Assembly: GCA_965203175.1 (NCBI GenBank) | Contig: OZ241867.1 | Location: forward strand, 1,248,001-1,312,000 | Direction: 5' to 3' | Length of the DNA: 64,000 nucleotides | DNA from: Candidatus Latescibacterota bacterium | Lineage (GTDB): Bacteria > Latescibacterota > UBA2968 > UBA8231 | Shown here: piece after piece, positions 1 to 64,000 of the stretch | How positions within the stretch are numbered: position 1 is the first letter of the stretch | Layout of the letters: the number at the start of each line of letters is the position of its first letter | The notes under the pieces: generated by a model | Database searches by the model: none | Seen by the model: only the letters and a program-made list of their open reading frames with translations | What the model was told of the DNA's origin: nothing | Translations under genes and position numbers: made by a program

Positions 1-483
1 ATTATCGTCATTGACTTTATCGATATGAATGACGAGCGCAATCGCAAAAAGGTTGTTGACTGCTTGGTCGAGGAGTTCAAACGGGATCGGGCGAAGGTCT
101 CTATCAGCCCGCACATCAGCGAGTTCGGCCTAGTCGAAATGACTCGCCAGCGCGTCCGTCCAAACCTGTTGCACACTCACAGCGAACCTTGTCCCATTTG
201 CAGTGGCACAGGCCGGATTATGGGACCAGACACAACCCTGACTTGGATTGAGCGCTGGCTTCAGCGTTCCTATGCTGCCACCCGCGAGAGGCGATACGTG
301 TTAAAGGTCCATCCCGATGTGGCCACCTATATGCTAGAAAACCGCGAGGAACGGCTCAAGTCGTTGCGCAAGGCGACCAAAGCTCGCCTCCAAATTGAGA
401 CTGATTCCACTTTGGCTCCCCAAGACTATCGCTTCTTCTCAACCAAACGCAGCTTGGATGTGACGGCCGAGTTTCGGGTTTGA
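1..483 (+). CDS. Ribonuclease E/G family, C-terminal part (5' end outside window)
   Basis: IIVIDFIDM read from base 1; SEFGLVEMTRQRVR and CPICSGTG Zn-link motifs; lies upstream of rplU-rpmA. Confidence 0.92.
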   Translation: MIVIDFIDMNDERNRKKVVDCLVEEFKRDRAKVSISPHISEFGLVEMTRQRVRPNLLHTHSEPCPICSGTGRIMGPDTTLTWIERWLQRSYAATRERRYVLKVHPDVATYMLENREERLKSLRKATKARLQIETDSTLAPQDYRFFSTKRSLDVTAEFRV

Positions 484-508
484 CAGAAAAAATTTCGACT
501 CATATCTT
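480..508 (+). promoter_or_regulatory. sigma70-type promoter for rplU-rpmA
   Basis: TTGACA (480-485), 17 bp spacer, TATCTT (503-508). Confidence 0.65.
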
Positions 509-559
509 TAGAGGCTTCTTGGTTGATCGTGCAGCAGTCTTTTCGTAGGAGTGCAATTC

Positions 560-877
560 ATGTATGCAGTTGTCAATATCGCCGGCCATCAAGTCAAAGT
601 CGACAAGGGTCAGAGTCTGCGCGTACCCCGGCTTCAGGCCGAAGAGGGTAGCACTCAGGAATTTACCGACGTACTGCTAGTTTCCGGCGATGACGAGACT
701 ATGGTTGGCAGCCCCACGGTCGAGGGGGCCAGTGTTTCGGCGACCATCGTCGGCCACGGCCGCGGCGACAAGATCGTCGTTTTTAAGAAGAAGCGGCGCA
801 AAAAATACCGGCGGCGCACTGGCCACCGCCAGGATTACACCGAGATTCGGGTCGAGGACATCGTTCTCCCGAACTGA
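560..877 (+). CDS. rplU: 50S ribosomal protein L21
   Basis: [14 protein letters not shown]...[19 protein letters not shown]; ATG at 560 preferred over GTG at 551. Confidence 0.97.
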
Positions 878-897
878 GTGCGAAAGGACTAAGTATT

Positions 898-1152
898 ATG
901 GCTCATAAAAAGGGCGTCGGCAGTTCTAAAAATGGGCGCGATAGCAATGCCCAACGTCTAGGCGTTAAGCGCTTTGGCGGAGAGAAGGTCAGCGCGGGCT
1001 CAATTATCGTGCGGCAACGCGGTACGCGTATCCATCCGGGCGTCAACGTCAAGAAGGGCGGAGACGATACGCTCTTCGCCACAATTGACGGGCAGGTGAA
1101 GTTTGAGGCTTTTGGCAAGAAGGGCAAGCGGGTGAGCGTCTACGCCGCCTGA
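898..1152 (+). CDS. rpmA: 50S ribosomal protein L27
   Basis: [16 protein letters not shown]...RQRGT. Confidence 0.98.
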
Positions 1153-1200
1153 GAAGGTGCGTTAATAAACCACAACTCGAATAATCCATAGTTATTGAAG

Positions 1201-1234
1201 CAGGCTCTACCGGAATGGTTGGGCCTGTTTTTTT
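1201..1234 (+). terminator. Intrinsic terminator after rpmA
   Basis: CAGGCTC...GGGCCTG stem followed by a T run. Confidence 0.7.
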
Positions 1235-1321
1235 GACTTCGTGCCTAGGTGACTGGCAGACTCCGGTCGGTCTCGTTCAGAAGTTTGCAGCCATTGGGCA
1301 CATATTATCTGCTTGGGATGA

Positions 1322-2074
1322 TCACTCCTCCAGCATCAGGTGCGATTTAGGCTCCCAGCCCAAGAGGGCTCGTGCTTTGGACATATTCATCTCGCGGTGG
1401 TCGGCGTCGCCCGATATGAAGAAGGCGTCACAGCGGCCATGTCCTGTGCACACGTAGTCTAGAGCGGCTAGATAGGCTTTGGCCAAATCTTCCTCGTCGG
1501 TAAAGTAAAGACTGCCGGGAGGGTAGTGTGGTGGATTTTTGGCTTGTTCTAGGAATTGCTCCCGGGTGCGCGGACCGGTAATGCGCAGGACTGCCAACTT
1601 CATGTCAAATTGGCGGGCAAAATAGCGGCAAATGCCCTCGGCTAGTCCCTTAGTGAAGCCGTACACACTGGGGCTATCAAGTGGTACTTCCTCTTCGGAC
1701 GGATAATAGGAGCGGGCGCGGTAGTGGGCGCTCATGGTGGAGGTGTGGACGCCTCTTTTGATACCTAGCCTCCAAGCTGTATACAGGAGCAGGTGCAGTC
1801 CCAGGCAGTTGACCGTGTAGTTATCGACGATCTGGGCCTCGGTTTGGTCTCTGTCGAAGCCGCCTTGGCCGCTCTTCATGGTCATGTTGATGAAGGCGTC
1901 CACTCCGTCTAAGGCACAGGCGAGAGCCTCCGGGTCGGCAATAGAGCCTTCGATGTATTCTACCTCGTGCCGAGGCTTGGCGATGTCCAACACGCGCAGA
2001 TCGTGATGGCGTCTAAGGTAGGGAGTAGTGCAGGTGCCGACGTGGCCGGCCCCGCCGATTAACAAAATTTTCAC
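1322..2074 (-). CDS. NAD-dependent epimerase/dehydratase (extended SDR)
   Basis: GGAGHVG Rossmann motif; YGFTK catalytic YxxxK. Confidence 0.88.
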   Translation of the reverse strand: MKILLIGGAGHVGTCTTPYLRRHHDLRVLDIAKPRHEVEYIEGSIADPEALACALDGVDAFINMTMKSGQGGFDRDQTEAQIVDNYTVNCLGLHLLLYTAWRLGIKRGVHTSTMSAHYRARSYYPSEEEVPLDSPSVYGFTKGLAEGICRYFARQFDMKLAVLRITGPRTREQFLEQAKNPPHYPPGSLYFTDEEDLAKAYLAALDYVCTGHGRCDAFFISGDADHREMNMSKARALLGWEPKSHLMLEE

Positions 2075-2242
2075 CAGTCACCTCCTCGGAGTCTTTGGAT
2101 ATGGCTGAATATTATAGGATTTCCCAACAATCGACAGCCCTAATTTAGTACTTGTGCTGGTCTCCTCCTAGATCGCCTTGCTGGTATAGGGAGGTTTTTA
2201 TACTCTTTTCCTTTGCCTTCCATCAAATAGAAGATAATGCCC

Positions 2243-3400
<1,158 letters not shown>

Positions 3401-3413
3401 GAGGAATACGGGA

Positions 3414-4283
3414 ATGAGCGTTTTAATCGACGAAAACACCAAGGTCTTCGTACAGGCAATTACGGGGTCGGAGGGATCATTTCACACTCGCCAAATGCTG
3501 GAGTACGGCACGAAAGTGGTCGGAGGGGCAACACCTGGCAAAGGCGGCCAAGAATTTGAGGGCATCCCGGTGTTTAATACGGTCGCCGAAGGCGTTGAGG
3601 CCACAGGAGCCTATGCATCAATCATCTTTGTGCCAGCCCCCTTTGCCGCTGACGCCATCATGGAAGCGGCCGATGTCGGTATAGACCTGGTCATCTGCAT
3701 CACCGAGAATATCCCCGTGAGCGATATGGTCAAAGCCTACCATTACGTCCAAGCGCGCTCTACTCGGCTGATCGGGCCTAATTGCCCGGGCATTATCTCG
3801 CCGGGGAAGTGCAAAATCGGCATTATGCCCGGTTTTATCCACCAGCCCGGCCGAGTGGGCATTATCTCGCGCAGTGGAACGTTGACCTATGAAGCCGTGG
3901 GGCAGCTTACGGAGCGGGGCCTAGGCCAGTCCACAGCCATCGGCATTGGCGGCGATCCAATCATCGGTACGCGCTTTGTGGACGCGCTGGCTCTCTTTAA
4001 GGACGACCCCGAGACCGATGCGGTCGTAATGATCGGCGAAATCGGGGGCACGGCTGAAGAAGAAGCGGCCGCCTATATCAAAGAACGCTACGACAAGCCC
4101 GTCATTGGCTTTATCGCGGGGCGCACGGCACCTCCAGGGCGGCGGATGGGACATGCAGGAGCTATTATTTCAGGTGGTAAGGGAACCGCCGAGGACAAGA
4201 TGGCGGCGATGCGGGAAGCGGGGATTCACATCTGTGAGAGTCCTGCGGAAATTGGGGAAACGGTGGAGAAGGCGCTGAGCTGA
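3414..4283 (+). CDS. sucD: Succinyl-CoA synthetase alpha subunit
   Basis: [22 protein letters not shown] phospho-His motif. Confidence 0.98.
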
Positions 4284-4317
4284 TTGGGAACGTTTTTCCA
4301 ACAATTCAATAATCGGG

Positions 4318-5133
4318 CTAAGAGAAATCCCTCTTAACCAGCAGCGGCATAATGGCGGGTTGGCGGCTGAGAAGCAGGAGGCCGGCAAGTAGGATTAGGC
4401 TGGCGAGGAGGGCCAAGGGCATGGGGAGATGTTGGGAGGGGCCTATGCCATTTATGCCTAGATGAGTGTGCAGGTTGACTCCAGTTATCGAAGCCAAGTT
4501 GTTGACCGCGTGGGCGAGCATGGCAGGATAGATGCTGTGAGTCCAGTAAACCAAAGCGCCGAGGAAGAGTCCAAAGAGGAAGAGGGGGATTAGTTGCCAA
4601 GGGTTGAAGTGCGAGATGGCGAAGAGCAGGGCCGAGCCGCCTAGCGCCCAACGCGGCCCATAATGGGCGTAAAGACTCGTGAACACAAGTCCGCGGAAGA
4701 GCGGCTCTTCGCAGAATGTAGGGACTAGCACTAGTGTTACCAGTCCCCTCGGGACCTCCGCCAGTCCGCGGATAATCTGAACCTCCAGTAGGTTTTTCTG
4801 AAAGGACAGTGGCATAGATAAGTCTATCCGGTCGAACAACTGGGCCAGATACAAATCGAATTCGGCGACTACGAGGCTACAGCAAACAGTCACCGGGATT
4901 GTCAGCAACAGAGTCGCAGCTGGCGTGGCATTGAACAGAAGCAGGTCTTCGGCGATTAGGCGATGACGGCGGATATAAAGGGCCACAAACCACAGCAGGG
5001 TACATTCGGCAGCAATAATACCAGCATGTAGGGATAAAAGCCCGACGATGGGCCAAACTACGAAGTGAGCCAGCAGGAGAGTAGGTAGAGTTACGCGGAG
5101 AATCTGGGAAAATTGGGGGTAGTGAGCATGCAT
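4318..5133 (-). CDS. CPBP (CAAX/Rce1-like) intramembrane metalloprotease
   Basis: EEPLFRG, FAISH, HAVNN motifs; multiple TM segments; ATG at 5133 avoids overlap with the upstream gene. Confidence 0.85.
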   Translation of the reverse strand: MHAHYPQFSQILRVTLPTLLLAHFVVWPIVGLLSLHAGIIAAECTLLWFVALYIRRHRLIAEDLLLFNATPAATLLLTIPVTVCCSLVVAEFDLYLAQLFDRIDLSMPLSFQKNLLEVQIIRGLAEVPRGLVTLVLVPTFCEEPLFRGLVFTSLYAHYGPRWALGGSALLFAISHFNPWQLIPLFLFGLFLGALVYWTHSIYPAMLAHAVNNLASITGVNLHTHLGINGIGPSQHLPMPLALLASLILLAGLLLLSRQPAIMPLLVKRDFS

Positions 5134-5164
5134 AGGGCTATTTAGAGAGTCTGCTAGGTAGTTG

Positions 5165-6106
5165 TTAAGACGCCTTTGAATGGGCAATCGCCTGTAGATA
5201 ACCCCGAGTGCGGCTGGACCAGAACAAATAACTAAAAAACAGCCCCGGGACATAGGTTTTCACAAGCCAGCGGGTCAACCAGCGAATTGGATAGTGGATC
5301 AGCGGCAACAGGGCTAGCTGGAGCGCGAGCCGCCGAGGAGAAAACGCCGAGGCCCTGATAAAGTCCAATCGAAGTACGGCGTCAAGTTCGGGATGCTTAT
5401 TTAAAAGGATGGGGATTGACTTGTTGCCGTAGGTTTGCATCAGACGGCAAAGTGGCTCCAATGAACGCAAGTGATAGTGATAGGACAGGGCTTCAGGGGC
5501 ATAATAAAGCGGAATACCCGCCAAATGGAGGCGATACCCCAATTCTAGGTCTTCGCCGCCATAAGCAGTGAGATCCTCGTCGAAAAAACCCACGCGGAGC
5601 AGGCTCGATCGGCGAACTGAGGAGTTACCGGTGACGAAGCAGTTGAAAGGTATGGGCTTATCCTCGTCGACCCTGTGGACCCCCCTCCCTTCGATATAGC
5701 GGGTCAGGGAGGTGTTGGGAATTTCACTGGCGAAGCGGACGTTGCCAACAAAAACGGCTTCCTCGTGGTTTTGATGCCGTTGGACATGGGCGCGGAGAAA
5801 ATTGGAGCCGACGATCATGTCGCTGTCGAGAAAGATGACGATCTCGCCGCTGGCGACCCGCAGTGCTGTGTTGCGGGTCCGAGCGCGGCCCTGGTTCTGT
5901 TCGTTGCGAAGCAGCCGCAATTGCAAAGGCGCAACTGCCGCATGCGACCGCTCGGAGTCCAAGTGGGGAGAAGCATCGTCCACCACGATGATTTGGATTG
6001 CCTCGTGGGGGTAATCTTGCTGAGACAGGCTCTTAAGTGCCGCTTCGAGGCGCTCAGGCTCGTCATAGGTAGGCATTACGACGCTGAGCGTCAGCGGGGC
6101 ACTCAT
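5165..6106 (-). CDS. Glycosyltransferase family 2
   Basis: SVVMPTY, VVDDAS, FLDSD, GGEDLELGYRL. Confidence 0.92.
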   Translation of the reverse strand: MSAPLTLSVVMPTYDEPERLEAALKSLSQQDYPHEAIQIIVVDDASPHLDSERSHAAVAPLQLRLLRNEQNQGRARTRNTALRVASGEIVIFLDSDMIVGSNFLRAHVQRHQNHEEAVFVGNVRFASEIPNTSLTRYIEGRGVHRVDEDKPIPFNCFVTGNSSVRRSSLLRVGFFDEDLTAYGGEDLELGYRLHLAGIPLYYAPEALSYHYHLRSLEPLCRLMQTYGNKSIPILLNKHPELDAVLRLDFIRASAFSPRRLALQLALLPLIHYPIRWLTRWLVKTYVPGLFFSYLFWSSRTRGYLQAIAHSKAS

Positions 6107-7218
6107 GCTAAGGTTGCGTAAAGCTGGGTGAGTTGGACAGATTCCCGTTCCCAGTTATAGTATTGTGCCGCCTGCAAACTCGCCTTGGCACACGCCTCTC
6201 GCTGTTCTGCATTGCCCAAAAAAGCGGCGATCTGCTCTCTAATGGCAGCTATATCGGTTGGATCGACCGTAGCTCCGGTACGCGTTTCCCGGATGATGCG
6301 CTGCATTTCAGGAAAGTTGCTGGCTAAGACCGGTAGCCCGGCCATCATATATTCAAAGAGCTTGTTGGGCAGAGAGTAGTAGAAGCTCTTGCCTGTGCCT
6401 TTGATCAGACACAGCCCCAAGTCGGCCGAGCAAGTATAATTGTGAAGTTGGTGAAAGGGCACCCGAGGAATAAAATAGACCCGATCTTCTAGGCCCGCAG
6501 CGCGGACTTGATTCCTCAGGGCCTGTTCGCTAGGGCCGTCCCCAATTAGAACTAGGGCGGCGGTAAGCCCAGCGGCGGCCTCAATTTGCTCGCGCAAACC
6601 GTTTTCGGTGAGGAAACCCCCTTGGTAGAGAACAATAGGGCGGTCATCGGGTAGTTCCAGCGTTTCGCGTATCAGGTTGCTTTGGACCTTATGGCGGAAT
6701 AGCGGCAAATTGCGCAGAACAACAACCTCGTCAAGGCGGTAACGCTCCCTGAGTGATTGGGCGATAGACCCGCTGACGGTTATGACGCGATCTATCCGTC
6801 TTATCAGCCGTCTCTCTAGCAAATGCCAGCAGGACCGCATGAGCGGTCGGTTGACCAGTGAGGATTGTTCGGTCCAAAATTCGTGCGCGTCATAGACGAT
6901 AGGCCGATCTAGTCGCTGTGCAGCCCGCACTGCTGGCCAGAGCGAGTCTAGATCGTGGGCGTGATAGGCGTCTGGATGGATATCGACTAGCAGTGGATAG
7001 GCTCGCTGCCAAAACAAAGGATAGAGGCGGCGTAGCGAGCGGCTTCGGTCTAGCTGGATCGGATGTATTTCAAAATCGTCCCATCCCTTGAGCGGGGCTG
7101 GATTGAACGAGGAAGCGACGATGACGACTTGGTGACCTGCACGGAGCAGCGAAGTGGCCTCTCGGTAGATGCGGTAGTCGAAATTCAGGTCGGTGAAGGC
7201 GACCATACAGATACGCAT
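6103..7218 (-). CDS. Glycosyltransferase family 4 (GT-B)
   Basis: YHAHD, VYDAHE, LPNKLFEYMMAGLPVLAS. Confidence 0.92.
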   Translation of the reverse strand: MRICMVAFTDLNFDYRIYREATSLLRAGHQVVIVASSFNPAPLKGWDDFEIHPIQLDRSRSLRRLYPLFWQRAYPLLVDIHPDAYHAHDLDSLWPAVRAAQRLDRPIVYDAHEFWTEQSSLVNRPLMRSCWHLLERRLIRRIDRVITVSGSIAQSLRERYRLDEVVVLRNLPLFRHKVQSNLIRETLELPDDRPIVLYQGGFLTENGLREQIEAAAGLTAALVLIGDGPSEQALRNQVRAAGLEDRVYFIPRVPFHQLHNYTCSADLGLCLIKGTGKSFYYSLPNKLFEYMMAGLPVLASNFPEMQRIIRETRTGATVDPTDIAAIREQIAAFLGNAEQREACAKASLQAAQYYNWERESVQLTQLYATLA

Positions 7219-7233
7219 GGCGTATATACAAGG

Positions 7234-7278
7234 AAAAAGAATAAAATAAAAAGCAGCCCATCTAAAAATGGGCTGCTT
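7234..7278 (-). terminator. Intrinsic terminator downstream of the putative ncRNA
   Basis: Perfect 11-bp stem AAGCAGCCCAT/ATGGGCTGCTT (7251-7278) followed on the minus strand by TTTATTTTATTCTTTTT. Confidence 0.8.
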
Positions 7279-7288
7279 ATAAAATTAA

Positions 7289-7445
7289 AGAGTATGGCGG
7301 CCAGATGGTGTGATCTTGAAACGCAAGTGAGATCCTCAAACGAGGCGGTGTGGGGAGGTAGTTTTGAAGATCTCAACGACCCGAAAAGGGAAATCCGAGC
7401 TTCGCGGATCAGGATTTTGGCCACGCTAGCGGACCGCCACACTCT
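7289..7445 (-). ncRNA. Putative structured ncRNA or leader RNA of unknown class
   Basis: 14-bp closing stem and 13-bp internal stem; three mismatches on + become G-U pairs on the minus strand; flanked by a promoter and a terminator. Confidence 0.65.
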
Positions 7446-7456
7446 ATTTAGAAACA

Positions 7457-7485
7457 AAAATACACACGCTAGATTGTGTTGTCAA
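7457..7485 (-). promoter_or_regulatory. sigma70-type promoter driving the putative ncRNA, with an operator-like site in the spacer
   Basis: Minus strand TTGACA (7485-7480), 17 bp, TATTTT (7462-7457); CACAC-N6-TTGTG at 7463-7478. Confidence 0.7.
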
Positions 7486-7522
7486 GTAGAAAAGCACAAG
7501 CATGGAAAATGATAACGAAGTC

Positions 7523-7551
7523 TTGCACACTTACAAGTGTGTGCGTATATT
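7523..7551 (+). promoter_or_regulatory. sigma70-type promoter of the XRE gene with a palindromic operator
   Basis: TTGCAC, 17 bp, TATATT; palindrome CACACTT-AC-AAGTGTG at 7526-7541. Confidence 0.65.
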
Positions 7552-7591
7552 TGACAGAGGAGATGGTTGAAAGCAATTCAGGGGGATCGCG

Positions 7592-8125
7592 ATGCAGTTT
7601 GCTGAAATGATCAAGGAGGCGCGGCTACAAGCTAAGCTAAGTCAGCAGAGATTGGCCGACCAACTCGTGACGGCGCGAAAGCCCGAGGGCGTTTGGGCAA
7701 CCTATATAGGACAAATTGAAAAGGGAGAGAAAGTTCCTTCCGACGAGGTGTGTATCAAGTTAGCCGAGGTTTTGGAGCTCGACTCCAACATCGTATTGAT
7801 TGCGGCTTATGAGGCCAAGGCGAGTTCGGAGGAGGGACGCGCGCTCTATGGCAAGATGATGCGCTCGCTGTCGGACCCAGTGGTCAATAAACTCCTATCT
7901 AGTGAAGAACCTTTGGATCCAGCCCTGTTGGGGGTGCTTTCCAACCCAGAAATAGCGGTTCTGCTCGGGGATCAACCGTGGTTAGAGGCCGTTGTCCGGG
8001 CGCGCAAGAACCAGAAGGAACGCGATGTATTGGGTCTGCTCGAGAAAGTAGAGGCGATGAACGACACACAGTGGGATACGATAATGGGCATTATAGCGAC
8101 TTGGGATTTGAAGCCGTCTAGCTGA
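7592..8125 (+). CDS. XRE-family helix-turn-helix transcriptional regulator
   Basis: IKEARLQAKLSQQRLA...YIGQIEKGEKVPS...KLAEVL. Confidence 0.85.
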   Translation: MQFAEMIKEARLQAKLSQQRLADQLVTARKPEGVWATYIGQIEKGEKVPSDEVCIKLAEVLELDSNIVLIAAYEAKASSEEGRALYGKMMRSLSDPVVNKLLSSEEPLDPALLGVLSNPEIAVLLGDQPWLEAVVRARKNQKERDVLGLLEKVEAMNDTQWDTIMGIIATWDLKPSS

Positions 8126-8191
8126 GGAGGCCGATTCGCTTAGTAGCTCAGAAAACCACCGTGCAAAGATTTAATGTCTAGTGGGAAGGAC

Positions 8192-8680
8192 TTAGAAGTC
8201 GGGTAGTTTATACTCCCCGCGCTCAATGGCTTGCTCTAACTCTTGGTGGAAGGTGCTGTCTAGGTGGGAGGTAATTTTCCAACCGCTGGAATCGCGAATA
8301 AAATAAAAGAATGGCGACGCACGCTCATCTCCTAGCGTGGAGGCATCGAAGAGTAAGTAACCTATGCGCTCGTTGATAATGCGCTCTTCGGCGATTTCGC
8401 GCCGCAGTTGCGCCTTTATCTCGGCCGGCGTCTTTTGCCGCCAGCGTTCGACAAAGCCCTGACGATCTTCTCCCTCTATTTGCGAAGAACTGAAACATTC
8501 CCAAAGCAGATCAAAGTCGCTGTTTTCTAGCGCATACTTATAGGTCTGGAAAGTCTGGACCGGATGGGAGAAGCGTTGGTCTATGTCTTCACTAGCACAG
8601 CCGTGAAGGAGGGCGAGGCAAAGAAATAGTTGTAGGGCCATAGTGCGTAGCGCAAGGATCAGTATCTTGAGCAATGTCAA
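8192..8680 (-). CDS. Hypothetical lipoprotein
   Basis: Hydrophobic N-terminus ending LLHGC (lipobox-like); start may be ATG 8641. Confidence 0.6.
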   Translation of the reverse strand: MTLLKILILALRTMALQLFLCLALLHGCASEDIDQRFSHPVQTFQTYKYALENSDFDLLWECFSSSQIEGEDRQGFVERWRQKTPAEIKAQLRREIAEERIINERIGYLLFDASTLGDERASPFFYFIRDSSGWKITSHLDSTFHQELEQAIERGEYKLPDF

Positions 8681-8721
8681 CTACTTGGTAGGAGCTAAGT
8701 CTGCGCCGCCCAAATTAGGTT

Positions 8722-9417
8722 TCAGCGCTTGGCTTTATTAACGAGTAATTCGATGGCGTCGCGCAGCCGGGCAGCTTCTTCGTATTCTTCGCAGATAACG
8801 GCCTGCTGTAGCTGATGCTGAAGCAGGCTGAGCTCGTCTTTTTCTTCTTTGGGGGGCCGTTGAGCTTCGGCCTCTTCGGCGTTCCGCTTCGGTGGACGGA
8901 TGTTCGCCGTATCTGTATCTATATTGAGCGATCTAGAAATCTGCGCCTCAAACTCGTAGAAGCGGTTCAATGTGTGTTCGAGATCCAAGTCGGTTTCCAA
9001 AGGCTCCAAGCCCACCTCATCGAGCAACGCATGAGAAGCGTAGATAGGCGAATCAGTACGCAAGGCCAAAGCGATGGCGTCGCTGGGACGTGCGTCGATG
9101 TCTTTTATTGTGTGATTCTTCTCAATGACGACCCTCGCGTAGTAGATTGAGTGGTGCACGTTGTGAATGACAACGTGACGCACATTTATCGCAAGGTTGT
9201 TGACCATAGAAGAGAGCAAGTCGTAGGAAATCGGGCGTATGGGCCCATCGTTTTCTAGCCGCATCCGAATGGCGGCGGCCTCAAATTCGCCAATGGGAAT
9301 GGGCAAGAGCCGTGGCAGTTCTCCCTCCTTCTCGCTCAACCATACCAAGGGTCTATCCTCGCGCAAATAGGGACTCACCTTGACCACGGTCATCTCGACT
9401 AAAGAGGTGTTACTCAT
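8722..9417 (-). CDS. Bifunctional nuclease (DUF151) with C-terminal UVR (UvrB/C) motif
   Basis: LPIPIGEFEAAAI, RPISYDL, DARPSDAIALALR; EEYEEAARLRDAI. Confidence 0.88.
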   Translation of the reverse strand: MSNTSLVEMTVVKVSPYLREDRPLVWLSEKEGELPRLLPIPIGEFEAAAIRMRLENDGPIRPISYDLLSSMVNNLAINVRHVVIHNVHHSIYYARVVIEKNHTIKDIDARPSDAIALALRTDSPIYASHALLDEVGLEPLETDLDLEHTLNRFYEFEAQISRSLNIDTDTANIRPPKRNAEEAEAQRPPKEEKDELSLLQHQLQQAVICEEYEEAARLRDAIELLVNKAKR

Positions 9418-10034
9418 TAATCATCCTCGTTGAGACGACTAATCTCGTCGCGAAGCCTCGCCGCCTCCTCGTATATTTCTTCGGCGACAGCTTGGCGCAT
9501 GCGTCTTTTTAGTTGTTCTAGCTGATTGACGGCTGGTGGGGAAATGATGGGATGGTCACCCTGCGATGCGGCCACAGGTTTGGCGAGGGCTTCAACGTCG
9601 GCCTTAACCCATTCGTCATCGTTAGAGCGAACGCAGCCTTCCTCTTTGAGGATTTTGATGGCGGCGTAGATCGGCGCGCGAAAGCGCAAGGCTAGGGCAA
9701 TTGCATCGCTGGGGCGTGCATCGAGAGTATGGGTCTTACCCTCATCGTCAACGAGGAGAATCTCGGCATAGTACGTTCTCTCGCGTAAGTTAAAGTCAGT
9801 GATTTCGACCCGGACTACCCGGGCATCGACATTGGCGAGAATCTGATGAGCTAGGTCATAACTGATGGGACGCGCGGGTCGCCGCTTGCTGTGGGCCATA
9901 GAAATGGCAGCCGCCTCAAAGCGGCCGATGACAATGTGCAGATAATAGTTGCCCTCGACTTCTTTGAGTACTACTTCAGGGTATAAAGATTGAGATTTGC
10001 TGCTTAAGACCTCCTTAACTTCCATCAGAACCAT
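9417..10034 (-). CDS. Bifunctional nuclease (DUF151) with C-terminal UVR motif, second paralog
   Basis: IGRFEAAAI, RPISYDL, DARPSDAIALALR; EIYEEAARLRDEI. Confidence 0.88.
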   Translation of the reverse strand: MVLMEVKEVLSSKSQSLYPEVVLKEVEGNYYLHIVIGRFEAAAISMAHSKRRPARPISYDLAHQILANVDARVVRVEITDFNLRERTYYAEILLVDDEGKTHTLDARPSDAIALALRFRAPIYAAIKILKEEGCVRSNDDEWVKADVEALAKPVAASQGDHPIISPPAVNQLEQLKRRMRQAVAEEIYEEAARLRDEISRLNEDD

Positions 10035-10079
10035 AGCGACACACTGCGTTTTAGTAGGCTACTGCCGGTTGACTTGTGA

Positions 10080-10109
10080 AATATAATACGACTTCAAAGC
10101 AGGTGTCAA
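10080..10109 (-). promoter_or_regulatory. Possible sigma70 promoter for the DUF151 operon
   Basis: Minus strand TTGACA, 18 bp, TATATT. Confidence 0.5.
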
Positions 10110-10285
10110 CCAACCTGTGACTCTTGGCCATCTGGCAGATCACCCTCTTTGATTCTCAGCTTCAGCTCGAGCTCTGCGAGTTGGCGGCCTAGTTCCCCGG
10201 TGCGCCGATTTAGGCGAGCCAAGTAGGCAAAAAGCACGATCCACACGGCCGCGAAAGCGGCAAACAAGTAGGGAAGATTTTCCAT
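10106..10285 (-). CDS. ccmD: CcmD-like heme exporter small subunit (59 aa, absent from the ORF track)
   Basis: Hand translation MENLPYLFAAFAAVWIVLFAYLARLNRRTGELGRQLAELELKL...; one TM plus coiled tail, directly after ccmC. Confidence 0.8.
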   Translation of the reverse strand: MENLPYLFAAFAAVWIVLFAYLARLNRRTGELGRQLAELELKLRIKEGDLPDGQESQVG

Positions 10286-10291
10286 AGCCTC

Positions 10292-10948
10292 TTACGTTTC
10301 GTCAGTTAGTTTTTGCCGCAGGAGCACCATGGCTTTTTCGATGCGAGCTAGCTCCATGCGTTGCGCTAGGAGGAGAAACAGCAGTAGGAAGAACGCCGCG
10401 CAGCAGATCCACTTGGCGTATTGCATCGTCGGCTCGAGTTCTACATTGCGCGGCGGGTGTAGCTGTTGATCGGCGGCCCATAGATCGACAGCGTAGTACA
10501 CCAAAGGAACGTTGACAAAGGCGAGAATGCCCAGTACAGCACTGATGCGTTGTACTGGGCCGTATCCTCGCACCATTAGGTAGGCCACATAGATGGTGAA
10601 AGTAATTAGCATTGAGGTCAAGCGCGGCTCCCATCGCCAGTAAACCCCCCAGATGGGTTTGGCCCACAAGGGCCCCGTGATCAGCACGATCAACGCAAAG
10701 ATCACGCCCAATTCAGCGGAGCATAGCGCTAGGCGATCCCACTTGTCCTCGCGAGTGCGCAGATACTGTATGCTGCCAACGAATACCAGAAAAAAGGCCA
10801 GAAACGAAGAAAACGCCGCCGGCACGTGAAAATAGAAGATTCGCTGGACGATTCCCATTTCTTTTTCAGTAGGGACCCACAGAAAAATCGCGCCCAAGGC
10901 GACGAGCATGACCACGAAAACCAAACAGGAGAATGGGACCGAGCGCAT
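10292..10948 (-). CDS. ccmC: Heme exporter / cytochrome c biogenesis protein CcmC
   Basis: IFYFHVPAA, WAKPIWGVYWRWEPRLT tryptophan-rich motif. Confidence 0.93.
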   Translation of the reverse strand: MRSVPFSCLVFVVMLVALGAIFLWVPTEKEMGIVQRIFYFHVPAAFSSFLAFFLVFVGSIQYLRTREDKWDRLALCSAELGVIFALIVLITGPLWAKPIWGVYWRWEPRLTSMLITFTIYVAYLMVRGYGPVQRISAVLGILAFVNVPLVYYAVDLWAADQQLHPPRNVELEPTMQYAKWICCAAFFLLLFLLLAQRMELARIEKAMVLLRQKLTDET

Positions 10949-11625
10949 CATTCCTCGATTGCGTATTCAAAGAGCATTAGCGAGAGCACGGTGAAAACTA
11001 CCGCGTACACTCCCAACATTTGCAGGTGCGGAAAGAGCTTTTCGCAACAGTCATTGGCCAGCACCAGTCCCGTCGCCTCCACGCAGGAAATCAACGCCGG
11101 CAAGATCATAGGCAAGAGCAAAAGGGGCATCATTAGTTCGCGCAAACGCATGTTGTTCGACAATGCCGCAAAGAGCGTGCCCACCGACGCCAAACAAGCC
11201 GACCCTAGGATGAAGATGGCCAGCAAAGGAACCAAGGATAATCTCAGGGACAGGTTAAAGAAGAGGGCGAAAAAGGGCAAACTCAGAAGTTCAACCGCTA
11301 AGAGAAAAACAAGATTGCCCAGCATTTTACCTAGGTAGATGGAACTGCGGTCCCCCGGTGCTAGCAGTAGCGCGTCGAGCGCGTCGTTGTCGCGTTCATC
11401 GGCAAAAGAGCGGCTCAGACTCAACAAGCTGGCTAAAACGTAGGACGACCAGAGTGTGCCAGGCCCAATCTCGCGCAGAGCGGCCCCGCCTAGATCGAAG
11501 GAAAAGTTGAATACCAGCAACATCAACAGTATAAAGAATACCATCGGGCTGAGACGCGCCTTAGTGCGCCACTCGGCCTTCAGATCCTTGCGCAGTATCG
11601 CCAGCGCACGCCCTAAAAAGCTCAT
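10948..11625 (-). CDS. ccmB: Heme exporter permease CcmB
   Basis: KDLKAEWR, RSFADERD, IYLGK, LLLPMILP; position between ccmA and ccmC. Confidence 0.9.
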   Translation of the reverse strand: MSFLGRALAILRKDLKAEWRTKARLSPMVFFILLMLLVFNFSFDLGGAALREIGPGTLWSSYVLASLLSLSRSFADERDNDALDALLLAPGDRSSIYLGKMLGNLVFLLAVELLSLPFFALFFNLSLRLSLVPLLAIFILGSACLASVGTLFAALSNNMRLRELMMPLLLLPMILPALISCVEATGLVLANDCCEKLFPHLQMLGVYAVVFTVLSLMLFEYAIEE

Positions 11626-12362
11626 GAGCCAGCGTCGAGATAGGGCGCACAAATCCTGCGCAGTTGGTTAGAATCTTTCGTCAGGACCTGGTCCAAGCGC
11701 CATTGGCCGCGTTCGACCACCAACAGGCGATCTACTAGGCCATCGGCCTCGTCGAGGCGATGCGTCACCAAGATGCAGGTGCACCCCTCTTGCCGAAGGC
11801 GGAGTACGAGGCGGTGCAATGCAGCGCTGGCACTGGAATCGAGGCCGGTAAACGGCTCGTCAAGCAAGAGAATAGAGGGGCCATGCAGGATGGCACGGGC
11901 AATTGCTAGACGCTGCTTCATACCGCGAGAGAACGACCCCACGCGCTGGTCGAGTCGCTCGTGCGTCGCCAATACTGGCGACGGAAAGCACAGACCAACA
12001 GCCGCTAAGACCTCCTCGAGCCGTTCGTCTGGATTGGCCAATCCATAGAGTTGGGCGAAGAAGCGCAAGTTCTCTCGCGCCGTCAGTTCGTCGTAGAGTA
12101 AGGTCTGGTGCGAAAGCAGTCCGATTTCTGTCCGTGCCTCGGGGATGCGTTGGGGATCGCGACCGTTGACCTTCACTTTCCCCTCCGAAGGTCGGCAGAG
12201 GCCGGCCACCAGCCGCAGCAGGGTACTCTTGCCCGCGCCATTGGCACCAACAAGTAGTACCGCTTGGCCGCGCGGGATGACCAGATCAGTGGGATGCAAG
12301 GCTGTGTGGGTGCCAAAGCGCTTGGCCGCACCTTCCAAGACGATTGCGTCGTCTCCACCCAT
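11622..12362 (-). CDS. ccmA: Heme ABC exporter ATPase CcmA
   Basis: GANGAGKST, FSRGMKQR, LLLDEP; ccm context. Confidence 0.88.
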   Translation of the reverse strand: MGGDDAIVLEGAAKRFGTHTALHPTDLVIPRGQAVLLVGANGAGKSTLLRLVAGLCRPSEGKVKVNGRDPQRIPEARTEIGLLSHQTLLYDELTARENLRFFAQLYGLANPDERLEEVLAAVGLCFPSPVLATHERLDQRVGSFSRGMKQRLAIARAILHGPSILLLDEPFTGLDSSASAALHRLVLRLRQEGCTCILVTHRLDEADGLVDRLLVVERGQWRLDQVLTKDSNQLRRICAPYLDAGS

Positions 12363-13435
12363 CACACTTCAAGCGCTTGAGTCAGGGCAACAGCTTCGCG
12401 CATCAGATGCGCCCGCTGGTCCATGTAATGCGGATCTTCGGGCCGACCGGCAAAAGAATCGTCGAGCCGAGCGATTTCCTCAATGAGATGCTGTCGCCGT
12501 TCCTGTGCGTGGGCGCGATCAGTGCCTAGGTGTTGACGGCTCAATGCTAGCGCGACACCTCCGGCGACGAATGCGCCCGCCAGCGCAGCCCATTTGAGCG
12601 ACCAACGCAGCGAGGGGGCAAGGGGTAAGGGAATCGCCACCCGCTGGTTTGGCTGTAAGTTTTCTAGGACCATTTTTTGGTACCGACGTCCGTGCTGTTC
12701 GATAATACCTAAGTCGATAAAGGGTGGTTCGATGTCTATGGAAGGAGGATCGAGAAAAACCTCCAAGCGGCCGGTAGGATAGACCACCTGATGCACATAG
12801 GGACTGGCGAATTCGCGTGCGTCGAGGTTAAAAGAAAAACTCCGCTGCGAGCGGCCTGGAGGCAGAGGTTGGTTGTCGAAGAAACGGTCTTCTCCAGCTT
12901 GGTGGAGCAGACCCGAGTGGCTTTGGAGGTTGAACAGGCCCATTGGCAAAGCCAGTTCGGTCACCCGACGCTCACGCCCGTCGCCGCGGCCTGAGTACGT
13001 GCGCTCTAGGGTGTTGTGAATTTGCAGGAGTTGGATACACTCAATCGCGTTCTCGCGCAGCGAAAAAAAGAGATGATGAGTACCGATTCGGATTCCGGAG
13101 GGGTCATTGGTTTTTTCGTAAACCTCGAGGATGATCTGTTGCTGTGCGCCGGCCTCAAGGGTCGAAGAGAAGTAGGGGATGTCGTCGTAGTAGGCAGCCA
13201 GCCCGAAGTGGAGTCCGCTCTGTAGGAAGGGGCCGGCAAAAGAGAAGCGCCCCTCGGCGTCGGTTTCCTTGCGCAGCATCTCGAGTATCTGTCCGTCTTG
13301 GTGAACGTAGAAAGCCACGGGAATGCCCGAGATCCGCGCTTGAGTGAAAGGGTTTAGTACATAACCGTTGATCGCCGTGCCCCACAGATCGGAAGCGCAA
13401 AGGACGATTGCGGCGCAAAGCAAGCGCAGGATCAT
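12362..13435 (-). CDS. Exported, C-terminally anchored hypothetical protein (prealbumin/carboxypeptidase-regulatory-like N-domain) in the ccm operon
   Basis: Signal peptide, TDAEGRFSF motif, C-terminal TM and helical tail. Confidence 0.6.
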   Translation of the reverse strand: MILRLLCAAIVLCASDLWGTAINGYVLNPFTQARISGIPVAFYVHQDGQILEMLRKETDAEGRFSFAGPFLQSGLHFGLAAYYDDIPYFSSTLEAGAQQQIILEVYEKTNDPSGIRIGTHHLFFSLRENAIECIQLLQIHNTLERTYSGRGDGRERRVTELALPMGLFNLQSHSGLLHQAGEDRFFDNQPLPPGRSQRSFSFNLDAREFASPYVHQVVYPTGRLEVFLDPPSIDIEPPFIDLGIIEQHGRRYQKMVLENLQPNQRVAIPLPLAPSLRWSLKWAALAGAFVAGGVALALSRQHLGTDRAHAQERRQHLIEEIARLDDSFAGRPEDPHYMDQRAHLMREAVALTQALEV

Positions 13436-13438
13436 GGT

Positions 13439-13876
13439 TCAGCTAGATTCCACTAGGGAGGCTCCGCATTGCGGACAGAACAAATCGCCCTCGCGGCGCA
13501 GAGTCCCACAGCTATGGCAACGAGAAGCGGCGGTCTTTTGGCGCAGAGCCGCGACCTCTTTCTCTATGCGTCGTTCGAGTTTAGAGCTGCTCGCGCCGTT
13601 GAGCCGATCCAACTCGCCTATAACTGCCAGCGTCTCGGCCTCCAGTTCGGCGCAGAGCCGCTGAAAATCCTCTGCGGACACTTTACCGAGCTCGCGGTCA
13701 AGTTCCAACTCGACGATCTCGCCCAAGAGCTGCTCCTTGCGCTCAAAAAGTTGCCGCGTCGGCCCACTCGCCGCGCTCGTTCGCCCGCTCGTTAGGAGGG
13801 GATGTCCCAGATAGAGCAATAGCCCCAACAGCAGAGCGACTGAACACAATATGGGTAAGAGTCCTATCTCGTTCAT
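13439..13876 (-). CDS. Membrane-anchored zinc-ribbon protein (CcmI-N-like coil plus CxxC...CxxC)
   Basis: N-terminal TM, ELELDRELGKVSAEDF, CHSC...FCPQCG. Confidence 0.7.
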   Translation of the reverse strand: MNEIGLLPILCSVALLLGLLLYLGHPLLTSGRTSAASGPTRQLFERKEQLLGEIVELELDRELGKVSAEDFQRLCAELEAETLAVIGELDRLNGASSSKLERRIEKEVAALRQKTAASRCHSCGTLRREGDLFCPQCGASLVESS

Positions 13877-13929
13877 TATAAATATATATTAGGCTCTCAC
13901 AGGCCTAGGCCCGCGTCGGTTCGGTCGAA

Positions 13930-16386
13930 CTAGTCATCGTCGTAGTGATCCAATTCGCGTCTCAGGCGATCCGCGTCTTGGCTGCGGTCGGTTGGAGAGG
14001 GCTTGGACTGTAGAGTTGCTTGGCCTTGGCCCTTCCAGCGAACTAGCAGTGTGCGCACTAAGGCGACGCCAAATAAAAGAGCCAAAAAGGGAGCGACCCA
14101 AGCTAGCAAGTTAAAGCCCTCATGCGGCGGGGTGGCTAAGACCATCAGGCCAAAACGCGCTACATAGCCATCGACGATCTGCTGCCGAGTCTGACCCTGG
14201 TCTAGGGCCAAGCCAATCGCCCCGCGTTCGGGAACCGCGAAGTCAGTACAAAGACAGGTGGCTAGGGATTCCCGAGGGCAATTGCCGCAGAGACAGACCA
14301 ATTCCGCAGCCACGGCCTTGATTTCCGCCGTTGTTGCCGCCCCCACCGGCGAGAAGCCCAACACCAACGCAGCGAGCACAGACACGTACGTACGAGACTT
14401 TTGTGCGATGGCTGCTCCAAGTGCGGTCTCGCGATCCATCCGTGCCAGCCGCCGGTCTCGCGGCGTAGGCCACATCGCCCACAGGGCACCGATCACTAGG
14501 ACGACTGCACCGAGCCACACGAAGTTGATTAGCGGGTTGATATAGACTTGGAATTTGGCGCTCTGGTCTTCGGCAGCCCCCACCAGAATTACATAGAAGT
14601 CCTCGCGCCATGTCGAGTAAATGGAGACTTCAGTAGTACCTTGGTCAAAAGTAGGGTAGTAGCGTCGCTCCGGCAGCAGCGTGCCGAGGAATTGATCGTC
14701 TCGGTGCAGGGCCAAGGCCGCGGCGGTAGTGCTGTGATTGGCGTTTGCGGCGAAGGCCAGCGACGCGAAGGTAATCTGGTATTCGCCGACCTGACGCGAA
14801 GCCCCTTGGTCAAGGACGACTTCGGCTTCTTGGGTAAAGGCTTTGCCAGTGAAGCCAGCAAAGAGCAACACCAGCCCAAGGTGGGTTAAATACCCGCCGT
14901 AGCGTCGCCGGTTCTTGGCGCAGAGGCGATACAATGCCACTGGATAGGACTCGCCCGTACTGTGCATTCTCGCCCGCGCTCCGGCGTGGAATTCGGAAGT
15001 GAGCGCGACGAGCACGAAGACGCACAGCCCGAACGACATTACGACATAGGGATCGCGCACGCCGAGGAGAAAAAAGACCCCGCAAGAAAGTACGCTCGCC
15101 GTCACCGGGCGGATGAAGTTCTTGCGTAGACTCTCGCGGGAGGTGCGGCGCCAGGCGAAGAGCGGACCAGCACCCGTCAACAACAAGAGTACTAAGCCGA
15201 TGGGAATAGTAACTTGGTTAAAAAAGGGAGGGCCGACCGTGATTTGCTCGTTGGTCAAGGCTTCGGAGACCAGTGGGAAGACCGTGCCCCAGAACACGGC
15301 GAAGAGCATCCCCAAGAGAACCCAGTTGTTGAGCAAGAAAGCTGTCTCGCGCGAGGCAAAAGACTCCAAGCGATTCTCGGCCTTGAGCAAAGGGTGCCGC
15401 AGCCACAAAAGCCCAAAAGAAAAAATCAGCGTCAGGACTAGAAACGTGCCAAAAAAAGGGCCGATATTGGATTGGGCAAAGGCGTGTACCGAGGAGATGA
15501 TGCCACTGCGGGTCATAAAGGTGCCGAAGAGGCACAGCGCGTACGTGAGAATCGCCAGGGCCACATTCCACACCTTGAGCATGCCCTTGCGCTCTTGAAT
15601 CATAATCGAGTGCAGAAAAGCGGTGGCGATCAGCCAAGGCATCAGCGAAGAGTTCTCCACCGGATCCCAAGCCCAATATCCACCCCACCCCAGTTCGACA
15701 TAGGCCCACTTGCCGCCTAGCAGGAGGCCGAAGCCGAGAAAGGTCCAAGGGATGAGCATCCAGCGGCGCGCAGCTCGGAGCCAAGTAGCGTCCAACTTGC
15801 CGGTCAAGAGCGCGGCGATGGCAAAGGCAAAGGGTACGACCATGCCCACCATCCCCAGGTAGAGCATCGGTGGATGAATGGCCATGACGGGGTGTTGTAG
15901 AATCGGGTTGAGTCCGCGACCGTCCTCTGGCGTGAAGGGTAGGCGCTGGAACGGGTCGGCGGCAAAAAGGTGCACGATGCAAAAGAAGAAGCTGGTAGCG
16001 GATAGGGTCGCTACCGCATAGGGCATCAATGCGCGATAGCGCTGGCGGTAGAGTGCCGCCAAGCCCGCCGAGTAGATGGACAGGATCCAGCCCCAAAACA
16101 ACAGCGACCCGTTCTGCCCACCCCATAAAGATGTTATTAAATAGAACAAAGGCATGGCGCGGTTGCTGTTTTCGGCCACGTACTCGACTTGGAAGTCGTG
16201 GGAGAGGATAGCGTGCCACAGCGCGAGAACTGCCAGCGTCAGCAGGGCACAGGTCGCCAAGACCCCGTTTTCGCCCGAGCGCACCAGCCCCAAGTGGCCA
16301 CGCCTCGCCCCAAGAGCCGACGCCAGAGCTCCATAGCCGGACGCTAGGAGCGCGAGGCACAAGGCAAAATAGCCGATATCAACCAT
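13930..16386 (-). CDS. ccmF: Heme lyase CcmF fused to a C-terminal CcmH-like domain
   Basis: HPPMLYLG, WGGYWAWDPVEN, SVHAF; C-terminal LVCLCGNC...YVARFG..VLATPP. Confidence 0.93.
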   Translation of the reverse strand: MVDIGYFALCLALLASGYGALASALGARRGHLGLVRSGENGVLATCALLTLAVLALWHAILSHDFQVEYVAENSNRAMPLFYLITSLWGGQNGSLLFWGWILSIYSAGLAALYRQRYRALMPYAVATLSATSFFFCIVHLFAADPFQRLPFTPEDGRGLNPILQHPVMAIHPPMLYLGMVGMVVPFAFAIAALLTGKLDATWLRAARRWMLIPWTFLGFGLLLGGKWAYVELGWGGYWAWDPVENSSLMPWLIATAFLHSIMIQERKGMLKVWNVALAILTYALCLFGTFMTRSGIISSVHAFAQSNIGPFFGTFLVLTLIFSFGLLWLRHPLLKAENRLESFASRETAFLLNNWVLLGMLFAVFWGTVFPLVSEALTNEQITVGPPFFNQVTIPIGLVLLLLTGAGPLFAWRRTSRESLRKNFIRPVTASVLSCGVFFLLGVRDPYVVMSFGLCVFVLVALTSEFHAGARARMHSTGESYPVALYRLCAKNRRRYGGYLTHLGLVLLFAGFTGKAFTQEAEVVLDQGASRQVGEYQITFASLAFAANANHSTTAAALALHRDDQFLGTLLPERRYYPTFDQGTTEVSIYSTWREDFYVILVGAAEDQSAKFQVYINPLINFVWLGAVVLVIGALWAMWPTPRDRRLARMDRETALGAAIAQKSRTYVSVLAALVLGFSPVGAATTAEIKAVAAELVCLCGNCPRESLATCLCTDFAVPERGAIGLALDQGQTRQQIVDGYVARFGLMVLATPPHEGFNLLAWVAPFLALLFGVALVRTLLVRWKGQGQATLQSKPSPTDRSQDADRLRRELDHYDDD

Positions 16387-16418
16387 AAAGAATCGGGAAA
16401 AGCCAAAAGGCGTGCGGG

Positions 16419-16853
16419 CTAGCCTTTCGGGCTATTCATCGCCTGCACGTGGCCTTCATAGCTTTGTCCCTCGTATTTGGAGGGGCATTTGGCAAAGACG
16501 ATCTCAGCGGCAAAGATCTGATCGGCTGGATGGTATTCGCCTTCGAGAACTACCAGTGCCTCGTCTTTGAAGGTATCGGGCAGCACTGCGTGTCCGACGT
16601 AGCGCACCCGCAGAGTGTGTTGTCCGTCGGTGATCACAAATTCGGGGCGCGAGCGATATCGGTCCCACTCAATCGAACCGGACACTACCGTGCCGCCACC
16701 TAACTGGATGCGCTGGCCCTTGTCTATAGCTCCGTCCATCAGGGTTTGCAGCGTCATATGAGTCGCTGTTGACTGTTGGACGCCGGCAATGAAAAGGTAG
16801 ATCAGGCCCGCAGCGATGGCTAGGGAGCCAAGGGTAAATTTGTGCCGTCTCAT
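16419..16853 (-). CDS. ccmE: Heme chaperone CcmE, CxxxY variant
   Basis: LPDTFKDE..VVLEG, FAKCPSKY; ATG at 16853 (MRRHKF) precedes the TM anchor. Confidence 0.9.
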   Translation of the reverse strand: MRRHKFTLGSLAIAAGLIYLFIAGVQQSTATHMTLQTLMDGAIDKGQRIQLGGGTVVSGSIEWDRYRSRPEFVITDGQHTLRVRYVGHAVLPDTFKDEALVVLEGEYHPADQIFAAEIVFAKCPSKYEGQSYEGHVQAMNSPKG

Positions 16854-16920
16854 AAAAATAAATCTGCTCAATTTCTCTTTCTTGTGCAACGAGGACACCC
16901 GTTGGCGAGAAGGGCCGCGT

Positions 16921-18060
16921 TCACACTTCGAGCACCTTGGGCAGACTGGATAGGTTTTCGTAGCCGTCTTCGCAAACGACGACCGTATCTTCGATCCGCA
17001 CACCCCCCAAGCCTCGGTAGTAGAGCCCAGGCTCCATCGTCACGACGTGCCCTGATTCGAGCACGTCGCCGTGCGGGCCGATCCTCGGTCCCTCGTGGAT
17101 CTCCAGACCTAGCCCATGCCCCGTGCTGTGGATGTAGCCCTGCATATAGCCGTCTTTCTCTCCCGTCTCGTAGCCGGCGTCGTTGAAGAATCGTTGGATT
17201 GATTCGTGAATAAGGTGGCCTTCGGCACCCGGACGGATGTGGTCCAAGCCCAATTGTTGAGCCTCCAGCACGGTTTCGTATAGGTGCTGCATCGGCTTGG
17301 ATGCCTGTCCCTTGCAGACGGTCCGCGTCAGATCTCCGTAGTATCCACTCGCCTCGTCGCGCGGAAAAATGTCGATAATGATGGTCTCACTGGCGCGCAA
17401 AGGCCCAAAGCCCACTTGGTGTGGATCGCAGCCTTGGTCGCCGCCGGCGATGATGGTGTGTTCGCCAATACTGTCGCAGTCCATTAGCGTCTGATGCACC
17501 ATGCGCCGCAATCGCTCTGAAGTGAGTACCGCGCCGTTGAGGAAGAGCACGTCGCCGCGCACTTCGGCTGCGCGCAACCCCTCAATCGCGGTTTCCATGC
17601 CCGCTTCGGCGGCCCGCATCGCCCGGCGCATGCTCTCGATTTCTTCGGCGTCTTTGACTTTGCGCTGGGGAAAGAGTGGCTCGGCCGCAATGACGAGCTC
17701 GATGCCCTCCCCCCGCAGAAAATCAGCCGTACCAAGGGGAAAATCAGCAGGCACTTGCAGCTTCACCAAGCCGAGGGCGCGCAAAAGTTCCGACAAGACG
17801 GCGTTGCTATTGGGCCGCTTCTGGCTTCTTTCCTTGGCTTGCTTCTCGTACTGGGCATAAGGCAATACTCGGTTGACGCAGGCTTGGTTGCGCGCGCGGT
17901 CGATCTCGAGAATGTTGGCGAGCATGATTTTTTCGCTGGGAGTCCACAAAAAGACGAAGGGATCAGGAGCGCGGAAGCGGGTGGCGTAGAACAGATTGGC
18001 GCAGCGTTCACTGCTGCCGATCATCAGCAGGGCATCAGCACCTTGTAAGTCGGGCGTCAT
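16921..18060 (-). CDS. Xaa-Pro aminopeptidase (M24)
   Basis: IIDIF, GDLTRT, HSTGHGLGLEIHE, TMEPGLY, GVRIED. Confidence 0.93.
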   Translation of the reverse strand: MTPDLQGADALLMIGSSERCANLFYATRFRAPDPFVFLWTPSEKIMLANILEIDRARNQACVNRVLPYAQYEKQAKERSQKRPNSNAVLSELLRALGLVKLQVPADFPLGTADFLRGEGIELVIAAEPLFPQRKVKDAEEIESMRRAMRAAEAGMETAIEGLRAAEVRGDVLFLNGAVLTSERLRRMVHQTLMDCDSIGEHTIIAGGDQGCDPHQVGFGPLRASETIIIDIFPRDEASGYYGDLTRTVCKGQASKPMQHLYETVLEAQQLGLDHIRPGAEGHLIHESIQRFFNDAGYETGEKDGYMQGYIHSTGHGLGLEIHEGPRIGPHGDVLESGHVVTMEPGLYYRGLGGVRIEDTVVVCEDGYENLSSLPKVLEV

Positions 18061-18064
18061 GGTT

Positions 18065-19570
18065 TTACTCCGGAATCTTCAGCGTCCGGACATTGATTCC
18101 GGTCTCGGGCCGCCAAAACCAAAACAACGCAGACTGTCCCTCTTCCAGCCCGGAAACAAAGCGCACAAATTGCTCCAGTGAGGTAACGCGTTCTTGATCC
18201 ACCTCGGTAATCACATCGCGCACTTGAATCCCTTTGTCCGCGGCCAGCCCCTCCGGATCTACTTCAACTACCACTACCGGCTCCTCGCCTTGTTCAAATC
18301 CCAGTTCAGCCGCCAACTCGCCGACAAATCCCAACTCAGTGGCCAACTCGGCGGGCAAGGATTCAACTGAGAACCCTAGCTGTGCCATCCGCTGATGACC
18401 CTCGGAAAGGAGTCGGTCGTCTTCGCGCTCGCCGAGCACCACAGCGACTTGGCGGACTTGATTCTGGCGCATGATTTGCAGGTTGATCGTCTCGCCTGGG
18501 TCGCGGCCGTAGATCAGCGTCTGCAGGTCGTTGAAGTGATTCACCTCGATACCATCGAGCGACAGTACGACGTCTCCGACGAGTAGGCCACCGCGCTCGG
18601 CGGGGCTGTTGGGCTGCACTTGTCTGAGGTAAACGCCCCGTGGCCATTCCATGTTGAGGCCGTGCTTGCGGATTAGCTCTTGAGTCATCTCAGATTCCAT
18701 GGTCACGCCCAAATGGCCGCGTACGATCCGTCCATGGACTAGCAGATCATCTACCACTTCGCGCGCTAGATTGATCGGCACGGCCAGCCCGTAGCCGATG
18801 TAGTAACCAGTGCGCGTTGAAATGGCCGTGTTGATTCCAACTACTCTGCCCTGTAGGTCGAGTAAGGGGCCGCCGGAGTTGCCGGGATTAATCACGGCAT
18901 TAGTCTGGATGAAACTCTCGATGGCGTAGCGACTTTCTTCGTTTTGGTTGAAAATGCCTGCTTGGCGCCCTAGGGCGCTGACGATCCCGTGCGTCAACGT
19001 TGATCCCATGCCCAAGGGATGGCCAATGGCCAGCACCCAATCGCCGATTTGCAAAAGGTCTGAATCGGCCAACTGCACCGTAGGCAACCCTTGAGCTTCA
19101 ACCTTGAGCAGGGCGATGTCAATCAACGAATCGAAGCCGATAACCTTAGCCTGATAGGTGCGGCGGTCAGAGAGGGTGACTCGGATGGAGTCGGCTTCGG
19201 CAACGACGTGGTAATTGCTCAGAATGTAGCCGTCGTCGCTGACGATGGTACCCGAACCCATGCCGCGAAAATCTTCTGGGATTTCCCGGTGTTCGGGAAT
19301 TTCCGGGTGGAAAGGAGGCAATGCACGCTTTCGCCATGTTCGGGTCGTCGCCGCGATTAAAACCACAGCCGGACGCACTTGTTCATAGGCTTGGCGGAAA
19401 GCCCGGCTGAGGTCCGCTAGTGGCTGGGTGCTCTCCACTGGCACTTGCGCCCCGGCCGGGCGCGTGCCCACGAGCAACGCAGCAATAAAGGCGATGCCCA
19501 CCCTCGGGCGACAAATGCTGGACAAGGGAGAGGGGTTGTCGCGCCTGACGGCGCGGAGAAGGCGCTTCAT
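18065..19570 (-). CDS. HtrA/DegP-family serine protease with two PDZ domains
   Basis: GSG, SNYHVV, DIALLK, INPGNSGGPL. Confidence 0.93.
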   Translation of the reverse strand: MKRLLRAVRRDNPSPLSSICRPRVGIAFIAALLVGTRPAGAQVPVESTQPLADLSRAFRQAYEQVRPAVVLIAATTRTWRKRALPPFHPEIPEHREIPEDFRGMGSGTIVSDDGYILSNYHVVAEADSIRVTLSDRRTYQAKVIGFDSLIDIALLKVEAQGLPTVQLADSDLLQIGDWVLAIGHPLGMGSTLTHGIVSALGRQAGIFNQNEESRYAIESFIQTNAVINPGNSGGPLLDLQGRVVGINTAISTRTGYYIGYGLAVPINLAREVVDDLLVHGRIVRGHLGVTMESEMTQELIRKHGLNMEWPRGVYLRQVQPNSPAERGGLLVGDVVLSLDGIEVNHFNDLQTLIYGRDPGETINLQIMRQNQVRQVAVVLGEREDDRLLSEGHQRMAQLGFSVESLPAELATELGFVGELAAELGFEQGEEPVVVVEVDPEGLAADKGIQVRDVITEVDQERVTSLEQFVRFVSGLEEGQSALFWFWRPETGINVRTLKIPE

Positions 19571-21126
19571 TCGAGGTCGTATTCCTTCAACTTCCGATAG
19601 AGGGTACGAGTGCTAATGCCGAGGATTGCCGCCGCCTTCCGGCGATTGCCACCAACGCGGTCGAGTGCCTGTTCGATGGCTTCCCGCTCCCTGTCTTTGA
19701 GTGTGGGCAAAGGCTCAATAGCTGCATTTTCGGGGACGTGTATTGCCGTGGGCCCTTGGGGGTCTACGGAATTATTGTATGGGGCGTCGTCAACCGGATA
19801 GATCGGTTGACTGGATTCCTCTGGCGCGACCGGCTGAACGACCGCTGGCGCAACAGGGGGGGGGGTATTGCGTTCGACCGTAGCTCTCAACTCAGCGACC
19901 TCGCGCTTGAGATCCAAGAGAGCAAAGTAGATCAACTCGCGCTCGGATTGGTCCGGCGTCTTGTTGGTTGGCACTGGCAGGTGGCGCGTAGGTTGGCTTC
20001 TGAGGTGGGGTAAGAGGTCTTCGGGTTCGACGAGGGCACGCGGGGCGAGAAAGACCAAGTGCTCGATTAGGTTGCGCAACTCGCGCACATTGCCAGGCCA
20101 AGCATAGCTTTGCAAAAGGTCAATCGCCGCGGCCGAGAACCCTTCTATGCGGCTCTTGTTATCTTGGGTTAACTCGTTAGTGAAGTGCTCGATCAAGAGG
20201 GGAATGTCCTCGGCTCGGCGGCGTAGCGGCGGAATGTCGAGCTCGACGACCTTGAGCCGATGGTAGAGGTCGAGGCGGAACTCGCGCTGGTCAACTGCTT
20301 TTTGTAGGTCGCGGTTGGTCGCGGCGATGACGCGAATATCCACCGAGACAGGCGCACTGCCACCGATGCGGACAACCTCGCGCTGCTCGAGAACCCGCAA
20401 GAGACGCACTTGCGCCGCCGGTGACATTTCGCCGATTTCGTCCAGAAAGACCGTTCCGCTGTCAGCTTGTTCAAAGATGCCTCGGTATTGAGCGCGGGCA
20501 TCAGTGAAGGCCCCCTTCTCATGCCCGAAGAGTTCGTTCTCCAGCAGATTCTCCGGAATGGCACCGCAGTTGAGTGGACGGAAAGGATGTTCGCGTCGGC
20601 TGCTGTAGCGATGTATAGCTTCGGCGACTAGGTCTTTGCCTGCGCCGCTTTCTCCCGTCAGTAGGATAGAGGAGACTGGTGTCGGTGCCACGATTAAAAT
20701 GCGTTCGCGCAATTGGCGCATTAAGGACGACTGACCCACCAGCTCGGCTCCGTGCAAAAAGTCCCCTCGCTCTAGTAGGTGGTCCAGATGTTGGCGCAGG
20801 ATTTCGGCCTCAAAGGGCACGGCGATTTGGTCCTTGAGAGGCGAGTCCCACAGAAGTCGGTCCCAGTTCTCATCGGCGTTGCCCAAGCCTAGTACGGGCA
20901 CATCGCGGTGCTGGTCGAGTGCGGCGACCCCCTCTGCTAGGACGGCGGGCGGGAGTTCCATATCAAAAGCGACTAGATCCATCCCACGCCGCAGCAGCGG
21001 TCCAAGCGCATTGCCATTAGCCGCGTTGATTACGCGCAGCCGCGCGTCATGGACCGCAGACTTGAATTCCGCTTCCAGTTCTGCCTGCTGAGTCAGAAGC
21101 AAAATATGACGTTGCATCAGGGTCAT
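19567..21126 (-). CDS. Sigma54-dependent NtrC/Fis-family activator with degenerate receiver domain
   Basis: GESGAGKD, ELFGHEKGAFTDA, WPGNVREL, C-terminal HTH; exact start uncertain. Confidence 0.92.
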   Translation of the reverse strand: MTLMQRHILLLTQQAELEAEFKSAVHDARLRVINAANGNALGPLLRRGMDLVAFDMELPPAVLAEGVAALDQHRDVPVLGLGNADENWDRLLWDSPLKDQIAVPFEAEILRQHLDHLLERGDFLHGAELVGQSSLMRQLRERILIVAPTPVSSILLTGESGAGKDLVAEAIHRYSSRREHPFRPLNCGAIPENLLENELFGHEKGAFTDARAQYRGIFEQADSGTVFLDEIGEMSPAAQVRLLRVLEQREVVRIGGSAPVSVDIRVIAATNRDLQKAVDQREFRLDLYHRLKVVELDIPPLRRRAEDIPLLIEHFTNELTQDNKSRIEGFSAAAIDLLQSYAWPGNVRELRNLIEHLVFLAPRALVEPEDLLPHLRSQPTRHLPVPTNKTPDQSERELIYFALLDLKREVAELRATVERNTPPPVAPAVVQPVAPEESSQPIYPVDDAPYNNSVDPQGPTAIHVPENAAIEPLPTLKDREREAIEQALDRVGGNRRKAAAILGISTRTLYRKLKEYDLE

Positions 21127-21148
21127 GGTTCTTCCCACTGTCGTCGCC

Positions 21149-24100
21149 TCAGTTGAGGGTTTCCAACTCGTGGCGCAGGGTCTCGATCCGCTCGCGGGCT
21201 TCCTGCCCCTGTGGACTCTGCCCCCCTTCGCGCCGCGCGATCCGCTCGTAGATGGTTATGGCCGTGGCGTCTTCGCCCAGCGATTCGTGGCAGCGGGCGC
21301 GCTGGAAATCCGCCGAGGTGATCCACATGCTGAGCCCTTCAGAGCCGTGGTAACTGACTTTGTAATAGGCTTGGATAGCCTTGCGGTACTCGCCCATGTT
21401 CTGATAGGATTCGCCGATGTAAAACCGAGCTTGAGAAGCGCCGTTGCCATCGAGTAGCTGCTGGGAAAGCAGATCCTCTAGTTGTTCAATGGATTGGGCG
21501 TATTGGCCCTTATTCTTGAGGATGATGCCTAGTTCGAGTTGGATCTCGACGGCTTTGGGGTTGTCGGGGTATTGGCTCAGTAGCTGGTTGGCTATTTGGT
21601 GAGCGGCCTCGTACTCGTGGGCTTTTTGGTAGCTCTTGAGGAGTTTCCACAGCGCATTTTGGATCTGTTCGCTACTGATTTCCGGTGCGTCCAAGACGTG
21701 TTTGTAGGCCCCGGCCGCTTGTAGGAAGTTGCGCAGCGAAAAGTGGTAGTCTCCTAGGCGCAAGTAAGCGTCGACTGTCTGAGGACTCGTTGGATATTGC
21801 CGGACAAAATGCGAGATAGCCTCCAGCGCATACGCCGCTCCTTCCTCACTGGGCGCCGCCCGGTTTCGCTTCCACAGCGTTATGGCCATCCAATAGGCCC
21901 CATCGTCGGCCCAAGTGCCGCCTTGCTCTTCTACCTTTTGAAACGTCTCGTATGCCTTCTTGTGGTTGCCCGCCTGCAAGTAGTATTTCCCTTCTTCGAT
22001 CGAGAAATGTTGCCGCCACTCCGTCTCCTCCTTGAATCGCTTGGCAAACTGCTTGGCTGCCTTGCGCCCCTCTTCTATGCGCTTGAGTCGGAACAAGGCT
22101 AGGACGGCTTGTCCGTGGATCAGAGCATCCTCGCTTTGCTGCATCAGGGGCTGATACAGCTGATAGGCTTGCTTGTATTTCTGTTGGGCAAAGGCGATGT
22201 GGCCGGCCCGCGCCGAGGCGTCGGTCGCCAGTTCGCTGGAGGCAAACTCTTGGCCGACCTTGCGGAAGAGCCGAAGAGCCTCGTCTTCCTGCCCCAACCT
22301 CAGTTGCAGTATCGCTTGGGCGAAGTAAATGCTGTCTAGTCCCGCTGGGTTTGGTTCTTCGGCGAGTATTTGCCGATAGGTCTCCATGGCCTCGCCGTAG
22401 CGGTTGAGGTGGTGATAAGCGCGGCCGGTTCGTCGGAGAATCGGCCCCCTGTCGTCGGAGATGGTCGAGTTGGAAACTAGCGGTAGGTATAGCTCGATGG
22501 CTGCGGCGTATTGGCCGAGCTGGAAGTAGGTGTCGCCCAGCAGTTTTTGGGCGGCGCGGCGTTGGGGAAAGGCCGGGTAGCCCCAGCGCAACTCTTGCAG
22601 CCGGGCGATGGCTTCTTGGGTGCGCTCCTGCGCTAGGCGGATATGGCTCAGTTCAAAGAGCACCGGTGCCGTCAGCGGACTGTCGGGATAGTCTCGCAGA
22701 ATGCGCTCGAACAGGTCGGCCGCAGCTCGGTATTGGCCTTTTTGCACTAGGCAAAGACTCTTGCCGTACAGAGCGTGGGGTACGAGTGGGCTACCAGAAA
22801 AGAGGCGACCGAGCTGGTCGTAGGCCGCAATGGCCTCGTCGAACCAAGTAGTAGTGGTATCGGTCGCCCCGAGTTGGCGGCGGGCATCGCCCAGCTGCAA
22901 AAGGGCTTGGTCTAGATGGGCATCTCGGCGCTCGGAAAACTCGGCGACGAAGGCGGCAAGCCCCTCTTCGAGCGTTGACAATCGCAGCGAGTCGGGGCGG
23001 TCCTCGGCTTCGAGTGTAATGAGGCGCAGTCGTGCGCGCCGGGCCCAAGTGCTGTCGGTGGGGACTTGCTCGACGAGAATAGTGCTGTCGGTGGGGGCTT
23101 GCTTGACGAGAACGCGGTATCCCCGGAGAGCAAGAATCCGCAGCGAGTCAGCGCTGGCAGGCTCTGCTTCTAGCTCGCGTTGGCGGGAGAGCCGGAGCAG
23201 GCTTTCGGCCAAAAAGTACTGTGCTTCGCTGCGGTTGTGATCGTCTGGATAGGCTGCGGCGTAGTGTTTGAAGGACTGGGCAGCAGTCACAAAATCGTGG
23301 TGCGCGAACAGCACCCGAGCTACCTCTAGCAGCACGAGTTGGCGCGGCTTGCCGCTCAACTCGTCGATCCACGCCTGCTGTAGGGCCCGGTTGAGGCCGG
23401 CCCGGTCCAAGACGGTGAACTCGCGCAGATATTCGATTCGCTGGCGCACCTCCTCGCTCCGACGGTCCGCGGGGAAGAGTTCGAGAAAGGCCGTATACTC
23501 GCGCAGTGCCGTGCGCGGCTGTCCACTTCGCTCAAAAGTCTGGGCGAGGGAAAATTGCGCTTTGGTTGCTACCTCGTCCTGAGCCGAAGCTAGCTGGCGA
23601 TAGAGGGCGATGGCTTCTTCGTAGTAACCGGTTGAATCATAGAGTGCGGCGAGTTCGAAGCGCACGGCGTCGGCATCGGGGGCGGTATCGGCTTCCTGAA
23701 GGTAGCGGCGATACCAAGTTATCGAGCGGCTGTGTTCGCGGCGTCTCTTGTAGAGGACGCCCAGTTCCTGCAGCGCACTGATGGCTTCGGGGCTGTCGCC
23801 GGTCTGGATCAATCCTTGAAACAGGCCCACTGCGAGGGCGAATTGTCCGGCTTGGCCTAGGGCGATGGCTCGGCCAAGCTGCGCCCGGAGGAAAGCGGGA
23901 TGGCCGGGTTGGAGCATGGAGCGTAGCTTTTCGTAATGGGCGATGGCCTTGCTCGTCTGATGACTCTGGCGGCGGGCATCGGCTAGCCCAAGGAGTGCGC
24001 GTTCTTTGAGAGAGCGGTCGTCAATTTTGCTGTAGGCGCGCTGATAGGCGTCCCCAGCTTGGCTGAAGAGGCGCGATCGATAGAGATCGTCGGCGCGATC

Positions 24101-24850
24101 TAGATAGGCGCTGTCGGTCTGCGCCGCTTTGGGAAAGCGCCGCGCTAGCGATTTGAATTGTTTCTCAGCGGTTTCTCTATTGCCCATGAAGAGCGCGATG
24201 CGCCCTCCGAGCAGCAGGGCGCTGGGGGCTTCAGGCGGCGACGGTGCCGCGGTGGCGATTTGCCCAAGCAACTGTTGGGCCTCTTCGACCCGACCAGCGG
24301 CAAAGCGCAACTGGGCCAGCCGATAGCGGGCCAAATGCGCTTGCTTAGAAGTCGCGTAGTCGGTCAGCAGACGTCCATAGACAGCTTCGGCTTGCCGCAA
24401 GTTTTCAGCGCGGGTATAATTGGCTGCTGCCTCAATCAAGGCTTTGGCGGCGAATTCGCTGGTGCTGAAACGACGCTGCACCTCTTCGTATGACCGAGCG
24501 GCCAACAGGTATTGACCTTGCTCGGCCAGACAGGCCGCTCGCTCGCGTCGTGCGTCGGCAGCATTCAAGTGCTCGAGATGTTCGAGATAAAACGTCTCGT
24601 AGGCCGGCACCGCTAGGTCGCAATGGCCGCTTTGGCGGTACGCACGCGCCAGCATCAGTCGAGCCTCGGCTATCTGCTGACTGTCGGGATAATTGCGAAC
24701 AAACTCGGCAAATAGCCCGGCGGCGGTGGCATAGTCGCCGGCATCCCGGAAGAGATTGCGGGCCAGTTTGAAGTCGTCCTCTGCGCTCGCTTGCGCCCAG
24801 CTTTGGGTGCTTAGGCAGAGGAGAAACACTAACATCAACTTTGGAACCAT
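21149..24850 (-). CDS. Large exported TPR-repeat protein (BamD/YbgF-like repeats)
   Basis: Signal peptide; many A..Y....YP.S...A...LA repeats over 1233 aa. Confidence 0.85.
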   Translation of the reverse strand: MVPKLMLVFLLCLSTQSWAQASAEDDFKLARNLFRDAGDYATAAGLFAEFVRNYPDSQQIAEARLMLARAYRQSGHCDLAVPAYETFYLEHLEHLNAADARRERAACLAEQGQYLLAARSYEEVQRRFSTSEFAAKALIEAAANYTRAENLRQAEAVYGRLLTDYATSKQAHLARYRLAQLRFAAGRVEEAQQLLGQIATAAPSPPEAPSALLLGGRIALFMGNRETAEKQFKSLARRFPKAAQTDSAYLDRADDLYRSRLFSQAGDAYQRAYSKIDDRSLKERALLGLADARRQSHQTSKAIAHYEKLRSMLQPGHPAFLRAQLGRAIALGQAGQFALAVGLFQGLIQTGDSPEAISALQELGVLYKRRREHSRSITWYRRYLQEADTAPDADAVRFELAALYDSTGYYEEAIALYRQLASAQDEVATKAQFSLAQTFERSGQPRTALREYTAFLELFPADRRSEEVRQRIEYLREFTVLDRAGLNRALQQAWIDELSGKPRQLVLLEVARVLFAHHDFVTAAQSFKHYAAAYPDDHNRSEAQYFLAESLLRLSRQRELEAEPASADSLRILALRGYRVLVKQAPTDSTILVEQVPTDSTWARRARLRLITLEAEDRPDSLRLSTLEEGLAAFVAEFSERRDAHLDQALLQLGDARRQLGATDTTTTWFDEAIAAYDQLGRLFSGSPLVPHALYGKSLCLVQKGQYRAAADLFERILRDYPDSPLTAPVLFELSHIRLAQERTQEAIARLQELRWGYPAFPQRRAAQKLLGDTYFQLGQYAAAIELYLPLVSNSTISDDRGPILRRTGRAYHHLNRYGEAMETYRQILAEEPNPAGLDSIYFAQAILQLRLGQEDEALRLFRKVGQEFASSELATDASARAGHIAFAQQKYKQAYQLYQPLMQQSEDALIHGQAVLALFRLKRIEEGRKAAKQFAKRFKEETEWRQHFSIEEGKYYLQAGNHKKAYETFQKVEEQGGTWADDGAYWMAITLWKRNRAAPSEEGAAYALEAISHFVRQYPTSPQTVDAYLRLGDYHFSLRNFLQAAGAYKHVLDAPEISSEQIQNALWKLLKSYQKAHEYEAAHQIANQLLSQYPDNPKAVEIQLELGIILKNKGQYAQSIEQLEDLLSQQLLDGNGASQARFYIGESYQNMGEYRKAIQAYYKVSYHGSEGLSMWITSADFQRARCHESLGEDATAITIYERIARREGGQSPQGQEARERIETLRHELETLN

Positions 24851-24940
24851 ATCAATTCTCAGCTATTCTCAAGAAGTATGCCAATCTGACACGTAGTATA
24901 GAGTGTAAAATATAGTAAAATGCGGTCAAGGTGTGCAGCG

Positions 24941-25798
24941 ATGGAGAGTCTGCCGGTCGAAAAAGCGTACGCAAAAATAAACTTGGGGTTTAAGGTTCTC
25001 GGCCGCCGCTCCGATGGCTACCACGAGATCCTCAGCGTGGCTCAATGCGTGGATTTAGCGGACGTCCTGTACTTTGAATCAGCTTCCTCCGATCAATTGA
25101 CCTGTAATCTCGATAGTCTATCGACCGGGCCGGACAACCTAGTGTGTCGCGCAGTTGATGCCTTTCGCGCTCGGCTCGACCGGCCGACCCAGTCTTTCCG
25201 CATCCACCTAGAGAAGAATATACCTATAGGTGCAGGCCTGGGCGGGGGCAGTGCCGACGCGGCAGCGGCCCTGCGAGCACTCAATCGCTTCTATGACCAG
25301 CCATTCTCGACCGCAGACCTCCGCCAGATCGCCGCAACCCTTGGCTCGGACATTCCCTTCCTAGTGGAAGGCGGCACCGCTCTAATGAGAGGCCGGGGCG
25401 AGATGCTCGAAGCGCTGAGCTGGGAGGGCGCAGTCTTTTATGTGCTGGTGTACCCCGAGGTCGAGATCAGCACGGCGTGGGCTTATGGCCAACTCGGCCC
25501 TATCTTGACAGAAAATTCTCCCTATTTTAACTTTATTATTTCCCTGAGCGGCGGGTGCGTTGACCACGACAGGTTATTTGAAGTGCTGGAGAACGACTTC
25601 ACGCCCGTGGTAGATCGCGCCTATCCCATCGTCGCAGAACTTCGTTCTCAACTGGACCGAGTTGGTGCCCGCGCCGCGTCCATGTCGGGCAGTGGCTCCA
25701 CTGTTTACGGTATCTTCGACGACCGGAAGACCGCCTCTCAGGCGCACAGCGCACTGCAAAGGCAAGGTTGCCGGTCTTTTTTATGTCAGCCGGTCTAG
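24941..25798 (+). CDS. ispE: 4-diphosphocytidyl-2-C-methyl-D-erythritol kinase
   Basis: AYAKINL, KNIPIGAGLGGGSADAA, MSGSGSTV; alternative start 24920. Confidence 0.95.
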   Translation: MESLPVEKAYAKINLGFKVLGRRSDGYHEILSVAQCVDLADVLYFESASSDQLTCNLDSLSTGPDNLVCRAVDAFRARLDRPTQSFRIHLEKNIPIGAGLGGGSADAAAALRALNRFYDQPFSTADLRQIAATLGSDIPFLVEGGTALMRGRGEMLEALSWEGAVFYVLVYPEVEISTAWAYGQLGPILTENSPYFNFIISLSGGCVDHDRLFEVLENDFTPVVDRAYPIVAELRSQLDRVGARAASMSGSGSTVYGIFDDRKTASQAHSALQRQGCRSFLCQPV

Positions 25799-25828
25799 CT
25801 CGGGGGAGTGCGAGGCATAAAGATAGGT

Positions 25829-25903
25829 AGCCCGGTCGTTCAATTGGTAGGACAACGGATTTTGGTTCCGTTTATCGAGGTTCGAGTCCTCGCCGGGCTG
25901 CCA
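25829..25903 (+). tRNA. tRNA-Gln(TTG)
   Basis: Cloverleaf: acceptor AGCCCGG/CCGGGCT, anticodon arm ACGGA-TTTTGGT-TCCGT, T arm CGAGG-TTCGAGT-CCTCG, encoded CCA; usual position after ispE. Confidence 0.95.
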
Positions 25904-25947
25904 TTATGCCATTGATATTCGATTGAGTCTTTTGAGGAGACGTTCCG

Positions 25948-26664
25948 ATGCCACAAGTTCCACTACAGATCCAAGCGCGCGAGCAAGTCGCGCTCAAAGT
26001 CCAGTCCCGCCAAGAGCAGGGCAAGGGACCGGTGGGCCAGATGCGCCGCCTGCAGGGCCAGTTGCCCGGGGTGATCTACGGCCACAATCAGCCCACTGAG
26101 TCCTTCAAGACGGATGCCCATGGCTTGGAGCTCATTCTGAGCAAGGGCGGGCAAAACGCGATCATCTTGATTGAGCACGAAGAGCCTGACAGAGCTCCTG
26201 AGCAGGCCCTGATTCGCGACATCCAATACCACAAGGTCCGCGGCGATGTGCTGCACTTAGACCTTTTGCGCATCGATCCGAGCGAGACGCTGCGCGCCAA
26301 TGTCCCGATCCTGACTGAGGGGGAGCCCGAAGGAGTCCGCAACGAGGGCGGGGCCTTGCAGCAGGCGCTGACTGCAATCGAAATGGAGTGCGTCGTCTCG
26401 GAAATGCCCTCTGCGATGGTGATTGATATCTCTTCGCTGGTCATCGGCGACAGCCTGCATGTGAGCGATCTCGTCGAACAAGAGCCGCGCATTACCACCG
26501 ATCCGGACCGCACGATTGTCAACGTCTTGGCTCCGCGCTTGATCACTGAGGAGGAAGAAGCCGAGGAGGTCGAAGGAGAGGAAGGCGAAGGAGAGGAAGG
26601 CGAAGGAGAGGAAGGCGAAGGAGGTGGCGAGGGCGGCGAAGGCGACGAGGGTGGCGAAGAGTAG
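25948..26664 (+). CDS. rplY: 50S ribosomal protein L25/Ctc
   Basis: LPGVIYG, IQYHKV...HLDL, GVRNEGG, IGDSLHVSDL; acidic E/G tail. Confidence 0.93.
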   Translation: MPQVPLQIQAREQVALKVQSRQEQGKGPVGQMRRLQGQLPGVIYGHNQPTESFKTDAHGLELILSKGGQNAIILIEHEEPDRAPEQALIRDIQYHKVRGDVLHLDLLRIDPSETLRANVPILTEGEPEGVRNEGGALQQALTAIEMECVVSEMPSAMVIDISSLVIGDSLHVSDLVEQEPRITTDPDRTIVNVLAPRLITEEEEAEEVEGEEGEGEEGEGEEGEGGGEGGEGDEGGEE

Positions 26665-26666
26665 AT

Positions 26667-27224
26667 TTGCAAGTAGCCTTGGGTTTGGGCAATCCCGGTG
26701 CGCGCTACGCGTCAACGCGGCATAACATAGGCTTTATGGTGGTAGACCACCTAGCGGCCCGCTGTGGTGTTGACTGGCAGCATCGAGCGGACGTACAGGG
26801 CCAAGTTGTCCGAGTAGTGCTGGGTGGTCGGGAAGTGCTTTTGGCTAAGCCCCAGACCTATATGAACCGCAGCGGTTCGACCGCTGCGGCCCTTTGCGCC
26901 CAATGGAAAGTGCTTCCCGAGGACGTATTGGTCATCTTCGACGACTTCCTCCTCGATTTCGGGTGCCTGCGCTTTCGCCGTGGTGGCAGTGATGGCGGGC
27001 ACAACGGTTTGGCTTCAGTACTCGAAGCGCTCAACACGGAAGCCGTACCGCGCCTGCGTTTAGGAATCGGCATCCCACCTGCGGATGCGGACGTCATCGA
27101 CTACGTCTTGGATCCGTTTTCCCCCGCAGACGAGGTAGAAGACTTGATTGAGCGCGGGAATGCGGCGCTCGAAGTGTACTACGCCGAAGGCATCGAGGCG
27201 GCCATGAACAAGTTCAACGGTTAA
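26667..27224 (+). CDS. pth: Peptidyl-tRNA hydrolase
   Basis: GLGNPG..Y..TRHNIGF, KPQTYMN.SG, GGHNGL. Confidence 0.96.
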
Positions 27225-27259
27225 AAAGCAACGTAGCCGAGGGAGGGTTACAAACGCAT

Positions 27260-29299
27260 ATGGAAATTTGGACAAGCGCAGCGCCATTCATAGGTCTGGG
27301 CGGTTTGCTTTGCTCGCTCCTGCTGTACTTTTACATCAAAAAGTCTCCGGCGGGCACTCCAGAGATGGTGGAAATCTCAGAGGCTATCCACGATGGAGCT
27401 ATGGCCTTTCTCAAACGCGAGTACACCATCCTCGCCGGGTTTATCGTCATCGTTTTCGCCCTCCTTTTTGCCTTCGTCGGTGCCCATACCGCGTACGCTT
27501 TCTTGGCGGGAGCCGTTTGCTCCATTTTGGCCGGTTATACCGGTATGAAGGCGGCCTGTCACGCCAATGTTCGCACCGCCCAAGCGGCCAACCAGCGCGG
27601 CCAAGGACCGGCGCTGAACATCGCTTTTTCAGGGGGCGCCGTGATGGGACTTGCCGTGGCTGGCTTGGGACTTTTCGGCGTTGGAGCGCTGGCTAGCGCC
27701 CTTGGTATCTGGAGCGATATAAGCCAAGCATCCACGATCAACGGCTTCGCTATGGGAGCCTCTTCGATTGCTCTTTTCGCGCGCGTTGGCGGCGGCATCT
27801 TCACCAAGACCGCCGATGTAGGTGCCGACTTGGTGGGCAAAGTAGAGGCGGGGATTCCCGAGGACGATCCCCGCAATCCGGCCGTTATCGCCGACAATGT
27901 CGGCGACAATGTCGGCGATGTAGCTGGCATGGGTGCCGATATCTTTGAATCGTACGTTGGCTCGGTCATTGCTACCATTGCCATCGCCGCCACCGCGTCC
28001 GCGTCACTGCTGGCCACTATTGCTCCCAGTATCTCCGATCCGACCCAGGCGAAACTTGCGGCAATGAGCTTCCCGCTGATCGTCATCACGATCGGTATAG
28101 TCGCGTCGCTACTGGGCGTGTTGATGGTGCGGATACTGCAGAATTTCGACCCCGGTGCCGCATTGCGCTACTCGACTTGGGTTGCAGCCGCACTAATGAT
28201 TTTGGGTGCTTGGTGGGTCTCCGGGACAATCGGCCTATCCAATCAGCCGGTGTGGGCACTATGCGCGGGCTGTTTGGCCGGGATCGCGATTGGCCTTTTT
28301 ACCGAGTACTACACTGGCGGCAAACCCATCCGCACCATCGCTGAAACCTCTAAGACTGGCGTGGCGACCAATATTATTTCCGGTCTGGCCATAGGCATGG
28401 AGAGCGTCGTTCTGCCGACCTTGGGGATCGTCATCGCCATTGGCTTGGCCTTTCACTTTGCCGGGCTTTTTGGGATTGGGATCGCCGCCGTGGGCATGCT
28501 GGCCACCGTGGGTATCACTATGTCGGTTGACGCCTACGGCCCCATCGCCGACAACGCCGGCGGCATTACCGAAATGGCAGGCTTGGGCGAAGACACGCGC
28601 AAGATCACCGATGGTCTCGACTCACTCGGCAACACGACCGCGGCCATGGGCAAAGGATTTGCCATTGGTTCGGCGGCGTTGACGGCATTGGCACTTTTTT
28701 CGGCCTATTCCTCCGCTATTGAGACCGCAACCGGTGAGCCGGTCGTCATTGACGTGACTACGCCGATTGTCGTCGGCGGGCTTTTTATCGGCGCGATGAT
28801 TCCCTACCTAGCGGCCTCCATTACCATGACCTCAGTCGGCAAGGCCGCCTTCAAGATGGTCGAGGAAGTCCGGCGTCAGTTCCGCGAGATCGAGGGCCTG
28901 ATGGAAGGCAAAGCCAAGCCCGATACCCAGCGCTGCGTGGAAATCAGCACGACGGCAGCGCTGCGCGAGATGATTCTACCAGGCTTGTTGGCGGTGTTGG
29001 CTCCGGTCGCGGTTGGGTTCGGCCTCGGCCCCATCGCCTTGGGCGGTATGCTCGCCGGGGCGACGGTCAGCGGCGTCCTGTTGGCATTGATGATGGCCAA
29101 TAGCGGCGGGGCTTGGGACAACGCCAAAAAATGGATCGAAGAAGGCCACTTGGGGGGCAAGGGCTCTGACCCCCACAAAGCCGCCGTCGTTGGCGATACG
29201 GTCGGCGACCCATTCAAGGACACTTCGGGGCCGTCGCTAAACATACTCATCAAGCTGATGTCGGTGATATCTCTCGTCCTGGCACCGCTTTTCGTCTGA
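27260..29299 (+). CDS. hppA: Membrane-bound Na+/H+-translocating pyrophosphatase, K+-dependent type
   Basis: [32 protein letters not shown] (Ala at the K+-dependence position), [10 protein letters not shown]. Confidence 0.95.
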
Positions 29300-29338
29300 G
29301 GGATGTGCCTCAGACCAGAACCAAGAAAGCGTAATACA

Positions 29339-29884
29339 ATGAGAAACTACGAACTCGTATGTATCTTGGACCCCCAAGCCGGCGAGGGCCAATACGATCA
29401 ACTCGTCGAAAAATACGAGGCTCTACTTGAGGAAAATGGCGGGCAAGTCGTCCGGATCGACAATTGGGGTCTGCGGCGTCTGGCCTATACCTCGTCTAGC
29501 CTGAAGAATCGGCTCCAAGGCTACTACGTGCTCTACCAGTTTTCCGCCGAGCCGACGGCAATTGAAGGGCTAGAGCAGACGCTCAAGCTCGACGAAGTGG
29601 TGCTGCGCTACCTCGTCACTGCTGTCGAAGGCGAGTTTATCCACGTGCCCGAGCTAGCCGCCGACAATTTCCTCGAAGAAGCTTTTGCCCGGCCTACCCG
29701 TGGTCCGAGGGACCGAGGTGGTGGCCCGCACCGCGACTCCCGCGGCCCGAGGGGCCGCGGCGAGGTCCACAGTGCTGCACCTGAACACGAGGCTCTTGAT
29801 GAAGAGGTAGAAGAAGTAGAGAAGGTGGAAGAGGCAGAGGGTTCACCAGAAGAGGCCGTCGTCCAAGAGTCCGACGACTCTTAG
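29339..29884 (+). CDS. rpsF: 30S ribosomal protein S6 with long R/G-rich then acidic tail
   Basis: MRNYELVCILDP, WGLRRLAY, GYY, VLRYL. Confidence 0.93.
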   Translation: MRNYELVCILDPQAGEGQYDQLVEKYEALLEENGGQVVRIDNWGLRRLAYTSSSLKNRLQGYYVLYQFSAEPTAIEGLEQTLKLDEVVLRYLVTAVEGEFIHVPELAADNFLEEAFARPTRGPRDRGGGPHRDSRGPRGRGEVHSAAPEHEALDEEVEEVEKVEEAEGSPEEAVVQESDDS

Positions 29885-29899
29885 AGTCGGCGTGCGCCG

Positions 29900-30712
29900 A
29901 TGTTGATTCTGCTGGGCATAGCGCTGGCGGTCGCTTCGCTTTTGGCCAGTTTGCGCTACGGCTCGCGTGGTGCTCTGCCCTTGATTGGCCTGCTTTGCTT
30001 GGGCACCGCCATGCTGCTAGGGGCTGCGTTGGGGCTGGTGCCCATTATGGGGTTGCTCGCCGCTTTGCAAATAGAGCGTCAGCAGACCTATGGTCGCGTC
30101 ATGGCCATGGCCTGTACGCCACCGGCGGGCTTGTGTCTTTGGCAGTTAATTCAGGCGCGCGATGGCACCCATCGCCAAGAGCAAGCCGCCGCCGTCTTGG
30201 AGCAGTTCCAAGCCTTGGAGATGGCCGTTGAGGAAGGCGGCCAGATGCTACTCGCGATTATCGACGCGGTCCTGCGGGTGCAGCCGGCCATCGAGATGGC
30301 GACCCTACTTTTGACGTTTGTCGTAGCGTATCGCCTGAGTCAGGGCCTGGCCTTGCGGCTGGGACTGTCGCTGCCCGCCCCCCTGCCGTTGTCTTTGTGG
30401 CGGCCTTGGGAAGAGCTGATTTGGGTATTGATCGCGGCCTTGGGGCTAAGTCTTTTGGGCGATGGGTTGTTGGCCGATTTGGGTCTCAACCTGATCGTGT
30501 TGATGGGGATTATCTACGGGGTTCAAGGGGTGGCAGTTCTGCGCTTTTTTGCCCAGCGTCAAAGGGTTCCGCCTTTGGTCGAGCTGTTGTTTTACATAGG
30601 GCTTTTTTTTGTCGTAGGGTTGGCGTTTCTACTCTTGGCTGGATTGGGGCTTTTGGATACTTGGTTCGATTGGCGTCGGCTGCGCCCAGCCCCCACGGAG
30701 GAAGAAGCGTAA
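29900..30712 (+). CDS. DUF2232/YybS-family membrane protein
   Basis: Multi-TM; QGVAV, GLLDTWFDWRR C-terminal motif; precedes rplI. Confidence 0.8.
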   Translation: MLILLGIALAVASLLASLRYGSRGALPLIGLLCLGTAMLLGAALGLVPIMGLLAALQIERQQTYGRVMAMACTPPAGLCLWQLIQARDGTHRQEQAAAVLEQFQALEMAVEEGGQMLLAIIDAVLRVQPAIEMATLLLTFVVAYRLSQGLALRLGLSLPAPLPLSLWRPWEELIWVLIAALGLSLLGDGLLADLGLNLIVLMGIIYGVQGVAVLRFFAQRQRVPPLVELLFYIGLFFVVGLAFLLLAGLGLLDTWFDWRRLRPAPTEEEA

Positions 30713-30756
30713 GGCCCAAACAACATCGCCGTTTTCTATGAAGTGGAGGACAAATC

Positions 30757-31200
30757 GTGAAAGTAATTCTGTTAAAGGACATTGAAACCTTGGGTTCGGC
30801 CGGCGAGGTCGTGGAAGTAAAGAACGGGTATGGTCGCAACTTCCTGATTCCTCGCAACGAGGCCTTGGTCGCCACCGCCGCCAACATGGCCCAGTTCGAG
30901 TCTAGGCGCAAACAGCAAGAGACCTTGGCCGAGCGCGACCGCCGGGCCGCCGAGGGCCTCGCCAAAAAGCTGGAAGCGGAGTCGATCACCGCGCAGGTCA
31001 AGGTCGGCGAGGAGGATCGCCTCTTTGGTTCGGTAACCGCTCAGAATATCGCCGAATTGCTCGATGAAAAGGGCTACGAGGTGGATCGCCGCGCCATCCA
31101 CCTCGAAGATCCCATCCGCGAATTGGGCGTTTACAACATCGAAGTGCGCCTCCACCCGGAGGTAGTAGCAGCGGTCAAGCTCTGGGTCGTCAAGGAATAG
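30757..31200 (+). CDS. rplI: 50S ribosomal protein L9
   Basis: MKVILL..LG..GEVVEVKNGYGRNFLIP, LFGSVT. Confidence 0.97.
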   Translation: MKVILLKDIETLGSAGEVVEVKNGYGRNFLIPRNEALVATAANMAQFESRRKQQETLAERDRRAAEGLAKKLEAESITAQVKVGEEDRLFGSVTAQNIAELLDEKGYEVDRRAIHLEDPIRELGVYNIEVRLHPEVVAAVKLWVVKE

Positions 31201-31240
31201 CGCGACGCTAGACGCCCTTCCTCCTCAACGGAGGTAATTC

Positions 31241-32170
31241 ATGCTAGGCAGGGTCTTGTTCCTTTGCTGGATGTGTGCGGCGGCCCTCGGCTGCGGACCG
31301 GAATATTCGGAAGGCCCTTTCGCGCGCGTCGGGCAGGAAGTATGGCGCACGGTAAACAGAAGCCATCGGGGTGCCGACGGCATCTTGGTGCAGGCGGCCT
31401 TGCACACTTTCGCCTATGAGATCTCTCGCGCCTACGCGCGGGCTGAGCGCGAGGACTTGGGGCAGGAGCAGCTCGAATTTCGCATCAAGCAGCTACTCTA
31501 CTCCTACGTCGATGGCACCTACCCGTCCGAAGACGGCACGGACATCAACAGCCTCTACTTGCAGTATCTCATCTACGTAAATCCGTCCTTCGATGCACGC
31601 AATCCCCTGCAAAAACGCTCCTTCAACATCTGGAGGGCCGAATACATCCGCCGGGTCGTCGATGTCATCTACGACTCCAAGTTTCCCATCTTGCGCGACG
31701 AGTACGACGACCGTTGGGGCTTGACGCTCTACAGTCGCCTAGTCTTTACCGTTTATCTGTCGAGCGGAGAGTCTCAGCTCAAGCCTTATATTGCCGATAT
31801 TGGTACGCGCACCTTCTTGGTCAATCAGCGAGGTGCGCGCTTCCAGCCTAGCGGGACGTTTGGTTCCTATCCGTACGAGAGCGACCGTCCCGAAGGAGAG
31901 GTTCTCGACGGCAAGACCTACTACCGAGTCTTCTTCCCCAATCGCAAGAGAGACGACAAGACGCCTATTGTCCGGCGCGACGACGACTATCTCGAGCTGC
32001 AGATCGAGAACTTGGGCGATGCCCCCTTGCGAACCCTGCGCTGGGACTTGCCTCTGGCGTATCCAGAAATGCCTGCGCGGCGCTTGCCGACGGAGGCCGA
32101 GGTGGCCGAGCGCAAGGCGGCTGAGCGGGCCGAGCGCAAGGCGCGGGCCGAAGCAGCGCAAAAAAAGTAG
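31241..32170 (+). CDS. Hypothetical lipoprotein
   Basis: GGAGG RBS; signal peptide ending AALGC; no family recognised. Confidence 0.7.
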   Translation: MLGRVLFLCWMCAAALGCGPEYSEGPFARVGQEVWRTVNRSHRGADGILVQAALHTFAYEISRAYARAEREDLGQEQLEFRIKQLLYSYVDGTYPSEDGTDINSLYLQYLIYVNPSFDARNPLQKRSFNIWRAEYIRRVVDVIYDSKFPILRDEYDDRWGLTLYSRLVFTVYLSSGESQLKPYIADIGTRTFLVNQRGARFQPSGTFGSYPYESDRPEGEVLDGKTYYRVFFPNRKRDDKTPIVRRDDDYLELQIENLGDAPLRTLRWDLPLAYPEMPARRLPTEAEVAERKAAERAERKARAEAAQKK

Positions 32171-32224
32171 CACCGTAGGTCTCGTTGGTGCTATTGGGAA
32201 GTCATTTTATATTGAAGACTTTGC

Positions 32225-32323
32225 GGGAGCGGATGCGTGCCTGGTGGCTGTCGCGGACTTCAAATCCGTTGCGGCGTAGCGAGAGTTGCGCTGGGTGGGT
32301 TCGATTCCCACACGTTCCCGCCA
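32225..32323 (+). tRNA. selC: tRNA-Sec (TCA)
   Basis: GCGGA-CTTCAAA-TCCGT anticodon arm, TGGT D loop, 9-bp extra arm with GAGA loop, GTGGG-TTCGATT-CCCAC T arm, GCCA end. Confidence 0.93.
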
Positions 32324-32360
32324 GATTTTAAATACCTGTAAAGATAGCGAGAGACAAGCG

Positions 32361-34994
32361 ATGAAATGGACTTTGGCAGCGGTGGCGTTGTTGATGGTGG
32401 CACTGGCGTGGGCTCAGGACGCGGCGGTGGCGCTAAGTGCGCCCGAGACAATTCCGAGGGACCGTCCGAGCGAGAACATCGCGCTCGGGGCGAGCTATAC
32501 GCTGGAGCCGGGGCCGAACTACGGGCTTTGCACCGACTCCGGTGACGCCGAGCAACTGACGGATGGGGTGTACACGGACGGCTATTTCTGGGCACAGCTA
32601 TCGACCGTGGGCTGGCAGGAAAAGACGCCCTCGATCTTTACGCTGGACCTGGGCAAGGTGATGCCGATACGGGGAGTATCCTTCAACACGGCGGCGGGGT
32701 TCGCGGACGTGAGATGGCCCCTGACGATCCGCATCCTCGTGGCGGGTGAGGACGAGGAATTCCACGAGATCGGGGACCTGGTGGAGTTGAGCGCCCAACA
32801 ACACGGCCCACTCGTGCCGGAGAGGGCGAGCGATGTCATGTCGGTGAGCTTCAACGAGGCGGAGATACATCATCATTACGACGCCAACCGGGATCGCTAC
32901 CCGCAGAAGCTCACCCCCGAATTACGTGAGCAGATCCTCCGTGATCTCCATGAAGCGGTCGCCACCCAATACGGGACGTATCGGTACTGGACGGACCGGT
33001 TGCGGGCGCACGGACGCTATGTCAGCCTGGTGGTGTGGAACGAGCCCTACACGTTCGTGGACGAGATCGAGGTCTACGCGGGAGAGCCGGAGTGGGTGAA
33101 CGAGCCTCTTCCGGGGCCCGCCATCGCCGACGTGAAGGCGTACGCGGGCCGGCTCGCCATTCAGAAAGGGATCCGGACGCGCCTGATGCGTGACATCGAG
33201 TCCCTGAGAAAGGCGGCGGAAGAGAAGGGTATCCCGCCGCAGACGCGGAATGATGTGCTGGCCGAACTGGCGGCCGTGGAAGGGGAGATGGGGCCGGCCA
33301 CGGCCTTCAGGGATGACTTCCAGGCCGTGCTGCCTCTGAATCCCTGGCATGAGAGGGTGCTTCGTACACAGGCGTGGCTGTGGCGCGCCAGGGGCCTGGA
33401 GCCGCTCGTGTTCTGGCGCTCGAACCTGTGGGATCCAGTTCCCCTCATCGGCATGCCGGACACGTCGGCGGAACCGGCCGTCGAAGTGCACCTGATGAGG
33501 AAGGAACATCGCGCCGCGGCGTTCAATGTGAGCAACAGCAGTGACCAACCGATGGAGGTGGCCTTCCGCCTGAGCGGGCTTCCCGGGGGCGACAATCCGG
33601 AGTACGTGACCGTTCGCGAGGTGGCCTGGACCGACACCCGGAGGGGAGTGGCGGTGGCCGCGGCCCTGCCTGAGGTTGCCGCGGATGAGGAAGGTCTGTA
33701 CACGGTCTCCGTACCTTCGGGCATGACGCGTCAGGTTTGGCTGACCTTCCATCCGGTGGACGTGCAGCCGGGCACGCACGAAGGCGAGGTCGTCGTGGAG
33801 TCCGTGCAGGGGGGCAAGCGGTTTCCGCTGCGCATGCACCTGTATCCCCTGGATTTTCCGGAAGAGCAGTCGCTGCACCTGGGCGGATGGGACTACACGG
33901 ACCGGATCAGTCACTTTCGCTTGGTGACCGAGCAGAACCGGCCGGCGATCATCGAGCACCTGCGCGAACATCTCGTCGACTCGCCGTGGGCCCTCAAGCT
34001 GGCGCTGCCGCGGGGCACCCACGATGCGCAAGGGGCGATGACGGTGCCGCCCTCCGCCGACTACTTCGATGCCTGGATCGACCTGTGGCCGGATGCAGCC
34101 CAGTACCTCGTCTTCGCGAAAGTGGGCCGACACTTCGAATCGTTGCCCATGGGCACGCCGGAGTTCAACACGGCGGTGAAGGCATGGATCACGTTCTGGG
34201 CGCAGCACATGGTGGCCAAGGGATTGCAGCCGGAACAGTTCGGGCTGCTCTTGGTGGATGAGCCGGACGAGCCGTGGCAGGACGAGCGCATCCTGGCGTG
34301 GGCGAAGCCCATCCGCGAAGCGGAGACAGGAGTCCGCATCTGGGAGGATACGACCCACCGGGACATGGACCGGGCGAATCAGGCGATGATCGATGCGTGC
34401 CACGTCCTGTGCCCGAACTACGTGTCCTTCCTGACGCAGGGCCAGGAGTACCGCGACTACTACCTGAAGAAGCGGGATCAGGGGATCGGGTTGGAGTTCT
34501 ACGCGGCGTGGACGAGCCGCGTCTTCGATCCCTACGCCGGCCGCCTCATGGCGTGGACGAGCTGGCGCTATGGGGCGTCGGCGATCTACATGTGGTCCCT
34601 GACCGACACGGGCGGAGCGTCGTCGTGGAACGAGTATCTCACCTACAAGGATGCGTACTCGCCGATTTTTATCGCCGAGGACTCGGTGACGGCTGGCAAA
34701 CACCTCGAGGCGGCGCGGGAAGGCGTGCAGGACTACGAGTACTTCGCCATGTTGGACCGGGCGATCCGGAAGGCGTCTGCCCAGGGGAGGAAGGGCTCGG
34801 AAGTGGAGGAGGCCCGACGGTTGCTGGAGAGCCTACCCGCGCGTGTCTGTGATGCGGCGGGCCACGGTGGTGAGATCGACACCAGCCAGCCTCTGAGTGG
34901 TTTTCACTGGTTCAACGAGAAAGTGGACCGCACCCTGGCGGACGAGGCACGGATTCAAGTGTTGGCAGCGTTGACGGAGCTGGCCGAGCACTGA
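32361..34994 (+). CDS. Exported discoidin-like plus DUF4091/GH123-like putative glycoside hydrolase, paralog 1 (no C-terminal sorting domain)
   Basis: Signal peptide from ATG 32361; NIALGASY/LTDG/LDLG/DEIEVY discoidin motifs; LVDEP and REGVQDYEYF. Confidence 0.7.
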   Translation: MKWTLAAVALLMVALAWAQDAAVALSAPETIPRDRPSENIALGASYTLEPGPNYGLCTDSGDAEQLTDGVYTDGYFWAQLSTVGWQEKTPSIFTLDLGKVMPIRGVSFNTAAGFADVRWPLTIRILVAGEDEEFHEIGDLVELSAQQHGPLVPERASDVMSVSFNEAEIHHHYDANRDRYPQKLTPELREQILRDLHEAVATQYGTYRYWTDRLRAHGRYVSLVVWNEPYTFVDEIEVYAGEPEWVNEPLPGPAIADVKAYAGRLAIQKGIRTRLMRDIESLRKAAEEKGIPPQTRNDVLAELAAVEGEMGPATAFRDDFQAVLPLNPWHERVLRTQAWLWRARGLEPLVFWRSNLWDPVPLIGMPDTSAEPAVEVHLMRKEHRAAAFNVSNSSDQPMEVAFRLSGLPGGDNPEYVTVREVAWTDTRRGVAVAAALPEVAADEEGLYTVSVPSGMTRQVWLTFHPVDVQPGTHEGEVVVESVQGGKRFPLRMHLYPLDFPEEQSLHLGGWDYTDRISHFRLVTEQNRPAIIEHLREHLVDSPWALKLALPRGTHDAQGAMTVPPSADYFDAWIDLWPDAAQYLVFAKVGRHFESLPMGTPEFNTAVKAWITFWAQHMVAKGLQPEQFGLLLVDEPDEPWQDERILAWAKPIREAETGVRIWEDTTHRDMDRANQAMIDACHVLCPNYVSFLTQGQEYRDYYLKKRDQGIGLEFYAAWTSRVFDPYAGRLMAWTSWRYGASAIYMWSLTDTGGASSWNEYLTYKDAYSPIFIAEDSVTAGKHLEAAREGVQDYEYFAMLDRAIRKASAQGRKGSEVEEARRLLESLPARVCDAAGHGGEIDTSQPLSGFHWFNEKVDRTLADEARIQVLAALTELAEH

Positions 34995-35041
34995 GTCAGG
35001 CGTTTCGTCTTGGTGCGCAGCCCTCGAAGGAGGGTCACGGG

Positions 35042-37771
35042 ATGAGATGGACACTGGCGGTAGCGTCGTTGATGGGGGCACTGGCGTGGGCCCAAGACGC
35101 GGAGGCGGGTCCGGCGGACCGTCCGGACGAGAACATTGCGTTGGCGGCGAGCTACACGATGGACCCGGCACCGAACTATGAACACTGCACGGACGACGAC
35201 GATGTCAAGCAACTGACAGACGGGGTGTACTATCGAGGGGAGGAGAGTTTCTGGACGCAACTGTCGACCGTGGGCTGGCAGGATAAGAATTCCGTGATCG
35301 TGACGCTAGACCTGGGTGCGGTGCAGCCTATACGGGGTGTCTCGTTCAATACGGCGGCGGGTCGTGCGGACGTGAGGTGGCCGCTGGCGATCCGGATCTT
35401 CACGGCCGGTGAAGACAGGCAATTCCACGAGATCGGGGATCTGGTGGGACTGAGCGCGGAACACGGCTGGCCCGTTGCGACGGGGTACGGGACGCACTGG
35501 TACTGGACGGATCGGTTGAGGACGCACGGCCGCTATGTCAGCCTGATTGTGTGGAACGAGCCGTTCATCTTCGTTGACGAGATTGAGGTCTATGCCGGCG
35601 AGCCGGAGTGGGTCGATGAGCCACTGCCCGGGCCGGCCATTGCGGATCTGAAGGCGTACGCGGGCCAGATCGGCATCCAGGCGGGGATTCGGACGCGTCT
35701 TGTGCGGGACATTCAGGCGCTGAGGAGGGCGGCGGAAGAAGAAGGTGTCCCGGTCGAGACGCGGGGCGACGTGCTGGGCGAGCTGGCGTCTGTGGAAGGG
35801 GAGTTGGGACAGGCCGGCACAGCGTTCGGGGATGATTTCCAGGCCGTGCTGCCGTTGAATCCGTGGCACGAACGGGTGTTGCGCACACAGGCGTGGCTCT
35901 GGCGCGCCAGAGGTCTGGAGTCGCTCACCTTCTGGCGTTCGAATCTGTGGGACCTACTGCCGCTCATCGGCACGCCGGACACGGCGGCGGCATTGGCCGT
36001 CGAGGTGCACCTGATGCGGCGGGAATACCGCGCCGCGGCGTTTAATGTGAGCAATAGCAGCGATGAGCCGATGGAGGTAGCGTTCCGCCTGAGCGGGCTG
36101 CCCGGCGGTGACAATCCGGAGTATGTGACGGTGCATGAGGTGGCCTGGACGGACACCCGGAGGGGAGTGCCAGTGGCCGCGGCCCTGCCGGAGGTTGTTG
36201 TCGAGAACGATCTGTATGCGGTGACCGTGCCGTCGGGCATGACGCGGCAGGTGTGGCTGACCTTCCATCCGGTGGATGTGGAGCCGGGCGTGTATGAGGG
36301 CGAGGTCGTCGTGGAGTCCGTGTCCGGGGGCAGGAAATTTCCGTTGCGCATGCACCTGTATCCCTTGGATTTCCCGGAGAAGCAGTCGCTGCACTTGGGC
36401 GGCTGGGACTATACGGATCAGGTGGGGCATCACCGCCTAGTGACAGAGCAGAACCGGTTGGCGCTCATTGAGCACCTGCGCGAACATTACGTCGACTCGC
36501 CGTGGGGCCTACCCTGGGCGCTACCTCGGGGCACGCACGATGCGCAGGGGGCGATGACGGCACCACCCAACACCGACCACTTCGATGCCTGGATCGAGTT
36601 GTGGCCGGACGCGGCTCAGTACCTGGTGTTCGCCAAAGTGGGGACGCAGTTCGAGTCGTGGCCCATGGGCACGCCGGAATTCACAACCGCGGTCAAGGCG
36701 TGGGTGACCTTCTGGGCGGCGTACGTGGAGGCGCAGGGGTTGCAGCCGGAACAACTGGCGCTGCTGCTGGTGGATGAGCCTCGCGAGCCGCGGCATGACG
36801 AGGTTATTCTGGCGTGGGCCAGGGCTATCCGCGAAGCGAACACAGGCGTCCGCATCTGGGAGAATCCGAACCACCGGGACATGGACCAAGCGAATCAGGC
36901 GATGATTGACGCGTGCCACGTGTTGTCCCCGCACCGTCAGATCTTCCTGAACGAGGGCCAGGGCTATCGCGACTACTACGTGCAGAAGCGGGATCAGGGG
37001 ATCGGATTGGAGTTCTATTCGGCGTGGACGACTCGACTTTTCGATCCGTACACGGCCCGGCTTACAGCGTGGACGAGTTGGCGCTATGGGGCCACGGCGA
37101 TGCACTTCTGGTCGATGGGCGACACGGGCGGCGCGTCATCGTGGAACGAGTATCTGGCCTCGAGGGATTCGTACGCGCCCTTGTTTATCGCTGAGGACTC
37201 GGTGACGGCCGGCAAACACCTTGAGGCAGTGCGGGAAGGCGTGCAGGACTACGAGTACTTCGCGATGCTGGACCGGGCGATCCGGGAGGCGGCGCAGGGG
37301 AGTCCGGCGGTGGAAGAGGCGCGTGGGTTGCTGGAGCGTCTGCCGGCCAGTGTCCTGGAAGCGGCGGGCCAGGAGACCCATTGGCTGAGCGAGAGCGACC
37401 GCACGCTGGCGGACGAGGCCCGGGTTCGCGTGTTGGCGGCGTTGACGGCGCTGACGACGCCGACTGCTGTGGCGCAGCCGGTCGCCGTGCCCTATGAGTT
37501 CCGGCTGGACCAAAACTATCCCAATCCCTTCAACCCCAACACCACGATCGAGTTTTCGGTCCCTATGCGGGGCGATGTCGAACTGACGATCTACAATCTC
37601 GCTGGCCAGGAAGCCCGGAGATTGCTGCGCACGGTCCTGGCTGCCGGAAATCACTCGGTCACCTGGGACGGCCGGGACCAGCGCGGACGTGAACTGGCCA
37701 ATGGCGTGTATATCTACAGGCTGCAGGCGGGGGAGCAGGTCGATACGCGCAAACTACTGCTGCTGAAATAG
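35042..37771 (+). CDS. Discoidin-like plus DUF4091/GH123-like protein, paralog 2, with FlgD-Ig/T9SS type-A-like C-terminal domain
   Basis: Long near-identical blocks shared with paralog 1; tail LDQNYPNPFNPNTTIEF...IYNLAGQ...WDGRD...GVYIYRL. Confidence 0.75.
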   Translation: MRWTLAVASLMGALAWAQDAEAGPADRPDENIALAASYTMDPAPNYEHCTDDDDVKQLTDGVYYRGEESFWTQLSTVGWQDKNSVIVTLDLGAVQPIRGVSFNTAAGRADVRWPLAIRIFTAGEDRQFHEIGDLVGLSAEHGWPVATGYGTHWYWTDRLRTHGRYVSLIVWNEPFIFVDEIEVYAGEPEWVDEPLPGPAIADLKAYAGQIGIQAGIRTRLVRDIQALRRAAEEEGVPVETRGDVLGELASVEGELGQAGTAFGDDFQAVLPLNPWHERVLRTQAWLWRARGLESLTFWRSNLWDLLPLIGTPDTAAALAVEVHLMRREYRAAAFNVSNSSDEPMEVAFRLSGLPGGDNPEYVTVHEVAWTDTRRGVPVAAALPEVVVENDLYAVTVPSGMTRQVWLTFHPVDVEPGVYEGEVVVESVSGGRKFPLRMHLYPLDFPEKQSLHLGGWDYTDQVGHHRLVTEQNRLALIEHLREHYVDSPWGLPWALPRGTHDAQGAMTAPPNTDHFDAWIELWPDAAQYLVFAKVGTQFESWPMGTPEFTTAVKAWVTFWAAYVEAQGLQPEQLALLLVDEPREPRHDEVILAWARAIREANTGVRIWENPNHRDMDQANQAMIDACHVLSPHRQIFLNEGQGYRDYYVQKRDQGIGLEFYSAWTTRLFDPYTARLTAWTSWRYGATAMHFWSMGDTGGASSWNEYLASRDSYAPLFIAEDSVTAGKHLEAVREGVQDYEYFAMLDRAIREAAQGSPAVEEARGLLERLPASVLEAAGQETHWLSESDRTLADEARVRVLAALTALTTPTAVAQPVAVPYEFRLDQNYPNPFNPNTTIEFSVPMRGDVELTIYNLAGQEARRLLRTVLAAGNHSVTWDGRDQRGRELANGVYIYRLQAGEQVDTRKLLLLK

Positions 37772-37809
37772 CGGCATCGGTCGCCCGGCAGTCATCGGAG
37801 AGTCTTGCT

Positions 37810-39045
37810 ATGAAGCGCGTTAAGGCGTGGGGCTTTACCGTTGCAGTTGCCGCGGTTCTCGGCAGCTTCGCCCTGCTATACTTCAACTATCTCGCAAACG
37901 GGACCGTCGACCCGCCTCACGCTTTCCGGGGAGCGGCGAGCACGAGTGAAGCCTGCCGACCCTGTCATCAGTCGATCTACGACAGCTATATCAAGACTGG
38001 GCACTACCTCACTTCCACGGTCGCCACCAAGGAGACCGTTATGGGCGACTTCGGCGAAGGCCGCGATGTCGCGCGCACGCCGCTGCCAGACCTGAAATTC
38101 GCGATGGAGGAGAGGAGGGGCGGGTTTTTTCAGACAGCTGTGTACACCAAGGACACGACAGAAACATTCACCAAGCCCCTTCAGATTGTGGTGGGCTCTG
38201 GAGAGCGGGCGCAGACCTACCTGTTCTGGGAGGGGGACAGACTGTTTCAGCTGCCGGGGATGTACTTTACCCCGGAAGAGACCTGGACGCTCGCGCCCGG
38301 CTATGAAAACTGGATCATTCTGTGGGGGGATTTGCCGAACAAAAGTCTGGGAATGCTGTACCAACGACCGATCGGCGGACGCTGCATAGAGTGCCACGCC
38401 GCGACGGTCATGCCGGTAGGCTCGCCGGCAGGGTTTCGATTTCATCCCGACAGCTTTGAAGTAGGCATCAGCTGCGCCAAGTGTCACGGTCCCGGCGCGC
38501 GACACATTGCTTTCCACAAGCAGAACCCGGCAGCAGAGGAGGGCCGGCACATCGTCAACCCGGCCAGCCTGAGTCGATCGCAACAGATCTCCTCCTGCGC
38601 CCTGTGCCATGCGGGGGACGGCGTTCCGAAAACACCGCCGCTGTCATTCCGTCCGGGAGACGAAATCTCAGAGCATCTCATATACACGAAGGCGGAGCAG
38701 AAGAAGCTGTCGGTCCACGGGGGGCAGGTGCAGTTCCTCCAGGAAAGTCGCTGTTTTGCAGAGTCGGGCAGCATGACGTGCTCCACCTGCCACAATGTAC
38801 ACGAAGACGAGACGGACAAGACCGCGATGTTTTCGCGGAAGTGCCTGACCTGTCACGAGCAGTCCCACGCTGAAGATCCCGAATGCGCCCTCAATGCTGA
38901 GGGCGGGATGCTAGCGCAGGGCGACCGCTGCACTGAATGCCACATGCCCGATCAGCAAGCGAGCAATCTACCGGTGTACCGCGAGGGAGAGGAGTTGTTC
39001 CTGTCAATGGCCAATCACCGCATCGGGATTTTCAAGGATCAATAG
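37810..39045 (+). CDS. Membrane-anchored multiheme c-type cytochrome (7 CxxCH)
   Basis: CRPCH, CIECH, CAKCH, CALCH, CSTCH, CLTCH, CTECH; N-terminal TM. Confidence 0.9.
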   Translation: MKRVKAWGFTVAVAAVLGSFALLYFNYLANGTVDPPHAFRGAASTSEACRPCHQSIYDSYIKTGHYLTSTVATKETVMGDFGEGRDVARTPLPDLKFAMEERRGGFFQTAVYTKDTTETFTKPLQIVVGSGERAQTYLFWEGDRLFQLPGMYFTPEETWTLAPGYENWIILWGDLPNKSLGMLYQRPIGGRCIECHAATVMPVGSPAGFRFHPDSFEVGISCAKCHGPGARHIAFHKQNPAAEEGRHIVNPASLSRSQQISSCALCHAGDGVPKTPPLSFRPGDEISEHLIYTKAEQKKLSVHGGQVQFLQESRCFAESGSMTCSTCHNVHEDETDKTAMFSRKCLTCHEQSHAEDPECALNAEGGMLAQGDRCTECHMPDQQASNLPVYREGEELFLSMANHRIGIFKDQ

Positions 39046-39078
39046 CGCACCGTCTATCGCGTTAGAAAGGGGGAACAC

Positions 39079-40149
39079 TTGATCAAGCAAGCATGTGGAC
39101 TCGCAGCGGTCGCCCTGCTGGGTATCGCACCTTCTCAAGCTCTGCAGCGCACCGACACGGAATTCAAGATCTTCCAGTTCCCCGCCAACATGATTCCCCG
39201 CATCGACGGTCAGGCTGGCGACTGGGCGATGGTACCCGACAGCTACGCATACGGAACCGACCAGCTTTCCGATACGGTCATGGGAAACTTCACCAACTAC
39301 GACCGCGAAGATCTGGACGTCACCGTGCGCGTCGGTTGGGTCAAGGGCCTGAACCGGCTCTATTTCCTCTACGAGGCGTACGACGACTACTGGAATATGT
39401 ACGACAAATACGGCGACTTGTTCGAAATTGCAATCGACGCGGACCGGTCCGGCGGGCCGAACATTGCCAATCCCCAGATCGACGATCCGTGGGAAAGCCA
39501 CTTCCTGTTTAAGGGCGTACACGCCCAGAACTACCATATCTTCACACCTGCCGGAGAAGGACGGGATTGGGTGTTCGTCTGGGGGTGTCAGCCGTGGATC
39601 GGTAGGTTGCCGTACGCCAATCACGCGTACTCGTATGATTTCGAGGAGGGGGAGAGCGGCAAGCTCGTGCTGGAGTTCTGGATCACGCCCTTCGACTACG
39701 CTCCGTACGATGGCCCAGAGCGGGCAGCCGTGTCGAAGCTGGAGGAGAACAGCCTGATCGCCCTGTCTTGGGCCGTCCTCGATTTCGACGAGGATCACAC
39801 AGAATACGAGGGGTTCTGGAACCTTTCGCACGAGACGCGCATGGACAGCGACGCCTCGAACCTGTGCGCATTCCGATTGATGCCGCTGGAGCCGGAATAC
39901 CTCAAGCCGCTCGAGGCGGAATACTCCTTTACGATGATCGACATGGATCGCCGGATGGTCGCCTTCACGGATCGGTCCCGCGGAGAGATCACATCGTGGT
40001 CGTGGGACTTCGGCGATGGCACGTCGTCCACCGAACAGCACCCGATTCACCAGTACGAGGGACCGGGCGAGTTCGTGGTTACACTGGACATCGAGGGTCC
40101 GCAGGGAAAGGCCCGGCGCGTCAAGGTGAACCAGGTGGTGGTAAAGTGA
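39079..40149 (+). CDS. Exported protein with DOMON/CBM9-like N-domain and C-terminal PKD domain
   Basis: PRIDG..GDW; FTDRS.G.ITSWSWDFGDGTSSTEQHPIHQY PKD signature. Confidence 0.8.
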   Translation: MIKQACGLAAVALLGIAPSQALQRTDTEFKIFQFPANMIPRIDGQAGDWAMVPDSYAYGTDQLSDTVMGNFTNYDREDLDVTVRVGWVKGLNRLYFLYEAYDDYWNMYDKYGDLFEIAIDADRSGGPNIANPQIDDPWESHFLFKGVHAQNYHIFTPAGEGRDWVFVWGCQPWIGRLPYANHAYSYDFEEGESGKLVLEFWITPFDYAPYDGPERAAVSKLEENSLIALSWAVLDFDEDHTEYEGFWNLSHETRMDSDASNLCAFRLMPLEPEYLKPLEAEYSFTMIDMDRRMVAFTDRSRGEITSWSWDFGDGTSSTEQHPIHQYEGPGEFVVTLDIEGPQGKARRVKVNQVVVK

Positions 40150-40379
40150 AGGGCGCGGATCACAGCCGCATGTTCAGGTCTCGTTACCGTCAATTGGCAA
40201 AGCACTAGTGGGCCAACCAGTTTAATTTGAAGGGTCGGGGTTTTTGTTGTATCCTTGCATGGCCTAGTTCAGCCAGCCGCGCCTAGACATTCACAATCCG
40301 ACGGGCGCTCGACATTGCGACGCCAATTTTGGCGTCGGACCGCTCAATGGTATCAGCTTCCTCTAACTCTTTCTGCCAG

Positions 40380-42341
40380 ATGACGACGGGAATGTTCCTG
40401 CTTGTCTTAATTGCCCTCGCGCTCAATGCACGCGACGCTTCGGGCGTGATTATCTACCGCATCGGCGCGCCCTTTTCCGAGGCGGAAAGGGATAGCTTGG
40501 AGGAAATCGGCATCGATTTCAGGGAGCTCGACTGGTCGGAAAACTCGCAGTTGGAGGACGCCCTCGATCCGGACTCGCTACAGGCGGGCGTACTGCAGCC
40601 CAATTTCTTCGCCGAAGACGAGGATATCGCCGCAACGCTGTTGAGCAGAGACGGCTGGGTGGCCGTGCAGCGGGAAGCTGGTAGGGGCAACTTCGACCAG
40701 ACGGTCGGGAACCTGCTGGTCGATCAGGATCCGAGTACGGCGCACACATGGAAGGCCATAGATCAAGCGACCCTCGACTTTCGCGCCGCCTGTTGTAGCG
40801 ACCCCGGTGCATCGTTGAGAGTGCATCTCGATCTAGGTGGACGATTCCTCATCAAGGAGGTAAGACTGCGGACTCTGGCGGACAGGTCGGATCACTTCCT
40901 GGAGCAATTCGTCATCGGTGTCAGCGACGAGAGATACGGTATAATTGGACACGTCCCGAATCTCCCACCTGTTGTGGAGATAGAGGGCAATACTGAACCC
41001 GAAGTCAGCGTGATGCTCGATCGACCCGTGACGACCAACTTTGTGCAGTTGCGGATCCTTCGGCAAACGCCCAAGGAGATCGGGCTGGCCGCTTTCGAGT
41101 TGTACGGGGGGGGGTACGTGAGGAAGGCCTCATATGAATCCGACGTCATCGAACTGGACGACATCGCCAGTCTAGGCGAGATCCGCTGGTCGGGACGGCA
41201 GGATCCCCGCGCCCGGGTCGCGATCCGCACTCGGGCAGGAACCGATCCGCACCCGGTCGTTTTCTGGGAGACCCGCCCCGAGCAGCAGGACATCGTCAGG
41301 TTTCTCCAAGGGGGCGGCGATCTGAGTCTGACGGAGTACAAGCGCCAGTACGACAAACTGGATGATTTCCTCAAACCGGAAGACGAGCAGGACCGGGTGC
41401 GTCCCGACACGGAGCACTGGAGCTTCTATTCGAGTCCGTATGCGTTCGGGCATCCCGGGGTCCCTATTGCATCCCCCGGGCCGCGGAAGTTCGTCCAGAT
41501 CAGAGTGGATTTTGCCTCTACCACCGTCGCAGAGGGGGGCAAGATCGACTACATAGAGTTCAAGGCGTCGGTCCCGCCGTTGGTTCGCCGCTTGGTAGGG
41601 GAAATTCACCCAACCGAGACCGAGGTGGGCAAAGCGACTCAATTTACGTATTACATCAGTCCGACGATCCGGTCCACCGACAGCAGTTTTGACGGGGTGG
41701 AGATCGCGACGCCTTCAGGCGTGGTGTCGGTCGATTCACTGCGCATAGCCGGCATCGATCAGCAGGATTTCTCTTGGACTATCCACGGAGACGGTCTGGG
41801 GTTTGAGGTTCTGCTCCCGCGCCGGCTGGAGCCGGCGGACAGCGGTGCGCTGGTGGAGGTGGTGTTCACCGCTCCGGTACTGAGAGAAGTGGGCACCCTG
41901 TTTGCAGGCAGGGTGTTCGACACGACTAGGCCGCACGAGGTGCGGCAGCGGGTCGTGCCGGGCAATGCTACCAATGAGATCGAAGGCGATCGTTTGTCGG
42001 TGAGAACGGCTCTGAGCGAATCGCTGGTGTTTTCGCCGCGGATTTCGCCGAATCCGTTCACGCCGAACAGCGATGGGGTGAATGAGGTGGTGAACATATC
42101 GTACAAGCTGCTGCGGTTGACCTCAGCGGTGCCGGTAGCAATCGAGATCTACGATCTGTCGGGCCGGCTAGTGCGGCGGGTGTATGAGGGGGAGGATCCG
42201 GTGGGAGAGTACAGCCACGTGTGGGATGGCCGGGACGATTCGAACGGGCTAGTGCCGCCGGGGCTGTATCTGTACCGGCTGGTGGTGGACGTGCAGTCGG
42301 ATCAGGAGACCAGTAGCGGCGTCGTTGCGGTGGCCTATTGA
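40380..42341 (+). CDS. Exported discoidin-like protein with FlgD-Ig/CHU_C-like C-terminal domain
   Basis: Signal peptide; tail SPNPFTPNSDGVNE...IYDLSGRLV...WDGRD...PGLYL; start uncertain (40329-40392). Confidence 0.75.
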   Translation: MTTGMFLLVLIALALNARDASGVIIYRIGAPFSEAERDSLEEIGIDFRELDWSENSQLEDALDPDSLQAGVLQPNFFAEDEDIAATLLSRDGWVAVQREAGRGNFDQTVGNLLVDQDPSTAHTWKAIDQATLDFRAACCSDPGASLRVHLDLGGRFLIKEVRLRTLADRSDHFLEQFVIGVSDERYGIIGHVPNLPPVVEIEGNTEPEVSVMLDRPVTTNFVQLRILRQTPKEIGLAAFELYGGGYVRKASYESDVIELDDIASLGEIRWSGRQDPRARVAIRTRAGTDPHPVVFWETRPEQQDIVRFLQGGGDLSLTEYKRQYDKLDDFLKPEDEQDRVRPDTEHWSFYSSPYAFGHPGVPIASPGPRKFVQIRVDFASTTVAEGGKIDYIEFKASVPPLVRRLVGEIHPTETEVGKATQFTYYISPTIRSTDSSFDGVEIATPSGVVSVDSLRIAGIDQQDFSWTIHGDGLGFEVLLPRRLEPADSGALVEVVFTAPVLREVGTLFAGRVFDTTRPHEVRQRVVPGNATNEIEGDRLSVRTALSESLVFSPRISPNPFTPNSDGVNEVVNISYKLLRLTSAVPVAIEIYDLSGRLVRRVYEGEDPVGEYSHVWDGRDDSNGLVPPGLYLYRLVVDVQSDQETSSGVVAVAY

Positions 42342-43981
42342 CAATCGCTTTTTTCAGCATAACCAGCACTGAATCGCGTCGCCAATGCTGGCGACGGGCA
42401 GCTCGCGGTGGCGGCCCCAAGCGACCGCAATACTGCGGTCGGACTGCACCTAGGGCCGGACTGCTCGTCTGCTGCGCGGCATTCGCCGTCTGCTGCGTCG
42501 CCAACTTGGTATGCCCCCAGATGCTTCTCAGCCAGGAGTCCGACAAACTCGTAGCCCGACAGAGTGAACACCACTACAGACTCGGTCTGCGCCATGTGCA
42601 GAGCGGTGACTTCCAGAGCGCCGAGCGGGAATACAGGAAAGCGATCGAGATGGACTCGACTGACGTTCGCCCGCGCGACGGCCTCGGTTTCGTCTATGCT
42701 CTGCAGAACAGATTCCGAGAGGCAGAGGCGGAATTCGAGAGAGCACTGGAGATCAACCCCGACTATGCTCCGTCTCTCTACAAGTTGGGAAAGATCTTCC
42801 TGATCCGCCGGGATCGCGAAAAAGCGAAGAATGCCTACGAAAGAGCGATCGCATCCGAGCCGACGTACTTCCTCGCTCATCACGGGCTCGGCATGATCTA
42901 CTCGCAGGAGGGAAAACCGACCGAGGCGGCGGAGTACTTCAAAACTGTGCTCCGGCTCAAGTCCGACTACGGCCCCTCTCGCTATCGACTTGGAGCCATC
43001 TATCTCCGGGAACAGGAATACGCCAAAGCGATAGCAGAACTGCAGCAGGCGGCAAAGCTGGACGAGAATGAACCGGCGATCCACTACGTCCTGGGAAATG
43101 CGTATATGGCCATCGGCAGACTGAGCGAAGCGGCAGACGCATTTGCCGCAACCCTGCGGCTCGACCCCCGTCGCGCAGATGCGCACGACAAGCTAGGGCT
43201 GGTTTACACCGAACAGTCACATGTGCCCTTGGGAGCGGCAATGGCAGACCAAGACAAACTCGCGGCCGCCGTAAAGGAACACCGCAAGGCGGTTGAGCTG
43301 GCCCCCGACAACGGCTGGTTCCAGCACAACCTTGGCATGGCCTATGAGCGGCAGCGCAACTACGAGGAAGCCGCGGCCCAGTACAGAAAGACCCTGACGG
43401 TGGATCCCGACCTTGCGTACTCGCGCTATCGCCTCGGTATGATTTACTCCAGAACCCGGAAATACGAGGAGGCTGTCGACCAGTACAAGCAGGCAATTGA
43501 GCGCGAGCCGGACAACGCGCTGTTCCACTACGCCTTGGGAGCTGTGTATGCCCAGACCGGAAGGGCCGAAGAGGCGATCGCTCAGTATGAGAAGGCCATC
43601 GAACTAGACTACTTCAACACAGAAGCGCATTTCGGTCTCGCCAACGCCTATTTCAAGCAAGGGAATCGCCAAGAGGGCGAGAGGGAGATGCAGATATTCC
43701 AGAAGCAGCGCGAAGGCAACATCGCCGAACTCGAACGCAGCGTCGCCCTGGTCCCCGACAATCCGCATTTTCACTTCGAGCTCGCCGTGCATTATTTCAG
43801 ACAGGGACGGGACATCAGCGCCATCAATGAGTACAAGCTCGCCATCGCTCTCGACCCTGCCAATGCCGAATACCATCGCCGTCTCGGCGACGCCTACCTG
43901 AAAACAGGCAGGTACCACGAAGCGGAGGAGCAGTTCGAGATCGCTCGCCGACTGGATCCGGCAGACGAGAACGGACCATGA
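42338..43981 (+). CDS. TPR-repeat protein
   Basis: Many consecutive TPR motifs (A.Y.LG..Y...G...EA...Y.KA); true start probably downstream of 42338. Confidence 0.85.
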   Translation: MTIAFFSITSTESRRQCWRRAARGGGPKRPQYCGRTAPRAGLLVCCAAFAVCCVANLVCPQMLLSQESDKLVARQSEHHYRLGLRHVQSGDFQSAEREYRKAIEMDSTDVRPRDGLGFVYALQNRFREAEAEFERALEINPDYAPSLYKLGKIFLIRRDREKAKNAYERAIASEPTYFLAHHGLGMIYSQEGKPTEAAEYFKTVLRLKSDYGPSRYRLGAIYLREQEYAKAIAELQQAAKLDENEPAIHYVLGNAYMAIGRLSEAADAFAATLRLDPRRADAHDKLGLVYTEQSHVPLGAAMADQDKLAAAVKEHRKAVELAPDNGWFQHNLGMAYERQRNYEEAAAQYRKTLTVDPDLAYSRYRLGMIYSRTRKYEEAVDQYKQAIEREPDNALFHYALGAVYAQTGRAEEAIAQYEKAIELDYFNTEAHFGLANAYFKQGNRQEGEREMQIFQKQREGNIAELERSVALVPDNPHFHFELAVHYFRQGRDISAINEYKLAIALDPANAEYHRRLGDAYLKTGRYHEAEEQFEIARRLDPADENGP

Positions 43982-43992
43982 GCTGACACCGG

Positions 43993-45708
43993 ATGGCTCG
44001 CCGACCTCGCCTCTACATCTTCGGGCTTTATTTTCTCTTCTCGAACTCCCTCTGTGGTCCTTTGCAGGCTGCCGACGATGGGCTCGTGCTCGGCACCCGC
44101 GTGCAGTTTGTCGATGTCGCGGCCGAGGTCGGCGTCACCTTGATGAACGTCTCTGGTGATGGCGAACAGCAGTACCTGGTCGATGCCTTCATGGGGGGGT
44201 CGGCCTTCTTCGACTACGACTGGGACGGGGATCTGGATCTGTACGTGCTGAACGGGTCGAGAGTGGGAGGATTTCTCGGCCGGGATCGCCCGCGCAATGC
44301 CCTCTACCGAAACGAGGGCGCGACGTTTTCGAACGCCACAGAAGAATCGGGTCTCGGGGACACCGGTTGGGGAATGGGCTGCGCCGTGGCCGATTACGAC
44401 AACGACGGGGATGCGGACATCTATGTGACCAACTACGGCAGCAACGCGCTGTACGAAAATCGGGGAGATGGGGCCTTTGTCGATGTCGCGCAGCGCGCCG
44501 GAGTCTTCGGAGAAGAGGCATTTAGCACCGGATGTGCCTTCTTCGACTACGACCGCGATGGCGATCTCGACCTGTACGTGGCGAACTACGTCGATTTCGA
44601 TCATTTAATGGAAACCACTCCCGACAGGAGGCACGAGTGGCGGGGGTTGACCGTCCATTTCGGACCTCAAGGGATGCGGGGGGAGGCGGACGTATTCTAC
44701 CGCAACGAGGGCGAGGGCGTCTTTTCCGATGTGACTGCCGCAGCCGGTCTCGTGGATCGCGACATGCTGTACGGACTCGGTGTAGTTGCGGGAGACTACG
44801 ACAATGACGGCGATTCGGATGTTTACGTGGCCAACGATACGGGGCCCAACTATCTCTACGAGAACAGGGGCGACGGGACCTTTGCCGACGTGGCTTGGAT
44901 GAAGGGCGCGGCATACGGCGAGGGCGGCCAGCCACAGGGATGCATGGGCATCGCCTTCGGGGACTACGACAACGACGCGTATCCAGACATACTGGTCACC
45001 AACTTCTGGGAAGAGACTAACACCCTGTATCACAACGACGGAGGGCGATTTTTCTCGGATCTCACTTTCGATGCGGGAGTGGGGTTGGAGAGCTTCCAGT
45101 TCCTCGCTTGGGGCACCGAGTTCTTCGACTACGACAACGACGGCGACAAGGATCTTTTCGTCGCCAACGGCCATGTCTATCCGCAGGTCGACAGGGCGAA
45201 CCTCGGAGTCAGCTATGCCCAGACCAATCAGTTGTTCGAGAATATGGGGGATGGCACCTTTGCCGAGGTGTCCCGCACCTCGGGCGCGGGACTGCAGATC
45301 GAGAAGGTAAGCAGGGGCGCTGCTTTCGGGGATTACGACGAGGATGGCGACCTCGACATATTCGTCCTAGAGCTCAACGATCTCCCGACGCTGCTGCGCA
45401 ATGACGGGGGTGATCAAAACAACTATCTGATAGTCCGGACGGAAGGCACCGAGAGCAACAGGGACGGGATCGGCGCTCGGGTAAAACTCCGTTGCGGGGA
45501 CGTGACGCAGGTCAATGAGGTGCGGAGCGGTTCGAGCTATCTATCGCAGAACGACTTGAGGGTCCACTTCGGCTTGGGCGAGTGCACTACTGTAGACCGG
45601 CTGGAAGTACTCTGGCCGAGCGGTCTGGTCGAGAGCTTTGAAGACCTGTCCGCCAACAGGGTCTTGGTGATTCGCGAGGGAAGCGGAATCGTTCAGCCGA
45701 GCCAGTGA
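43993..45708 (+). CDS. CRTAC1/ASPIC-UnbV family FG-GAP repeat protein
   Basis: Repeated DYDNDGD.D motifs; NRDGIGARV, SYLSQND..VHFGLG ASPIC/UnbV tail. Confidence 0.92.
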   Translation: MARRPRLYIFGLYFLFSNSLCGPLQAADDGLVLGTRVQFVDVAAEVGVTLMNVSGDGEQQYLVDAFMGGSAFFDYDWDGDLDLYVLNGSRVGGFLGRDRPRNALYRNEGATFSNATEESGLGDTGWGMGCAVADYDNDGDADIYVTNYGSNALYENRGDGAFVDVAQRAGVFGEEAFSTGCAFFDYDRDGDLDLYVANYVDFDHLMETTPDRRHEWRGLTVHFGPQGMRGEADVFYRNEGEGVFSDVTAAAGLVDRDMLYGLGVVAGDYDNDGDSDVYVANDTGPNYLYENRGDGTFADVAWMKGAAYGEGGQPQGCMGIAFGDYDNDAYPDILVTNFWEETNTLYHNDGGRFFSDLTFDAGVGLESFQFLAWGTEFFDYDNDGDKDLFVANGHVYPQVDRANLGVSYAQTNQLFENMGDGTFAEVSRTSGAGLQIEKVSRGAAFGDYDEDGDLDIFVLELNDLPTLLRNDGGDQNNYLIVRTEGTESNRDGIGARVKLRCGDVTQVNEVRSGSSYLSQNDLRVHFGLGECTTVDRLEVLWPSGLVESFEDLSANRVLVIREGSGIVQPSQ

Positions 45709-45741
45709 CGGGGGCCTGACGTGTACTGGACACTACTCGAC

Positions 45742-46023
45742 CTAACCGACAGTGTCAGCTCCGGCATTGATCACCAGATGGGGTTTTAGTCGGGTAGACG
45801 CCGCCACATTGCGGTCGACAGCTAGATGGGACAGGAAGGCTTCGATCTCTCGCTCCCCCATCTGCTGGGGGTGTTTCTTTCCGTGAAAGAGAATGAAACG
45901 CCGTATCCACGAGACGTAGGTTTTTTCGTTCTTCTGGGAGTAGTGCTTCAGACGGATGGTTTCCCGCACTTGATTGAGCAGTTTCTTCGACTCCGGGGGT
46001 ATAATCTCACCTCTATTGCTCAA
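45742..46023 (-). pseudogene. intI: Truncated integron integrase (N-terminal SAM-like domain only)
   Basis: KLLNQVRETIRLKHYS.KNEKTYVSWIRRFILFHGKKHP..MGEREIEAFLSHLAVDRNVAAST; similarity ends before the expected QNQA and the catalytic domain is absent; divergent from attI and the cassettes. Confidence 0.88.
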
Positions 46024-46110
46024 TTTATTGTTTTTTTAACGTTTTATATAGATTACCCTTGTGTGTCAGGGGGATTTCTATACAAGAGTGAGCAAAGAGG
46101 AGACTAGACT

Positions 46111-46159
46111 CCCGGACTTCTTTCAGGGCTATGAGTGATAGCCCTGAAAGAAGTCCGGG
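46111..46159. repeat. Perfect 22-bp inverted repeat in the intI-attI spacer
   Basis: CCCGGACTTCTTTCAGGGCTAT-gagtg-ATAGCCCTGAAAGAAGTCCGGG. Confidence 0.95.
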
Positions 46160-46184
46160 CTAAAGAGAGGGATAGCGAGAAATG

Positions 46185-46240
46185 TTTCGGGGCTATGAAT
46201 TCTAATGGACATATTTCCGCTCACTCATAAGTTATGCGCT
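46185..46240 (+). other. Putative attI site (core GTTATGC at 46231-46237)
   Basis: GTTATGCGCT is the reverse complement (1 mismatch) of AGCGTATAAC at the end of cassette 1, as expected for an integrated cassette. Confidence 0.75.
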
Positions 46241-46974
46241 AATGAACTAGTAAATGAAAATATCGGAAGCAACGAGAAGAGACATTTTTGATTCGATCGT
46301 AATTGAGAATGTGCCATGGAACGGACGACTTGAGGAGCCGGATTTCTTGGCTCGATTATTCGATCTTAAATCTCTTCCCTCAACTGATGATAGATTTAGG
46401 GATGCTTATGGCGATATTTGGCAGCACCGAATAAATAACTACGACTGGGACGACGACTGGGTCTTTTCTGATACTCGTTTTAATTTGCTACATGGCGACG
46501 ACGAAATATTTTTGCGATTTTTATGTGAAACCCTACATCCAGTCGTGAGAACTGACGCAGAGGAGATCGAGAGACTCCGGCGAGGATATAACCTCTTATT
46601 ACAAAATGATGGCTACGAGATAGTTGCAAAGGCAAAAATGGCAGGCCGCGCTATTTATGTAGCTCGACAAATCGGGTTGAGGCCAGAGATACCTCTAAAT
46701 TCACTAAAAGAAAAATTTCGGGTACTGACACTAGTTATGTTCTCCAGCAGATCACACGGATGGAAGCTGCAGTAGAAAATGATCCTGGTCTGGCAATAGG
46801 AACAGCGAAAGAACTAGTTGAAACCGTGTGTAAAACAATTTTGAAAGAAAGAAATATCAAACTTACTGGAAATGAGAACCTACCAAAACTTGTGAAGGCG
46901 ACGGCGAAAGAGTTAAAACTGACGCCATCTGATATAGCAGATGATGCTGAGCGGCCCCCAAAGCTTGGATCACT

Positions 46975-47838
46975 TTAGATGTGAGTTGGCCGGGTCTCGG
47001 CGGGCTGATAGTTTAGGGCTTGGGCAAATTCATCGGGTGTTTTATATCCGAGGCTACTATGGGGTCGTTGCTGGTTGTACAGGCACCGATAGTCCTCCAC
47101 GACGACGCGGGCTTCGGCGATCGAAAAGAAGATTTCTGGCGTAAGACACTCGGCTCGAAAACGGCTATGAAAACTTTCGATGAGGCCATTTTGCCACGGG
47201 CTACCCGGCTCGATATACAGCGTCTGGATGTCGGCGGCAGCGCACCAATCCTGAATGAGTCGGGCGATAAATTCCGAGCCATTATCCGAGCGCATAAACG
47301 CCGGTGCGCCCCACGCTTCGACCAGCGCTTGAAGCGTATCCAACACGTGGTCACTGGGGATCGAACGCGCCGGGTGAATGACCAAACACTGCCGGGTATA
47401 TTCATCTACGACCGTCAGCATCTTCACCGGCCGACCGTCGGTGGTTCGATCCAAAATGAAATCCCATGACCAGACATGGCCGGGATAGGCCGCCTGCACC
47501 GGAGTGCGCCGCGCCGACCGGGGGCACCGTTTCCGGCGCTCCACCGGTGGTACGCCTAACCCGGCTTGCCGCCGCACCCGCTGGACGCGTTTGCGATTGA
47601 CCGTCCAACCCTCGCGGCATAAGAGCTGATGAATAAGCCGATAGCCCCAGCGCGGATGCTGTTTCGACAAGGTGATAATGCGCTGCTCCAGCCGCTGCCG
47701 CCGGTCGGTGGGGCCTTGCGGCCGATGATAATAACTCGAGGGCGCCAGCCCGACCACAAGGCAGGCCCGCCGCGTCGAGCACATCCCCTGTTCGGCGACA
47801 TAGTGGACGGCTCGTTTTTTATGCGACGGGCTTACCAT
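46975..47838 (-). CDS. IS3 transposase OrfB (DDE integrase core)
   Basis: WSWDF, VVDEYTR, RSDNGSEF, PGSPWQNGLIESF, YNQQRPHSSLGY; A7 slippery run at 47838-47844 for an OrfA-OrfB frameshift. Confidence 0.93.
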   Translation of the reverse strand: MVSPSHKKRAVHYVAEQGMCSTRRACLVVGLAPSSYYHRPQGPTDRRQRLEQRIITLSKQHPRWGYRLIHQLLCREGWTVNRKRVQRVRRQAGLGVPPVERRKRCPRSARRTPVQAAYPGHVWSWDFILDRTTDGRPVKMLTVVDEYTRQCLVIHPARSIPSDHVLDTLQALVEAWGAPAFMRSDNGSEFIARLIQDWCAAADIQTLYIEPGSPWQNGLIESFHSRFRAECLTPEIFFSIAEARVVVEDYRCLYNQQRPHSSLGYKTPDEFAQALNYQPAETRPTHI

Positions 47839-48107
47839 TTTTTTGCGTTGATCGCTTGCAACACCCGATTATCCAGCATCGCTTCGGCCAGCATCTTTTT
47901 CAACTCGGCGTTTTCTTTTTCTAACGCTTTCAAGCGCTTGGCATCGGCTACATCCATACCGCCGTATTGCTTTTTCCAGCGATAGAAGGTGCCTTCGGCG
48001 ATGTTATGCACGCGACAGAGTTCGGCCACCGTTTGGCCGCCATCCGCCTGCCGCAAAATGCGGATAATTTGCTCGACAGTACGAGATTTGCTCCCTTTGC
48101 GCTTCAT
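47832..48107 (-). CDS. IS3 transposase OrfA (HTH)
   Basis: EQIIRIL...ELCR...TFYRWKKQYGGM...LKALEKEN.ELKK. Confidence 0.93.
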   Translation of the reverse strand: MKRKGSKSRTVEQIIRILRQADGGQTVAELCRVHNIAEGTFYRWKKQYGGMDVADAKRLKALEKENAELKKMLAEAMLDNRVLQAINAKKW

Positions 48108-48384
48108 GAGTATGCTCCTCGTTAAGAAACAAGAAAATACTCACATCCAAACCTGTCCAGGTTTAAGGGGGCAGGCCAATGCTAAAGCATCTGACAGCAT
48201 AAAGCGGTTGTTGAGTAATCTGGCAACCATTACAGATGGGGTGGCAGAATTGAGAAATAGCTATGGGACTGGTCACGGCAAAGAAGCAAAATCGAGGGGC
48301 CTTACTTCGAGACATGCGAAACTGGCGGTTGGGTCTGCATCAACATTAGCGATTTTCCTAGTCGAAACTCATAATGAACAAAGC

Positions 48385-48445
48385 GTATAACAAGCGCACG
48401 CAACGGACTGGCCAGCCGGCCAGCCGCTGATGCGAGGCGTTAGAG
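48385..48445 (+). other. attC site 1
   Basis: GTATAAC ... central IR CTGGCC/GGCCAG ... GCTGATG ... GTTAGAG. Confidence 0.8.
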
Positions 48446-48459
48446 CGCGAGAGAAGCCG

Positions 48460-49098
48460 ATGGGATACACGAGACAACTTTGGGACAAACGTGTAGCCGG
48501 CAGGTCCGATCTCTCATCGCAAGTGATACACCTCACCCGCCCGACGGAATTCGACGGGAAGAAGGTTGGTCCGGTGGACCTGCTGGTCTGTATTCTTACG
48601 GAGGCCCGACTTAGCGCTTCCACCACAGACAAGGGCTTCATCTGCGGAGATATTCCTGCTACCTGCTTTCAAGATGTGCCCGTGTATTCATTATCGCAAA
48701 ACATCCACGCTGAAGAGCAGTATCGGGCGGCGGTTGAGGGGGCAAAAGTACGCTATGTCGGAGTTGGTCTCATGTTTCCTAAGCCGTATGTATACGCTCG
48801 GGGCGGTCGGCCTGTGATCTATGAAGACACAGACAAAGCGAAGGCCATTCTGCCAGAAGATGGATGGTGGCGAATCGTTCGCTTTGATCTAAGCGACGAA
48901 GAGAACTTCGCGGACTGGACGCACGAACGAGAGTGGCGTGTCCCGGGTGGTTTTCCCTTCGACCGCGACCAAGCGACGGTTTTACTTCCCAACAAGTACG
49001 GATACGACCGCTTTCTTAGGCTATGCGAAGAAGTTGAGGAGGTTGACATCCTGAAGGAAATTCGGGGAATCGTCAATTTGGGTGCGGTGTTCTACTAG
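48460..49098 (+). CDS. Cassette 2: AbiGi/DUF2971-like protein (possible ADP-ribosyltransferase fold)
   Basis: RSDLS..VIHLT, CFQDVP, RY.GVG, GGRPVIY, DWTHEREWR; ATG 48460 lies after attC1. Confidence 0.65.
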   Translation: MGYTRQLWDKRVAGRSDLSSQVIHLTRPTEFDGKKVGPVDLLVCILTEARLSASTTDKGFICGDIPATCFQDVPVYSLSQNIHAEEQYRAAVEGAKVRYVGVGLMFPKPYVYARGGRPVIYEDTDKAKAILPEDGWWRIVRFDLSDEENFADWTHEREWRVPGGFPFDRDQATVLLPNKYGYDRFLRLCEEVEEVDILKEIRGIVNLGAVFY

Positions 49099-49102
49099 CC
49101 CG

Positions 49103-49162
49103 CTCTAACAATCGGTTCAAGCGGACGCCGCAAAGCGGCACCGCTTAACCACAACGTTAGCA
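49103..49162 (+). other. attC site 2
   Basis: CTCTAAC-N5-GTTCAAGC...GCTTAAC-N6-GTTAGCA; CGCTCTAAC exactly complements the cassette start GTTAGAGCG. Confidence 0.92.
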
Positions 49163-49165
49163 CTC

Positions 49166-49624
49166 ATGACTGACCTCTCGCACCTAGAATCCACACTTGT
49201 CGGAGTCGCTGGCGAATACTTTGTTGCTGCGGAACTGTCGCTCCGCGGGTATCTTGCGTCGGTCACACTTCGAAATAGCCGAGGTATCGACATCATTGCA
49301 AGTAGTGCAGATGCGTCCAAGTCGGTATCTATTCAAGTCAAAACAAGCAAGGGCAAGACTCCGAGTTGGATCCTGAGCAAGAAATCCGAAGATTTTTTCT
49401 CTGACTCTCACTTCTACGTGTTTGTCTTACTCAAATCCCTTGGAACCCGGCCAGATTTCTTCATTGCCCCAAGCATTGCTGTCGCGAAGTATATCTGCAC
49501 CACGCACAGGGAATGGCTGAAAGGGTCAAAACGTGATGGAACCCAACGCCAGGATTCGAACATGAGAAAATTTAACGACCCCGAAGGTCAACATCGCGAG
49601 CGTTGGGACGTTCTGGGGCTATGA
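49166..49624 (+). CDS. Cassette 3: small PD-(D/E)xK nuclease
   Basis: GVAGEYFVAAELS, GIDII, IQVKT motif spacing. Confidence 0.75.
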   Translation: MTDLSHLESTLVGVAGEYFVAAELSLRGYLASVTLRNSRGIDIIASSADASKSVSIQVKTSKGKTPSWILSKKSEDFFSDSHFYVFVLLKSLGTRPDFFIAPSIAVAKYICTTHREWLKGSKRDGTQRQDSNMRKFNDPEGQHRERWDVLGL

Positions 49625-49625
49625 G

Positions 49626-49697
49626 TGCTAACCAGTCGCTCCAGCCGACGGCCAACCCGCTATGCGGCTTGTCCGCGGCTGAGCTTGTCCGTTAGGC
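49626..49697 (+). other. attC site 3
   Basis: TGCTAAC-N5-GCTCCAGC...GCTGAGC-N6-GTTAGGC; ATGAGTGCTAAC complements the cassette start GTTAGCACTCAT over 12 of 12 bases. Confidence 0.92.
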
Positions 49698-49716
49698 GTC
49701 ATCACGGCAACCACAC

Positions 49717-50283
49717 ATGACAGAGAAAGAATGGACTGAAAGAATGGCTCACTGTCTTCAGGATGCGTTGAGCGAGACTCCATATAAGACGTGCCTAATA
49801 GAGGTTGGGAGAAAAATTCCATATGGGTTTGAAATTCGATCATATGAGAACGATGATCCGAAGCCAAACGTTAATCAGTACGAAACAGATCTGGTCATTC
49901 TCGATTGTGAAAGCGAGCAATCTTGGAAGCCTCGTGTCATTGTTGAAGCAAAAAAAAGGAACGTTACAACTCATGATGCGATCACTTATTCTCAGAAGGC
50001 ACTATCACACAAGACTGTACACCCCTATCTCCGCTATGGAATCATGCTTGGAGATAGGAAACATCATCCGTTACCAGGGAGACTCTACCGACATGGCGCG
50101 CACTTTGACTTCATGATTTCCTTCGTAGGGAGTAGACCAAACAAAGCAGAGATAGATACATTTGGGGAGATCATACGTGCCGAAATAGATGCTTCTCGGA
50201 AATTGGAGAAGATCATCTATGAGAGTCGTCAGCGTGACCGGGATCATTACACGATTTTGCATAAGAAGTTACGTCTAGAATGA
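49717..50283 (+). CDS. Cassette 4: hypothetical protein with PD-(D/E)xK-like motif
   Basis: TEKEW (E helix), YETDLVI, VIVEAK, then a Y..K motif. Confidence 0.65.
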   Translation: MTEKEWTERMAHCLQDALSETPYKTCLIEVGRKIPYGFEIRSYENDDPKPNVNQYETDLVILDCESEQSWKPRVIVEAKKRNVTTHDAITYSQKALSHKTVHPYLRYGIMLGDRKHHPLPGRLYRHGAHFDFMISFVGSRPNKAEIDTFGEIIRAEIDASRKLEKIIYESRQRDRDHYTILHKKLRLE

Positions 50284-50290
50284 GTCGGAC

Positions 50291-50315
50291 GCCTAACACG
50301 GTGCTTCAGCCGACG
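50291..50315 (+). other. Truncated attC site 4 (left half only)
   Basis: GACGCCTAAC complements the cassette start GTTAGGCGTC; GCTTCAGC L'' box is present, then AT-rich sequence without L' or R'. Confidence 0.8.
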
Positions 50316-50358
50316 TATTTTTTATTGATAGCAAAATATATACCTGTGGGAGACGATA

Positions 50359-50589
50359 ATGCGCGAATCGGATCTCTTAGCCCGTATCACAATTGATCCA
50401 GAACAATGTGGAGGACGTCCCTGCATCCGGGGAATGCGCATCCGCGTCAACGACGTACTCGAACTCCTCGCCGCTGGCGAGACGCCCGAGCAAATCCTAG
50501 CAGACTATTCCTATCTCCAGCCGGATGATATTGCCGCTAGTCTTCTGTACGCGGTGCATCAGCTTGATCACCCCATTCTAGCCGCCTAG
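50359..50589 (+). CDS. DUF433 antitoxin-like protein
   Basis: RITIDPEQCGGRPCIRGMRIRV..VLELLAAG. Confidence 0.93.
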   Translation: MRESDLLARITIDPEQCGGRPCIRGMRIRVNDVLELLAAGETPEQILADYSYLQPDDIAASLLYAVHQLDHPILAA

Positions 50590-50605
50590 GATTGGGGGCG
50601 TCACA

Positions 50606-50821
50606 GTGGGCGATGAGTCGAATCGCGCCGAGACGCTCCAATTCTGGATCGACGCTCAACTGCCGCCCGCTCTGGCACAATGGCTACAGCGGGCACACGG
50701 CACCGAGGCGAGGCACGTCGAAGACCTTGGGCTCCACCGTGCGGAGGACACGAAGATCTTCACCGAGGCGCGGGCAACGTCCCGCCGATATTTCAATAGA
50801 CGATCGACACCATTCGGCTGA
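50606..50821 (+). pseudogene. Truncated DUF5615 PIN-like toxin
   Basis: FWIDAQLPPALA...HV.DLGL..AEDTKIF; stops before the expected T.D.DF motif and runs into the convergent gene. Confidence 0.8.
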
Positions 50822-53078
50822 CGCTCTGGCTGCGGGCGTCGCTTTCCACTTTGAGCCGTAGAAAGTAGTGGCCGGGCAGCACCAGGTCGCCCGATTGGTC
50901 TCGTCCGTCCCAGACCAGTTCTTGGGCGCCGGCCAGCGCTTGTCCCGAAATCTGGCGCACCCGGCGGCCGGCCAGGTCGAAAAGCTCCAGTTTCAGCGGT
51001 CTGTGCTCCAGCACGTTGATCAGGTTCAGGCTGATGAAGAGGCGGTCACCTATGCCGTCGCCATTGGGTGTGAGCACTCTGGGGTACACGGAGAGACGGG
51101 CAAAGAGGGCGCGATCCAGGGGCAACTCGACGATATTGGTACTGCTTTCGACCTGTGGGTTGGCGTCACCCGGTTCGACCCGCTGGCGCACGTCCGGGCC
51201 TAGCTGGCTGTCTTCGAGAAAGAGGTCAAAACGCGTGGCCTGCAGGAAAGCGGCGGCCTCAAAGCGCATCTCCACCAGTTCGCCGCTCTGCACCCGGCGG
51301 GGGAACTGCAAACGGAAGCCGGCGCTGTCCTCTTGCGCCTGGACCTCGATGGGCGCGCCATCGAGGCGGGTGTCGACAAAGCGCAGGGGCGTGGAGGCCT
51401 CTATGGCCAGCCGGTCAAAGCCTTCGCGAGTAGCAGGGGCGCGCAGCCAGTAGGAAAAGGTCACCGTGGTGCCCGGCTCGACTTGGAAGGGGTAGACCTC
51501 GGCGCTGACGCGTTCGGCGATGGGATCGGCGAAGTCTAGGCTCACCCAGTCTATGGAGGGTGCCTGCAGGGGAGAGTCGCTCACCAGACGCGCGTCGAGC
51601 TGGACGAAGCGCCTGAGCGAGGGCGAGAGGAAGGTCTGGCCGGAGGCCGCGTAGATATTGCTCCAGGGACTCCAGTCGCCGCCGGGCGCAGAGGTAGTAT
51701 CGATGGGGCCGCGGAAAGAGGGAATGAGCTTGTCCCACCTCCTTGCGGTGACTTCTTTGAGATTCTTGTCGTAGTAGGTGAAATTCTGCTCCAGTTCGTT
51801 GCCCGAGCGGCTGCGCAGTTCGAGCCGGGTGCCGACGGGCACATCGGCGCCCCAGCGGAGGGCGTTGACATTCTTCCGGCCTCCGAGATCGAGGATGGGG
51901 GAATCGAAGCGCACCTCGCGCGGAAAACCCTCGCTGAAGACCATGATCTCCGCAGTGTGGCCACTGGAGTAGCAATCGGGCGCGCTAGTGCCGGATGCGG
52001 TGGTACAACTGGCGTCCCAAGTCTTGAAGAGGATGCGCAGGAAACGCGTGGGGATGGGGGCGAAGTGGTGCGCGACCATGCCCTGGCGCCGGGTGGCACG
52101 CGGCAGGACGCCGGAAAAGTGCTTGGTCCAGTGCAGCGAGCCGTCCGCGGCCAGCGAGCCGTCCGAGGTCATCATCTCGTGGAAGTTCATACTGAAATGC
52201 CGCCCGCGATCGATATGGCCGATGTGGTGCACTTGGTCGACCCAGTAGACGGCGCCCAGGTCCAGGATGATCCAGGCCCAGACATCGTTGGAGGCGCGCG
52301 GGACTCGGCCGCTGCGCCACCAGGTGTTGATCCGGCCGTCGATCAGCAGCAGGGCATTGGTCAGCGTCGCTTCGACGAAATCTGTGCCGCCGGTGCCGAT
52401 GATGATCTCGACGGCTCCACCCCGCTCGCGCAAGTCCGAGACCAAGTTGTCGCCCAGGGCTTCCACTTCGATTTCGACCAGCCGCGCATCGGGCGCGGCC
52501 TTGAGCGCTTCGAGACGCGCGAACTGGATCGGCGTTGGGGGTATGGCAGGAATGGCGAAGTCGACTCGGTGGGCGCTGTTTGCGCCGAAGCGCTCGGCGA
52601 TGCGGTAGGTCAGGGTGCCGGGGACCGGGACATCGGCTACGTCGATGAACTGCTCCCCGGTGGACAGCAGTAGGTTGAAAATCTCAAAAGGGGGTGCAGC
52701 GTCGTCGAAGACCAGGGAGACACGGCTAGCCGGCACGCCGCGGCCCAGGTCCACCTCGACCCAGCCCGTCTTTTCGAGGTCGCCCGAGGCGGGCTGCCAG
52801 CCGGTCGTAGGGTCGCCGTCGAAGACTAGGGCTGCGGTGGCGCGGTTGGACCCGGCATCGCGGAGGCCGCCGCCATGGTCTAGGGCATCGAGTGCGGCAT
52901 TGATGTTTTTGCGAACCGCCAAAGGACGGACGACCCCCTGGGGCGTCAGTTCGACGATCCCCAAGGGCAGGGTCCACTGGCGCCACTGGGCGGCGTTGTC
53001 GAAGCGCAATTCCTCGGCATTGAGCGGAGCAGCCGCAACAAGCGCCAGCACGGCGCAGCGCAGATGTTTGGGTTTCAT
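50793..53078 (-). CDS. Exported discoidin-like protein with FlgD-Ig/CHU_C-like C-terminal domain
   Basis: Signal peptide; VDLG/LDLG domains; WSPWS; tail VLTPNGDGIGD...FDLAGRRV...WDGRD...PGHY. Confidence 0.78.
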   Translation of the reverse strand: MKPKHLRCAVLALVAAAPLNAEELRFDNAAQWRQWTLPLGIVELTPQGVVRPLAVRKNINAALDALDHGGGLRDAGSNRATAALVFDGDPTTGWQPASGDLEKTGWVEVDLGRGVPASRVSLVFDDAAPPFEIFNLLLSTGEQFIDVADVPVPGTLTYRIAERFGANSAHRVDFAIPAIPPTPIQFARLEALKAAPDARLVEIEVEALGDNLVSDLRERGGAVEIIIGTGGTDFVEATLTNALLLIDGRINTWWRSGRVPRASNDVWAWIILDLGAVYWVDQVHHIGHIDRGRHFSMNFHEMMTSDGSLAADGSLHWTKHFSGVLPRATRRQGMVAHHFAPIPTRFLRILFKTWDASCTTASGTSAPDCYSSGHTAEIMVFSEGFPREVRFDSPILDLGGRKNVNALRWGADVPVGTRLELRSRSGNELEQNFTYYDKNLKEVTARRWDKLIPSFRGPIDTTSAPGGDWSPWSNIYAASGQTFLSPSLRRFVQLDARLVSDSPLQAPSIDWVSLDFADPIAERVSAEVYPFQVEPGTTVTFSYWLRAPATREGFDRLAIEASTPLRFVDTRLDGAPIEVQAQEDSAGFRLQFPRRVQSGELVEMRFEAAAFLQATRFDLFLEDSQLGPDVRQRVEPGDANPQVESSTNIVELPLDRALFARLSVYPRVLTPNGDGIGDRLFISLNLINVLEHRPLKLELFDLAGRRVRQISGQALAGAQELVWDGRDQSGDLVLPGHYFLRLKVESDARSQSVSRMVSIVY

Positions 53079-53292
53079 CAAGGCCGATCCTTTGCGTTAG
53101 GAAGCCATCCAGGAGAATAATAGACAGCCTGGTTATCTAACCGCCTTGTCGAAACACCCTCTGTTGCTCTCATTATACGCCCTCTGCGCTCGGGGGACAA
53201 GAGGGAGCGCCAGAGATTCGCCTTATTCACTCATGTCGCCGTCCTATTGCTGACTTCCCATTCGCCCGCATCAACGACCGGCCGCCAAGAGC

Positions 53293-54930
53293 TCACAGTT
53301 TGCTCGAAGGCCATGCAAAAGGGCGCCGGCCGTCGTGCCCGTACGTGAAGAGCGCTGTCCGCCTCGGTGACTCAGCCTCCCAGCGGTACGCCCCGTGACA
53401 GACCGTCCCTCCCAAAAAGAAGAGAACAGACCCGCGACGCATTGGAATGTGGCGGATCGGCGCGCGCTCGTTGCAGGTCCGCACCGAATGCGGCAAGGGG
53501 TAGCACGATTTGTGACTGCCTGGCACTACGACAAATCCGCCATCGTCGGGCCCGACGTCGTTGAGCTGCCAGGCGACGTTGATGCCCGACCTCGTGTGCA
53601 CGCGCCCGTTTACTATCTCGTAGTGCTTGCCGATGCAGGTCGGGTTGGCGTTCCCCGAGTGTAGCATCTGCCCGCTCGAGCCTTTGACGTGGCACAGGGC
53701 CGTGTTCTGAGTTACCCTGTACCCTGGTCCAATCATCCAGTTCAGGCGCTGTATGACAGCCGGATGCGCCAGCATTTTGAGAAAAGGCGCATTGTACGGT
53801 GCCGGTAGCTGAAACAAGTCCTTCAGGTCCGGCCGGCCCGTGCCTGAGATCGTCGGTGCCCCAGGGATGTCGGCAAGCGTCACGTCCCCGTCGAGCTTGT
53901 TGTCGCCTACGCCCCGGTACACTAGGCGATCAAGGTTGGCGTCGATGCCCGCCACGGCCGCATCGACCCAATCATCGTCCATGACGCCCTCGACCAACAG
54001 GAAGCCCTGGGTGTCAAACGCCCAGCGCTCGGCATGATCATCCCGGCGTTCGAACTCGAGGGCAGAGGAGGCCCTCTGCGCCGCGTCGGCATCGGCGGCG
54101 GAGGTGAGCCAGGTGGTAGTGCCGTCCGATAGGAGCAGGCGACGCGAGTCGCCGCCCGCCAGCACGGTTTGCTCAGCCTCGCCCAGCCCTTCCGCCCATG
54201 CGGGCAGGGGCTGCTTGTCCTGCTGGTCAGGTGGTCCGTGTGGCCGAGCCGTGCGCGAGATGAAATTTACCACGAGTAGCTCGCCCTCATCGCCCTGCGG
54301 GCAGATCCCGTGCAGCGCGCTGGCGGCGCACAGTAGCACGTCGCCCGCCGCCAGCGCCGGGCGCTCGGCGAAGCGGCTGGAGGATGGAAGCGGTGGGGCT
54401 GGCAGCCCGCTCTTGTGCGAGGAGGGCACTACCACCAGCGGACACTTGCCTTCTGCGGAGTCCGTGAGGGCGATGACCACCACCAGCCCTTGGCACTGCC
54501 GGATGCGAACTTCTTCCCAGGTGCCGCCGGCCCGCGTAAGCTGAGTTCCGTCGGCGTTGCGGCCATTCCATCCCGCTATGTTGATGTACGCCCGGTCCAG
54601 CGTGTGCACCCCGCCTTCCAGTGGCAGCGAGGCTTCATCGTACTCTCCTGCGGCGGCGGCAGGGATGTGCCTCGCAGGGCCGTCTTGGCGAAAGCCATCG
54701 CCGCACAGTTCGTGCACGTAGCGTCCGACGGTGCCGGCCTCGCTGCAGAGATCGCCCAACCCATCGCCGCTGTCGCGGCACGCGGACAGTTCAGCCTGGC
54801 TGAGGAGCTGCGGCAGCACGACAAACCCGAGCGCGTCGAAGGTGAAATTCTGCTCTGTGGTAAGGATCGATGGCTCGTGTACGTGCGTCGCCTCGTTCCA
54901 GTGGTTCACGGTGTAGGTGTCGATGCCCAT
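53293..54930 (-). CDS. Tandem two-domain phytanoyl-CoA dioxygenase (PhyH)-like Fe/2OG protein
   Basis: Two F...GF.V / VVP.SHKS / G.VL...HG units. Confidence 0.8.
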   Translation of the reverse strand: MGIDTYTVNHWNEATHVHEPSILTTEQNFTFDALGFVVLPQLLSQAELSACRDSGDGLGDLCSEAGTVGRYVHELCGDGFRQDGPARHIPAAAAGEYDEASLPLEGGVHTLDRAYINIAGWNGRNADGTQLTRAGGTWEEVRIRQCQGLVVVIALTDSAEGKCPLVVVPSSHKSGLPAPPLPSSSRFAERPALAAGDVLLCAASALHGICPQGDEGELLVVNFISRTARPHGPPDQQDKQPLPAWAEGLGEAEQTVLAGGDSRRLLLSDGTTTWLTSAADADAAQRASSALEFERRDDHAERWAFDTQGFLLVEGVMDDDWVDAAVAGIDANLDRLVYRGVGDNKLDGDVTLADIPGAPTISGTGRPDLKDLFQLPAPYNAPFLKMLAHPAVIQRLNWMIGPGYRVTQNTALCHVKGSSGQMLHSGNANPTCIGKHYEIVNGRVHTRSGINVAWQLNDVGPDDGGFVVVPGSHKSCYPLPHSVRTCNERAPIRHIPMRRGSVLFFLGGTVCHGAYRWEAESPRRTALFTYGHDGRRPFAWPSSKL

Positions 54931-55110
54931 AGTTAGACCTCGATGGATTCTGGAGGGTGGATGGTGTTTTCTGGCATCTCTCCGTCCGACTCAACCCATT
55001 CAACATCCGCGACTATGCTACCTACCGAAAACACCGCTACGGCGGCAAACTAAACAAAGTTCGCGTATCTTACAACTACGGCTCCTATTGAGCAAACTTC
55101 AGGAGAAAAA

Positions 55111-56631
55111 TTGAAAGAGATCCACTTCTGTAAAATCGCAATAGCGCTCATTCTGGGCTTTCCCCTACTGGGGGAGTCGACGACGAAGCTGAGCAAAGGG
55201 GAGATCATGTTCGAGCGGATCGGCAAAGGTATCAACGTGGATGTCTCCCATCTTGAAGGTGGTCCACCCGAAAAGGTGCTGTATGATCCTGCCCAGTACG
55301 ATGCCGTCAAGGCCGCGGGATTCCAAAGCATCCGCTTCTTCGTTGTCGCTGGGGAAGATCCTGCTATCTACAAAACCAGGATACAGGACGCGTTTGACCG
55401 AGACCTTGCTGTCGTGATCTGCTTGTGGGGGAGCGGTCAATGGGCATCGGAGCCGAAAGAGGGGATACAGGAGTTTGTCGCAATTTGGGATAGAATTGCC
55501 AAGTACTACAAGGACTACCCCGGCAGCCTTGTCTTTGAACTTTGGAACGAACCGGCAGGGCTGATAGTGAAACCGGGAGGGATTCAGGGGATAAAGGACG
55601 GCAAAACCGTTATGGAATACCTCAACGCGGCAATCCCCATCATCAGGAAGACCAACCCAGACCGCATTCTCGGAATCGGCGGACCTGGCTTTAACGGGGG
55701 CCGTGAACTCGAGGAATTCGTCACGCCGGAATATCTGACGTACAGGCTGGAAGACGGCTCGGGGTTTGCGGACGACGCCAATATCATCGGCATCTTCCAC
55801 ATGTATCAACCGCACAAGTTCACGCATGGAACCTCGGGGCTAGACGAAGTTCCTAAGTGGAAGGACGAAGTGAGAGAGCAGATGTCACACCCGGTGGCAT
55901 GGTCGAAGAAATGGAGGAAGCCTCTGCTGCTGAGCGAATGGGGCGCTTGGGTGCCGCCCTGCCATACAGTTGAAGACTTCAAGGCCTATATTGGGTTTGT
56001 AGCCGACGAATGCAAGAAACACAACATCGGCTGGATGTATTATTGTGCAGGTTTCAACAACCAATGGGCCTTCAACATTCTCAATACCGAGGACGGTTGG
56101 AACCAGGACGCACTTGATATTCTTACGGAAGTCACAGCCCCCCCGCCCCCGCCCATGTCGCCACTTATCAATTCGGAGTTCAGCAGCGGAACCGCTCACT
56201 GGACCAGCGAAGGGTCCGTGCAGATGTCCGTGGCGAGGAGCGCAGGCCTGAGCGGCTTGGCTGCACTCAAAGTGGAAAGCAAAAAATCGGACCGTGCCGA
56301 AATCTATCAGGAAACTCCCAAGAGAAAGTGGAGTCCTCCGGGCAGGTACCTGATCTCCCTGAGAAAGGGAAGGCTCTATAAGGTATCCTTCTTGGCCAAG
56401 TCCGTGGGTGGGATGGGAACTCTCAAGGTGCGATTGGCCGACGTCTCCGGTTCGAGTGATGGATTTTGGACATCCACGCCGGTGACAATCTCGAACGCAA
56501 AAAGGGAATATGCGATTGAGTACAAGCATACCGGCAGGGATGTAAGAGATGTCCGGGTGGCGTTCCTGTTTGGCGACAGAGACCAGATTATCCTGCTGGA
56601 TCGAATTGCACTGCACGGCTACCGGGAATAG
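55111..56631 (+). CDS. Glycoside hydrolase family 5 with C-terminal CBM4/9-like module
   Basis: GIN, GFQSIRF, FELWNEP (acid/base), FHMY, LSEWG (nucleophile); INSEFSSG..HW CBM start. Confidence 0.88.
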   Translation: MKEIHFCKIAIALILGFPLLGESTTKLSKGEIMFERIGKGINVDVSHLEGGPPEKVLYDPAQYDAVKAAGFQSIRFFVVAGEDPAIYKTRIQDAFDRDLAVVICLWGSGQWASEPKEGIQEFVAIWDRIAKYYKDYPGSLVFELWNEPAGLIVKPGGIQGIKDGKTVMEYLNAAIPIIRKTNPDRILGIGGPGFNGGRELEEFVTPEYLTYRLEDGSGFADDANIIGIFHMYQPHKFTHGTSGLDEVPKWKDEVREQMSHPVAWSKKWRKPLLLSEWGAWVPPCHTVEDFKAYIGFVADECKKHNIGWMYYCAGFNNQWAFNILNTEDGWNQDALDILTEVTAPPPPPMSPLINSEFSSGTAHWTSEGSVQMSVARSAGLSGLAALKVESKKSDRAEIYQETPKRKWSPPGRYLISLRKGRLYKVSFLAKSVGGMGTLKVRLADVSGSSDGFWTSTPVTISNAKREYAIEYKHTGRDVRDVRVAFLFGDRDQIILLDRIALHGYRE

Positions 56632-56697
56632 GTAGCTACAGATCTGGCCAGCATCAGCCTAGAGGCAACGGCTAAGGGGGTCCCTATCAGATAACCC

Positions 56698-58371
56698 CTA
56701 CTGCACGGCAAACGCTACCTCGAACCTGTCTTCGTGGATTGACACCTCTGACTCGTAGCGGTTGTGCAGTTCCTCCATGTACTCGTTGAACGCGTTTCGG
56801 TATCTCTTGCGTCTGAGCTGAGATCTGATACTCATCTCAGCTTCGGCGAAGGTCTCGCGCTTGCGTTCCCGGGAGAGCACCTTGAAGATAGAGTAGCCCT
56901 CCTGCACCTTGACCGGTCCCGTGAGCTCGCCGATTGCGGCCTCAACCGCAGCTTCCACGAAACCGCCGAACTGGGGCGATTCGTAACGGTGCACGTGGAA
57001 TCGACCCTCGTCATCCCGCACCTCGAGCGATCGAACCGAATGTTTCTTCGCTAGGTCGCCAAAAGCGGTGCCGTCCTCGATCATCCCTTTCAACCACAGT
57101 GCTTCTATTTCTGTTCTTACGAGGATCTCCTGCACCTCGGTCTGTTCGGGATGCAGGAATCTCCCAGCGTTGGCCTCGTAGTACTGGCGCAGGTCGTCTT
57201 CCGCGATAGTCACTCTCTCCTTTAACACCTTGGACCTGAGGACCCTTACCAATAGCTGCTTTTCCTGCTCTTCGAGCCATCGGACCACCGCCTCTTCGCG
57301 ATCAATTCCCTGGCGCACAGCCGCCTCCTGAATCATCACATCAGGGACGATGTACTGCTCGGCGAAGGAAACCACCTGCTCGGCGTCGCGGAGTGTCTCC
57401 AGGACATTGCCCTTGCGGCTCTTGGCCGCGCCGATGAGGTCGGCAGCGGTAATCTCTCCGCTGTCGTACTGGTAGAGTGCGATCGCAGAGGGGTCGTGGC
57501 CGACGTCCGCCGCACCGGGGCGCAGTGCCTCGACGGCAGCAGCTATGCCGTCTCGGACTGGCTCGAGGCGGTATTTATCCCTCAATTCCGCCACCAACTC
57601 GGCCTTCGCGATTCCATGCTTCTTTCGTTGGAGTTCTTCAGCGATTTTTATCCGCTGTCGCGGATTGAACTGAACGGTCGTCTCATCGAGGATCTTGAAG
57701 ACGGCGTATCGGTCGCCGATTCGAATTGGATCCGACACCGAGCCTACCGCGAGCCCGAACAGCTTGTCGGCGAGGCCGGGAATCATCTCGTACCTAGTGG
57801 TGAACCGACCTGTGTCCCCGCCCCGGGCCGCGGTCTCTTTGTGCATCGACCGCTTCCTCGCGACGTCCGCAAAGCTCGTCCCTCCCTCGATCTCCCTCGC
57901 GGCCTTCTCTGCCGTTTCGCGGTCGGCGACTAGGATGTCGCCCAGTCTGATCGCGCGGTCGAGTCCCTCCCGGTCTATGTACTCTTCTACTTCACCGTCT
58001 TCTACCGTTGCGTCGATCGTCCTTCGCTCGTACTCACTGACGAGCTTCGCCTTCCTGATCTGGATCACCCTAGTCATGTAGGGGGAACTCCTCTCGAGGC
58101 CCTGGCTTCGGGCTTCCATCAGCAGCAGTTCCATGTCGATCATGGTCTGCAGATGGTCCCTCAACGGCTCCTTCCCGGCTTCTTCGTCCTTGGCGTGCTC
58201 GGGCAGTTTGGCGAGGAAATCCCGCACGTCCCGTACAGTGATCGTCCGGTCTCCAACCTCCGCGACCGTGGGATTTTCATCCTGCGGTCCGCAGCCTGTG
58301 CAAATTAAAAGGAGCGCTAGGCTGCCTGCTTTCGCCACTGGTGCTCCGTAGGAGAAAAAAAAAGCGCGCAT
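56698..58371 (-). CDS. PpiC/SurA/PrsA-type peptidyl-prolyl isomerase lipoprotein (two parvulin domains)
   Basis: Lipobox-like ICTGC; VAEVG...IT; F.DVARKRS...GGD.G; FGDLAKKHS; P.K...GY.IFKV. Confidence 0.85.
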   Translation of the reverse strand: MRAFFFSYGAPVAKAGSLALLLICTGCGPQDENPTVAEVGDRTITVRDVRDFLAKLPEHAKDEEAGKEPLRDHLQTMIDMELLLMEARSQGLERSSPYMTRVIQIRKAKLVSEYERRTIDATVEDGEVEEYIDREGLDRAIRLGDILVADRETAEKAAREIEGGTSFADVARKRSMHKETAARGGDTGRFTTRYEMIPGLADKLFGLAVGSVSDPIRIGDRYAVFKILDETTVQFNPRQRIKIAEELQRKKHGIAKAELVAELRDKYRLEPVRDGIAAAVEALRPGAADVGHDPSAIALYQYDSGEITAADLIGAAKSRKGNVLETLRDAEQVVSFAEQYIVPDVMIQEAAVRQGIDREEAVVRWLEEQEKQLLVRVLRSKVLKERVTIAEDDLRQYYEANAGRFLHPEQTEVQEILVRTEIEALWLKGMIEDGTAFGDLAKKHSVRSLEVRDDEGRFHVHRYESPQFGGFVEAAVEAAIGELTGPVKVQEGYSIFKVLSRERKRETFAEAEMSIRSQLRRKRYRNAFNEYMEELHNRYESEVSIHEDRFEVAFAVQ

Positions 58372-58403
58372 CGTGCACCTCCACTCAAGCTCGCGTCTAT
58401 GCT

Positions 58404-61112
58404 CTAATCTAGACCGGCGTACATCGTGGCAAAGGACACGCTGCCCGTCTCGGTCTCGTTATCTATCGATCTTCTGGTCAATCTCATACCCATGTTCGTC
58501 AACAGCCGGTAACCCAGGTAATTGGTGACGTTCGAGAACTGCACCGCTCCGACGATCTCGGTGAAATCGTCGAGCAGTCCCTCCTTGACCGCGGTCTCCG
58601 ATTTGCGCAGCTGGTTGAAGATCGTGTACTCCACACCGGCCTGCATGGTGGAAGAAGAAAACAGCGGCCATCGCGCCAGCAGGGAGAGTTGCAGCGTGTC
58701 TTCCCTGCGCTTGGGATCAGAGCTGAGCGCCGGAGCCTCCAGCCTGAGTTCGTTCTTTATTCTCGGCATGAGATCGACATAGGCGATCTTGCGCTCGAGG
58801 TCCACCTTGTTGATGAAACCGAAGAAGGTGTAGTCCTCGCGCAGATCGGGATGTCGTTCGTTCTGGTGCCAGCGATCGTATTTGAACTTACTCACGAAAT
58901 TCACATCCTCGATCTTGGTGTACTTGAAGCTCATGAACGTGGAGTTTATCCACGTGTCCTGAGCCGCCAGGGGATCGACAGTTGGAACGTTCCGCCGCTC
59001 GAACTCGTTCCACTGGCGAAGATCGTTCTCGATGTTGTCCTTGGCGATTCTGAGATTCTCGTAGATCGTCAGCCTGCCAAGACCCGGATAGTCTCGTTCT
59101 AGGGTGAAGAGCACGTAGTTAGTTGTGTTCTCCCCGTCGCCTGCAATCAGTCTCTCATCCGTTCGTCCGACGGTCAGCCTGATGCCCGGAAGCAGGCCGA
59201 CGCCGCCGTAGATGTTGTATCCTGCGTGGTCTCTCGGGTAGGGAAAATCCGGCTCATCGTCGTTTTCGAACCGATCTACCCAGATGTTGTTGTTCATGTC
59301 TAATCCGAACAAGTACTCCGGCCTGTCTGTTCCGTATCTCAAGAACGGCTCGTCGTAGTCCGGGACGAGATTGGGAAGGTCTTCGCTGTCGTTCTGGTTG
59401 AAATCGGATATGAAGTCGAGGTTTTCGTCGTACCCGGGAAACACCTCGATGTCTATGTCTTGGAATATCCTCTGCCAGTCGGGGTATCTATCCTGATCGT
59501 CGTTGTCGTCGACGAGCTCGTAGAAGAATCTCCCCTCGTCCGAGTAGTCTATGTTGGTCTCGCCCCTGGCCAGTATGGCGCTGGTGTTGTAGTTGTGGGC
59601 CATGCTGTAGGCTTCGCTGAAGAAGAAGAACGGATAGGCGACCTTCGACAGATTCAACATCCAGCCATCGCCTTGGTCAGAGGCCCCTAGGTGCTTGGTG
59701 TGCGCCCTGTTGGGGTACTTCCTGTAACTCACGCTGCGGTCCCATTCTCCGTACAAGTCGAATCCCCAGAGGCGGGTCGCCTCCAGCGTAAATCCGAATA
59801 TCTCGGTGGCCGTCGGCAGACCATACGGGATCTTCAGGACTGTCAGGTTGGAGCCATCCTTGACGTTATCATCGGCTCTGGCAGCCAGCAGGTAGACGTT
59901 GGCCAACTGCCTGTCGAACTGGCGGTCCGAGGTCATCTCGATTCTGTAGTCGTTGGCGACTGCCAACTCGAATGTCACCATTCTTATCTCTGACGGATCT
60001 GGGCCTGTGTACGTCGCCACCGAGAAGTCGTAGACCAGTTCGATCTGCTCGGAGCCGTTCGCCTCCCAGAACCCCAGCCTCTGAAAGCCGCCTTGGGGCT
60101 CGGGAATCAGCCCGACTTCGCTGGCCCGGACGGTCTTCCTTGCGAAACTCACATCCCCCGCTTCATCGATCGTTTCGACGTCGGCCTCTATGATCATGTC
60201 CCACGCGAACAGCGTGGCACCGCCTTCGTTGTCCTCTGGCGAGTCGTCCGAGAGTCGCACGAAGACTTGGGTGACGTTCTCCGCGTTCTGACTGGAGGTG
60301 ATCGAACCGCTTCGCGGGCTGCCCTCGAAGGCGTCGAGGAGCTGAGAGGAGTTGTGGGCGCTCACGTGGTTGGCGCCGAGTTTGAGATAATCTCCAATCT
60401 GGGTCGTCGCGCGTCGGCCGGTCAGGGTCGTCGAGCTCGTCTGCTGGTTACTGGGGCTTCGCGAGCCGGCGGCACCCGGCGAGCTGATCCGCGAGAGGAG
60501 CGCCGTTACTTCGTACTTGTCGGATTGATAGTCCACCTGAATGCCGTCGAACGCCGGCTTGGAGAAGGTCATCGGGGTCAGGGTTGACCGAATCTCGTCG
60601 CCTATGGTGATGGCCAGATTGTGCTGTCCCTTCTGATCGGAGGCTACGACCAGCCTACTGAAGAAACTCTGGAACCGTTCGGTCTTAAATAGGTTGCTTC
60701 CCCCCTGCTGGGGCTGGGTCTGGCTCCAGTCGTAGATCAGCCATCCTCTGGTGATGTACGAACCGTAGATGTCGTAGAAGTAGTCCCCCTCGAGATTGGT
60801 CGATACATAGCGCTTGTAGTGATCTCTCGCGTAGTTGCTGTACTCCCACTGCTTCCACTGATATTCGCGAAACAGCTCCTGTGGGACGTACCACTTCTTG
60901 ACCGCGGGGTCTAGAGCGCCGAACAGGACGCCGGGGCCCGTCGGTTCGAACGTGAGTTCGCCGCCGCGGCGAAACCCCTTTATCCGGTCTCGATCGGGAC
61001 CCTGGGCTTCCGAGCGAGTACTGTGCAGCAGAATTGCCGAGACGATGGTACACCATATGGCCAGCGCACCAACCAGGCGCATCGCGGCTCTGAACGTATG
61101 ACCGGTCACCAT
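58404..61112 (-). CDS. Large exported hypothetical protein, possible outer-membrane beta-barrel
   Basis: Signal peptide; alternating aromatic beta-strand patterns in the C-terminal third; Asp-rich DDNDDQD/DMNNN loops. Confidence 0.6.
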   Translation of the reverse strand: MVTGHTFRAAMRLVGALAIWCTIVSAILLHSTRSEAQGPDRDRIKGFRRGGELTFEPTGPGVLFGALDPAVKKWYVPQELFREYQWKQWEYSNYARDHYKRYVSTNLEGDYFYDIYGSYITRGWLIYDWSQTQPQQGGSNLFKTERFQSFFSRLVVASDQKGQHNLAITIGDEIRSTLTPMTFSKPAFDGIQVDYQSDKYEVTALLSRISSPGAAGSRSPSNQQTSSTTLTGRRATTQIGDYLKLGANHVSAHNSSQLLDAFEGSPRSGSITSSQNAENVTQVFVRLSDDSPEDNEGGATLFAWDMIIEADVETIDEAGDVSFARKTVRASEVGLIPEPQGGFQRLGFWEANGSEQIELVYDFSVATYTGPDPSEIRMVTFELAVANDYRIEMTSDRQFDRQLANVYLLAARADDNVKDGSNLTVLKIPYGLPTATEIFGFTLEATRLWGFDLYGEWDRSVSYRKYPNRAHTKHLGASDQGDGWMLNLSKVAYPFFFFSEAYSMAHNYNTSAILARGETNIDYSDEGRFFYELVDDNDDQDRYPDWQRIFQDIDIEVFPGYDENLDFISDFNQNDSEDLPNLVPDYDEPFLRYGTDRPEYLFGLDMNNNIWVDRFENDDEPDFPYPRDHAGYNIYGGVGLLPGIRLTVGRTDERLIAGDGENTTNYVLFTLERDYPGLGRLTIYENLRIAKDNIENDLRQWNEFERRNVPTVDPLAAQDTWINSTFMSFKYTKIEDVNFVSKFKYDRWHQNERHPDLREDYTFFGFINKVDLERKIAYVDLMPRIKNELRLEAPALSSDPKRREDTLQLSLLARWPLFSSSTMQAGVEYTIFNQLRKSETAVKEGLLDDFTEIVGAVQFSNVTNYLGYRLLTNMGMRLTRRSIDNETETGSVSFATMYAGLD

Positions 61113-61167
61113 GTGACTCCCCCTATCCTTGCGGCTCCAATGCTGAGGCCGGACTGCGCGCGAAAAA

Positions 61168-62910
61168 TCAATAGACCAAAGGCGCGATCGCAGTCTTGCT
61201 CTCCTTACCTGTATCTGCAGCGACTTCCACGCGCACGAGGTAGATTCCCGGCGCTAGCATTTGCCCGTTGTCGTCCGCGCCGTCCCAAACTCTCTGATAT
61301 CTTCCACCGATGTCGAGGTCGGAGTAGATCACCCTTCTGAGGCGGCCGGCGAGGTCGTAGACTTGTACCGACACCGGAGCACCGCCTGTCAGGTTAACGA
61401 TATCGTAGGTGACGATGGCTTGGTCGTTAACTCCATCGCCATTGGGCGTAAACGGAGCCGGGGCAGCCTCGAGGAAGGTGATGCGATTGTCGGCGACCCG
61501 GGTGGTGACCGACAGGTCGTCACCCCCGGCGACGGGGTCAGCGTCCACGTCTCCCGGGACGAGCGTCTGCGGCAGGTTCTGCGGTCTCTGGGTGTCGAAG
61601 ACCCTGCCGATGAAGACGGTTTTGTAGTGCAGCGCGATGCTCTCGAACACGACGCGCAGCAGTCGGTTGTCACCGGTGATCCTCGGGAAGCTGATTCGGA
61701 CGCCGACGATGTCGCCGTCGTCTTCGATGTCCTCCTTGTCCCACGCCACGTCGGTCCCGTCGATCTGGACCGATCGGATGATCTCCACCGGTGCCTGTGT
61801 CTTGATGTCGAGTTGGTCGAAGCCGCTGCTGTTGTAGCTGCGCACCCAGTAGGTCAGTTCGGTCGCCTGCCCGATCACGGCTTCCTGAGGCCACACCTCC
61901 CCCACCACGGAATCGGCCAGCGCTGGCGAGACCTCTACGGCAATCGAATCGACCGTCGCGGCCGAAAGGATGTCGCTGCTCTGGAACAGAACGCGAAACT
62001 GCCAGTACTGGCGGGGTGCAGGTGATGCGATCTGTGTACGGACTCCGGCCGGATAGGGAAGAGACCATCCGCTCCACTCTAGGCTATCGCTCGGGTCCGG
62101 CGTGTGGCCACTCCGGGTGGATACGGTAGCAGATACCTTGGCAGGTTCTCCTATCGTCTCCTTTGCCCACATTATACTGCCAAAGACGGCGGGCCGACCT
62201 TCATCGAACACCTTTGAGGTGTACGCAGCAGCAGATGTGAAACCTTCGCCGAAGATCTCAAACTCGTCAATCTCCCATTCCCCTCGAACGAGCTGTTTCA
62301 CTTCTATGAAACGCACGAACTGCAGCGGCACAGCTAGGTCGACGACCGGGTCGAGATTGCGCTCGACTGTCTTGAAGAGTCTGAGATCGGGATTTCCGGA
62401 AACGGTCTGCTGCTCCTCGCTGCCGTCGTTCAGCCTCACTAGGTAACCCTTCAGGAAGAACTCCTCAAACCCTTCGCGGGGGAAAAATCTGATCCTGTTG
62501 ACTCCGAAACGCTCGCCCAGATCAAATCTCAGTATGATTCCTGTGGCTGACGGGATCTTGATTTCGAAGGCCGTGTTCCTGCCGTCCACCATGTTGTCCA
62601 ACAAGTTCTCGAATTCACTCTGGGTGACTTCGAGGACCGTGCGCGCATTTGGCGACGTTATTTGCCCCCCCCTTTCGATCAACTTCAGGGAAATGTTGTC
62701 TTCAGGATCGTTCTGTAAAGGTTGAATGGAACCGGGGTTGGTTTCGAAATCGATGACCGCTATCTCGGAATACTCCTGATCCCAGGCGCGGGAACCCGGG
62801 CCACCTCCGAAGATGATCGTCTCTCCATTGCCTGTCGCCGCAAGTCCGAGGAGAACAATGGATAAAACGGGCAGGGCCACTGCTCTATGAGGTGATGTCC
62901 CGACTGGCAT
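61168..62910 (-). CDS. Exported discoidin-like protein with FlgD-Ig/CHU_C-like C-terminal domain
   Basis: FDLG, WSGWS.PY, SPAPRQYWQFR, tail PFTPNGDGVND...YDLAGRL...WDG...PGIY; ATG 62910 gives a signal peptide. Confidence 0.78.
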   Translation of the reverse strand: MPVGTSPHRAVALPVLSIVLLGLAATGNGETIIFGGGPGSRAWDQEYSEIAVIDFETNPGSIQPLQNDPEDNISLKLIERGGQITSPNARTVLEVTQSEFENLLDNMVDGRNTAFEIKIPSATGIILRFDLGERFGVNRIRFFPREGFEEFFLKGYLVRLNDGSEEQQTVSGNPDLRLFKTVERNLDPVVDLAVPLQFVRFIEVKQLVRGEWEIDEFEIFGEGFTSAAAYTSKVFDEGRPAVFGSIMWAKETIGEPAKVSATVSTRSGHTPDPSDSLEWSGWSLPYPAGVRTQIASPAPRQYWQFRVLFQSSDILSAATVDSIAVEVSPALADSVVGEVWPQEAVIGQATELTYWVRSYNSSGFDQLDIKTQAPVEIIRSVQIDGTDVAWDKEDIEDDGDIVGVRISFPRITGDNRLLRVVFESIALHYKTVFIGRVFDTQRPQNLPQTLVPGDVDADPVAGGDDLSVTTRVADNRITFLEAAPAPFTPNGDGVNDQAIVTYDIVNLTGGAPVSVQVYDLAGRLRRVIYSDLDIGGRYQRVWDGADDNGQMLAPGIYLVRVEVAADTGKESKTAIAPLVY

Positions 62911-62929
62911 TGCCAAGCACTGGCTCCTG

Positions 62930-64000
62930 TTAGTAGGCGACGTGCACCAATCGATGGACCGAGGTGTTCTTCTTGGATGTCGAATCCACATCTAGGTCGA
63001 TGCGCATCAGATAAATCCCCGGTGGCACGATCTCTCCCGACTGATCAACTCCCGTCCACGCCACCGTATGACGACCCGCCGTTATAGTCTCCTCAGCTAT
63101 CCGCGTCACCAGTCGGCCGCTCAGATCGTACACTGCCACCTGAACCGGCGCCGAGCTGAGCACTCGCAGCAGCGAAAAACTGACCTCCAGTTCGTCGTTG
63201 ACGCCGTCGCCGTTGGGCGTAAAAACGCGATCGACCTGTAGATCCCCCAGCAACTCGCCGCGCTCCAGCGCCAACACCACCGTCGTCTCGCTGTCCACAA
63301 CCCCGTTGGCATCGCCGTCATCCACCCGCTGCCACGAGTTTTCGAACGCCGAGTTCCCCATGGAGCCGATGAAAAACGTGTTGAACCTGAATATGGTCGC
63401 CTCAAACTGAAGCTCCACCAGCGCTGATCCACTCGTCGTCTTGATTGCAGCTGGCAGACGCACCCACAGCGAATCCGTCTCCATCACCACCTCAAACCCC
63501 TCGCTCTCCGCCGTATACGTCACGGCGTCCTGCCCCGTCACGTTTACACTCACCTGTTTCAGCTTCATGCCAACGTCGTCGGGTGCCTCGATGAGGATCT
63601 CGTCGAACCCCCTGCTGCCCGATTTGAAGGTCGAACGAATGAAATACGACATTTGCTGCTTCGTGCCTATCTCCTCCAGCCGCGAGGGCAGCACCTCGCC
63701 CACGATCGCGCCAGCCACCGGCGTCACGAAGTTCAGCGCCACCGAACGTAGCGTGGCCGCCGCCTTAGGGTCTTCTGTCAGGAAGATCGCCCTGATGGCG
63801 ACGAACCGTCTGGGACTGGGCGAGGTAATCTTTGCGCCTGAATCGAAGTAGGGCTGACTCCAGCTACTCCAGTCATCGCCCGGGAGCGTCTCGGTTCTGA
63901 CCGGGCCCACCGAAGCTTCCCCGAAGAACTTCTTGTCCGTCTCCCAGGCCTTGGCCGCCTCCTCTTCGGTGCCTGGGAATTCATCCCCGTTCTTCTTGTA
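62930..64000 (-). CDS. Paralog of the FlgD-Ig/CHU_C-tailed family (5' end outside window)
   Basis: Frame is open to the window edge; WSSWSQPY, SPSPRRF, VFTPNGDGVND, YDLSGRLV, PPGIY. Confidence 0.8.
   Translation of the reverse strand, partial: YKKNGDEFPGTEEEAAKAWETDKKFFGEASVGPVRTETLPGDDWSSWSQPYFDSGAKITSPSPRRFVAIRAIFLTEDPKAAATLRSVALNFVTPVAGAIVGEVLPSRLEEIGTKQQMSYFIRSTFKSGSRGFDEILIEAPDDVGMKLKQVSVNVTGQDAVTYTAESEGFEVVMETDSLWVRLPAAIKTTSGSALVELQFEATIFRFNTFFIGSMGNSAFENSWQRVDDGDANGVVDSETTVVLALERGELLGDLQVDRVFTPNGDGVNDELEVSFSLLRVLSSAPVQVAVYDLSGRLVTRIAEETITAGRHTVAWTGVDQSGEIVPPGIYLMRIDLDVDSTSKKNTSVHRLVHVAY

Follow-up and report, generated by a model that had tools for sequence, protein, structure and literature searches.

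The window (the whole 64-kb stretch of DNA analyzed here) contains a 373-nt intergenic gap between a GT4 glycosyltransferase gene on the minus strand and a divergent XRE-family regulator gene on the plus strand. Within this gap lies a structured RNA on the minus strand, together with a predicted promoter, a terminator, and two predicted operators (Table 1). That the locus is a non-coding structured RNA gene we regard as almost certain. The transcript would extend from about 7450 to 7245, giving an RNA of about 205 nt, and no second copy was found within the 64-kb window. An earlier note on this DNA had recognized the RNA and the GT4-GT2-CPBP cluster downstream, both of which were seen, but had missed the divergent XRE gene, the operators, and a second C-rich loop.

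Table 1. Features of the RNA locus and its flanking genes, in window positions.
Feature	Positions	Strand	Remarks
GT4 glycosyltransferase	6103..7218	-	context; first gene of the downstream GT4-GT2-CPBP cluster
Intrinsic terminator	7243..7278	-	hairpin and U tail; stem-loop 7278-7251 followed by the U tract
Closing stem P1, 3' arm	7289..7302	-	
Structured RNA core, 155 nt	7290..7444	-	closing stem, then an irregular rod that ends in a three-way junction bearing two hairpins
Hairpin P6	7328..7375	-	seed candidate 2; 13-bp covarying stem 7375-7363 / 7340-7328, 22-nt loop 7362-7341
Hairpin P5, C-rich loop	7379..7400	-	seed candidate 1; unpaired probability 0.99 in the window
Closing stem P1, 5' arm	7432..7445	-	GUGUGG invariant
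Promoter of the RNA, sigma70 type, TTGACA-17-TATTTT	7457..7485	-	predicted from sequence; -35 at 7485-7480, 17-nt spacer, -10 at 7462-7457
Operator O2 (predicted)	7462..7479	.	palindrome RYACAC-N6-GTGTRY; fills the spacer of the RNA promoter
Predicted XRE promoter, TTGCAC-17-TATATT	7523..7551	+	same position in L001-L023 and L035
Operator O1 (predicted)	7525..7542	.	palindrome RYACAC-N6-GTGTRY; overlaps the predicted XRE promoter
XRE-family HTH regulator, 177 aa	7592..8125	+	Pfam HTH_3; predicted repressor of itself and of the RNA

Several other features of the window were recorded. The GT4 leader (7219-7250) is pyrimidine-rich and has neither a Shine-Dalgarno sequence nor an evident promoter, as in most homologues. 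Beyond the XRE gene, two tandem genes, each with a bifunctional-nuclease domain and a UvrB/C motif (8722-10034), are kept near XRE in about 40 loci. The window also encodes tRNA-Sec plus one other tRNA (32225-32319 and 25829-25900), and directly after tRNA-Sec lies a tandem pair of genes (32286-37771), each encoding about 900 aa, that look like paralogues and are alike at their N-termini. A cluster of short ORFs unlike its surroundings (46254-50283) is possibly a small island; one of its ORFs (46975-47838) looks like that of an IS3-family transposase.

The secondary structure was examined on the minus strand. The promoter, the 14-bp closing stem, and the 13-bp stem with its loop were all present as the earlier note had them, and its three G-U pairs could be read directly off the sequence, two in the closing stem and one in the 13-bp stem. 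The terminator and its U tract were likewise found, though with a stem of 12 pairs by scan rather than 11. The predicted fold of 7234-7485 is stable (z = -6.16), as is that of the core alone (z = -3.88), with 0 of 200 shuffles as stable in either case. It starts with closing stem P1, continues through a middle helix of irregular shape (P2-P3) and the short helix P4, and ends in a three-way junction that bears hairpins P5 and P6. The P5 loop reads UUUCCCUU in the window and UUCCCCUU in more distant homologues; the nearly invariant P6 loop carries CUCCCCAC at 7357-7350, with an unpaired probability of 0.97 in the window. Two small hairpins proposed earlier (AUCCG/CGGAU and CCC/GGG) did not hold up: across 37 homologues, double changes occurred in one pair versus 1.6 in shuffled alignments, and one pair was broken in 18 of the 37. 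We rejected both, and their bases belong instead to the three-way junction and the second hairpin, P5.

To place the locus among its relatives, we used the XRE protein, for which 115 relatives were found. Alignment of 85 of these 115 led to 64 loci retrieved from GTDB genomes, of which 60 were orthologue-level matches; L061-L064, short HTH-only matches from other taxa, were dropped. The records of the 60 loci are labelled mostly Latescibacterota, with some labelled Gemmatimonadota or Handelsmanbacteria. An RNA core was found upstream and divergent of XRE in 42 of the 60 (41 whole, plus L027, truncated at the edge of its contig), in loci whose XRE identity ranged between 91% and 36%. Conservation in relatives, on which the earlier note had made its reading depend, is present in these 42 loci. 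Core length ranges from 152 to 172 nt, and the core was better conserved than XRE coding DNA in all 14 pairs compared (0.81 versus 0.62 in the case of L028). One tight clade holds 25 of the 42 full copies (24 loci and the window), and the cassette persists in two unrelated gene neighbourhoods. Neither this RNA nor the second form described below was found near XRE in eight of the 60 loci.

Individual loci differ in detail. L046, L050, L051, and L053 are XRE orthologues with no operator or RNA upstream, the flank of L046 being only 257 nt. L058 (5690-5840) has an XRE orthologue and at least three operator sites, with no C-rich RNA within 650 nt and an intergenic region of about 1 kb. L044 has two operators upstream of XRE and, on the opposite (plus) strand at about 5740-5800, a C-rich tract with UCCCCUUU just past an AAA ATPase gene. 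L002 and L004 carry an 11-nt tandem duplication in the 3' arm of P1 (5687-5710).

The fold was then assessed across homologues in an alignment (A2) of 37 of the 43 copies, which leaves out L002 and L004 (duplicated arm), the near-duplicates L006, L011, and L014, and the truncated L027. The 48-pair structure has 94.6% of its cells paired, versus 38-44% when it is slid along the alignment. Double changes were seen in 18 pairs versus 7.2 in shuffled alignments (reached in 0 of 500), statistics that ignore relatedness. G-U cells numbered 230 versus nine A-C cells, and this excess fixes the minus strand as the RNA strand. Support is weaker in P2-P3, with P3 73.5% paired. In P6, eight of the 13 stem pairs show double changes; in both P5 and P6 the stems vary, whereas the loops are nearly invariant and predicted to be unpaired. 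Overall, these data support a predicted fold in which a rod ends in a three-way junction with two C-rich-loop hairpins.

The signals for transcription are also conserved. TTGAC[AG] lies upstream of the core in all 42 full copies, followed exactly 17 nt on by TAnnnT in 41 of the 42. The distance from the -10 box to the core is 10-13 nt in the window's clade and 4 nt in L033, versus 45-116 nt in the other 16, a spacing that points either to processing that would remove a leader or to an additional promoter. The leader of 45-116 nt, often accompanied by a third operator, was noted in L024-L032, L034, L036, L037, L039, L045, L049, L054, and L059, and is absent from the window's clade. By inspection, a hairpin with a U tail follows the core in 40 of 42 copies, with no clear one in L039 and L045. 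Terminator sequence varies among clades, whereas the core does not.

The XRE protein has an N-terminal HTH domain of the cro/CI type (PF01381, HTH_3; 36.3 bits versus a cut-off of 23). Its structural model (pLDDT 90.6) has an all-helical C-terminal part, and the HTH superposes on P22 c2 with 0.9 A rmsd. The C-terminal part received no fold or family assignment, solved repressors matching the HTH part only. DdrO came up as one of many weak HTH matches and gives no evidence for a role in DNA damage. Both divergent promoters carry an 18-bp palindrome, RYACAC-N6-GTGTRY. Across the loci, there were 170 overlapping matches to it in 19.5 kb of sequence upstream of XRE versus nine in the other 758 kb, and five of these nine belong to a displaced element in L043. 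No further operator was found in the 64-kb window beyond O1 and O2. Two matches per 64 kb are not significant alone, being reached in 18 of 100 shuffles, so the case for the operator rests on position and conservation. A palindrome lying over both divergent promoters is the arrangement known for repressors that control their own gene and also silence a divergent one, and XRE probably represses its own gene and the RNA gene through these sites.

A second form of the RNA (type II, as against the type I form described above) occurs in 10 loci: L038, L040-L043, L047, L048, L052, L055, and L057. These constitute one clade in the XRE tree (support 96/87), from which L054 and L058 were left out as their translations are too short. 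The type II element lies on the minus strand at about 5600-5890 (3872-4129 in L043 and 3245-3500 in L057) and folds differently, into five serial hairpins, a fold for which 17 pairs show double changes versus 9.6 in shuffled alignments (0 of 500). Its neighbours are rsmG-mnmE-yidC in nine loci and yidC-mnmE in L047; downstream there is in most cases a coiled-coil gene that belongs to no known family. In L043, an apparent insertion of about 1.9 kb (4130-6000), transposase-like by eye, lies between XRE on one side and its RNA and operators on the other. Type II escapes detection by model R1. The promoter layout is the same in all 10 type II loci, and type II keeps the operators and both loop motifs, CUCCCCAC and UUCCCCUUU. 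The first hairpin carries the former, without variation, in its loop, on a stem with double changes in nine of 11 pairs; the last hairpin carries the latter, likewise invariant. Both motifs were found in 47 of the 60 regions upstream of XRE versus three of 2,836 background windows. Selection keeps the motifs, and not the scaffold or the downstream gene. With the tree rooted at its midpoint, type I would be the ancestral form, with type II derived from it.

Each of the two forms contains a G-rich strand for which there are two C-rich partners. In short prefixes of the type I RNA, the 5' arm is predicted to pair with the loop-6 seed (probability 0.60-0.86 in 14 of 15), a pairing that is absent from the full RNA. 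In type II, all 10 loci allow the first loop to base-pair with the terminal hairpin's 5' arm (-13.9 to -18.0 kcal/mol, versus -25 to -32 for the hairpin itself). These figures have no shuffled control and concern invariant bases, which cannot show covariation. Such alternative pairing could serve to mask the seed while the RNA is being made, could act as a switch, or could simply result from duplication of the motif.

We also compared the RNA with catalogued families. The Rfam scan that the earlier note had proposed found no known family over the RNA in the window or in 10 related loci. With the covariance models of Rfam 15, there was no relevant match over the window RNA at the gathering threshold or at E up to 5, none in five diverged type I loci (E up to 10), and none in four type II loci and L058; the best matches over the RNA loci were far below gathering, with E above 1. 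Phage and plasmid collections yielded no match either. A conserved small ORF was considered and rejected, as none is shared by the 24 copies of the core examined and core lengths take all residues modulo 3. Our search of the open-access literature, with subscription papers outside its scope, found no regulatory RNA described for Latescibacterota, and the main text of a large motif-discovery paper makes no mention of Latescibacteria (PMC5737381). Collectively, the locus belongs to a real, uncatalogued RNA family with a cognate predicted repressor and operator, most likely of the anti-Shine-Dalgarno sRNA kind.

The mechanism that we favour is that of an XRE-repressed, trans-acting sRNA with two anti-Shine-Dalgarno seeds, and for this mechanism as a whole we hold the chances to be slightly better than even. 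The locus would be a two-gene regulatory cassette of XRE and RNA. XRE would bind the palindrome at both divergent promoters and repress its own gene and the RNA gene until a signal relieved repression, upon which the RNA of about 205 nt would be made and terminated, as its conserved promoter and terminator signals suggest. The paired ends and long rod would protect the RNA, while the three-way junction, in the structure backed by covariation, would hold out two single-stranded C-rich seeds. By analogy with known sRNAs, these seeds could pair with G-rich Shine-Dalgarno regions of mRNAs encoded elsewhere and block translation initiation. The sequence ACCUCC in the loop is indeed complementary to GGAGGU, as first pointed out in the earlier note, and genes in the window use GGAGG-type ribosome binding sites. 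The RNA also shows the feature of this functional class, a conserved unpaired C-rich motif on variable stems. Of the options put forward earlier, a trans-acting sRNA blocking ribosome binding sites fits best, though no target was found within the scope of the search (64 kb of this genome and 12 neighbouring genes). Duplex energies of loop 6 at 272 candidate start regions in the window hardly differed from random (mean -11.4 versus -10.8), and the 12 neighbouring genes, XRE included (as feedback on XRE mRNA), showed no conserved pairing clearly beyond shuffled controls. The sRNA mechanism also leaves the sequence invariance of the closing stem unexplained, and L039 and L045, with no clear terminator, and the eight of 60 XRE loci with neither RNA form nearby count against it.

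The closing stem also figures in two other readings. In one, the RNA would titrate a protein. This may be the XRE repressor itself, or else a factor or nuclease that binds C-rich RNA and whose usual ligand is the anti-Shine-Dalgarno tail of 16S rRNA. Double changes are found in none of the eight P1 pairs 3-10 versus 12 of 24 pairs in P4-P6 (Fisher p = 0.014, uncorrected for relatedness), GUGUGG in P1 matches the operator half-site GTGTGT at five of six positions, and the RNA and XRE remain linked. A-form RNA, however, presents its sequence differently from DNA, which counts against XRE reading P1; type II offers nothing equivalent to P1 apart from the operator as transcribed; and the invariance of P1 may come instead from transient pairing with loop 6. 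A precedent exists in Aca1 and Aca2, HTH proteins described as binding RNA as well as operator DNA (PMC13551039). On balance, we find protein titration doubtful, though it stands ahead of the other alternatives. The second reading is a self-masking RNA in a closed loop with its repressor. Here, the 5' arm would hide the CCACAC seed during synthesis and the seed would be freed when the 3' arm completes P1; P1, which resembles the operator half-site, would bind XRE, and XRE, besides repressing the gene, would be titrated by the RNA or would gate it; type II would have rewired the seed into a terminator/antiterminator switch. We consider this composite unlikely. The same low probability attaches to a cis-acting leader or attenuator of the downstream operon, that is, of GT4-GT2-CPBP here and of the coiled-coil gene in type II. 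In 39 of 42 copies, GT4 starts about 35-95 nt from the core, and the stretch between them shows no evident promoter or Shine-Dalgarno sequence, so read-through may supply GT4, and in type II the pairing of the first loop with the 5' arm of the terminal hairpin, available in 10 of 10 loci, is a possible antiterminator for the coiled-coil gene. In type I, however, no antiterminator exclusive with the terminator was found. Barring the terminator makes the window fold 19.1 kcal/mol less stable without releasing any alternative partner, and the terminator 5' arm has at most one upstream pair in 38 of 42 copies (weak extra hairpins being counted with the terminator in some loci). The terminator also changes among clades while the core stays, GT4 is displaced in three of 42 copies (L034, L054, and L059), and the two types share the loop motifs but not the downstream gene. 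The attenuator option raised in the earlier note is therefore weak for type I.

A divergent 6S-like RNA that binds sigma70-RNA polymerase, also raised there, would account for the size near 200 nt, the paired 5' and 3' ends, and the irregular rod, and the alignment consensus does leave columns 26-53 and 152-176 unpaired, in regions where the alignment is poor. In single folds, by contrast, the middle of the rod is paired with small internal loops only in 16 of 17 cases (the exception being L049), with no large central bubble. The apex is branched into a three-way junction rather than forming a single capped stem, type II is not a rod, and no 6S match was obtained in the window (E up to 5) or in the five diverged loci (E up to 10). 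This option is weak, and we think it very unlikely. XRE proteins often accompany toxin-antitoxin and phage modules, and an antitoxin RNA (type I or III in the toxin-antitoxin sense) or the RNA part of a mobile or defence element was weighed as well. In its favour are weak matches far below cut-off. The conserved neighbours, however, include no conserved toxin, reverse transcriptase, or nuclease partner, no repeats were found, the phage and plasmid collections gave no match, and the locus is syntenic with housekeeping genes, such that we regard this as the most improbable of the readings.

Returning to the anti-Shine-Dalgarno sRNA, the best reading is that the RNA works like AbcR, 6C, or RsaE while being a member of none of these by model score, fold, or regulator. 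AbcR1 and AbcR2 of alpha-rhizobia and Brucella are similar in having two distinct single-stranded anti-Shine-Dalgarno motifs, close to CUCCCCAC and UUCCCCUUU of the present RNA, and in being encoded beside a transcription regulator. They differ in consisting of 114-121 nt of serial hairpins, associated with Hfq and activated by a LysR-type protein, whereas the present RNA has a closed rod with a three-way junction and a predicted XRE/HTH_3 repressor, comes from another phylum, and has no Rfam match. We take Rfam to contain the AbcR family, in which case the lack of a match counts against membership. The AbcR motifs are given as CUCCCA and GUUCCC in one report (PMC5461406) and as CUCCUCCC and UUCCCCUC in another (PMC8844928). 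The 6C RNAs of Actinobacteria are alike in their two C-rich-loop hairpins and partial control by a repressor, reported as LexA (PMC5014011), and their stem-loops are described as binding mRNAs through C-rich loops without a chaperone (PMC6486639). The present RNA differs from them in its long closed rod, its lack of an Rfam match, and its host, which is of Latescibacterota type rather than actinobacterial. By definition, 6C RNAs have a pair of adjacent hairpins whose loops each contain at least six C; in the present RNA, the C run is 3-4 long in loop 6 and mostly 3-4 long in loop 5 (runs reach six in L031 and L033).

RsaE/RoxS, RNAIII, and the cuckoo family likewise present conserved unpaired C-rich loop motifs on variable stems and are reported to block ribosome binding, the motif being UCCC in RsaE (PMC2790875) and CCUCCUCCC in cuckoo (PMC4615179). 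They differ from the present RNA in motifs, architecture, regulator, and taxon, and the likeness is best read as convergence. With 6S RNA, described as having a defining central bubble and single apical stem (PMC8876501), the RNA shares a length of about 200 nt, paired ends, and an irregular helix, but it has no large central bubble in single folds, a branched apex, no Rfam match, and an operator-covered promoter. With Aca1 and Aca2, too, an HTH protein comes with a palindromic operator and a neighbouring structured RNA, although the Aca motifs are reported as 5' UTR elements of phage operons (PMC13551039), whereas the present RNA would be a separate chromosomal gene.

As the family comes with covariation support, a likely repressor, an operator consensus, a promoter, and candidate seeds, the circuit can be rebuilt in a laboratory strain even though the host is uncultured. 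With two motifs kept and the scaffold rebuilt within one orthologous cassette, it also offers a natural test of how anti-Shine-Dalgarno sRNAs evolve. If it is true that the repressor also binds the RNA, this would be a new kind of feedback circuit.
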